Shown piece after piece: positions 1-44,544 of a stretch of DNA of 44,544 nt. The stretch is taken from contig JBNGIO010006232.1 of NCBI GenBank assembly GCA_049999805.1, forward strand, positions 75,048-119,591, written 5' to 3'. Position numbers and translations under genes: made by a program. Each line of letters starts with the position of its first letter. The stretch's first letter is position 1. This stretch comes from Folioceros fuciformis (Eukaryota). Under the pieces are notes generated by a model. The model was given only the letters and a program-made list of their open reading frames with translations. It did no database searches and was not told the DNA's origin.

Positions 1-51
1 AAGGGGTTAGGGTGGAGAGGAAGGAAAGGAGGGAAAAGAAGAGGGGACGGC

Positions 52-2055
52 ATGCCTTCGAATGTGCAGAGCCCGGTGCAGGTGCAGGCGCCGGTTGCAG
101 TGCCGGATGGAGTTCATGGAGGAGCGGACGGCGGGGGAGGGTTCAGGCCGCACTACAGCCGGGCCATCGGGAGGAGGCGGATCTTTGTACAGACGGACAC
201 GGGGAACGTGCTAGGGATCGAGCTGGACCGAGCTGACAAGGTGCAGTCGGTGAAGAAGAAGGTGCAGGCGGCGCTGTGCGTGCCCACGGATCAGAGCGCG
301 CTGGTGTCGGGGGATGTGGTGCTGGACAAGGATCTGAGCGAGGTGCGGCACAATGCGCCGCTGCTGCTCACGCGGGGCCTGCACAGGAGCTCGTCTACTC
401 CCTGCCTCTCGCCGTCGCTGGATCTGGGAAGGGCGCGGGAAGGGAGCCGTCCCTTCGAGATCTGCGCCGGTCTTAGCGCATGCAGCAAGATCAAGAGGCT
501 GCTGCGGGAGTCGGCTAAGGCCATCGAGAGCGGCGTGGAGCCGGTGCCCGCGGCCGGAGGCTTGGGAGGGGCCTACTACTTCCGGAACCGACGAGGGGAG
601 AGCATCGCGATCGTGAAGCCCACTGACGAAGAGCCTTTCGCTCCCAACAACCCTAAAGGATTTGTCGGCAAGACGCTAGGCCAGCCCGGGCTCAAGAGAT
701 CCATCCGCGTCGGAGAGACTGGGGTGCGGGAGGTGGCTGCTTATTTGCTGGATCATGATCACTTCGCCAACGTTCCGGCCACGGCGTTGGTAAAGGCAAC
801 GCATCGGATTTTCAACGTGAATAGCGAGAACGGGGTGAACGAGAGTCCCAGTAGGAAGAAGGTGGCGGTGGCCAAGATCGGATCCTTTCAGCAGTTTGTG
901 CAGCATGATTTTGATGCCAGTGACCACGGGAGTTCGCGGTTCCCTGTGTCGGCGGTGCACCGGATTGGGATTCTCGATGTCAGGATTTTCAACACTGATC
1001 GCCATTCTGGCAACATTCTGGTGAGGAGGGATATGGGGAACTGGGGCAGATCCGGGCTTCGGGTTGATGATGCAGTGGAGCTGATTCCGATTGATCATGG
1101 CATGTGTTTGCCTGAAAATTTGGAGGATCCGTATTTTGAGTGGCTACATTGGCCCCAGGCTTCGTTCCCCTTTTCTGAGGAGGAGTTGGAGTATATCAGC
1201 AAGCTGGATGCTAACAAGGATGCGGAGATGCTGCGGAGAGAGTTGCCCATGCTGCGGGAGGCCTGTTTGAGGATGCTGGTTCTGTGCACCACCTTCTTGC
1301 AGATGGCTGCTGCGGCAGGGCTGTGTTTGGCGGATATCGGAGGGATGATGAGCAGGGAGTTATGCGGGGTGGACGAGGAGGCTAGTGAGTTGGAGACTAT
1401 ATGCACTTTAGCCAAGATCGAAGTTGACGTGTACTTAAAGGCTTCAGAACAGTCTGAAGGGGATGGGGACTGCCCATCTACTCCGGACGCTGAGTCTGTC
1501 ACGGACCAGACGCAGTTTGATATGGAGGAGGAGGACGACGTCCCAATAGAGGGGCAGGTGTTCCGTTCTCCAGGGCTTCACATTCCTCCTGTGTGCTTCT
1601 CACCACTGTCCCCGTCTCCTGTGGGGTCTGGTCGGATGGGATTCAACACCTTATTGATGCTGCAGGAGATGCACCCCTTGGAAGGTGACGAGCTGGCAGG
1701 TGGCATGAGGTATGAGTTTGCAGGTCCCGCTTCCTGCACCAGCAGTGCCATGGCTGTCATGGCGAGATGCAAGACTTCTCGCAGTGCCAGCCTCAACAAC
1801 AACCCCCGCAAGCACCACAACTTCGAGCTGAAGAGGGCCATTGGCTTGAGGGGCGTGTCCTCATCCGAAGTCGCTGAGAAGATCAACATGACTCCGGGAT
1901 TATGTGCTGCTCCACTTGTCATCTCGGAGCTATCCGACCGGGAGTGGTCCCTCTTCATGGACTACTTCCATGTCCTCCTGCTGGATGCCTTCGACAGGAG
2001 AAAGGGTGACAATGTGGGCCGTATGCAGAGGCTGGGTACTTCTTGTCAGTTCTGA
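52..2055 (+). CDS. Type II phosphatidylinositol 4-kinase gamma (ubiquitin-like domain + PI3/4-kinase domain), PI4Kgamma5/6/7-like
   Basis: Single 667-aa ORF. N-terminal ubiquitin-like segment (RRIFVQTDTGNVLGIELDR); kinase motifs GGLGGAYYF, KPTDEEPFAPNNPKG, REVAAYLLD, ILDVRIFNTDRHSGNIL, IPIDHG; family C-terminus QRLGTSCQF. Confidence 0.95.
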   Translation: MPSNVQSPVQVQAPVAVPDGVHGGADGGGGFRPHYSRAIGRRRIFVQTDTGNVLGIELDRADKVQSVKKKVQAALCVPTDQSALVSGDVVLDKDLSEVRHNAPLLLTRGLHRSSSTPCLSPSLDLGRAREGSRPFEICAGLSACSKIKRLLRESAKAIESGVEPVPAAGGLGGAYYFRNRRGESIAIVKPTDEEPFAPNNPKGFVGKTLGQPGLKRSIRVGETGVREVAAYLLDHDHFANVPATALVKATHRIFNVNSENGVNESPSRKKVAVAKIGSFQQFVQHDFDASDHGSSRFPVSAVHRIGILDVRIFNTDRHSGNILVRRDMGNWGRSGLRVDDAVELIPIDHGMCLPENLEDPYFEWLHWPQASFPFSEEELEYISKLDANKDAEMLRRELPMLREACLRMLVLCTTFLQMAAAAGLCLADIGGMMSRELCGVDEEASELETICTLAKIEVDVYLKASEQSEGDGDCPSTPDAESVTDQTQFDMEEEDDVPIEGQVFRSPGLHIPPVCFSPLSPSPVGSGRMGFNTLLMLQEMHPLEGDELAGGMRYEFAGPASCTSSAMAVMARCKTSRSASLNNNPRKHHNFELKRAIGLRGVSSSEVAEKINMTPGLCAAPLVISELSDREWSLFMDYFHVLLLDAFDRRKGDNVGRMQRLGTSCQF

Positions 2056-2475
2056 GGTGCTGTAGATTTTTTTTGCCTTGCCCTTCTCGTTTTGGACATC
2101 TGGTGAAAGCCAAAAAAATGTGGGCTTTTGTGGACGTTTCTTGTACATTTCTGAAATCTAGCTTCCTCTTTCTCTCGCATCTTCCTTGGACTGGCCTGGC
2201 CCCTTACAGCAGTGTCGTTTCTTCTGCCTCGGATCGCATACCATCCTGCCCCGTCGAGAGTGTGGGTCACACGAGACCTGCTGGCTTGCTTTCTGCGCTG
2301 TGTGAAAAGTATAAAAATTATGTTCGCAGAAGTGGCACGATTCTTGCCTTCAAAATTGCATCGTGTTGTCGCATCCCCCTTCGGATAGGCACAAGTAATA
2401 CCAGCAACTTTGGCCAAGTGATTTTTTCCCCTCTCCGTCACGTAAACTGACACACGCGACTCCAACCTGTTGGCG

Positions 2476-4437
2476 ATGGCTGCCGTCGAGCTGCAGCAGG
2501 CTGTGTCCGTGCTGCCCAAGGCTGCTGTCATCGCATCTTCTTGCAAGGGCTGTTCACAGAGCTTGCTGCTGCTGCGGCGGCAGCGCGTGCCGCGCAGCCG
2601 GGCCTGCACCCGGGCTGCCATCTCCCACGATGAGGACAAGAGGATGCAGGTGAGCCGGCGGCAGCTGCTGCTGGCGGGGTCCCAGCTGGCCCTCGCATTC
2701 GGAGCTCTGCAGCTGCAGACTGCGGCGGGGGCGGGGGCGGAGAGGGCGGAAACCAGCAAGGTCTTCTCGGAGTGGGAGCAGGTAACGCTGCCTGTGGACC
2801 CCGAGGTGGAGCTATTGGACGTGGCGTTCGTGCAAGGGGACTGGGACCATGGTAAGCATATGCCTGAGCTCTTGCTTGCTTGCTTGGCTCGCTGCCCGCT
2901 GATTTTAGCAAAGGAGTGCATTATGAATTTTGGGTTCGTCTTATGTCTGAGACCCTCTGCGATGTTTGTTGACCTCAACCATTCGAGGCTTCCTTGTTGG
3001 GACAAAACAGACTCTGCTGGAGACCACGGACGGGGGCAGGTCTTGGATTCGGTGCTCTCTTCCGGATGGGCTCGATGAAACCTCCGCCCAACATGCCTTC
3101 ACCAAAATCAGCTTCTCTGACCGTCAAGGCTGGATCATCGGAAGCCCTGCTATTGTGCTGCACACGACCGATGGTGGCAGTAGCTGGAGACGCGTGCCTC
3201 TCAGCCTCAAGCGCTCCAGAACTCCTGTGAGCCTCTAACGCAAGCGCTGTATGCAGAAGAAAGCCTGTCCTTTCTGGTATCTGGGCTTTGGATCCAAGGA
3301 ATTTCCTGGCTTCTTCTCACCTTGGGTCCACGTGGCAGCTGACCATCAAGGCCTTTGGACAAGACCGTGCGGAAATTGTGACAGATGAAGGGGCGGTCTA
3401 TGTTACGTCTGATGGTGGCAGCAGCTGGAAGTCCATAGCTTTGCAGGGCTCGTCGGGCAATGCCAAGTTGCCCAGCAACGTTGAGCTCTCCAAAGCCGAG
3501 AGATCATTTTATGGGGAATACGTTGCAGTCAGTTCTGAAGGCAACTCCTTCTTGATATGGACTCCAGAAGTGGTGAAAGCCCAACCTTGTTCCTCACAAG
3601 GCTTGAAGCATGACCTCTCTCTTGTTCGGCTTGGGTCTGATGCTTCCGCTGTGATGTGGCACGACTGACCAGGCGAGGTGGCAAACACACGGAGACTGGC
3701 GCTCATCCGGCATTTACAACGTGGGCTGGCGGACAGACGGTAGTCTTTGGCTTGTGAACCAGGATGGTGGTCTTTATCTGACCAACGGTCCTGAGGTACA
3801 CGGGTTTCGATTCAGCTAGATGTAGAAGTAGTGGCGAGCATTACAGTAGGTCTGACCCATTCGCTTGTTGTGGTCAGGAGCTTGATTCCTTCCGGGAGTC
3901 CAGCTTTTCAATCAGCGGACTCGGGATTAGGGACATTGGTTTCCGAACTCAGGTCGGTCAGGTTCCTCTCCGTTTGCCGAACCCAACACCCCGTCGTGCC
4001 CAGCATCACTAATCGTCTCAAGTCTGTTTTGATCTGTGCAGTACGAGGCATGGGCTGTTGGTTATGGCGGTCTCCTATTGAGAACGTTGGATGGTGGAAA
4101 CACCTGGATACGAGATCTCCTCCAGGAGAACTTCTCAGCAAACCTATCCGGCCTTAGGTCTGTCTCGTGCAGGCACACTCTTCACCAGATGAACTCTTCT
4201 TGTTTGCCCGCACCATGCCATAACTTCTTCCATTCTTCCGTCTCCTGCAGGTTTATTGATGGAAGGGGCTTCCTCATGGGCGAAGGTGGGTTGTTGTTTC
4301 GTCATTTGATCTACAAGAGGAGGTTTCAGTACATGGACTTCCAGTCCCTCAGAGCCATGATCAGGGAGAGCGTTGAGCGCAAAGGGTCAGAATACGATTA
4401 TTACGATTACGAATACGGTTATGAGTACAACTTCTAG
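2476..4437 (+). CDS. HCF136/Ycf48-like thylakoid-lumen beta-propeller protein, divergent paralog; 7 exons (2476-2851, 2988-3226, 3339-3572, 3673-3795, 3878-3952, 4042-4157, 4251-4437)
   Basis: Transit peptide plus Tat motif SRRQLL and a hydrophobic signal. HCF136-type motifs SEWEQVTLPVDPEVELLDVAFV, GFLVGTKQTLLETTDGGRSW, GWIIGSPAIVLHTTDGGSSW, VTDEGAVYVTSDGGSSW, GWRTDGSLWL, EAWAVGYGGLLLRTLDGGNTW. All introns GT-AG and in phase. Confidence 0.88.
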
Positions 4438-4769
4438 GCGGGGAAGTGAAGGACATAGGTCGGCTCAGACGAATGTGAGAGTGCCTATGTATTTGTGAAC
4501 CATACTCCGAGTCGTCCTCGGAAGATAAATACACAAGCCTTGCCGCTCGCACGCGTCGTTGCGTCGTCTGTGTTTCCTGTCTCTTCCTGCTCGCGTGTCT
4601 CGTCGTGTGCGCACTCTCCAGGCTAAGCGGAAGAAGGAAAGCGGTAGTTTGCCATCTTCGGGGCATGTCTCGCAAATCAAGACGACGCTCTTGCCGGCAA
4701 TGCCTTCCGGTTTGGCGGTTGAACTAATCAGTTTGTGGTTGTGAACGGACTAGGACGACCGCACAAGCC

Positions 4770-5331
4770 ATGGCAACGTTGAAGAACCTCAAGACCAAGA
4801 CTGGCATTGGCCGTCGGATATTGAAGGAGTTCCACTCTTATGAGAAGGAGGTGGAGCGGGAGACGGCGAAGATGGACGCTATGCGGGAAGCCAATGCCGA
4901 TGCTCACGACATCAAACAGCAGGTATGGTGCCTTGGCTTGCAAGCGTCATGGCCGTGATCTGCTACATCCGAGCCTGTCCGGTTGCCTGAAGTTCAGAAC
5001 GGGGAAGTAGCAGTTATGATGGCAGAAAGTCTTCTCATTTTTTTTTCTCCAGGAGAACGTATTATCGGAGTCGAAGATGATGATTCCAGACGTCAAGAAA
5101 AGGCTGGCAACCGCTTTGAACAACATTGAATCTGCGATTGTAAGTCAGCAAACTGATTGGGACCAGACCTTGCTAGTGCCGCGCAGAATGACAATCGCCG
5201 CTGAAAATGCTTGCTCGTTGCGTGATCTGCAGACTGAAGCTCTAAAAGATGAAGCCAGCGCGGAAACGGAAGAGCTCAAGGCAGCTCAGGAGTTAGTTTC
5301 GGAAGCCAAACCACTGCTTGCAGCCGCTTAG
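4770..5331 (+). CDS. TFCA: Tubulin-folding cofactor A; 3 exons (4770-4922, 5053-5139, 5233-5331)
   Basis: MATLKNLKTKTGIGRRILKEFHSYEKEVERETAK...DIKQQ|ENVLSESKMMIPD matches plant TFC-A/KIESEL. Canonical splice sites. Confidence 0.93.
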
Positions 5332-6363
5332 CTCCTTTCTGCCTCTGTTTCTCTCCTGGTGAACTGGGAACCTTGTCTGAGGAGCAAGCCCTCATGTTTT
5401 GCTGTTTAGCTTTGGACTCTGGCCATGGCGGCCCGCAGGCACCGGTGAGAGTGTGACTTCAGCTTCGCAGGCCTTGGCATGCGTTTTAGGGCAACGCTGA
5501 CTACATACAGTGCTGCAATTCCTGGCCGTCCGTGAAACCACAGTTACCCCGCGCCTGGTCCGTGCGAGGAATATTGCCACTTGTTTCGAGGAGCAACGGT
5601 TGATGTACAGTACCCTGAATCGGGGCGCCTTTACCAGACGGAAGCTGGCGTGCTTCTGTTGCTGGGTTTTTCAGTCTGGAGAGTGCTTCTCGGTCAGTCG
5701 ATAGTCATTATTAGATGTGACTTGAGTCTTCCTAGCTGGGTGTGGAAGGGTGCCGCTCGACACAGGGTGGAAGCATTTCAACTTCGGACGGACACAATCA
5801 CAGGTTGCGTTTGTGCTCGTCTTCTCAGCGGTCTCCCACAGTGGTCAAGTTGTTGGACACCTGGAAAGCATTGATGAGCTCGAAGGACTGCCTCTCTCGC
5901 TGCTGGTGGTAGTAATTTCGGTCTCTGTATTTCAGGAGGAACATCGCGTCAGAGTCTGACGTGAGGTCACCAGATGACCTTTTGTCACCGTGATCATTCG
6001 GTTCATCGAGGACCCAGTTCGTCGTCTACGCTACGGGCGCTGCAAGGTGAATGTTTGTTGTTCAGCAGAGGGGATACATTCATTGTGGCTCCGCGGGAGG
6101 GTGACTTTTTCTGTGGGCAAACTTCTGTGGCCTTGGATGCGATGGGTAGAGAATTGGAAACCTGAGTTTGCAGACTCAAGCCGGGAATCTTATTGGACCA
6201 GCATGCGCAGTGCAGAGAGAGTTGCAAACACTTGTCACCTTCATGTTAGTGGGTGGGAAGTTCTCCAGCTTTGTCTGGCACCCAACTCGCTGCAAAGAAG
6301 GTTTCGTTTTCGAGGAGGAAGTTTGAGTGGTGAAGCTCGTGGGCTTGAGCAGAGTTCAGAAGA

Positions 6364-8811
6364 ATGTCACTCCTTGCGTATGGTCAGGGGTTACTGGCAG
6401 GTGACTTTGAGGAAGGGGCCGGGATCACAGTTCCATGGGGATCCACCCAACCCTGGTTTGTTTGGGGGGAGGATTTTTCCTCTGAGAGCTCTTGTAGCGG
6501 GGATGAAGAGTTTGGGGCGGACCTATTCTTCAACGCTGTGGCAGCTGGAGCTCCGGAAGACCTTCAACAGGATGAACGAAGCAGTAGCAGGGCAGTGAGG
6601 ACGGAGTTGCACTGGGACTCTCCTCCCCAGTCCCCTGGTGCAGTCTCTGTTCACCTGCCATATGCAGTTCTGCAGATTGTGGCAACAGCATCCAAGGCAG
6701 ATGTCGTCGGAGTAGGAGTCATGCAGAGTAGCGAGCCTCTTCTGGAACATCTGTTGCATGTTCCTCGAGGGCTTGAGGTTCCCGATGTTTTTGAAATTTC
6801 GACCAACAGCTTCTTAGCGAGCAGCACTGGAACCCTTATGTTTGTTACTGATGAGTTGGACGTGCCAGCGCAGTTTGAGATGGGCCTTGGAGGGAGGCCC
6901 CAGGCAGTCCTTGCCAGTCGGTTCTATCTGGATGGGTTCTTGGGAATCTTCTATGCTTTGTGGCTGGATGCCCAGAAAATTCCACCGACTGTCGAAGCTA
7001 TTTTCCGTGATTCGCTGGTGTCTCTACCGAACTTGTTGTCAAATAGGATAAATGCAAGAAGGTACGAGAATTTGGGTAGGAGATTTGATGCGATCCTTAA
7101 GATGATGCCACAGGCTGTGGTTTTTGTGGACGACGAGACTGTCCAGGTGCTGGTGAACCCAGCTGCTGCCGACCTGCTGGGACTTCAGTCCCATGGTGAA
7201 GTTCAGCCTCTAGAGGTTGCAGAAGCCATGAAAAAGCTGGCTGAGAACAGTGGCACTCGTACTGATCCTCAAAGGATCATAAACGCAATTTCTGGCAAGA
7301 ACGATGGGCTGCACATCAAGGAGGAGTGGACGCTGACAAATCCTAGAAGAGTGCTGCTGGTGGGCTCGTATCCTGTGAGCAGTCATTCTGCTCATGGTCG
7401 CCAGTGGTATTTTGAGGATGTCACAGCCGAGCGTGATGCACGCGAAGCTATATTGTCTGCGAACAAAGCCAAGTCCCAGTTCCTCGCTATGATGAGTCAC
7501 GAGCTTCGGACACCTATGACTGGGGTGTTGGGGATGCTGGACCTGCTCAGTCTAACCAAGTTGGACTCCCACCAGCGGGAGCTTGTCAAGATCATGCAGG
7601 ACTCCGCTGATGGTTTGATGCAAGTCCTGAATAACATTCTGGATTTTTGCAAGATAGAAGCTGGCCGACTCTGCCTGGAGGAAATCGACTTTTCTCATGG
7701 TGAACTGTTGGAGCAGGTTATGGCTCTGCAAAAGGAGAAACTTGGTGATCATACGGTCGAGTTGAGGTTGAAGGGACCAGCAACTTCTCGGAATATGGTA
7801 CGAGGGGATCCTGTCCGTCTCCGACAGATTCTCATGAACTTGGTGAACAATGCTGTCAAATTTACGCCGAAGGGGATCGTAAGTATCTCCTGGAACTTGA
7901 GTGATCTTCTCACCCCCACAGCTGCATTTGCATTTGGTTCAAAGTTGGCAGCAAAAGGTGGCGCAGCTATGCGAACGAGTTTCCGCAGGTCCGGCAGTAT
8001 GTGTCGGACAGAATTAGCATCTAACCCACAGGACCTTGGGGCAGCTGCATCACGGGATAAGAAATACCACTGGCTGGAGGTGAAGGTTGCAGATACTGGA
8101 GTGGGTATGCCAGCGGAGCAGTTGCAGACATTGTTTGCCGGGAGTCCTGCAGCCAGTCTGCGTCGGGATTCTGCAGGCCCAGGACTTGGGCTGCAAATAT
8201 GCAACGGCTTACTTACGCTGATGGGGGGTGCAATCAGGGTGGAGAGTGAACTACACCGTGGTACAACAGTCACTTTTATCGTTCCCCTGCTTCCAGGGGA
8301 GGAGCTAGATAAGTTAGCCGCCATCCCAGCCACCCCTGCACCGAAACCCACACCGAAGCCTCCTTTGAGAGCTTCCGCCGGTACTGAACCATCCGACGGT
8401 AGCTGCACTTCAATCAAAGTCCTGGTTGCCGAGGACAATAGAGTGAACCAAGTTCTGATTAGGAGAATTCTGTGCCACTACGGGCATCAGGTTGAACTTG
8501 TCGGCAATGGGAAGCTGGCTGTGGAAGCTGTGCAGAAGAAGTCCTATGACTTAGTGCTCATGGATCTGCAAATGCCAGTTCTGGACGGCTTGAGTGCCAC
8601 GAGGGCCATAAGGGCTCTGCAACCTCCCACATCCCTCATTCCTATATATGCCCTCTCGGCCGATGCTCTTGCCCCGGAGAGCGGCCCTATGGAGGAGACA
8701 GGCCTCAGTGGCTACCTCAGCAAGCCCATTGAATGGGACAAGATGGCTGGGGTGGTTGATAAAGTGTTGGCACAAAAGGCTGCCGCTGTCGTCCACGACT
8801 CTGCTTCTTAA
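6364..8811 (+). CDS. Soluble hybrid histidine kinase (putative GAF-like + PAS + HisKA + HATPase + receiver), intronless CDS
   Basis: H-box FLAMMSHELRTPMTG, N-box LRQILMNLVNNAVKFT, G1 VADTGVGM, G2 PGLGLQIC. Receiver motifs VLVAEDN, DLVLMDLQMP, YLSKP. PAS-like segment FDAILKMMPQAVVFVDD...NPAAADLLG...WYFEDVT. No clear transmembrane helix. Start codon uncertain. Confidence 0.92.
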   Translation: MSLLAYGQGLLAGDFEEGAGITVPWGSTQPWFVWGEDFSSESSCSGDEEFGADLFFNAVAAGAPEDLQQDERSSSRAVRTELHWDSPPQSPGAVSVHLPYAVLQIVATASKADVVGVGVMQSSEPLLEHLLHVPRGLEVPDVFEISTNSFLASSTGTLMFVTDELDVPAQFEMGLGGRPQAVLASRFYLDGFLGIFYALWLDAQKIPPTVEAIFRDSLVSLPNLLSNRINARRYENLGRRFDAILKMMPQAVVFVDDETVQVLVNPAAADLLGLQSHGEVQPLEVAEAMKKLAENSGTRTDPQRIINAISGKNDGLHIKEEWTLTNPRRVLLVGSYPVSSHSAHGRQWYFEDVTAERDAREAILSANKAKSQFLAMMSHELRTPMTGVLGMLDLLSLTKLDSHQRELVKIMQDSADGLMQVLNNILDFCKIEAGRLCLEEIDFSHGELLEQVMALQKEKLGDHTVELRLKGPATSRNMVRGDPVRLRQILMNLVNNAVKFTPKGIVSISWNLSDLLTPTAAFAFGSKLAAKGGAAMRTSFRRSGSMCRTELASNPQDLGAAASRDKKYHWLEVKVADTGVGMPAEQLQTLFAGSPAASLRRDSAGPGLGLQICNGLLTLMGGAIRVESELHRGTTVTFIVPLLPGEELDKLAAIPATPAPKPTPKPPLRASAGTEPSDGSCTSIKVLVAEDNRVNQVLIRRILCHYGHQVELVGNGKLAVEAVQKKSYDLVLMDLQMPVLDGLSATRAIRALQPPTSLIPIYALSADALAPESGPMEETGLSGYLSKPIEWDKMAGVVDKVLAQKAAAVVHDSAS

Positions 8812-9596
8812 ACCCCGATGTTCACATGTACTCTGGAGGCATTGAAGGGTCCTTCCCCTTTCACAAGAAGCCAGCCAAGGAAGCAGGGTGAGATGGTTCC
8901 TTATAGTCTTACTTGTTGTGTAACAAAGCCTGCCTTTGTGTTGTCACTTCTGAGAGCCTCTGTTGTGCAGAAGCGTTTAGAGTCTAGAGGCGTCCTAGGC
9001 TTAATCCAGGAGGACAGGGAAGCTGAAATCGTACCCTTCGAGGCTTCTTTTGAGAATTTAATATTTGGAGAAGAATATTGTCTCCGATGTCAGTGTTCAG
9101 GTTTGTGTGTATCTGCTCACTCTGCATACAGAATGCCTCTGAGTTTGTCTGGAAATCTAGCCAGCAATTTCTATAAAGAATCGCATGCCGGGATGCAGTC
9201 GGAGCTTCTTTCACGACCAACTTTGCACGGTGCTTCTCGAGTTACCGGGTTCAGCAAAGCACTGTGATGTACATGTAACTGCAGTTATCGTTTCTTTCCA
9301 AAGTGAGGAAGCTTCTCGTGCGACATCGCCCCACGTGCACCCATGGTGAGTTGGCAGACGGACAGAGTCCCTGGATACCATGGATGATCGGACGACTAGG
9401 CATATGCCTGATGGACCATCGCACGGCTAAGAGCTCCAACCTGTCGCAGGTGCCACGCCCTGGATATGGTTGCCAATGTGTGCCACAATTTGTGCGGGGG
9501 AGAGATCGAGGGATGCAACTAGTTGATTGCTGTTGGTGGTCCTCTGGTTTGCTCACCGTCAAGAAGATCTAGAGGTTGATCTCGTGCTTGTTGCTG

Positions 9597-11813
9597 ATGT
9601 TGAATCGCCTGGCGGGAGCCGTGTTCGGAGCACTAGCGGTGGTCTCAACTGCCTTCAGTATGGTGCAGGACAGTGATATTGAAGGCACCATAGCCTTCAG
9701 CATCGTGGGCCGAATTCAGTACGCATTCGACGTCTACGTTACTCCTCATCCTCTGTCGGGGTCCGGAATCTGGGAAATTCGGCTCACAGATGGCGTGTCA
9801 GTGAATTACAATGCTCAGTTGCGGGAGGGGATTAACGTTCCCGCTCTCGGCTGGCGGGGACCCTTGGCCGATGTGGTGTCAGGATGGCCGACAGTGGATG
9901 TGCTGCTGTTCATCTCGGAGAGGTTGGGCAACGTTGAGTGCTTTGCCCGCCTCTCTCAAGGGCATGCCATTGAGCCGGTGGAGCAGAAGCTGCAGGACCT
10001 GAAGATCGATGAAGTGGTGGAGCACGGTAAAGACGCTGGTGAAAGACGAGAGGTGATCCTGCCACTCAGCTCTCTCATAGGATCGAAGGAAGGCGCCAGC
10101 TCCACCGTGGGCCAAGAGAGGATCAGCCTGGCGGACCGCCCTCTCTTGGCCAACAACACAGTCTATTTTGTCTCCACAAGAGAGCCTGCGGAGAAATTGC
10201 TGCAGTCATGGACGGCGATTTTCTCCGTCAGCCTGGAGACTGGATTCACTCAGCGGCTCACCCCGCAGGGAGTGAGCGACTACAGCCCCGCCATCTCGCC
10301 TTCCGGAGAATGGATCATGGTGGCCTCCAACCAGGGTAAGGGGTACCAGGGCCTGGAGACCAGCGTGATGGACTTGGATCTCTACATCTTCAAGGCCAGT
10401 GACGGATCCCGGCGCCGGATAGCTGTCGCAAACGGAGGCTGGCCAACTTGGAAGGACGAATCCACCGTCTTCTGCCACCGACTCGCAGACGACGGCTGGT
10501 GGAGCATCTTCAAGATCACTCTTCCTCCAGATCTGGCAACTTGGGAAGGCGATCTGAAGCTTCAAGCTGAGAGAGTCACTCCTCCCGGAGTCCATGCCTT
10601 CACTCCTGCTGCTTTCTCCGGGAACAACTGGCTGGCCGTGGCCACGCGCCGGCCCGGCGAATCCAACTTCCGGCACATCGAGGTCTTCGACCTGGAAACC
10701 TCCTCCTTCTCGAAGGTAACAGAGGCGATCCAGCCCGATGCACACCACTACAGTCCCTTCGTCTCTGCTTCCTTCATCGGCTACCACAAGTGCAGGGGCC
10801 CAGGTTCGGATTTGAACGAAGTCCCGCGGCTGGAGCGGATGGAAACCAGTCTCCCGAGTCTGGATTTGCTGCGCGCCGACGGCGACTTCCCCGCCATCTC
10901 CCCCGACGGATCCCTCATCGCCTACATTCCGGAGCTCTCTGCTTCCGGTGGCCTGTTCATAATGCACCGGAACGGAACGGGACGGAAGGAGGTCTTCTCC
11001 GGGCTGGTGTTCGGCACCAGTTGGGATCGGCAGCGAGCAGGCCGGGTGTATACAACGTCGGGGGCTATCTTTGCTTCAGCTCCGGCTGCGGTGCAGGTGA
11101 TCGCTGTCTCCTTCGACGAGAAGGCGTTCAGGGCGGGTGGCGACCATGAGGCGGCGACCACCTCGTACACCGTGCTGACGTCGGAGGGGACTGGAAACAA
11201 CGCGTTTCCATCCGCGTCGCCCGACGGTCAGGAGGTGGTGTTCCGGTCGGGCAGGTCAGGGTACAAGAACCTATACATCATGGACTCGGAGGGGGAGGCT
11301 CACGGGCTGCGGCGTCTGACAGACGGCGCCTGGACGGATACCATGCCCAGCTGGTCGCCATCCGGAGAGTGGATCGCCTTCTCGTCCGATCGGCACGCGC
11401 CGGGGTCGGGTTCGTTCGCCATCTGGCTGGTGCGACCGGACGGGAGCGGGCTGCATCGGCTGTTGCCGGAGGTGGACGGTCGGATGAACCATCCCTGCTT
11501 CAGCCCGGATTCGAGGCACTTAGTTTTCACAGCCAATCTGGCGGGAAACTCCGCTGAGCCTATTTCCATGCCGCACCAGTTCCAGCCCTACGGCGAGATA
11601 TTTGTGATTGCCGTGGATGGAACGGGACTGAAGCGTCTCACCCACAACGCGTATGAAGACGGCACTCCGACCTGGGGGCGCCCTGCACCTGGTGGTACAG
11701 GGCAGCTGTCGTCCGAGGGCTCGCCCGTGGATTGCTCCTTTGATGATGTGCATTGGATGGGGAGCCCTTCTGTTGGTTTGCGCATTCCCAGTGCGTTCAT
11801 TGCATGCCGTTAG
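9597..11813 (+). CDS. TolB-like / PD40 (WD40-like beta-propeller) repeat protein with N-terminal signal peptide
   Basis: Repeated PD40 motifs (SPAISPSGEWI, FPAISPDGSLIAY, FPSASPDGQEVVFRSGRSGYKNLYIMD, MPSWSPSGEWIAFSSDR, HPCFSPDSRHLVF) and the plant family motif EPISMPHQFQPYGEIF. First ATG at 9597 gives a hydrophobic leader. Confidence 0.9.
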   Translation: MLNRLAGAVFGALAVVSTAFSMVQDSDIEGTIAFSIVGRIQYAFDVYVTPHPLSGSGIWEIRLTDGVSVNYNAQLREGINVPALGWRGPLADVVSGWPTVDVLLFISERLGNVECFARLSQGHAIEPVEQKLQDLKIDEVVEHGKDAGERREVILPLSSLIGSKEGASSTVGQERISLADRPLLANNTVYFVSTREPAEKLLQSWTAIFSVSLETGFTQRLTPQGVSDYSPAISPSGEWIMVASNQGKGYQGLETSVMDLDLYIFKASDGSRRRIAVANGGWPTWKDESTVFCHRLADDGWWSIFKITLPPDLATWEGDLKLQAERVTPPGVHAFTPAAFSGNNWLAVATRRPGESNFRHIEVFDLETSSFSKVTEAIQPDAHHYSPFVSASFIGYHKCRGPGSDLNEVPRLERMETSLPSLDLLRADGDFPAISPDGSLIAYIPELSASGGLFIMHRNGTGRKEVFSGLVFGTSWDRQRAGRVYTTSGAIFASAPAAVQVIAVSFDEKAFRAGGDHEAATTSYTVLTSEGTGNNAFPSASPDGQEVVFRSGRSGYKNLYIMDSEGEAHGLRRLTDGAWTDTMPSWSPSGEWIAFSSDRHAPGSGSFAIWLVRPDGSGLHRLLPEVDGRMNHPCFSPDSRHLVFTANLAGNSAEPISMPHQFQPYGEIFVIAVDGTGLKRLTHNAYEDGTPTWGRPAPGGTGQLSSEGSPVDCSFDDVHWMGSPSVGLRIPSAFIACR

Positions 11814-13692
11814 TTGTGTAGCTCGGAGGCAGGGGATAGGTTTGTCTCGCAGAGCTTTGATGTTACAAGTTGCAGAAGTGCGGTTGAGGTAAAGCATGTC
11901 TACTACCTTACATGGTTTTGTATATGCTGCATTGTCTTCTGGGTAGACAACAGCGAAGTGTTTTTAGACTTTGGGATACAAAGCAGTAAGTAAGAGCAGT
12001 ATGCAGTCTTGCAGGTCTTGTGAAAGTGCCAGCCTCCAGTGCGAGAGTAGCTTGAGACTGGTACAAGACCCTATGGCCTTAAGGAGAACCTATGGTCTGG
12101 AGGGGCTCTTGGGTCCTGCAGGGGGGAGTCTGATGATGCAGTCGGTGGCGAAGACCTAAGGCTTATGGGTGGTGCAGATTGGCTTACTATAGGGGTGCAT
12201 GGTATAATTGGGCAGCCGCACGGGTGGGACTCCCATGGCTTTGATAACCCGAGAAGGTAGCCGAGACGGATGTTGTCTGCAGACCTGTGTAGTGTATGTG
12301 TAGTGTATGTTGCAATGCCCATATCTATGAGGAGGAGGTTTGTGTGGTGGGAGGATGGTTGACAGGAGAATCTGTCGGAGACATGTGAGTCAACCAGAGA
12401 CTATGGAGACATGCCAAATCCCCAATTTCTATGATCACAGTTATGGATTATCACAGTGTGATCCGGGGGGGACAGATGATGAACGAGGTCCGACGAAAGA
12501 GAGGAGATGAAGGCGTAGACATTGCTGGTTTGGGTCATTTTCACGAGTGAAGTGTCTGAATGTCTCCCTCTCATCACGCGTCAGACATGTCACATTGCAG
12601 GCAGGTTTGTGGAACTGAACTTCTGTGAAGTTGTGAAGATATAATGTAAAGAAGTAAGTTAAGATGAACCTGATAATCCAAATGGTCAGAAAACGACCGT
12701 GTCCACCTACCCAAACTTCATCTCACACAAACAGATGCAACAGCTTCCGGGCTTTGTGAGGCCGGCATGGCCTCCAGTCTCGGGCGCAGATCGAGTCTTG
12801 CAGTGCCTCCGTCACGTCTTGCATTCCCCGTCACGTCTTACATTCCTCGTCAAGCCCGTGCCGGCTAGATTGGGTTGGACGAGCTGCCCGTCTGGTTGCA
12901 CAGTAAACGCAAAGATGGGTCACGGTGCCTCTCCCTCCACGTCCCACTCCCCGGGCTGTTGTGCCGTTGAATGCCCTGGTTTCTGGGGATACTGTTCCCG
13001 GTGGGCTGAATATTGCACGGCAGGTGTTGGACGGCACCAAGCCAATGGGCATCGTCAAATGACCTGGTGAGACGGCATAGCCTCGCTCCGTGGTACTTTG
13101 AGAGGAGAGTCAGGTCATTGCTGCGTACATGTATACGGCATGTCCCAGGCGTGGTGGAGCAACTGCCTGCAGGACATGTACGGAGACAATGCCCCTGAGA
13201 AGGGTGAAGGGCACATCTTGTACATTTTGCAGCAGGATGCAGTGAGATGAAAAGCCGTGATACGTGCGCACACAATATGTGTGGAGCAGTGAAGTTGCGC
13301 GCATGGGTTTCACGCAGTTTGTCCGGTTGCTGCGAGGCAAGGGGCATGTTGAGCAGGAAAGCAGGCCTCTTGACGCATTCTAAGCGTGGTGCAGAGACTT
13401 GAGGGTGTGGATTATGCATGCCAGATGCTGTTCTTCATGTAGATCCAGACCTGGTTGCAAGTGTCCACGTCACTGGGCCATATCTTTGAGACATACCCTA
13501 AGCGTGCCTTAGTGATAAACCCATAACTTAGAGAGCCTCGAGGTGTTGCAAAATTGTGCCTTTCAGAAGTGAATCTGTTGGTTGGTTCTGCTCCGATGGC
13601 CTCTGAGGCCTGATGCTGTTTCTGTTGTTCTTGTTGCCTCGAACTGGTTGCAAGTGATGCAACTGCCACCCGGTACTACCTTGGGCACACCC

Positions 13693-16600
13693 CTAAATGG
13701 GCTGCAGCCGGCATCCTGCAACGGAATCCAAGAGCCAGGTGTGGGGCAGAGCTGTGGCACCTGCTTTGGAAGCCACAGCCTTGGCTCCCTGCTGCCGATC
13801 TCGCATGATCCGTTGCCTCTCTTCCAGGCTCCCGGCTGCAGATACGTCTGTGTTGTAGAGTACCAAGGTGCGCAGTCTTCTTGGAGAGCCGTCTCTCAGC
13901 GACTGTGCTGAAGGAGCTGGCTTTCTGTGGAGGACCCTTCCTCCAGCCGCCAGGATGAGGGCCTGCAGGTCTGCTTTGTAAGCAGTCTCGAATCCCAAGC
14001 AGAAGTAGAGAGCGAAGCCGTGGAGGATTTTTGGTGCCTATGGTCGGACCAGGTCAGTAAGGATGGGCTATAAGGTGTTGTGGTCGCGACAGGCAGGCGG
14101 GAGGAGATGGTAGACCATACGTACCCTGATGGCAGACAGTTCTCTGCCTCGTCTTGGTCCATCAACCATGCCGTGGGTGTCACTGGTTACCTCGAATGTC
14201 TCTTCTCCGACTGCTGCTCCTGCAGCTGTGCACGCAGCCATCCCTGGTGCCAGGAACATCAAGGCATTGAAACATTAGACAGGCTGTTGGTTGGCAGGAA
14301 GATGGGTATGCACATGGTCGGGTACGGTGGCTGTTTGCTTACATGAAGGCTTGAGAATCCACTTGCCCTCCAACGTTGCCATCAGAAACTTTAGAGTTCT
14401 TCTCGCTGAACCGCTTTCATCAACGCCAGCGATCACGTGTGTTACAGTGGGGTTCCAGGCTTTCGCCAAGGTGGCACCTGTAACAGCGATGAATGCAGCC
14501 AGCTGATCCTGATGACAGGCAGCGAAGAAGGTGCGATGAGCTCGCAGGCATTTGAAGTATAGTTTAGGTGGATGGGTCAGCAAGTGATCTCCCCTCTCAC
14601 CTTCTCTGATGAATCCAGGCCCGATCCAGTGAGAACCCACTTAGTCGCAGGGCCTGCTGCCCATTTCTGAAAATGGAGGGTTGTGAAGTGTTGTTCAGTA
14701 GCTTCGACTGCGTTCCCCTTGCCTTTCACAGCCCTGAGGAGCGAGCTCTCACTTTGGTTATGCAGTTCGGGAAATTCAAACAAGTCCCAAGTTGACATGC
14801 AAGATACGAACAGGAGCGTGGAGGTTGAGTTCCTCACCGTTTGGAAGGCGCAGATGCGGGTACATCCCTTGGGACTGCTCCTTCATCCTTTGGGTCTCTC
14901 TTTGCTGGAGACTGGAAAGAGGAGGATTTCAATTTCCTCCTCACAGGTTTGGTCTTCCGTTCTTCCCCAACCTTCCATGCTGCATGGGCTGGGCATCTTA
15001 CCACAAAAATGTCCTGGATTGTGGACAGACCATATCTCTGAGCATAATGACAGGAATGCAAGAAAAGGACATGCACCACGACATGACAGGACATGTACAG
15101 CAAACCTACATCCTCCCACTTGCAACCAGCAATAGCCTTGGCGCATGGAAAGTGGAAACTTTTTCGACAGTGTCCATTGTAGCACCCGAGAGCTGCTCCT
15201 CTGAGTCCACAAATACTGCATTTTATCTTAAAGGCACGAGCAAGCTCCGCTTCCAGATTTCTCAGTCGATCGTTCTCGAAGTATACAGCAGGAGCCCTGG
15301 AATGTGATGGTCGAGCGACAGTCAGAAAATTTCTAGCTCCCGATCGTTGCAAAATTCAAATCCAGAGCCCGAGGATTTTACCAATCGGCACACTTCTTGT
15401 GCACAAAGGTTCTGGAACCGCCCTTTGAAGAAGACCGGGGGGCCAAATCTGCATCGACATGTTCAAGCAGCTCACCCGCTATCTGCCACCGAACACAGCA
15501 AGTGAGCGAGTTCGCAAGGGCAGGGATCCCGCATTAAGATTTGGACTCTGACCATGAACCCAATTTGCACTAAATTTTCCACTCACCTGGCAGTCACCAT
15601 GTTGTCGACAAAACGAGCACACTCTCTCCTCGCATTCACGCTCCACACGTCCCCTAGATTCCCTGCATTGGACATTGAACTCCGCTCCACCCTTGCTCCC
15701 GATCTCCTCCTCGTCGAGCAAATTGGTGTCGTTTATAACATCGCCCATGGATTTCTCCAACATTGTAGCTTCTTGAAGAGCTGCCTGACCTGGCTCAATT
15801 ACTCCTCTTTCACTTTGCTGTCTCGCAACTGAAGGCCTTGCCATATCAGCCTTCGCAATCACTGGAGGCTGAGCGGAAGCACCCTCTACCTTACGCCTGA
15901 TCTTGGATCTTTTCAGAGCAACAGGCTTTGGAGCTGTCTGGTTCGCGGCTTCATTGTGAAACCCAACTGCTAACGCTTTCTCCTTTTGGACTGGATTGTC
16001 GTCCGATTTCCTGGCCCGTTTTGGAGGTTTTAGCGAGTCTAAGATCGTCCCACCACCTGCCTGTTCATTGGGCCTGTTTTGTCGCTTCCTTGATGGCTTA
16101 CTCACGGCTGCATCAGAAGACCCAGGGACTAACCCATGCTGCTGTAAGACGGTGAGTTTTGCGTGGTGGAGTGTGTCCCACTGCACGTTCTTCTGCACTT
16201 TCTTCTGCTGCCTTTGATACTTCAGCCGTGGGCCTGCTTCAGCCTCAGTTTCTCTGCCTACGTGATCATCAGGCAGAGAAGCGTCAGCTTGAGACTCAGG
16301 GGGCTGTTGGATACCTTCACAAGCTGTCTTCATCCGATTCTGCGCAGAGAGAGCAGAAGCTGCCAACTTAGCCTGATCTTGCTCCTCATCAATTTCCTGA
16401 CCACAATCTATGCCCTGTTGCTCGACAGCCTGCAGTTGCATCTGATTCTGAGCAGGCCCACCTTCATACTCCTGCAACATGTTCTCACTTTGTAGTCCAT
16501 GCTGAACTCCGGGTTGTCCCTCGTCCTGTAGCTGCAGTTGCTCCTGCCCGCGATCCTCGATCTCCTCATTTTCCGGTTTTTGCAAGATAGCCTCCCCTTC

Positions 16601-19036
16601 CTGCTCTTCATCAGCTGGCTCCGGAGATCTGACAGACTCCGATGCGTCCAGGGCATAGTTGCCTTGTTCCGTGGGCTCTGAAGTTCGGGCCTCTTCCTGA
16701 CTCGGAAATGTCAGTTTACATCCGCGTGCACGGGTTGGCGAAGAGACCTCATCAAGAGAAGCCTGCGTGCCAAACAAAAGTAGCTGACATCAACATCTCT
16801 CCAGCATTGCTTTCCAGAGATATCGCACATTCATGGTGGATGCGACGATCTTACTCACCTGTGCCTTCTGAAGGTTGGCATCCAGTTCTGGAGAGCACGG
16901 ATGCTGTGTCCATGCAAAAACCTCACTATCAAAGCTGTCAATTTCTGCAGCAGCTTCACCTATCGGTCCCTCATTCTACACTCAAGTACCACAAGGAACA
17001 GCTTAGTATTCAGAAACGGGGCGGATGCTTTACCTTTGAACCGTGCGGAAGACAATCTTACCTCTACTTCCTTTCTGCGCAAGCTTTCATCCTCTTCGAC
17101 TTTGAGGTCGTCGAACGAGGGTCGAGCAAGAGCAAGTTGAGATGGAAGAGCTGGAGTAGATTGTGTCATGTCTGGTGTTCCAATTACGTCCCCTAACCAA
17201 AAGAGAGGAGGAAGTGGACCCCTGCCACTGGCATGAGCTTGTACAATGGAGTTGGAAGCCATCACAATCTGTCCATTAGGAAGCTTGTTGACTACTGAAC
17301 TGGAGCAACCCTGAAGGGTCCAAGTACCAAGCCCAACCTCTGCCCCAGATGCCCATCTCTTACACCGGAAAGGAGTTAGCGATGAGCTAACCGATCTTGG
17401 GTCTTTCAACGAGGCAATGGGCGATGGCGTGTGCATATCCACCAACAAGGGGGCATCACCAGCAGTGTTGGGAGACTTTGCTTGAGGCACCTCTTCCACG
17501 TGCGGGGGAGGAATCTCAACCTGCATTCGTAAAGACGGAGAAGGTTGTATCCGAGTCACGTCCTGTTCCTGAGACAAGCCTGGACCACTCTTACTGATAG
17601 GCCTGGGAGCCAGAAATGCCCCCCGGAGTCTGTTCTCAAACCTAGCAGGTGGAGGAGATACATGTATATGCTCCTTCTTCCTTGCTTCCTCCACCTCAGC
17701 CTCCTTTGATCTCTCCAAGAGAAGAGCTATCGAGAGGTCCCTGCCAGAAGGGTCTCGTTCATTTGTGGTGGACATCGCTGTTTCACTTGTGCTCCCTAGC
17801 AGAAACTGAGCCATGCTCGGCTGACCCAACTGAAACAGCTTACCACCTCTTGATCTCTTTCCCCTCATAGGACCGCTCCTCTGCTCTCTGCTTATCACCC
17901 CCGTCGAGAGAATGTTATCACTACCCGTCACCTCATTCCTGGCAAAATGTGGAACATGCACCCTGAGCCGCTTTTTGGCAGGAACAAAGGCCTGAAAAGG
18001 CTCGCCTGCAATTGCCTCTGGTTCACTCGCTTTGGCTCCAGCATCATCTGATGTGTTTCCCCCATCCTGATCCTTCCCAGCATCATGACTCTCCTGCCCG
18101 TCCTTGTTGGTAATGTCTGCAAACGCAAGATTGGATTCATGCTTCTTGCGAGCCTCTACTGCCGACCCTTTCGCTCTCGGACCTTGTAACTCCTTAGAGT
18201 CGTTCCTGCCCTCAGAATCAGCAGGAACCAAGCTCTCTGCTCATTTCAACCACATGCAGCAGATCGACGAAAAATCAATCCCAATCCCTACGAGGCCGCA
18301 CCCGGACACCTCACAAACTGGACCATCTATCCCAACATCCATACCTGCTTCTGCTGCATATGGCTGCGAGCTAAACAGGCTAAAGCCGCAAGAACTCTCA
18401 ATCCCCTTGTAAGCGGCAACCAAATTATCCAGGTGCGGTGCTGCTCGTACCTCTGCACAGACACCCGAAAGAAGCCACTCCTGAAACACATCACCCAACA
18501 ACTCCCCGCCAAGTACCAAAAGCTCGTTTCCTCCAGTCATCCATACCTCTCCGGGTGGTGGGCTGCTTGCAGACCGGGCACGAAGACATCCTCTTCATGG
18601 ACTCTGTAATGCAGCTCCTGGCAGACAGCCAGCACATTAGTCATCCTCCCCCTTTCATCCCCACACTGAACCAAAGCACTCTGCAGAGGAAAATTCTCAC
18701 TTGCAAAAATTATGACTACAGGAGGAGAGGGTCATCGTTTCCGTGAAGAGGCACCAGCTGCACAAACCCACAAAAAAGCATCAACATCCACCCGCACCCA
18801 CATTCCCAAGAAAATCGTCCAAGGCCTCCACACACGCACCATATAGGACACTTGAGCTCCCGACCCATTTTCTCCAACGGGTCAATCCGAGGGTCCACCT
18901 GCTCTCTCCCCCGCTCCCGCTGCTCCTGCTTCTCCCGCTCCTGCCGGACTGCTGCAGCCGGGATTCCGTCCTCCCCATCCCGCCTCCCGCGCCCTCGCCC
19001 CCCTGCTCTGGCCCTCCCTCTCGCTCTCCTGCCCAT
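13693..19036 (-). CDS. BRCA1: BRCA1-like protein (RING + PHD + 2 BRCT); about 14 exons (19036-18840, 18757-18701, 18617-18547, 18452-18345, 18236-17034, 16959-16859, 16762-15587, 15482-15382, 15296-15110, 15013-14838, 14733-14601, 14508-14343, 14243-14125, 14037-13693)
   Basis: Spliced RING: LEKMGRELKCPIC...CSHNFCKSCITESM...CPVCK. Motif FDSEVFAWTQHPCSPEL. Extended PHD: VHKKCADWAPAVYFE...CSICGLRGAALGCY..CRKSFHFPCA. BRCT repeats: VTHVIAG..RRTLKFLMATLEGKWIL and WLLDSVAGCRLQP*. BRCA1 rather than BARD1 is inferred from the long central region. Confidence 0.88.
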
Positions 19037-19161
19037 GGCTGTCCCGCCCTCCTTCTTCAGCCCGCCAGGCGCAGCTGCAATGCCGCCATGCTACCCCTCC
19101 CGCTCAGAACTCGCTCGGTTTCAAGAACTCATCCCCCTCGCCCACACTGAGGTGGAAAACG

Positions 19162-19494
19162 CCGGGAAACAGAATCAAGATTTGCGCAAGAACCTCGCCT
19201 CGGCAGGGGATCAGTAGCGCGCAGGCTGGGCATCAAGATTGGTCACGGAACCTCGACGCCCGGCCAGATCACGCTCCACAAACTTGGACACGCGCAGACT
19301 GCCGGCGCTGCTGGCTCGGCAAGAACGCGCCACGCATTGCTTGCAGTGCCGGTTGCGCGCGGGAGAGACAAGGATCCGCTTGGCACAGACCGGCTCGTCC
19401 GGGAGCGAACGATCCAGGAAGCTTGGGTCCGCGGATGCAATCAAGAGGCAAGACAGGAGAGGCCGCGTCCTCGTCCGCGTCCGCGCGCGGGAAA
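19162..19494 (-). promoter_or_regulatory. Two E2F-type sites upstream of BRCA1-like (TTTCCCGG at 19162-19169, TTTCCCGC at 19487-19494)
   Basis: Both match the TTTSSCGS consensus on the minus strand, within 500 bp of the ATG of a DNA-repair gene. Confidence 0.4.
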
Positions 19495-20084
19495 CGCAAA
19501 TTTCTCGAGTTTGAAAGGGAGCCCCCGCCCAGCCTATAGCTCCCTCGAATATGAACGCAGATTTCGCTTAAACCGAAGGAGTTATAGCCTCTGCATTGGC
19601 TCGGTATTATCGGGACAACTGCATCTGCTTCGCCAGGCGGCGGGCTCCCGGCGCCGGCGGAGGAAGGGACGCTTTTCATGTCACCAAGACACCTTAAATA
19701 CTGTACAATAATACCTAACAAAATGAACGTCTTTTTCTTCACCTTTCTCCTTCAGGGAACGCTTCGACCATTTGGGCCCTGGTCGATCTGCTCCATGGAG
19801 TGACCTACACTGCATACCCATCTCTGGACGCCTCTCCTCGGGCCGAGGACCATATTTTGTGCTCGGTCGGAGCGACAGGCTCGTCCGGTAATGATGACTG
19901 TGTCGTGCCGGTAATAATGTAAGTATGGGCCATATTCCAAGTGTCACATGGGAAACTCCGACCCCGAGCCTGGCCTTGGGCTGGGCCTTCCGTGGGAGCT
20001 CTTTAAGGTGCACGACCGCATTGGCTGGACGTCCTCATTAGTCTAGTGTTGTTAGACTCTTGTTCCGGGAGCGGTCAGTGAACG

Positions 20085-23000
20085 ATGGCCACTGCATGGA
20101 AATCGGACCCTTCGTGGATCCAACGAATTGCGAATGGTGTGTGTACAGAAATTGCACCAGGAGATCCCGGCTCAGGGAGTCAGACCATGCCTCTGGCAAA
20201 CAAAGCCTTCAGGTGCAGCAGTGTAAGTAGACCAGCACATCCCTTTCTGAAGACGTGCATGGGTAGGGACGGAATTTGCCAGGAGCAGGAGCACTTGTGG
20301 CAACAATTTTTTCTGGACCCGACTCTGTGGTGGGACAACAGACGAGATAAGAAGAGCTCCCGTGCGCCTGACTTCCGGCGTAAGAAGACCGGCGAGGTGC
20401 TGTGGTTAAACAGCGTTTTTAAGCCAGCTTGGGTTGATGAGCAGCTCATGTCCATGGATATGCAGATGGGACGCTGTACATCGCCGTCAGAGTGCGGGTC
20501 ACCGGATAGGGCTGGAATTGGGAGGGGTGGAACAGCAGAAATGGATGTCGTTACGGCCCTAAACGTGAGCACTTTCTGTGAGCAGGGGAAGCTTTCTGAG
20601 GCCGTTGGAGCTCTGGAATCTCTGGTGCGGACGGACTCTGTGATTTCCGACTCTCTGTTTTGCACTGTGCTGAGACTGTGTACAGCTAAGAAGGATTTGG
20701 TTGTGGGACGACGCGTTCATGATCTGTGTGTCGAATTTGGATACGAGTCTAATACGTACTTGGGGAACCATGTCTTGCGCATGTATGCATGTGGAGGGAG
20801 GCTACAAGAGGCCATGCATGTGTTCACCAGGGTAGGGAATCCAGATGTTATCACTTGGGGTTCCATTATCTCTGCATATGCTAAACATGGGAAACCCAAC
20901 GAAGCCATACAACTGTACCATGAGATGCGTAAGTCAGGAGTGAAGCCGAATGGGCACGTCTTTGTAGCTGCTCTTCAAGCCTGTGCATTTGGCGCCGACT
21001 TGGAGTCTGGCAGAAAAGTGCACTCTGATGTTTTGCACAGTGGCATTCCTTCTAACCCGTTTGTTGGCAACTGCCTGGTGGACATGTATGCGAAATGCGG
21101 TGGAATGGGATATGCCCGGCAGGTTTTTGATAGCATGGCCGTAAAGGATGTGGTGACATGGAATGCTCTGATATCTGGGTATGCAAAATGTGGTGAACTG
21201 AAAGATGCACGCCAGGCCTTCGACAGCATGGCCATGAAGGATGTGGTGACGTGGAATGCTCTGATAGCTGGATACGTCGAGCAAGGGCTCGGACATGAGG
21301 CACTTGTTCTGTATGAACAAATGGAGCAGGATGGGCTTATTTTGGCTAATCATGTCACTTTTGCTTGCCTTCTGAATGCCTGTGCCAGCACGGGTGCCTT
21401 ACTGAAGGGCAAACAGCTGCACTCAAAGATTGTAGAAAGAAGACTGCAGGGCAATATACTGGTGGACAACTGCCTGGTAAACATGTATGCAAAGTGTGGT
21501 GAACTTGAAGTTGCACGCCAGTTTTTTGACAGCTTGGCCACAAAGGATGTGGTGACGTGGACGTCTTTAATTGCTGGGTATGCACATCAAGGACTGGGCC
21601 AAGAGGCGCTTGTTCTATATGGACGAATGGAGCAAGGAGGCCTCATTTTGGCTAACCGTGTCACTTTTGCTTGCCTACTGAAGGCCTGTGGAAGCATTGG
21701 TGCCTTGCAGAAAGGCAAGCAGCTTCACTCACAGATTTTGAAAAGCGGGCTACTGGATGACGTAGTGTTGCGCACCTGCCTGGTGGACATGTATGCAAAA
21801 TGTGGTGAACTAGAAGATGCACGCCAGGTCTTCGACAGCATGGCTACAAAGGATTTGGCGACATGGAATGCCCTGATATCTGGGTATGCCAAATGTGGTG
21901 AAATGCACAATGCACGCCAGGTTTTTGACAGCATGGCCACAAAGGATGTGGTGACATGGACGGCACTGATAGCTGGGTATGCCCAGCAAGGACCTGGCGA
22001 AGAGGCACTGATTGTGTATGAACGAATGGAGCAAGAAGGCGTGATTTTAGCTAACCACGTTACTTTCGCTTGCCTTCTCAATGCCTGTGCAAGTACTGGT
22101 GCCTTACAGAAGGGCAGACAGCTGCACTCTCAAATTGTCGAAAGAGGACTGCTGGATAACGTACTGCTGGGCAACTGCTTGGTGGACATGTATGCCAAAT
22201 GTGGTGAACTGGAAGACGCACGCCAGGTTTTCGAGAGCATGAACGTAAAGAACGTGGTGACATGGAATGCCCTGATATCTGGGTATGGTACTTGTGACGA
22301 AGGTCACCTGGCATTAGCTTGCTTTGAGGAGATGTTACTTGCAGGTACGCAGCCTAATGACGCCACCTTTACTTGCCTTTTGGTAGCATGCAGTCATGGG
22401 GGACTTGTCGAAGATGGTCGCAAGCATTTCGATTCCATGGCTAAACAGCACGGCATCAGACCTAGTATTGAGCACTACGTTTGCATGACTGATCTTCTTG
22501 GGCGTGCCGGCCACTTAGATGAGGCGGAGAAGATTCTATCATCATGTGAGGGCCAAAGCAATGTTGTGGGCTTGCGGTCTTTGTTAAATGCCTGCAAAAA
22601 CCACGGGGATGTCGAGAGGGCCAGGAGGTGTTTTGAAAGCATTGTTAGGCTGGACCCCCAGGATGCCCCCGGGTATGTGCTCATGGCCAACGTCTATGCA
22701 GATGCAGGTAGGTGGACCGACGTAGACAGGATTGAAACGCAGAGAAGGGCAGCAGGAGCTAACAAGAAACCTGCAATGGCGACCATTGAGGTAAACAAGC
22801 AGGTACATAGATTTCTGGTGGGAGAAAGGAGGGAGGATATTGCACTTCAGGCAGAGAGCACGAACGCACGTATGAAGCAGGAAGGAGGACACGTTCCTCA
22901 CACAAAGTTGGTGCTGAAGCCAGTGTGTGAGAAGGAAAAGGAAGATGCGCTCTGTGGGCATGCTGAGAAGCTAGCTCTGGCATTTGGTCTCTTGAACACT

Positions 23001-23168
23001 CCGAATGGAACACCTCTAGTAGTAACTAAGAATTTACGCATGTGCAGTGACTGCCACAGTTCCACTGTGATCATGTCGAGGGTGGAACAGAGAGACATTG
23101 TCGTAAGAGATGCTTACAGGGTGCATCGATTCGCAGCGGGTTGCTGCAGTTGTAATGGTCGACCGTGA
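20085..23168 (+). CDS. PLS-class PPR protein with E1/E2 and DYW:KP (GRP-type) domain, putative organellar U-to-C RNA editing factor, with N-terminal PDF motif
   Basis: About 20 P/L/S/SS motifs. KP box KPAMATIEV, zinc site HAEKLA...CSDCH, C-terminus CCSCNGRP*. Single 1027-aa ORF. Confidence 0.95.
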   Translation: MATAWKSDPSWIQRIANGVCTEIAPGDPGSGSQTMPLANKAFRCSSVSRPAHPFLKTCMGRDGICQEQEHLWQQFFLDPTLWWDNRRDKKSSRAPDFRRKKTGEVLWLNSVFKPAWVDEQLMSMDMQMGRCTSPSECGSPDRAGIGRGGTAEMDVVTALNVSTFCEQGKLSEAVGALESLVRTDSVISDSLFCTVLRLCTAKKDLVVGRRVHDLCVEFGYESNTYLGNHVLRMYACGGRLQEAMHVFTRVGNPDVITWGSIISAYAKHGKPNEAIQLYHEMRKSGVKPNGHVFVAALQACAFGADLESGRKVHSDVLHSGIPSNPFVGNCLVDMYAKCGGMGYARQVFDSMAVKDVVTWNALISGYAKCGELKDARQAFDSMAMKDVVTWNALIAGYVEQGLGHEALVLYEQMEQDGLILANHVTFACLLNACASTGALLKGKQLHSKIVERRLQGNILVDNCLVNMYAKCGELEVARQFFDSLATKDVVTWTSLIAGYAHQGLGQEALVLYGRMEQGGLILANRVTFACLLKACGSIGALQKGKQLHSQILKSGLLDDVVLRTCLVDMYAKCGELEDARQVFDSMATKDLATWNALISGYAKCGEMHNARQVFDSMATKDVVTWTALIAGYAQQGPGEEALIVYERMEQEGVILANHVTFACLLNACASTGALQKGRQLHSQIVERGLLDNVLLGNCLVDMYAKCGELEDARQVFESMNVKNVVTWNALISGYGTCDEGHLALACFEEMLLAGTQPNDATFTCLLVACSHGGLVEDGRKHFDSMAKQHGIRPSIEHYVCMTDLLGRAGHLDEAEKILSSCEGQSNVVGLRSLLNACKNHGDVERARRCFESIVRLDPQDAPGYVLMANVYADAGRWTDVDRIETQRRAAGANKKPAMATIEVNKQVHRFLVGERREDIALQAESTNARMKQEGGHVPHTKLVLKPVCEKEKEDALCGHAEKLALAFGLLNTPNGTPLVVTKNLRMCSDCHSSTVIMSRVEQRDIVVRDAYRVHRFAAGCCSCNGRP

Positions 23169-24697
23169 GAACAATGAAGTAGCCAGCGGTCAAGAGTGGA
23201 CGATAGAGGACTGTACCTACGGAGTGGATGTGCTTGCTTCAGTCCATCCCTGTCCGAACTGAGACATGGACGGGGATCGGTGACCTCGCCATTGCCGCCA
23301 CCATCCCCCGATCGAGCCACTTCGAGGTGATTTGATTTTAGCTAAGGTGAGCTGAGTTCTGGTGAGCGAACCTGAGTTAAGCTGATCTCATCATGTTACT
23401 GAACACCGTAGAGTATTGTGGTGTGGCAGGTACAGGAGCGCAGGCTCACTCCGGAGCTATGGCCGACGGGCTATCGTGGATCGACACGACGCTGGCAGGG
23501 AGGGTGCCCTTAGTTGCCACTTGAGACAGATGTGTAGAGCTTTTGGTGCTGTCCGGCACTACTCTCCGGGGTTGGCGAACCCTATCCTGCCCGATTGCCC
23601 CGCTGCCTTCTCTTCAACTGAACTCAGGTTTTACGAATCCTTCCCTGCTTGAGTTCCTTGCTGCCCTCAGAGCTATCCCGCTCCAGTGCAATCAGCTGCA
23701 GCGTGAACCTGGCGGAGAGATCGTCGTCAGGTGGTACACTTATGTCTCAACTACGGTATGCAACTCGCTTAACTAGAGAGTTACGTGGTGTTTCTCAGTG
23801 CGTGAGTTGGTGTCAACCTTCAAAGGGCCCAGGGCTCGCAATGTTAGCAATGCGAAGAAGGCGACTCTGTACGCTTTAGCTCCCGACACTCACAGAGGAG
23901 ACCTTCTTGCAAGGTTTGAAATGTCGGCATCATGGTCATCTGCTGGACAACTTGTGAGAATGTAGGGAAAATCAATGTGATATTCCAACCAAGGACTCTG
24001 CCTACAAACCAAGTGTATAGAAGCCTGATGTTTGTTGGCATCCACCCTATACCCCTGGAGCAAGCAGATAAACAGATGTTATTGCAAGGGCTCCACTTGT
24101 GAAGGTCAATTTTGAGTCCGACAGTGACACATACTATGATATGACAATGTTTCGTCCTGCCAACTTGCACAGAAAAGCTTCCGTCACTCTCGTGGAAAAG
24201 CAGGTCCGCGAGTGGAAAGGCGGGGGTCCCAGTACGGCCTGTCGAGCACGCATCGAGTGGACGAAGAGAGCGGGAAAGGAACGGAACAGACGAGAGCCTT
24301 ATATCAGAGTTCGGTAACGAGCCCGCCCGGGGATAACGCAGACAGGGCTCCCAGACTACTAGACAGCATGCGCGACTGAGATGGGGAAGAGGCACTCTGA
24401 AGGGTGCCGACGAGTATCGTTGTGTCCGCTCTTTGAATCTACCGGGGTAATCTCATGATCTTGTGGACTCCTCAACCCTAAACTCTATGTGGCTAAGTGG
24501 ACAACAAGGGTTAGGTGCAGATAGAACGTGCCCACCGGCTGGCGTGCAAGCACACGCCTTTCATAATCCTCTGTTCATGTAGTAGAGCTGTTCCGGGCCC
24601 AATACTCACAGCCCAATAGAGGGAGCGGGTTGTGAGATCATTACAACAAAAAAGAACTTGACCACGAGCACGGTCAAGAACATGGCTCACATGTGTG

Positions 24698-26558
24698 TCA
24701 GCTTGTGATTGATGATTGATCCACCACAGCCAAGACGGACAGCAGTAGACTCGTTTTCTGAATAGCTTTAGGAAGCTCCTGCATGACCTGTGACGCGAAA
24801 TTGACCACAACACATGAGGACCTTCAACTCCTGGTTGTGTGTGTACTTTCAGAGCTTGAGAGCTATCACGCACAACCATCACCTGTTCCAAGTCTGCTTC
24901 GTTGGAGATTAGCTTGCCTGCTTTGTTGCACGCTAAGATAAGAACCCTCAACGGATCAGCAGCCTCCTGGAAACCGTTCATCGGCCGATTATTTTCAATC
25001 TGAGTACTTGGATACGAGCATTGCGATGCTGGGAAAAGCAACGAACCTGCGGATAATCACGGTAGAAGCTAACAGCCTTAGCCGATCGTACCATCGACAG
25101 GTCGTTAAGGGCCTTGGAGCCAACTCTCATTCCTGCCAGGTCGAGACAAACCTTCAGTCGCAAGCGGCAATTTTACGGACATGAGACCTGTGTCCGGGGA
25201 AAGAAAAGGAGAGAAGGAAAAAGAGAGAAGGAAAAAGGTACCTGTGGTTAGGTGTGCAATCTGCAAAGAGAAAACATGAGCCAGTAAACGGAGGCAAGCT
25301 TCTTTGCCTTCATCTCCCTTACCGGAAGCTAGTTTCCCAAGTCTTTGAATGTACTGCATCAACGCCACATCCCTCAGCAGACTGTAACAGGGTTGAAAAC
25401 GTGGACGGAAGCATCTGTGTTACCTTTGCATAAGAAACAGTTTGGGTAGTAGGTTCTGAAGGCCCAGCGGTGGATGATTCCTCATAAAGTCTTCTCAGGT
25501 CCACTGCAATAGCCTGAAGGGAGCACATATTTAGCCGCCCTCGTTGAAGCAGTGTCTACCATAGCACAATGAAATACGCATGCCGAGGAGCGGAGGCCAA
25601 ACCTCTGCACGCTGGAGACCCAAGGCATTGCTGAAGACGCAGACAGCTTGGACTGCACCATCTGCTTCTTCCCTTGGAACTTGATTGATAGTCTCTATCA
25701 CACCCTCCAGTGCCTCGTGAACTGCATGCTAAAATACCGCCAGAAAAAGTCTAAGACCTGATCTCTTCTATGCAGGCTCCTTTAGCCTCGCCCAAGGTTC
25801 AGGAACAAGTGTGCTAACCTGATCAACCAGGTACTGTGCATAGCGATTGACACCAAAAACCCACTTCTCAAAAGGCGGCAGCGGTTGTGCTTGCACAACG
25901 GAGATTTCTCCCTGCTCACTAGAAACCAGTCAGCAAAGAGTCGGACAAACGACTGCCACAATAATCCAATCAAGCTGGAGAGATGGCACGTCTACCTTGC
26001 TTTCAAGAAGCTGAATCCGTCGAACAAGCTGCTCGTAGAAGGGGGCATTGTAGTCCGACGAATCAAAACCAGAACTGAATGTCTTCAGCTTCAGATTCTC
26101 CAAATCCGCTTCCGTCTGATTCTCATCACCCCAGGACTCCACACGCACAAAGTCCACCTTCCCCTTAGCTGCCACTTGAGGATCGATATTCAGCTTCCGG
26201 TGCTGTTCAGCGTTGCTCTCCTGCATCCCACTGCACACATTAAGGCATTGACAGGTCCGAGAACCCCGTCCCACCAGCACCGGCGGCATCCACGTTCCCG
26301 AACATCGTCACCACGCACCTTCTCCACCGAGCTGATCAACTTCTTCATCTCTCTAGACCCTTCCTTCACCACCACGGCCTTCTGCTGCCGCCCGCCCTTC
26401 TTGCCTTTTTTTTCCTCCTTCTCAACATTGCCGAACCCTTTCTTGCTCGAGTCCCCTGCTGCCGTCACAACAACCCTGTGCCGAAACAACGCTCCGGTGC
26501 AAATAGCAGCAGGCTGCACAAAGCCGGGGGCCTTCGTCGCCAAGTAGCAACCTTCCAT
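24698..26558 (-). CDS. Plastid-targeted heme-oxygenase-like protein (about 381 aa), probably non-catalytic; 9 exons (26558-26319, 26220-25996, 25911-25819, 25728-25603, 25513-25424, 25353-25242, 25132-25047, 24966-24883, 24787-24698)
   Basis: Exons join in phase through GT-AG introns. The product shows ordered similarity to plant HO1/HY1: RYAQYLVDQHAVHEALE (cf. GYLRFLVDSKLVYDTLE), GLQRAEAIAVDL (GLERAEKLSTDL), PSEPTTQTVSYAKYI (IPEPTAPGKTYSQYL), LLAHVFSLQIAHLTTGMRVG ([20 protein letters not shown]), VSFYRD (LEFYKW). The N-terminus resembles a transit peptide. Confidence 0.8.
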
Positions 26559-26931
26559 CGGCACGAATCACACCTTCCTCGAAATTCTGCCACAGCAGCA
26601 ATACAGGTAGGAAGAGACTAAGATCTTTTCAGGTTCACATTTTGCCGCCTTCCCGCTCATTGGTTATACGAAAGATGCTGCGGTGTCGCGTGAATTGGAG
26701 GCCGTTGTCAAGTTCATGCCTACGCCCACAGTCTTGCCTTCTCTGTTCCAGGATCAGCGTAGAGGAATTCGACACTTCCTTCCCTCCCTTCTTTCCGGTT
26801 TTCAGCAAAGGACGTCCCCGCCGCTAATGTCTTGCACGTTTCTTGGAATGGGAGCTCGCGGGTTGTGGAGCGTGAAATGTTGCAGGCTGCGTTCCCGGCT
26901 GCCGTGATCTAGGCACGCCGAGGTAGGGAGT

Positions 26932-27861
26932 ATGAGTTATGGAGTAATCGGGAGTTCGACCTCCATGGAGCTGGCTGCAAGCGCAAGGCTCGGTTTCGGA
27001 GGCGAGTCCTTGTGCGGACGGAAGGAGACGTCTTTCTTGTGCGAAGGCAGGAAGCTTGCCTCTCCCGCGTCTCTGCGAGCGTGGTGCGTAGGAGGCGAGA
27101 GGAGGCCCCATTTGCATGACTTGCGTGCTGCAGCGGGGAATGGATGGCACAGGACGGCGAAGGACAGGCTGGCGCATGGGTCCAGGGTTTACCATCGTGT
27201 GGAGGAGGGGGACACACTATTCTCCATCGCCAAGCAGCACAACACGACAATGCGCTCCATCGCCTTGGCCAATGACGTGACCAACATCGACGTACTTCGG
27301 GCGGGGCAGGTGCTGGTTGTGCCCGTGCTGCCGGGAGGGTTCACCAGAGTCTCAGCTGTCATCACGGACTTGGCGGAGCCGGTTGTGTCGCAGGCTGTAG
27401 GGTTTGGAATCGGAGAAGGTGGCGGGAGGGGAGGTTCATTTTTTTTTTTTTTTTGGGTGGCGAGGTTTGCCATCCCCGCGTTTCTGCTGGCCCCGATCTT
27501 GGGGTTCTGCGCGAGGTGCCTGGTGGATAGGATTCTAGCCAGGGCTGAGGACCTGGTTCAGGCGAGACTGTTGGAGGATGCTAGATGGGATATTTACCAC
27601 CGGAACCAGCTGCGGGAATGGAAGGGACGCATGGGGGAATTCAAGGCCGGGGAATTGCCGGCTGATTCTGTTGCATTGGCTCTTGCCAGTAGCAGTGCCA
27701 AGGGGGAGGATGGGATGGAGGAACGCGATCAGGACGATGAGGTGGATCCCTACCAGTCGTATGCCGAACTGGAGTCTTCGTACACCAAGTTTCTCGTGGA
27801 CAGTGGGCTAGCTGAGACCGGTTACAGGCAGCCTGCCTCTGTTCGTGGGAGAGACGGTTGA
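26932..27861 (+). CDS. Single-LysM-domain protein with probable plastid transit peptide and transmembrane helix
   Basis: LysM: YHRVEEGDTLFSIAKQHNTTMRSIALANDVTNIDVLRAGQVLVVP. Hydrophobic segment FWVARFAIPAFLLAPILGFCARCL. C-terminal YAELESSYTKFLVDSGL. A small intron near the poly-T (27439-27454) cannot be excluded. Confidence 0.82.
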   Translation: MSYGVIGSSTSMELAASARLGFGGESLCGRKETSFLCEGRKLASPASLRAWCVGGERRPHLHDLRAAAGNGWHRTAKDRLAHGSRVYHRVEEGDTLFSIAKQHNTTMRSIALANDVTNIDVLRAGQVLVVPVLPGGFTRVSAVITDLAEPVVSQAVGFGIGEGGGRGGSFFFFFWVARFAIPAFLLAPILGFCARCLVDRILARAEDLVQARLLEDARWDIYHRNQLREWKGRMGEFKAGELPADSVALALASSSAKGEDGMEERDQDDEVDPYQSYAELESSYTKFLVDSGLAETGYRQPASVRGRDG

Positions 27862-28159
27862 GCCGCGTGAGGGCATGGAGTGGTAGTCCTAGTACTTCTT
27901 TTATCACCCATAGCAACACTTTCGGGTGTGTAAAATACTTATAGAGACCTTTGTGATGAAACTGGAGGATCCCTCCAGGAAATCTGTTCGCAGTCTGGGA
28001 GGGTTTGTAGGAATGACTCTTAGGAGCATCCTGGTGGGGCAGATGCTGCTGTGACATGCTGCTGGAGGCTGTAGTTAGGAAGACAGTACCGGCTGTGGAA
28101 GTATCGTATACTACCTTTCTGCTGCTGTTAGTTCTTGTCTCACAATTGTTCTTGCATGC

Positions 28160-30856
28160 TCACCTGGGTGAGGATAAGCGCTCAGCAGAAAGTTGGCTCA
28201 ATTTCACTCCCTCGTACTCCCCGAACCCATCAAAGCTGTGTAGAGAGTGGCTGCTGGATCCAGTAGCGGTATCTGCTTTGGGGCAGAGGCCTCGGAAAAA
28301 CTGGCTGCACAGGGGAGGTTGTGGGACGTGGATGTTGCCCTCCAGCATGTCCACGACTTTACCCATGGAGGGTCTTAGGGTGACATCCTCCTGAATGCAC
28401 CAAAGAGCCACTCTGAGCACCAGAGCAACCATGTTGCCGTCTACACATCCCCGGAGTTTTGGATCCAGCAACTCAGAGATGTTGCTAATTTCGACTTGCC
28501 CGAAAGCATAGGCTGGGAAGTACCATTTTTCGGATGTCTCAGAGGAATCGAAGTTCTTTCTGCCGCTGACGATTTCTAGCAGCACCATTCCATAGGTGAA
28601 AACATCGCTCTTTTCGGTGATGGCGTAGTTTGTAACCCACTCTGCTGCAAGGTAGCCCCGTGTGCCTCCCATGGTGGTGAACACGTGGCTCAGCTCTCTG
28701 TTCATCAGCTTTGCAAGACCAAAATCCGAAACTTTGGCTAAGAAATGCTCGTCCAGTAGGATGTTCTCAGGCTTGATGTCGCAGTGAATGATCTTCTCAC
28801 GACATTCCTCGTGCAGGTAGGCAAGTCATTGTGCTGTGCTGAGCGCAATGTTGAACCTTTGATGCCACAGCAAATTCTTCTTTGCAGAAAAGAGGGATTT
28901 GCCGAGGGACCCATTCGCGAGGTACTCGTACACAAGAAGCCGATGCACTCCCTCTGTACAGAAGCCTCTGAGCTGAACGAGGTGTAAATGATGGATGCTC
29001 CCAATTGTGGCCACTTCTGCCCGGAACTCCTTGAAGCCTTGCCCAAGGCTCTCTAGCTTCTTCACAGCCACCTTGCTGCCGTCTGCGACAGTGCCTTCGT
29101 AAACTGACCCAAAACCTCCAGAACCCAACTTGTTGCTGAAGCTGAGAGTGGCCCGTTCTAGTTCCTTGTATGAGAAACGCATGGGAAGGCCCGGTATTGC
29201 TTCGAGGAATACCTCCTCGTCCTTGATCTCAGTATCGTCCTGCTTGCCAGTTTTCGTACCTCTGCAGATTCGTAGTGCCAAGAGAACGGAAGCGAGCAAC
29301 AATACAAGGAGTGCTATGCAGATAGCGCTGATAGCGGCAATGCTGGTACCTACCGCCTGCCAAGTGAGAGATTTGTTAGAGTAAAAAACACGGTGTAACA
29401 AGCATCTTACGAGAATCACGTCATTGAGAAAAGTGCAGACTGTAAGGTGATACACACGTTTCGTTGACGACGGTGCAATCTTAACAAATGCTACATGTTT
29501 AGGGTCATGGTCCGATTGCAAAGTTGCAACCTGATCCACCGTGTAGCAGTCCCCAGTCGTATCCCAATAGAATAAAGCTGTGCAAGAGCAGTTGTGGGCG
29601 CAGAATTCTTTGCAATCTAATAAACTTGGCATCTTCACGGGACTATCATACTGGTTCGAGAAGTAGTTCACCCCTCCTGCCGGACTGGTAATCTGCAACC
29701 ATCGAACATCGGCAACTATGCCTACCGTTTCCGACGAGCAACCTGCAGCGACCCGACCGACATTCCCCGGCATTTGGCAATGTAGGAAAGGGATTGTACC
29801 ATTGACAGGAACAAAGGGAACAGGACACCGGCATTGCCCCTGAGTGCAGATCCCGTAAGGTCCGCATGTGCCAGGGAGCTTTCAGGAAGCATCATCGCCA
29901 GGTGGCAGAGAACTGGCTGTCTGCCCATGTCGCCCCTGTGTTATCAATAAAGAAAGTCTCCAGCATTCCACCCTGATTCAAGGTGAGCCCTCTAGGACGT
30001 GTTCCGCCGTTGCCAACACAGAACTCTGAGACGAGCTGCTCTTCACCCGTGAAAAGCTCTAAAGCCTTTTCTACCAGCTTCGCAAAGGCCGGAATGCCTG
30101 TGACGTTGGCTTAGCAGTGCTTCTTGCGTCGCGTCTCATGCTCCAGTACACATGTTCCTCGTTTGCTGCAGATGCCATGAGCACCAAATTCCCCTTGAAA
30201 CATCGAGAGAGAATAGTTGCCTTCAGATAGGTCTCCATCTGACACACTCGACACCAGCTTAGAGACGTTGTTGAACTTCTGCTTTGCCAGCAAAGTATCT
30301 GTAGGATGGTCGAAGCTCTGCCACAGCACGGTCGTGTCGTTGCTCAGAACAACCAGATTGCCGGTTTCCTGCTCCACCACCAAACCCACGACATCAACAA
30401 AACTTAAAGCCGGCCAGATGAACATCAGTAGGGCGAGTAGGATAGTACCTCCAACTGTACGCTGCTCGCTGTGGAGTTTCCGGTGCCAGTCGACCACACC
30501 ACTGCACTCGAGTTGCTCAAAACAACATATCCACCAGGCTGAAATACCAGGGGATCGGAGATCCTCACTCGGGAGTTCCTATTAGCTGTCCACACCACAA
30601 AATCCGTGGCAGGATGCCAGATGCACAGATAGAAACCATCCGTGCTTGACCTGAAGCCTAGCTGGAAGCTGTTGTTTGCGGATCTCAGAAACGCTCCACT
30701 GGAGTCGATGAAATTCACCCGAGATCCGCTAAATCCAACAGTTAGACTGTCAAATACCATGCCAATCACAGGAAACACCAGGAGGGAGGAGATCACGCAA
30801 ACCTCCACCGTACAAGACGAACACCAGGACACGTCCAGAGCAAGCGACCGTAGCAT
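28160..30856 (-). pseudogene. G-type lectin S-domain receptor-like kinase (SD2-5-like), disrupted
   Basis: Bulb lectin (VVWTANRN, LWQSFDHPTDTLL), EGF-like (CGPYGIC), PAN (CAHNCSCTALFY), TM and kinase (LGSGGFGSVY, IIHCDIKPENILL, DFGLAK, GTRGYLAAEW, LSSPR*). Lesions: frameshifts near 30190, 30110 and 29900, and in-frame TGA at 29882-29884 (Cys position) and 28826-28828 (Gly position in TA.GLAYLH). Confidence 0.85.
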
Positions 30857-31883
30857 CTTAATCTCAGAATTCAAGGCACAGAGGTTTGCAATTTAGGCAC
30901 GGCAATCACGGCTCGGCCAGCTTGAAATTTCCCCACACCTACATCTCCAGACGCAGGGATGTCATACACCCGTTCCTGCTCTCTCTACCTCTAATCTGAG
31001 CGCCATGCGTACTAAAACCACCACCCCGGCTGCGTGTTTTTTAGCACAGAGCTGAGAAAGCTGACGCAACACTTGCAGAACGAAGGCTGTCTGCAGAATT
31101 GGAGGTGTGGGAATCGGGGATGATCGAGCAGGAATCGTCCATGCTCACACCGTCCTGTCGGCGAGCAGAAGCAAAGGAGGTGGCCGGGAGCGGCCAGCGA
31201 GCTCACGTGCATCTTCTCTTTCTAACATCCTGGCAGTGGCAGGTACCTGGTTTCCTCAAGCACTGGAATTGCGTCCGAGGTCCCTATCGAGCCAGTACAT
31301 CTGCCTCACCAGCAGATATCTACTCGACGCGACAGGAGCCTTTTCCCCCGCTTTCACGAGCATACGATTTCTCACGAGAGGACGCATGAATGGAAGCCTG
31401 ATTGCCACCACGCACAAGATGGAAACAGAGCATTCAAGGAAAGCTGCCCTGGGACACAAAGTGTGGCCCCTCGACTACTCGACATGCTCAGCACCGAGTC
31501 CGCATTACTTACGTAATGATCTCCATGTACAACGAGTATCAAGATAAATCTCTATTGTAGAGACCTTATACACATAGGTACATCAGTCCTGCCCTGCCAA
31601 TCTTACGAATTCTGGACACTGCCTGAACTACACCTACACTAGCTCTCTGGCATAGCAGGTGAGGAGCTCCGACATATGGGTGCTAAATTAGCTGGCAAAG
31701 CAGAAGCTTCGACACAGAGGGATGCAGATGTGATTCCTTCCTTACACCACATTATTGGTGCGTGTACAATGGCCTTTCCCTAGGAGTTGCACTCTCTTTA
31801 CCTTTGTCTTTCTCGCTAGTCGATGGAGCAAGTTCAACTTAGAAATGGAGCATTGTTGAACACCAAGATTTAAAAGTGAAGAC

Positions 31884-31956
31884 TGAAGACGGCAGGGAGT
31901 CGAACTTGCGGGACGAACCCTCTTGGCTTGCCCAATAATCACTTCAGCACAACCAC
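31884..31956 (-). pseudogene. Decayed tRNA-Ser-derived sequence (pseudo-tRNA or SINE head)
   Basis: Minus strand reads GTGGTTGTGCTGAAGTGATTATTGGGCA...CCCGCAAGTTCGACTCCCTGCCGTCTTCA, resembling plant tRNA-Ser as recalled (GTGGACGTGCCGGAGTGGTTATCGGGCA...CCCGCGCAGGTTCGAATCCTGCCG). Anticodon arm not recognisable. A TTTT tract follows at 31872-31875. Confidence 0.6.
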
Positions 31957-32149
31957 GGTCATACGATTCTAATGTATGGTTTAATCCATAGCCGTGGAAA
32001 AATAGTAATATTTGCCGATCTCAACATCTTCAAGCTGTCAAGGTTATTAGAGAATGCTGAAATTTGCCCTATATGCCTAAAAACACCCGTGTGCTCCTTT
32101 TTGAACAATGCTGAGTCTAAGCTGCAGAGTGCAATAGTTTGCATGTAGC

Positions 32150-33574
32150 TCACCAGAACTTCAATTTGAGATGGAAGGCTTGGGCGAGGGTCATGCCTCC
32201 AGCGAGGAAGGCAAGGTAAGCAATGAGTGTAGAGAATGCCCAAATCGGGGTGACTGAGATGGTGTCCGTGCTCAAGTTCACCAATCCGGTGAGCACATTG
32301 GCTAGCAAAAACGTTGGTAGAAGGTTCTGATCAAAGGCATCCATCCAAATCATCCGTCTCAGAGGAAGAAGAGCTTCTGCCAGGGCGAAACTTCCGATCA
32401 CCTGGAAGTTCTGCCCCAAAATAAATAGAACGTAGGCCAGGTTGCATGTTCGCCGTGACACTCTCTCAACGAGCTGATCAGTCACAGCTGCCAGAATCCA
32501 GAACACGGCATCCAAACCACATACTTCCATAGCGGTGTACCAGCGGACAGACTCCTCCCTGAGCTTGTCATCATCGGTTACAGTTTTGAATCTCTTGAAC
32601 AGAAGCCCAGCTGACTGGTTTACCATGAATCCCAGCTGAACACTGATAAGGTAGAGGGCCCAGTATCCCAAAGTGCTGTACAGGCCTTCCTTGTTCAAGC
32701 TCACGATGCTGGATCCCCTCTCTGATGACAGCAGATACTCGTTGAGCCCGGAGGATAGCCATGCTTGATATGCTGCTAGGATGAGAAGGCCTACAACCCC
32801 ACTCACGGAGGCCGGGATCTGGATCACGGATGTGAGGAGAGTCACGGCGGCGAGCGTGAAAAAAAAGTTCCAGTGAAGCCCGTACTCTGAAATATGCTCC
32901 TGGTAGTCCACACCTTTGGTCAGAAACAGCCTGGCAAAGCCAAGGGCGAGAAGGGGGCTCACGCTCCTCAGCACAGCCCCATACATGGGCGGCAAACCTC
33001 TTGCTTGTCTGGAGACCAATGCGTTAGCCACCACAAAAGATCCCACCCCCACGTCCATCAACCCTGTGCCGTAGGTCTCTGTCTTGGCCAGCCTTCTAGG
33101 GTAGATTGTGAAGTCCACAGCGAGAATTGTGATGCATGTCACCAGCATCATGGCGCACCTGTACGATGAAAGGAAGGACCTGCGAGGAGGGCCCCCCACC
33201 TGTTGTTCATCTAAGGTGGCCCGACTTGTGCCCCGAAGAAGCAAAACGCAAGCCAGCAGCACGAAGACCAAGGTCGCAAGCACGACATTGACAGATTCTG
33301 CAAGGACAGTGAGGCTAGCTAGAATCGGCAGGATCACCACCGTCAGCTCGATTCCTAAAGACCTAACCACCTCACTCCACAGTCGTCGGCCCTTGACAGC
33401 CAAAGGGGGCCTGAACGGAGTGTAGCTGGCCACAATCTGTCCCAAAACCATAAACCCCGGAACCACCGCTGACAGAGCTGCAATCTCTGGCATGCTGGTG
33501 CCATCTAGATTGCTCACAAATTCCTCCTTTCTCAGTTTGTAGGAACTCGTAATGGACGCACTTCGGTGGGCCAT
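32150..33574 (-). CDS. PIGW: GPI inositol acyltransferase PIG-W/GWT1, intronless
   Basis: Motifs KLRKEEFVSNLDGTS, TILAVDFTIYPRRLAKTETYGTGLMDVGVGSFV, YQEHISEYGLHWNFFFTL, NKEGLYSTLGY, VSRRTCNLAY, FLLANVLTGLVN. Confidence 0.95.
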   Translation of the reverse strand: MAHRSASITSSYKLRKEEFVSNLDGTSMPEIAALSAVVPGFMVLGQIVASYTPFRPPLAVKGRRLWSEVVRSLGIELTVVILPILASLTVLAESVNVVLATLVFVLLACVLLLRGTSRATLDEQQVGGPPRRSFLSSYRCAMMLVTCITILAVDFTIYPRRLAKTETYGTGLMDVGVGSFVVANALVSRQARGLPPMYGAVLRSVSPLLALGFARLFLTKGVDYQEHISEYGLHWNFFFTLAAVTLLTSVIQIPASVSGVVGLLILAAYQAWLSSGLNEYLLSSERGSSIVSLNKEGLYSTLGYWALYLISVQLGFMVNQSAGLLFKRFKTVTDDDKLREESVRWYTAMEVCGLDAVFWILAAVTDQLVERVSRRTCNLAYVLFILGQNFQVIGSFALAEALLPLRRMIWMDAFDQNLLPTFLLANVLTGLVNLSTDTISVTPIWAFSTLIAYLAFLAGGMTLAQAFHLKLKFW

Positions 33575-33803
33575 CGTCCATGAAATCGCAGGGCATTCTA
33601 CACACCGTCACACGCTCACGACGCAATATCGACAAACCGCACAAAGTCTCGGCTTCTTCAGAAGCCAAGACGAATTAGTATAAATGAGAACCCTAGTGCG
33701 CACAATACATGCTGTTGAGCTACAACTCTCAGACACAGTGCACGCCTCCTTGACACCACACCAGGATAGCAGATTCGTGAGCAGTTTTCGCAGTGAGCAA
33801 TTG

Positions 33804-35600
33804 CTATCGAATTGAAAACGACAAAGCAGCTGTGCGCAATTTGGCTGCAGCCTCTCGCCACCTACTTTGCGAAGCCATGGCTCCTGCCACATACACCTGC
33901 AGCAGGGAGGGAACAAGGCCGCACGGAATCTTAGTCTGCTGCACTGTGGAATTAGGGTTCTTGATGGAGTCTGGGGAGTGGCAGGGAAGGACGAGCTTGA
34001 TCACCTGTCCACTGGCTGCACCAGCAACCATGGCCACGCGTTTGTCTTGCGTCACAAATTCATACAGGTAGTACGTCCTGAACAAGCGCAACCAAAGCGT
34101 CAGGCTTCGCAGGCCCCTGTCGCACATGAGTTGCTGAAGAAGCCCTGCTTTACCTGGTGCCCCGTGCAGTGTCGGAGAGCAGAGATCGTGCTCCTATGAT
34201 TCTCGCTCCTACTGCAGAGCTCCACCAGCTCAACGTTTAAACTTGCCAACGAAAGATCACGCTTTCACAGCTCGAACAAGGTAAGAAGAGGAGCTACCTG
34301 GGACAAAAATCTTTGCAGCGTCTTCGAGGGACCCAAGAGCAGTGATGTCATCGGCCTGCGCATAGCATCCGTGTTCAGTCCATCTTAGACACGTTATGGA
34401 CAGACTTCATGCTGAAGACAACATGAGAAGCATGCTGTTCAACATCCTTCATGCACAGTGGTGAGAACGGCAAAGAAGGTGGATTACCTCAAAGAATGAG
34501 AGTTTCAGTTGAGAAGCGGGCTTGATGACTATACTCAAGACCTCCTTCCTGTGGCACATCGATGCCGTAGATGACAGATGCGTGACGACAAGGGTGACGA
34601 AGAGAAAGCCTCCATAGATAGCTAGGCTCTCACTCACTCGACCGAGGAAGAAGTGCCTGAAGCTCAAAACAAGAGTACCTGTCGACCGATCCGAAACGAG
34701 CAGCGAAAGGTTTAGCTTTAGCTCGTTCACCGTAGAGGGAGTCACCAGTATCCTCAAACTCCTGCAATGCAAGCCCATGGCGTCACTTGGTTTGAACTCT
34801 ACTAGCAAGGGCAGTGGAAAGGCATATGGCAGAACAGCTGGGACCACATCCATCAAAAGGGAGGAGCTCCTGCTGGTAACCGACCGAAATGACAGTATGG
34901 CATACCTCGGGCTCCTGCAAGTCCTCAAAGTCAGGGGGCACCTTAACCACAAATCCTTGGCCTCTATAGCGGTACCATGACTCGGTGCTAACAGGAAATG
35001 GTGATGGCTTGGGGTCGGCAGAAGCAGAGGGAGGAGAAGGCTGTTCAGCAGCTTCAGCTCTCACTGCGTGGGAAAACCATCCAATTGGGGCCAGAACTGA
35101 AAATGCCAGAGACGATGCAATCATACTTCTCCTGAAATGCAGAGGGGATCCATCCAGATATTCATGCTCGTTCAGTCCCACACTCACATGTCCGGCGCTG
35201 CATCCACTGCTGCTAACAGATGCATCACCCTGCGTGATGCAAAATCAGAGAGTCAGTGAAATGCCTGCGGCATTGCACACTGCATTCGACATCCCAATTA
35301 AGGTGTGAGGGCGGCAAAACCCACCTCTTCATGGAAATGGGTGGCTGCAGATGCCGCCCCTTCGTGACCGAATGACCATGATGCATACGAACTATCCTTC
35401 TCAAGCGCAGCCCGCTCTGGACGCGGACACAGCGCATTCCTCAATGCTAGCTTGTAGGTTCCTACTTTCCAGAACCAAGCACCTTGACCCGGTACTGAAA
35501 CCACCTCTTCTCGAGCAAGAAATCGACAACGTCCAGAACCCCGGGGGTGCAAAACTGGCCGTATGCCAGTGGCAAGACAGGTGCATTGCACGCCTACCAT
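33804..35600 (-). CDS. PPD7: PsbP-domain protein 7 (thylakoid lumen); 8 exons (35600-35325, 35229-34906, 34761-34679, 34548-34488, 34355-34298, 34208-34154, 34077-34005, 33896-33804)
   Basis: Tat-like RRSMI plus hydrophobic AVRA signal. GFVVKVPPDFEDLQEPE..SLYGERAKAKPFAARF..EVLSIVIKPASQLKLSFFEA.DITALGSLEDAAKIFVPG..RTYYLYEF..KLRTAALSF matches PPD7 as recalled. First exon less certain. Confidence 0.85.
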
Positions 35601-35895
35601 CTAGGTAGATGTCCTACAAGCTGGCAAGGTCTCTATCTTTTTTCCTCCACGTCACACATGAAGCGGTTCCTTTCCTCGCTGTAAGGGAGTTCACTAGCAC
35701 TCCAGCCTCTGAAAGTCAGAAAGTGCAAAAACAAACACAGAACATTGTTGGCGGGCGGCGAGGTTTGAGATTGATTTCCAAAATCGTAAAGCAAGTCCCA
35801 AGATGCTCTTCGTTAATCCATCTGGCAAGCCGGCATGTCTGTGGTTCACAACTGCCGGGCTTTGGACACCGACGCCAGCCAGTACACAGCCTCTT

Positions 35896-35910
35896 TAAAC
35901 CCTAAACCCT
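35896..35910 (+). promoter_or_regulatory. Telo-box (TAAACCCTAAACCCT) in the divergent PPD7/PPR promoter
   Basis: Two tandem plant telomere-like heptamers between head-to-head genes. Confidence 0.45.
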
Positions 35911-36253
35911 GACCAATGAATCTTCGTTCTTTCAGCTATCGGTGGTATCTGAGCGCCAGTCCGAGATTCAGTCATCCGGAAGTTGAGAGCTCCGTATGCT
36001 TCTCATCCCAATAATCGGAGCGAGCATGTCTATCGGGAATCCGTGAGGCTGAGAGAAATCGTCCAGTGCCTGGCCGTCAGTAGGTTGATGATGTGACCTC
36101 GCTCTCCCGCCATGTCTTACACTGGTTAGAGCAAGGATTGAACGGATGGACGCAGCTTGAGCGCCTGAAATTTTCAGATCATGGCGGGGCTGTTTTATTC
36201 GGCATTGGGGAGAATCCTCCTCAGATTTTGGTGAGGGTTTTGGGTTTTAGAAA

Positions 36254-38811
36254 ATGGAGGTGATACAGGCGAGGATCATCATCAGTCAGCCCCCTCAGAC
36301 GATTCCTATCAGCATAAAAGGGAGACGGTGCCCGAAACTCGGTTTGGACCGGATCTCGTTCCCTCCCATTCGGGGTTATAGGGGGAATCTGACTGCGTCA
36401 GTCCCGGAGGAATTGCCAAGCTCGCCTGAAAGCAATGCAGATAGCAACCCAGTCGGAAAGGATTCACCTGCTCTCTTCCTGAGGCGGCCTGTGAAACGGC
36501 CCAAGACCCAGCTGCAGTTGGACTGGCAGGAAGGTGCCTGGGTGCGTGAGCTTGTTCAAGGTCGGCCTGATTCTGAAAAAGCAGGGGAGGAGGCAGACGT
36601 TGACCGGTCGGAAGGTGGAGGTGAGCCTCCAGGGTCGGATGGCAATGGAGGGACACGGGGCACAAGCACGTCTCACCACAAGTCTGATGACAATCGATCA
36701 CAGATGCACAGTTTGGAAGATGCGGAGGAGAGTAGATTGGCGAGGGCTGAGTGGCAAAGAAAGGTGAGTTCTTTGATGGAGGCGGCTAAGGTGCAACCCA
36801 AGTCATCCTTGACAGAGGATTTGGAGGTTTCCGACGATGAAAAAGGGGATTCTGCAAAGTCCGCATCACTGGATGATGCTGAAATGGAAGCTTTGTTTCC
36901 TGGTAGGGGTACCAGGTTTGGAGTCCGAGGTATGGGGGAGAGTAGTATGCCGTTTGTGGAGCTCTGGGCTGATGAGGCCTCTCCACGGGCAGAGAAAAAT
37001 ATTCTGAGAAGTTTGGAGCCAGGAAGTTTTGTGGACAGCTTGTTTGAGGATGGAGAATTGGAGAGCAGTACCAATAGGAGAGGAGATATAGGAGAAGCTG
37101 GCGAAGCAGATGAGCCTTCAGTATCAAAGTCCTCCGATGACAAAGCAGACGCCAGCAACCAGCTTTCCAAACGGTTGCCGGACAAAGTGGCAGAGGATAA
37201 CGTATCCCAGGCCTTGTACGAGTGGGCTCAGAAGGTGGTGCAGACTCTTCCGCAATCAGCACACATCGTGAAGAGGAAGATGAATGTGCAGGAGTTGGTG
37301 GGTTTGCTTGCACGAGTTTCTGATGAGGCAGCCATCGGTGCTGAGTTATCCAAGTATCAGGCCGAGAACGGGGGTCTGAGTGAATTGACATCTTCGATGG
37401 TGGTGGTGGAGCTGTGCAGAACAGGCAGAGCCAAAATAGCTTTGCAGGTGCTTGACTGGTTGTCGAAAGCCGGGGTTCAGTTGAGGTTGACCTCGTACAA
37501 CTCTCTGCTTGCGGGTCTGGTGAGGGCGAGTTGTTTTGAGGAAGCATATGATGTGTTTGAGAAGATGAAGAGCGAGGACGTGAAGCCCAGTGTGTATAGT
37601 TACACGCTGCTGATGCAAGTAGCGGCCCGCACCAAGGGTTACAAAGCTACCCTGAGAGTCTTCAACGAGATGGTGAAAGATGGCAGGTGCAAGCCTGATG
37701 TGTTTTCTTTCAACTGCCTGATATCGGCCTTTGGTAGGGCTCACAAATGGAAAGAGGTGGCCCAGATATGGGAGAAAATGAAGCAGGACGGGTGCAAGGA
37801 AGGCATGGGCACCTACTGCCTTTTGGTCAGCACCTTTGTGCGGTGTAATCAAGTTCACCTCGCTCTTGAAGTCTATCATTCCATCATCCAGAGGTCCTGG
37901 AAACCCAATAAGGATATTTTGAAAGCTCTGATCTGCTCCTGTGCCAAAGAGGGACGCTGGATGCTAGCCCTCGACTTTCTGGACGAGATGTTGGTGAGCG
38001 GAATCAAACCATCAGCAACTGTGTTGAACTCTGTTCTGAGCTCCGTGGCAAAATCTGGAGAGTTAAACCTTACCTTCAGAGGATACGAGTGCATGAGAGC
38101 CTTGGGACTGAAGCCAGACCCATATACGTGGTGCTCTCTGTTGACCGCTCTGAATTGCTCAGGCGAGTACGACAGAGCGTGGAAGCTGTTCGAGTCGATG
38201 AAGGACATGGATGTGAAGCCGACCTGCGAGGTGTACAGCTCCATGCTTGCAATATGCCTCAAGGTGGAGAACTGGCAGACGGCATTGCGGCTGGTGTGGG
38301 AAATGGAAAAGGAAGGGTTGAAGCCAGATGTCCAGGTCTACACTCTCCTCATCAACACGTGCGAGGCGGCAGGGCAAGCGCAGGTGGCTCTAGAAGTGTA
38401 TGAGCACATGCTGCAAATCCGCGTTGCACCCAATTGCTTCACCTACGCCTCACTCATCCGAGCCTGCGGCAAGGTGTTCAACTGGCACAAAGCCAGAGAG
38501 CTGTTTCAGGTAATCAATTCCTCTCTTTCCTTGCTCCATGAAAACTACTGCTTCTCGGCTGTTAGATCTCTGTCTCCGTCCCTTGCCCACTCACTCACTC
38601 CAATTTGCTCCCATTACAGGAGCTGAGAGAAGCTGGCTTGGCTCCCAACATCTATGTCTACAATGCCCTGTACCATGCCTTCATAAAAAGCGGACAGGTG
38701 AACTATGCCAGAAAGCTGTACTGGGAAATGCTCGATCACGGCTGCAATCCAGACACCGTGACCAGGGACCTTTTCGCGAAACACCCAGTCCTGGCAGGTT
38801 TGATCAAGTAA
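36254..38811 (+). CDS. P-class PPR protein (At3g29290/EMB2076-like); 2 exons (36254-38509, 38620-38811)
   Basis: About 11 P-type repeats after a long acidic N-terminal region. Motifs TYCLLVSTFVRCNQ..ALEVY, CAKEGRWMLAL, VALEVYEHM...FTYASLIRAC resemble At3g29290. GT-AG intron in phase. Confidence 0.88.
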
Positions 38812-39281
38812 TGGCCTCACCTTCGCTCTCATCACTGGACAGAGGTATATTCTGTATCACAAGAGATGAACTCCAAGCTTAACCCTTCTTTCGTCCCCCA
38901 TCCGTCCAAAGGAAGGTTTGCAGAGCTTCCGGACAGGAAAATGCTGGGAACCGTGTTATGCAAATGTACCGAAAGTGTAGCTGGGGCATGAGAATCGAGG
39001 CAGGTTCAGCAGTAGGCTGTAGCAATGAGGGAGGTTCCATCTTAGAATTCCAAGTTTTGATTACCTCCACGGAGACGGACAAACGGATAAGGGCGCCATT
39101 TCCTTTCAGTGTCACAAGCCAACCCAGTGAATTGTATCATTATTGAAATTTGAACCCAAGCAGTAAGGGTTTCTCATTCTCGGACCCCTTCGCAGCCGTA
39201 GATCATGGTAAGCGATAGGGTACCTACCATGCGTACTATGTAATAAGCTTAGAAAAAAATCGGAATAAATATCTCCTGTGG

Positions 39282-40654
<1,373 letters not shown>

Positions 40655-41553
40655 CGTTTCCAAACCTACTGCTCTCGATATTGCAACAGAATTGGAAGTG
40701 TCCAATGCTGTTGTGCAGTCTCCGGACTGTGCAGTGATCGTGTTGCAGGTCTGCTATGCGCAAGGCACTGGGATTTGAGCGTTCGGTACTGCGGCAAGGA
40801 TCGCCCATGCGAGCATTTGTAGCAGTGCAGCGAGATCGCAGGCTACGGTGAAACATCCACGGGACACGGGTTGGAAGCTTCGGCATTGACCGGTCTGAGA
40901 AAAAACCGACCCCGGGCTAGCCCTGGCTTGCTCCAACAGTGCCTGTGTGCAGGTAGCCGCGCTGGAGTGGAAGACGTCATCACGGTGTAGGAGAAAATCT
41001 TCTGCGAGACCGGCTTCATGTCCTGTATTGCCCAGTGGAAGGGCACGCGAAGCTTCTAGGACGACGAGGGTCGGGATGCCGGACTCCGGTCCAGCATTCA
41101 TCATGGCCAAGCAGTAAGACGACGTCACGGCAGGGCGCCGGCTCGCGCGTCCGACGGGGTACGCTGGACTCTGGGCTGACAGCTCTATACTCGTCGGGAC
41201 AATCCGGAGACGACGAATTGTAGATTCCCTCGATACTAATAAAAAGTCTGTCGTCTACACATAGGCCACATATTCAAAAAGGAGACCGAGACTCCTTACG
41301 CGTAAACCGCGGTCTGCGGAAGTTGTCCGTTGAGGGAGGGAAGAACGAGGAATCGCTTATCGTACTGCTTGTACTTTAGGCTGCGACAGATGATGCATTT
41401 CATTAGAGTTGAAGGCCGTTCATGTGGTAGAACAGGCAAAGCTGATTTCATGTTCGGCAACTTGGTAGGTATGTTATATTATCTGAGATATTTTTTTATA
41501 TAATAAAATATTATGTAATATATTAGATCAGGCTATCTTGGAGGTGAGACACT

Positions 41554-41618
41554 TGCGCTACCCGGACCAGTCAAGGGTGCAACATGCGCTACCTGGACCA
41601 GTCAAGGGTGTAACATGC
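41554..41618 (+). repeat. 31-bp direct tandem duplication (TGCGCTACCYGGACCAGTCAAGGGTGYAACA x2)
   Basis: Units start at 41554 and 41585 and differ at two positions. Confidence 0.8.
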
Positions 41619-41832
41619 TCTTCCTCGTTGCTTTCCGTCTTTGGGGTCCTCTCTCCCTTCAGCCTTTATGAGCCGGGTAGGTTGGTACCTTTTGATACTC
41701 CGCTCAAGACATGTGTTGTCCACTGCAACAGGGGCCATGCCAAGCCTTGTGTGGGCGCTTGAATTTTCGTGATGAAAGTCACTAATCCTAACTATGGCAG
41801 AGGCATAGCATAATTGAAGGGTGCCACAAGTC

Positions 41833-42016
41833 GGTTACGGCGAGGAGCGGGAGCAGGTTACAGTGAGGAGCGGGAGCAGGTTATGGCGAGCAGTGGGAGC
41901 ACAGTACGGCGAGGAGCATGAGTAGGTTACAGCAAGCAGCGGGAGCAGGTTACGGCAAGCCATAGGAGCAAGTTACGGCGAGGAGCGGGAGTAGGTTACG
42001 GCGAGGAGCGGGAGTA
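41833..42016 (+). repeat. 23-bp minisatellite, 8 degenerate copies (consensus GGTTACGGCGAGGAGCGGGAGCA)
   Basis: Head-to-tail units with period 23 and no spacers. Confidence 0.9.
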
Positions 42017-42390
42017 AGCTATGGCGGGGTCATAGGGGCCCACGGCCGTAGAGGCCTGTGGTTGTAGGGGCGGAGGCTGCAAGGCCCTACAGGCCCCTGA
42101 GGCTCATGGGCTCCTGACAGCCCTCTTTGGGGCTCGGCTCCTTGTGGGGCCAGTCCGGGCCTGGCAGCCAGGCAAGGTTTGGCAAACCCTGGGGGTTTGT
42201 CACTCTCCAGTTTGCGGCCCTTCGGTCTGGGGGGAGTTGGGTTTGGTGGATCTTTTGTCCTCTTTGTTATTTTCTTTATATTATGATTTCTTCTGGGATT
42301 CAAAATTTCTAATTGGCCTGGAGATTTTCAGAGAGCTTTAGTTCCATAGTATTTTCACGTTTCAGTATTCAGGGCTAGAAGTTTGAAATT

Positions 42391-43890
42391 ATGCAAGCAA
42401 GTTGGATTTGGCAGGGTGTTTACTATTGGTCTCTCTACAATATTCTATTTTGTTCACTTATTGCACCTCATTCCTCCACGCCAGCCAAGGATACCCCATA
42501 TCCCGTATGCAACAGTTTGTTCAAAGGGATGATGGGGGTCAGGTCTCACTTGGTTAAAGCACACAAGGACTTTGATCGAACTCTATGGGAGCTACAGGTT
42601 AGGGGCGCCTCTTCCATTGCTGCTACTCCTTCAACTTCTCCTCCGAGTGGACCCCTTGCTCCCTCACAGGAATCTTGGTTGTGGCTGCAAGCGTAAGCTC
42701 CTCATCTTTTGGCCCTTTATGAGAACCGTCTTTCGGGGCCACAATTGTTTCGACGTCTTCCTAGGTGTTTGCATGACAATGTTCGTCTCGGATACAAGCT
42801 ATCATTGGAGTGCCTTGCTTCGGACCCTCGAGACGAGTCAGTATGGACATTCTTCCTCTTTCTTCCCAAGTGGTGCCTTCGTTGTTCCAGGGGCGGCCTT
42901 TCGGGTCACAGGGAAGTGGCCTCCCGCCTTCGTTGGTTCCGGGCGGGGGATTGGGAGGCTTTACAGGTGGAGGCCAGCTGCGTTGTGAGATCAAGGTTGG
43001 AGGTCGCCAAGTTGGACCAGGTCCATCATTATCCCGCAAAGGCGCGTCTCAAGAGGTGTCTCTTACTTGATCGATCAGAGGAATTTGCTAGAGCCGCCAG
43101 GACCCTTCGGCCGGAGCTGGTGGTGTGCCCTCGGAGGAGACAATCGCCGCCCTCCTTGCTTTGCATCCATGTCTAGGTGATCCCATTCCTTAGGAGGTTC
43201 TGCAATTTATGCCCAAGGAGCCTTTTTGCCTTGATCGGGTTGTATTCGGTCAAGCTCTCATCACCGCACCAAGACTTTCTTCTCGTGGCCTATCCGGGAC
43301 GGTCTATGACCACCTCCGGGACTACTTTGCTCCAGAGGACCCTTCTAGTGGCTTCTCTGAGCTTTTTCCTTTGGCAACTGCTGTGGCGTAGGGTGAGAGT
43401 CCTCCTCAAATTGCTCTGGTTTTGGGCACAAGCAAGTTGTTTGCTTTGGAGAAACCCACCCGGAGAGTGCACCCCATCGCGGTGGGCAAGGCGTTCTTGC
43501 AGCTCATTCGCCGCAGCATTGCTTTCCAGCTCAGAGAGCAACTTCAGGCCCATTTCAGCCCCCACCAATTTAGGATTGCTATCTCCCGGGGCTGCGAGGT
43601 GGTGGCCTTTAGGGTTAGAGCGGTCTTGGACCTACATCCAGATTGGGTTGCCTTGCAGGTTGATATAGAGAATGTCTTCAACACCGTCTCTAAGGTAGCT
43701 ATTTTCAATGAGTTGAAGGTTGTTGGCAGTCATTTGGAGTCTCTTATCCCCTTTGTGCGCTCCGTCTAATCTTTACTCTCAATACGGGCCCACAGTGAAG
43801 AAGGTCTCAGTGCTCGACTAGGCAACAAATACACGCCAGGGGGATACCCTAGGAGGGGCTCTCTTTGCTATGGCTCGCTTTAGAGCCCTT
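42391..43890 (+). mobile_element. Decayed CRE-like non-LTR retrotransposon (degenerate C2H2 zinc finger + RT fragment), interrupted at the 3' end
   Basis: Zinc-finger-like PVCNSLFKGMMGVRSHLVKAH. RT motifs LFALEKP..VHPIAVG, HQF.....GCE, LQVDIENVFNTVSK, TRQGDTLGGALF. Multiple stops and frameshifts. 5' boundary uncertain. Confidence 0.75.
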
Positions 43891-44544
43891 TGTAAGATAG
43901 CGTGAGCGAGAATTGGAATAATAATAATAATAATAATGCATAATGGCAATACAAAAATGTTTAAATACTTTCTACATGTCCTTTCACTAGACAACCCCTA
44001 ATTATATATAAACTATATATATNNNNNNNNNNGTCGATAAAGGCGATCAACCTCTCGATTCCTGTTTAAGGGATGCGTTGGTGATGCGCCGGGCCTACTG
44101 TTAAGTGCAGCAAATCGTTGCAGCCAAAGGGCAAGGTAGTCGTATTCGTGGAGGTCCAGCGCCGAGTCAAGATCAACTTGTAGTGGCGCTATACGTCTTG
44201 GTGGGTTGGTATCTTGTCGTCGACGTTGTCTAGGAAACCCACCACGATGAACCTCTATGCGAGCCACCCTGCCTCGGCATCTTCCAGGAATTGTGTTAGG
44301 AGACAGAGCATGGCTCTGAGACCATATGTAAGATGAGCGTGAGCAAGAATTGGAATAATAATAATAATAATCCATAATGGCAATACAAAAATGTTTAAAT
44401 ACTTTCTAGATGTCCTTTCACTAGACAACCCCTAATTATATATAAACTATATATATATCCCTAACCGTGGGTTAAGTTTAACCATTCTGCGCTAACATCA
44501 CAGGACTTCCTTTCTCGGGTGTACTGATCCCAGATCTTCAGCTC
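43891..44544 (-). mobile_element. LTR retrotransposon (minus strand): partial 3' LTR 43891-44022, assembly gap, internal remnant, PBS 44311-44324, 5' LTR from 44327 running off the window
   Basis: About 130-bp near-identical direct repeats, both starting TGTAAGA on + (ending ...TCTTACA on -). The minus strand has TGGTCTCAGAGCCA 2 nt after the LTR end, a 13/14 match to the tRNA-iMet PBS TGGTATCAGAGCCA. Confidence 0.8.
44023..44032. other. Assembly gap (10 N)
   Basis: Run of N. Confidence 1.

Follow-up and report, generated by a model that had tools for sequence, protein, structure and literature searches.

The HCF136-like locus

The window, meaning the whole 44,544-nt stretch of DNA that was analyzed, carries typical land-plant nuclear genes. 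Near one end lies an HCF136-like gene on the + strand (positions 2476-4437), in which seven exons form a single open frame of 449 codons, encoding 449 amino acids (Table 1). Each of the six introns begins with GT and ends with AG. The stretch 3339-3795, singled out in an earlier note made on this DNA, consists of exon 3, intron 3 (3573-3672), and exon 4, and splicing across the 3572/3673 joint yields the peptide that was quoted there. Elsewhere in the window, a PPR-DYW gene (20085-23165) encodes a product that ends in Gly-Arg-Pro (GRP). According to PMC9478123, only hornworts, lycophytes, and ferns have DYW:KP domains, and the two hornwort variants, DRH and GRP, take their names from their last three residues; a hornwort origin of the window is therefore plausible.

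Table 1. Features of the HCF136-like gene and its product. X1 and X2 are sequencing runs whose contigs are described in the text; residue numbers refer to the 449-residue product.
Feature	Window position	Residues	Strand	Content
Exon 1	2476-2851		+	Start codon; Ser/Ala/Arg-rich, transit-peptide-like N-terminus; twin-Arg signal; start of the mature protein; joint 2851/2988 present in X1 and X2 contigs
Twin-Arg signal	2653-2739	60-88	+	Ser-Arg-Arg, hydrophobic core, Ala-Gly-Ala end; recognized by inspection
Exon 2	2988-3226		+	Blades carrying the first two Asp-boxes (138-145, 185-192); PSII_BNR E 1.4e-22; joints present in X1 and X2
Exon 3	3339-3572		+	Third Asp-box (228-235); shortened blade 3/4 loop; Glu272; PSII_BNR E 3.7e-15
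Shortened blade 3/4 loop	3441-3506	240-261	+	Within exon 3
Exon 4	3673-3795		+	Asp291, Ser295, Gly296, Gln313, and Asp314 at the former Arg patch and Gly238; ungapped on 8am5_S 209-247
Exon 5	3878-3952		+	25 codons; joints present in X1 and X2; alignable to canonical HCF136
Exon 6	4042-4157		+	Fourth Asp-box (364-371); weak PSII_BNR match, E 4.4e-4; joints present in X1 and X2
Exon 7	4251-4437		+	Last propeller strand; C-terminal tail; stop codon; no Pfam match
C-terminal tail	4309-4434	408-449	+	42 residues, within exon 7

Transcript-like contigs in two related species

The contigs of four sequencing runs (X1-X4) were compared with positions 1800-5600 of the window. X1 had the same sequence as the window (all 7 contigs at ≥99%), and one of its contigs, 1544 bases long and covering 2489-4644, showed 0 other letters and skipped all six introns at the modeled boundaries. 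X2 came from a relative: both of its contigs were 90-95% alike (about 93% DNA identity), with 122 differences over the stretch, and the orthologous contig skipped the same six introns. Five of the X2 joints fell exactly at the model boundaries, and the shift of the third is only apparent, arising from three differing bases; at this joint GCG AGG is replaced by GCA CGG, two synonymous changes that encode Ala-Arg either way. Both introns of the neighboring TBCA-like gene were likewise skipped in X1 and X2, while X3 supplied one partial contig, for the TBCA-like gene only, and X4 supplied none. The HCF136-like gene is very probably transcribed and correctly spliced in two related species; because X1 and X2 are presumed to be RNA runs and are not recorded as such, the intron-less contigs are a strong indication, and not proof, of transcription. 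The intact frame and splice sites that the earlier note had reported were confirmed by the open frame, by the GT and AG ends of every intron, and by the joints in the run contigs.

Family membership and targeting signals

In a Pfam scan made exon by exon, and not on the spliced protein, PSII_BNR (PF14870, "Photosynthesis system II assembly factor YCF48") matched exon 2 with 80.8 bits and exon 3 with 56.4 bits at a gathering cut-off of 27; the matches to exons 4 and 6 were weak, and exons 1, 5, and 7 gave no PSII_BNR match. Among solved structures, exon 3 was closest to red-algal HCF136 (5oj3, E 8.7e-14) and cyanobacterial Ycf48 (8am5, 5ojp, and 2xbg). Four perfect Asp-boxes stand at the canonical places, and the alignment to HCF136/Ycf48 is colinear across approximately 310 residues, the fold being deduced from these motifs and the alignment. 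Judged by its domain matches, the gene product is a member of the Ycf48/HCF136 (PSII_BNR) family, and both the family assignment and the intact propeller motifs of the earlier note were borne out, the former at the domain level and the latter by the Asp-boxes.

Three groups of known proteins invite comparison. Generic secreted BNR/Asp-box propellers (PF02012; Sortilin-Vps10, PF15902) share the Asp-box repeat, gave weak matches, and account for many multi-repeat matches in the searches; however, those matches are limited to the repeat motif, and full-length colinear similarity was seen only to HCF136/Ycf48. Cyanobacterial Ycf48 (PDB 2XBG, 5OJ5, and 8AM5, the last in the RCII complex) is a seven-bladed Asp-box propeller of the same family and has in common with the window protein the DGG form of the Asp-boxes and approximately 38-42% identity, whereas the window protein has no lipobox Cys and bears a transit peptide of the eukaryotic type plus a Tat signal. 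Plant and algal HCF136 (PF14870; red-algal PDB 5OJ3) shares the domain family, the places of the four Asp-boxes, a bipartite presequence with a twin-Arg signal, an insertion similarly placed between blades 3 and 4, and, for streptophyte HCF136, approximately 50% identity across the 310-residue propeller.

The presequence itself is readily recognizable. Upstream of the twin-Arg signal, the N-terminus is transit-peptide-like and rich in Ser, Ala, and Arg, and the signal closely resembles those of Sphagnum, Ceratodon, and Calypogeia HCF136, in agreement with the intact Tat signal described earlier. By sequence inspection, the protein has both elements expected for targeting to the thylakoid lumen, a transit peptide and a twin-Arg signal.

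Replacement of the Arg patch

The Arg patch of this family was reportedly first defined by Yu et al. in 2018. According to PMC10403576, the patch of Synechocystis Ycf48 comprises Arg180, Arg196, Arg215, Arg219, Arg220, and Arg237 and docks on D1; salt bridges link Arg220 and Arg237 to D1-Asp170 and D1-Glu189 (as in 8AM5), both of which ligate the Mn cluster, and the backbone nitrogen of Gly238 forms a hydrogen bond with D1-Gly166. We transferred this numbering (Syn6803) to the window protein through HMMER alignments to 8am5_S, in which residues 3-76 of exon 3 lie on 141-205 and residues 2-40 of exon 4 lie on 209-247 with no gaps.

Five of the six patch Arg residues were found to be replaced, including both salt-bridge residues. 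Arg196 corresponds to Glu272 (3537-3539), Arg215 to Asp291 (3694-3696), Arg219 and Arg220 to Ser295 and Gly296 (3706-3711), and Arg237 to Gln313, which is followed by Asp314 at the place of Gly238 (3760-3765); at two of the patch positions, the charge is reversed (acidic). Position 180 falls in the remodeled loop, where HMMER aligned Lys248 with it and MAFFT placed this Lys one column earlier, so that the residue is at best a Lys. In this respect, the window protein differs from cyanobacterial Ycf48 and from plant and algal HCF136 alike: it does not have the conserved Arg patch of the family, and its Gly238 has become Asp.

These positions are otherwise nearly fixed. We compared 122 canonical sequences, of which 120 came from a profile search (the best 120 of 1016 matches) and two, of cyanobacterial type, from the exon 3 search; the named rows include a charophyte, mosses, a liverwort, lycophytes, ferns, and seed plants, and algal rows are present too. 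Column 196 holds R in 121 rows and K in 1, columns 215, 219, and 220 hold R in all 122, column 237 holds R in 119, N in 1, and a gap in 2, and column 238 holds G in 120 and a gap in 2. Because the patch columns are the most invariant of the family, the loss of the patch is far from what chance would produce. The earlier note had described the change as SSR to SSE, HNR to HGD, and RR to SG. Alignment showed that the canonical motifs given there are genuine plant HCF136 motifs and that the residues at 196, 215, 219, and 220 are indeed E, D, S, and G; the description nevertheless understated the loss, since Arg237 and Gly238 are gone as well. New basic residues (Arg285 and Arg293, together with Lys248) lie near the former patch and might partly substitute for it.

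A conceivable explanation is that the gene is the only HCF136 of the organism and serves PSII assembly through a remodeled interface, formed, for example, by Arg285, Arg293, Lys248, and the C-terminal tail. No second PSII_BNR-like stretch occurs within the 44.5-kb window, the targeting signal and the scaffold are retained, and the gene is apparently expressed, all of which agree with a sole copy. However, the patch Arg residues vary little or not at all across the 122 canonical sequences, which span cyanobacteria to seed plants and take in mosses, a liverwort, lycophytes, and ferns; the D1 partners are Mn-cluster ligands and so cannot co-vary freely (PMC10403576); two patch positions have reversed charge; and the window protein is approximately 50% identical to canonical land-plant HCF136, whereas the canonical land-plant sequences are 70-80% identical to one another. 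We therefore regard a sole, remodeled HCF136 as highly improbable; if it were the case, current views of how Ycf48 docks on D1 would be challenged. Given the near-invariance of the patch and the role of its D1 partners as Mn ligands, a canonical HCF136 is very likely encoded elsewhere in the same genome, which would make the window gene a paralog.

HCF136/Ycf48, which binds the pD1/D1 module and the RCII assembly complex and is required for PSII to accumulate, is among the most conserved PSII assembly factors, as the columns of the 122 sequences illustrate. A protein that keeps the targeting and the scaffold while exactly the D1-docking face is rebuilt would be a natural experiment on the other lumenal uses of the propeller. 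Among the open-access main texts searched, we found no description of a plant HCF136 copy without the Arg patch.

The blade 3/4 loop and the C-terminal tail

Counted on an alignment, the interval running from the Asp-box Lys to the conserved RS comprises 26 residues in the window protein, as against 36 in plant HCF136 and 17 in a cyanobacterium. The loop thus falls 10 residues short of the eukaryotic form and does not resemble the invariant plant loop in sequence. Eukaryotic HCF136 has an insertion of 19 residues, as described in PMC11449106 and PMC10403576; the window protein has, at the same site, an unrelated insertion of approximately 9 residues instead. The eukaryotic loop sits near the C-terminal tail of D1. 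The earlier proposal of a shorter, unrelated segment at this place holds, both in length (26 versus 36 residues) and in the absence of similarity to the plant sequence.

The protein also differs from both plant/algal HCF136 and cyanobacterial Ycf48 in its C-terminus. In canonical sequences the chain ends with the last propeller strand, at a ...LRYLG/S motif, whereas the window protein runs on for 42 residues that are basic at first, probably helical in the middle, and rich in Tyr, Asp, and Glu at the end (9 Tyr). The last exon, which bears the tail, had no Pfam match, and its best score in the ESM Atlas, 0.88, was below the meaningful level. The X2 contig covers 4249-4428, to 9 bases before the stop codon, with 14 other letters and no indel listed. 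The tail and the protein-wide divergence described below had both been missed in the earlier note.

Divergence and phylogenetic position

The changes extend well beyond the patch. In the 122 canonical sequences, 167 columns reach 95% invariance or more; the window protein keeps 95 of them and differs at the other 72, and the changed columns are spread across every exon. Across the 310-residue propeller, its identity is 49-50% to streptophyte HCF136, about 40% to chlorophyte-like sequences, and 38-42% to cyanobacterial sequences. In a maximum-likelihood tree of the mature domain (27 rows, without a named hornwort HCF136), the window protein fell inside the land-plant clade beside moss and lycophyte sequences (UFboot 94, SH-aLRT 90; not starred). 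Its end branch, at 3.5 changes per column, was approximately 37 times as long as the median (0.094). A 42-row tree that included the presequences, from an unfinished run, gave the same general place. AU tests did not reject trees that leave the window protein outside a clade of all canonical eukaryotic rows (p = 0.15) or of all non-chlorophyte rows (p = 0.147), which allows more than one date for the split.

Searches for closer relatives returned the canonical family. An exhaustive search of a representative library with exon 3 gave 1097 matches at E ≤0.001; among the 150 listed, which are crowded with multi-repeat BNR proteins, the only colinear full-range matches were canonical HCF136/Ycf48 (40-51% identity), with no closer relative than canonical HCF136 and none with an intermediate loop. 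The profile search with a mixed alignment gave 1016 matches, and the best 120 were all canonical; proteins like that of the window would rank lower. A word-index protein search found nothing for exon 3 and six unrelated bacterial BNR proteins for exon 2; it missed canonical HCF136 too, and its databases lack the proteins of the source organism, as neither exon matched itself. A metagenome scan with exon 3 gave 221 pattern matches, 0 of which were confirmed. As far as can be seen from these searches, the gene encodes an HCF136 derivative limited to one plant lineage.

These data bear on a further possibility, which concerns origin more than function: the window protein might belong to a distinct paralogous family of ancient origin, whose divergence from HCF136 preceded the diversification of the green lineage, rather than being a recent duplicate confined to one lineage. 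The AU tests allow such outside positions, the Asp-boxes keep the DGG form found in the cyanobacterial rows, whereas boxes 2-4 of the aligned canonical plant row are without DGG, and the length of the loop lies between the cyanobacterial and eukaryotic forms. However, the best tree nests the protein among moss and lycophyte HCF136, identity is highest to streptophytes (49-50%, compared with 40-42% for chlorophyte-like and cyanobacterial sequences), and no protein with an intermediate loop appeared among the 150 listed matches, although these are crowded with multi-repeat BNR proteins. An ancient family of this kind seems decidedly unlikely to us.

Constraint between the two related sequences

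The comparison with X2 showed where the gene has changed between the two relatives. Differences numbered 31 in 428 bases of exon 1 and the 5' UTR, 18 in 240 of exon 2, 13 in 235 of exon 3, 3 in 117 of exon 4 (plus the two synonymous changes at the joint), and 14 in 180 of exon 7; exon 4, which carries the rebuilt patch, was the least changed among the exons with listed counts. The 3' UTR had no X2 alignment at 85%, and the single indel listed for the coding part was an in-frame deletion of 6 bases in the signal peptide. Changed codons were reconstructed from 25 differences (23 among the 40 listed of the 122, and 2 from a further table), with at least 82 further differences lying outside the count. 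Of the 24 codons obtained, 15 fall in the presequence (5 synonymous, 10 nonsynonymous) and 9 in the mature part (6 synonymous, 3 nonsynonymous). The latter ratio suggests that the mature protein is under purifying selection, although 9 codons are far from a proper test.

These counts bear on whether the gene is a decaying duplicate, that is, one that is still transcribed and spliced but is under relaxed selection, has no function of its own, and is becoming a pseudogene. Such decay would agree with the very long end branch (3.5 against a median of 0.094), with the loss of the functional patch and loop, with the 72 of 167 near-invariant columns lost over all exons, a pattern that relaxed selection would equally give, and with the finding that, of the 1097 matches, the 150 listed include no relative closer than canonical HCF136, at 45-51% identity. 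In contrast, the frame of 449 codons is open, and the approximately 7% diverged X2 relative has only one in-frame 6-base deletion in its coding part; all splice sites are used; the exon with the rebuilt patch is the least changed in X2 (3/117, compared with 13/235 in exon 3 and 18/240 in exon 2); twice as many synonymous (6) as nonsynonymous (3) changes were counted among the reconstructed codons of the mature part; and all four Asp-boxes are perfect. We consider decay unlikely, if somewhat less so than the other alternatives discussed here. Neofunctionalization can reasonably be inferred, and it fits the preservation of the frame in two species.

Possible function of the HCF136-like protein

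On balance, we favor the reading that the window gene encodes a lineage-restricted, fast-evolved, and re-surfaced derivative of HCF136, which probably reaches the lumen, has ceased to dock on D1 at its Mn-site face, and binds in another way. In such a scheme, the chloroplast and twin-Arg (Tat) presequence would bring the folded propeller into the thylakoid lumen, where the rebuilt D1-docking face would no longer allow the protein to cap the Mn-binding site of D1 as HCF136 does. The re-charged face and the tail may bind another lumenal partner or surface, while a canonical HCF136 encoded elsewhere would perform the essential job. The simplest guess would be a role related to PSII, for example in another step of assembly or repair, or in the modulation of HCF136.

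A more specific version can be put forward only tentatively. Hornworts, or a subgroup of them, may possess a second lumenal propeller derived from HCF136, with a neutral or acidic face, an acidic Tyr-rich tail, and a new ligand, which could be a basic surface of a lumenal protein or a divalent cation, for example Mn or Ca; it could act in a step of PSII biogenesis or repair other than capping of the Mn site, or as an antagonist of HCF136. The earlier note had also suggested a tie to hornwort-specific thylakoid or pyrenoid architecture, for which we found no support; the only related text found, in bioRxiv 10.64898/2026.07.16.738900, places canonical HCF136 near the pyrenoids of green algae and does not bear on the window protein. 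If a canonical copy coexists with the gene described here, one lineage of land plants would have derived a new lumenal protein from an essential assembly factor.

Sequence features and gene neighborhood of the HCF136-like gene

The protein encoded by the HCF136-like gene, a diverged member of the Ycf48/HCF136 family, ends in a tail that starts basic, probably forms a helix in its central part, and finishes with a stretch rich in Tyr (nine residues), Asp, and Glu. No such tail occurred in any of the canonical HCF136/Ycf48 sequences compared. In X2, a sequencing run from a relative approximately 93% identical in DNA, the tail was colinear with that of the window, with no insertion or deletion among the differences listed.

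Features located in the window
Feature	Position (nt)	Strand	Remark
PI3/PI4-kinase-domain protein gene	1–2055	+	
C-terminal tail, HCF136-like protein	4309–4434	+	42 residues
TBCA-like gene, putative first exon/junction region	4634–4782 and 4753–5331	+	X1 contigs
Hybrid histidine kinase gene	6349–8811	+	Receiver domain
PD40/DPPIV-N propeller protein gene	9573–11813	+	
PPR gene	20085–23165	+	Intron-less; E-motif and DYW-deaminase domains
GWT1 homolog gene	32150–33607	−	

The transcript contig of the HCF136-like gene from X1, a public run identical to the window, reached position 4644. Because the X1 contigs contained two joints, 4642 to 4753 (GT..AG) and 4661 to 4753, the first exon of the downstream TBCA-like gene seems to be non-coding and to overlap the final bases of the HCF136-like 3′ UTR. 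In X2, a single contig connected the two genes, which may reflect read-through transcription or an assembly chimera.

The PI3/PI4-kinase, histidine kinase, PD40/DPPIV-N, and GWT1 genes are ordinary nuclear genes, mostly intron-poor, and none of the four is related to photosynthesis. ORFs were also present at 42.5–43.8 kb, and the one scanned had no Pfam match. One reverse-strand frame (about 44013–44405) contained XXXX, indicating a short N run near the window end.

The PPR gene product terminates in GRP, not DYW. A published study links U-to-C RNA editing to the hornwort DYW:KP deaminase-domain variants, of which GRP is one of two (PMC9478123). This GRP-ending gene is a hornwort marker for the window.

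Follow-up and report, generated by a model that had tools for sequence, protein, structure and literature searches.

Plant editing factors are viewed as proteins made up of a transit peptide, a tract of pentatricopeptide repeats (PPRs) and a C-terminal E/DYW part. The name DYW:KP arose from a variant of the last of these, which begins with KP instead of the PG box. The hornwort DYW:KP proteins have been divided into DRH and GRP subgroups, named by their last three residues, and the alanine found in their HxE(x)nCxxC signature, giving HAE, is reported to be a feature of KP domains alone (Ichinose et al., 2022; PMC9478123). The KP domain has been described as 132–133 residues long, with a conserved lysine at position 88 (PMC11845758).

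A second and separate group of proteins relevant to the locus described here is that of the OSB proteins, in which the PDF motif is reported to be the ssDNA-binding part (PMC6963530, PMC4166229, PMC6451138). In AtOSB1 this motif was reported to be sufficient for binding ssDNA (PMC6963530), ssDNA is the preferred substrate of both AtOSB1 and AtOSB2, ahead of dsDNA and RNA (PMC4166229), and OSB1 has been reported to reduce R-loop formation (PMC8330923).

The protein encoded at this locus, P0001, has features of both groups. It shares with the OSB proteins a PDF motif of about 50 residues, recognised by a conserved Pro-Asp-Phe with W, FF, WWDNR, LW and WV elements on either side, in which all of the conserved residues are present; however, OSB proteins have one to five copies of the motif, placed after an OB fold in the C-terminal part, whereas P0001 has a single, N-terminal copy with a PPR array and then a deaminase domain downstream of it. 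Searching P0001 for an SSB/OB-fold-like domain gave no Pfam match at E≤1, and its first 172 residues matched no Pfam model of any kind even at this threshold. As it is without an SSB/OB-like domain, P0001 is, judged by its domain content, not an OSB protein. With the hornwort GRP-subgroup PPR-DYW:KP proteins, the basis of the designer proteins KP2 and KP3, it has in common a PLS array, an E motif and a KP domain of 133 residues, but the architecture described for them and the designer proteins (PMC9478123) are without a PDF motif, whereas P0001 has one between presequence and PPR array. The PDF-PPR proteins that we found in Selaginella, Sphagnum, Adiantum and Diphasiastrum likewise have a PLS-type PPR array preceded, at the N-terminus, by between one and three PDF motifs, but these moss, lycophyte and fern proteins end in a DYW:PG domain or are of the E class, whereas P0001 ends in a KP domain.

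A PDF motif and a DYW:KP domain in one reading frame

The gene is an intronless open reading frame on the forward strand, at positions 20085–23168 of the window (the whole stretch of DNA that was analysed, 44,544 nt in length). It comprises 1027 codons plus the stop codon, is uninterrupted by any internal stop, is the sole reading frame of more than 250 codons at the locus, and is predicted to encode a protein with the layout PDF-PLS-E-DYW:KP(GRP). Residues 1–67 (20085–20285) form a variable presequence, presumed to be an organelle-targeting peptide; the in-frame methionines within the first 121 residues are found at positions 1, 35 and 59, all upstream of the PDF motif. The motif itself, as delimited by the envelope of the profile described below, takes up residues 68–125 (20286–20459) and encloses the shorter segment, residues 72–121 (20298–20447), that had originally drawn attention to the gene. 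The forward strand does encode the residues quoted for this segment in the earlier note, and they lie in the same reading frame as the PLS-PPR array and the deaminase-like domain. A variable linker, residues 126–155 (20460–20549), is rich in G, S, P, T, D, E and M (together 24 of the 34 residues over positions 122–155) and leads into the PLS-type PPR array, which extends over approximately residues 156–839 (20550–22601). Here, in the same frame as the PDF motif, 10 stretches match the Pfam model PPR (PF01535; E 6e-100) and 9 match PPR_2, and the longest BLASTP alignments to PPR paralogues begin at residues 135–164. The array is followed by an E motif of the E1/E2 PPR-like kind at residues 840–894 (22602–22766; Pfam PF20431, residues 840–902, E 2.2e-17) and then by the DYW:KP domain, the C-terminal 133 residues (895–1027; 22767–23165), within which residues 935–1025 match the Pfam model DYW_deaminase (PF14432, E 8.9e-33).

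The C-terminal domain begins with KPA, where the PG-type comparators P0116 and P0160 begin with PG. Within it, HAE is found at position 65, the lysine at 88 and CxxCH at 93, and its last three residues are GRP. Since every defining feature of the domain is present, P0001 is classified from its sequence as a GRP-type PPR-DYW:KP protein, and the previous assignment of the deaminase to the DYW:KP type was correct. A domain of this kind suggests a hornwort, or a plant closely related to hornworts, as the source of the window. When all six frames of the window were searched with the PDF motif, no second copy was detected, and no poly(A) trace of retroposition was seen downstream of the stop codon.

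Identity of the N-terminal motif

The earlier note had recognised residues 72–121 as a PDF motif of the OSB type from the sequence alone. A phmmer search with residues 55–135 against 1.84 billion representative proteins returned 639 matches at E≤1e-3, 201 at E≤1e-10 and 18 at E≤1e-30, and many of these showed between 2 and 19 separate matching stretches, the pattern expected of PDF repeats. One of them, P0035 (E 2.4e-24), has the database name 'protein OSB1, mitochondrial-like [Populus nigra]'. When ten of the motif-matching proteins were scanned with Pfam, seven contained a match to SSB at E≤0.01, and three of these (P0013, P0028 and P0032) scored above the curated Pfam cut-off; in these three the SSB domain sits upstream of the repeated motif matches, which is the layout reported for OSB proteins (PMC6963530, PMC4166229, PMC6451138). 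A profile HMM of the PDF motif, built from 328 copies, detected residues 68–125 of P0001 with an E value of 1.8e-25. An alignment of 56 sequences gave the consensus LWQxFFxxPxxWWDNRxxKxNPxxPDFKHKxTGEALWLxxxxxPxWVxxQL, and the copy in P0001, on which the alignment columns were defined, keeps all six invariant and all seven nearly invariant columns. On the basis of the phmmer matches, the match named as OSB1, the matches to SSB-containing proteins, the profile and the conserved columns, the identification as a PDF motif is confirmed at a level far beyond chance. A word-index search with residues 55–135 among proteins of near length had yielded three candidates, none of which was scored, and was superseded by the exhaustive phmmer search; a search of PDB sequences with the motif gave no matches at E≤10. 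The 50 residues of the motif include 10 K/R, 7 D/E and 9 aromatic residues (5 W and 4 F).

An AlphaFold2 model of the motif, calculated from the 56-sequence alignment, was compact and confident (mean pLDDT 85.1), with a predicted helix, small sheet and helix. Comparison of this model with known structures gave a best E value of 5.9 in Foldseek, and in a wide VIA-align search a best Z of 4.6 (rmsd 3.7 over 60 residues), with no Z≥5 among 48,161 chains; the ESM Atlas returned no usable match. No fold assignment follows from the model, and we do not claim that it represents a new fold.

PDF motifs upstream of PPR arrays in other seedless plants

Of the 639 proteins matching the motif, the top-scoring 150 included eight that also matched the PPR part of P0001, and further PDF-PPR proteins were recovered in searches with residues 1–330 and with the DYW region, such that PPR proteins made up 15 of the 156 PDF-bearing proteins collected. 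The named sources were Selaginella moellendorffii, Sphagnum compactum, Diphasiastrum complanatum, Adiantum capillus-veneris and transcript assemblies of Pteridium aquilinum. Database entries for these proteins name them merely as PPR or hypothetical proteins (Selaginella XP_024517303, Sphagnum CAM6033764, Adiantum KAI5076972, and O6H91_13G002800 and O6H91_04G027400 from Diphasiastrum). In two short fragments, P0119 (named by JGI as a pentatricopeptide repeat protein) and P0147 (from a cluster with Sphagnum jensenii), the motif runs into the first PPR helices, and P0281 is a further full-length member. The C-termini of the PDF-PPR proteins are varied. Apart from P0001, three are of the KP type, with P0154 and P0158 ending in GRP and P0188 ending in DRH. 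Two are of the PG type: P0116, from Sphagnum compactum, has a PG box and HSE and ends in DYW, and P0160, from Diphasiastrum, has HSE and ends in NYW. Others are E-class proteins that end after the E motifs and so have no deaminase domain, namely P0111/P0152 (Selaginella), P0092 (Adiantum), P0153 (Diphasiastrum) and P0004. Three copies of the PDF motif are present in P0004 and P0153, and two in P0050.

A tree was calculated from 160 PDF copies over 60 columns, using only the best copy of each non-PPR protein and dropping the identical Selaginella row P0152. In this tree the PPR-linked copies clustered, in that 7 changes accounted for their distribution compared to 18.2 in shuffles, with 0 of 500 shuffles giving a value as low. 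They did not form one clade in the best tree, in which 8 of 157 branches were well supported, and neither one nor several origins of the fusion is favoured. As judged from the sequences collected, the PLS-PPR proteins of seedless land plants have long had the PDF motif as an optional module at the N-terminus, which has been kept in some paralogues and is decayed or absent in most.

The PDF-PPR architecture is apparently undescribed, as well as apparently ancient and patchily retained. Our literature search, the scope of which did not extend to supplements or to Zaegel 2006 and Gutmann 2020, found no paper describing such a fusion; in the main text of a 2026 paper on OSB diversification the words PPR and pentatricopeptide are absent, and in the main text of a 2026 kingdom-wide survey of editing factors PDF and OSB are absent. 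The motif has probably been overlooked in domain surveys through the lack of a Pfam model, because any census based on Pfam would miss it. The accepted scheme of an editing factor would be extended by a second, unrelated nucleic-acid-binding unit that is conserved at the N-terminus in a subset of these proteins, in plants from mosses to ferns and including proteins of the KP type, and the architecture would connect editing with the nucleoid in a way that can be tested.

Possible function of the PDF motif in P0001

P0001 would be a PLS-class PPR RNA-editing factor, the product of a nuclear, intronless gene, with a DYW:KP (GRP) deaminase, a type that carries out U-to-C editing in hornworts, and with one PDF copy of about 50 residues placed between the variable targeting presequence and the PPR array. 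PPR tracts are reported to lie on RNA with their N-to-C direction parallel to 5′-to-3′, and to recognise ssDNA in the same way, though less tightly (PMC13041630). As the N-terminus of the array would thus face the 5′ end of the RNA and the DYW domain would act at the 3′ end of the PPR footprint, the PDF unit, on its flexible linker of roughly 30 residues, is predicted to be positioned 5′ of the sequence-specific footprint and far from the edited base. In this position it may supply sequence-independent binding of single-stranded nucleic acid and so serve as a clamp or tether. Two forms of this can be envisaged: the PDF unit might strengthen binding to the RNA, or keep the RNA open upstream of the editing site, or it might retain the protein on ssDNA of the nucleoid, close to transcripts that are being made. 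The second form is suggested by the reported preference of OSB proteins for ssDNA; and since AtOSB1 and AtOSB2 prefer this substrate over dsDNA or RNA, a role of the motif on RNA is not established. Overall, we consider it moderately probable that the PDF motif is an optional module of ancient origin that would bind single-stranded nucleic acid, or tether the protein to it, 5′ of the PPR footprint. A more far-reaching proposal would be that in seedless plants the PDF motif anchors a conserved subfamily of PLS-PPR editing factors to nucleoid ssDNA, on the non-template strand of the transcription bubble or in R-loops, with editing being co-transcriptional and coupled to the genome and, at the extreme, with the deaminase/aminase acting on ssDNA; this we regard as improbable.

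Binding of nucleic acid is not the only way in which such a motif could work. It might instead act through protein contacts, by self-association, by binding OSB or other nucleoid proteins, or by directing the protein to a sub-organellar site. AtOSB2 has been reported to be a tetramer (PMC6963530), AT4G20010 is reported both as PTAC9, which belongs to the transcriptionally active chromosome of plastids (PMC4080259), and, in a preprint, as OSB2, and the conserved aromatic residues of the motif could equally form a protein interface. However, the sole activity that has been assigned to the motif by experiment in the literature covered is ssDNA binding (PMC6963530, PMC4166229, PMC6451138), and a role through protein contacts seems unlikely, although it is the best of the alternatives that we considered. 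Prediction of a complex of two copies of the motif provided neither support for self-association nor evidence against it.

Conservation and decay of the motif among paralogues

When P0001 was compared with the three motif-bearing KP paralogues, identity in the PDF motif was 27–34 of 59 positions and in the first PPRs 41–55 of 100, compared to 5–16 of 66 in the presequence and 3–7 of 35 in the linker region (residues 126–160). The motif is therefore an island of conservation between diverged flanks, which argues for selection on it within the mature protein, and it is probably a functional part of that protein. Not all copies are intact: hallmark PDF residues have been lost in P0158 and P0188, and P0184 (iE 0.055) and P0182 (iE 0.077) contain weak possible remnants. 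These decayed copies and remnants indicate that the motif is dispensable in many paralogues.

Such decay, together with the lack of the motif in most paralogues, would also be expected if the PDF motif was a functionless relic of an ancestral fusion, either tolerated or removed on import. Against this, none of the invariant or nearly invariant columns has been lost from the copy in P0001, the flanks but not the motif have changed almost beyond recognition, and the fusion persists across mosses, lycophytes and ferns. We therefore consider a relic to be an unlikely explanation for the motif in P0001, and continue to favour a module that binds or tethers single-stranded nucleic acid.

An indication of how many related copies may exist came from four public runs, recorded without a statement of whether they derive from RNA or DNA, whose contigs, which are short, were aligned to the gene at ≥88% identity. 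The motif was covered (at position 20385) by 17, 33, 41 and 23 contigs in the four runs, and the DYW region (at position 23068) by 22, 27, 47 and 21. Similarity of the contigs to the gene starts abruptly at about 20276–20284, with loose ends piling up just before this point. In run X1, exact pieces of the gene region were found at 19983–20301, 20439–20606 and 23038–23348. The coverage of the motif hints that the organisms of these runs may have dozens of close motif-bearing paralogues, with the reservation that the contigs are short and the linkage of these motifs to PPR arrays is unestablished.

Relation of the motif to U-to-C editing

The presence of the PDF motif in a KP-type protein had led to the suggestion, in the earlier note, that it might be a dedicated accessory for U-to-C editing, and that it would then be found preferentially with DYW:KP domains. 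A search with the DYW region gave 97 matches, all of which were classed: 36 were KP-like (35 with HAE and 1 with HCE) and 61 were not (58 with HSE, 1 with HCE and 2 without HxE by the pattern used). A full PDF motif (E≤1e-3) was detected with the HMM in 3 of the 36 other KP-like proteins compared to 0 of the 61 non-KP proteins, and when divided by tail it was present in two of the four GRP proteins besides P0001 and in one of eight DRH proteins. These frequencies are rough, because many of the models taken from the databases lack part of the N-terminus, and in the KP-like set several models begin inside the PPR array (e.g. P0185, P0189, P0193 and P0199). The expected bias toward KP was present in the counts, but it cannot be attributed to the type of deaminase, as the non-KP matches are mostly seed-plant proteins and the 0/61 is an effect of taxon.

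The requirement for the motif can also be judged from published work, in which designer GRP proteins that have thioredoxin-His at the N-terminus and lack the PDF motif were reported to carry out U-to-C editing in E. coli at ∼26% and ∼22% (PMC9478123), which indicates that the motif is not needed for catalysis. The idea that it is a dedicated U-to-C accessory, or that it allows the KP domain to act on ssDNA, is therefore very improbable: although P0001 and three further KP-type proteins carry the motif and the counts above lean in that direction, it is also found with DYW:PG domains (P0116 and P0160) and with E-class PPR proteins that have no deaminase, it is missing from 33 of the 36 KP-like proteins, and the designer proteins edit without it. 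For these reasons the PDF motif is neither required for U-to-C editing nor confined to U-to-C editors, and for the engineering of such editors it would represent a natural add-on, not one that is required for, or specific to, this reaction.

Apart from the gene described here, the open reading frames of the window are those of ordinary eukaryotic genes.

Proteins carrying the PDF motif

In some of the PDF-PPR models, in which PDF motifs precede a PPR array, the first PDF motif begins at residues 4-24 (P0111 from Selaginella, P0050 from Adiantum and P0153 from Diphasiastrum), so that these proteins have scant or no space for a transit peptide. Either the three gene models are shortened or the proteins are targeted differently.

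The nearest single copy to the PDF motif of P0001, the PDF-PLS-E-DYW:KP protein of the window, was that of P0083 (58% identity). This protein and P0149 are small (162-164 aa) and seemingly consist of a presequence and one PDF motif, with little besides; the PDF unit could exist here as an independent protein, or the two models could be truncated. PDF motifs were also found in two further models: P0046 (Coptis chinensis, 1526 aa) combines a kinesin motor with the motif(s), and P0039 (Striga hermonthica, 1063 aa), named as ICR2-like, has an SSB-like domain together with the motif(s). Both may represent neighbouring genes merged in the model rather than true fusions.

Gene neighbourhood of P0001

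The gene neighbourhood in the window is eukaryotic (plant-like), intron-poor and compact. Long uninterrupted ORFs on the forward strand encode a PI3/PI4-kinase-like protein (52-2055), a hybrid histidine kinase with a receiver domain (6364-8811), a PD40/DPPIV-N beta-propeller protein (9576-11813) and a LysM protein (26932-27861), and those on the reverse strand a PAN plus kinase fragment (28826-29773) and GWT1 (32150-33574). Another intronless PPR gene lies at 36254-38626 (+); its 790-aa product was P-type according to Pfam, and the E motif, DYW domain and PDF motif were all absent from it. The window has a GC content of 53%, and 10 consecutive N at 44023-44032 presumably mark an assembly gap.
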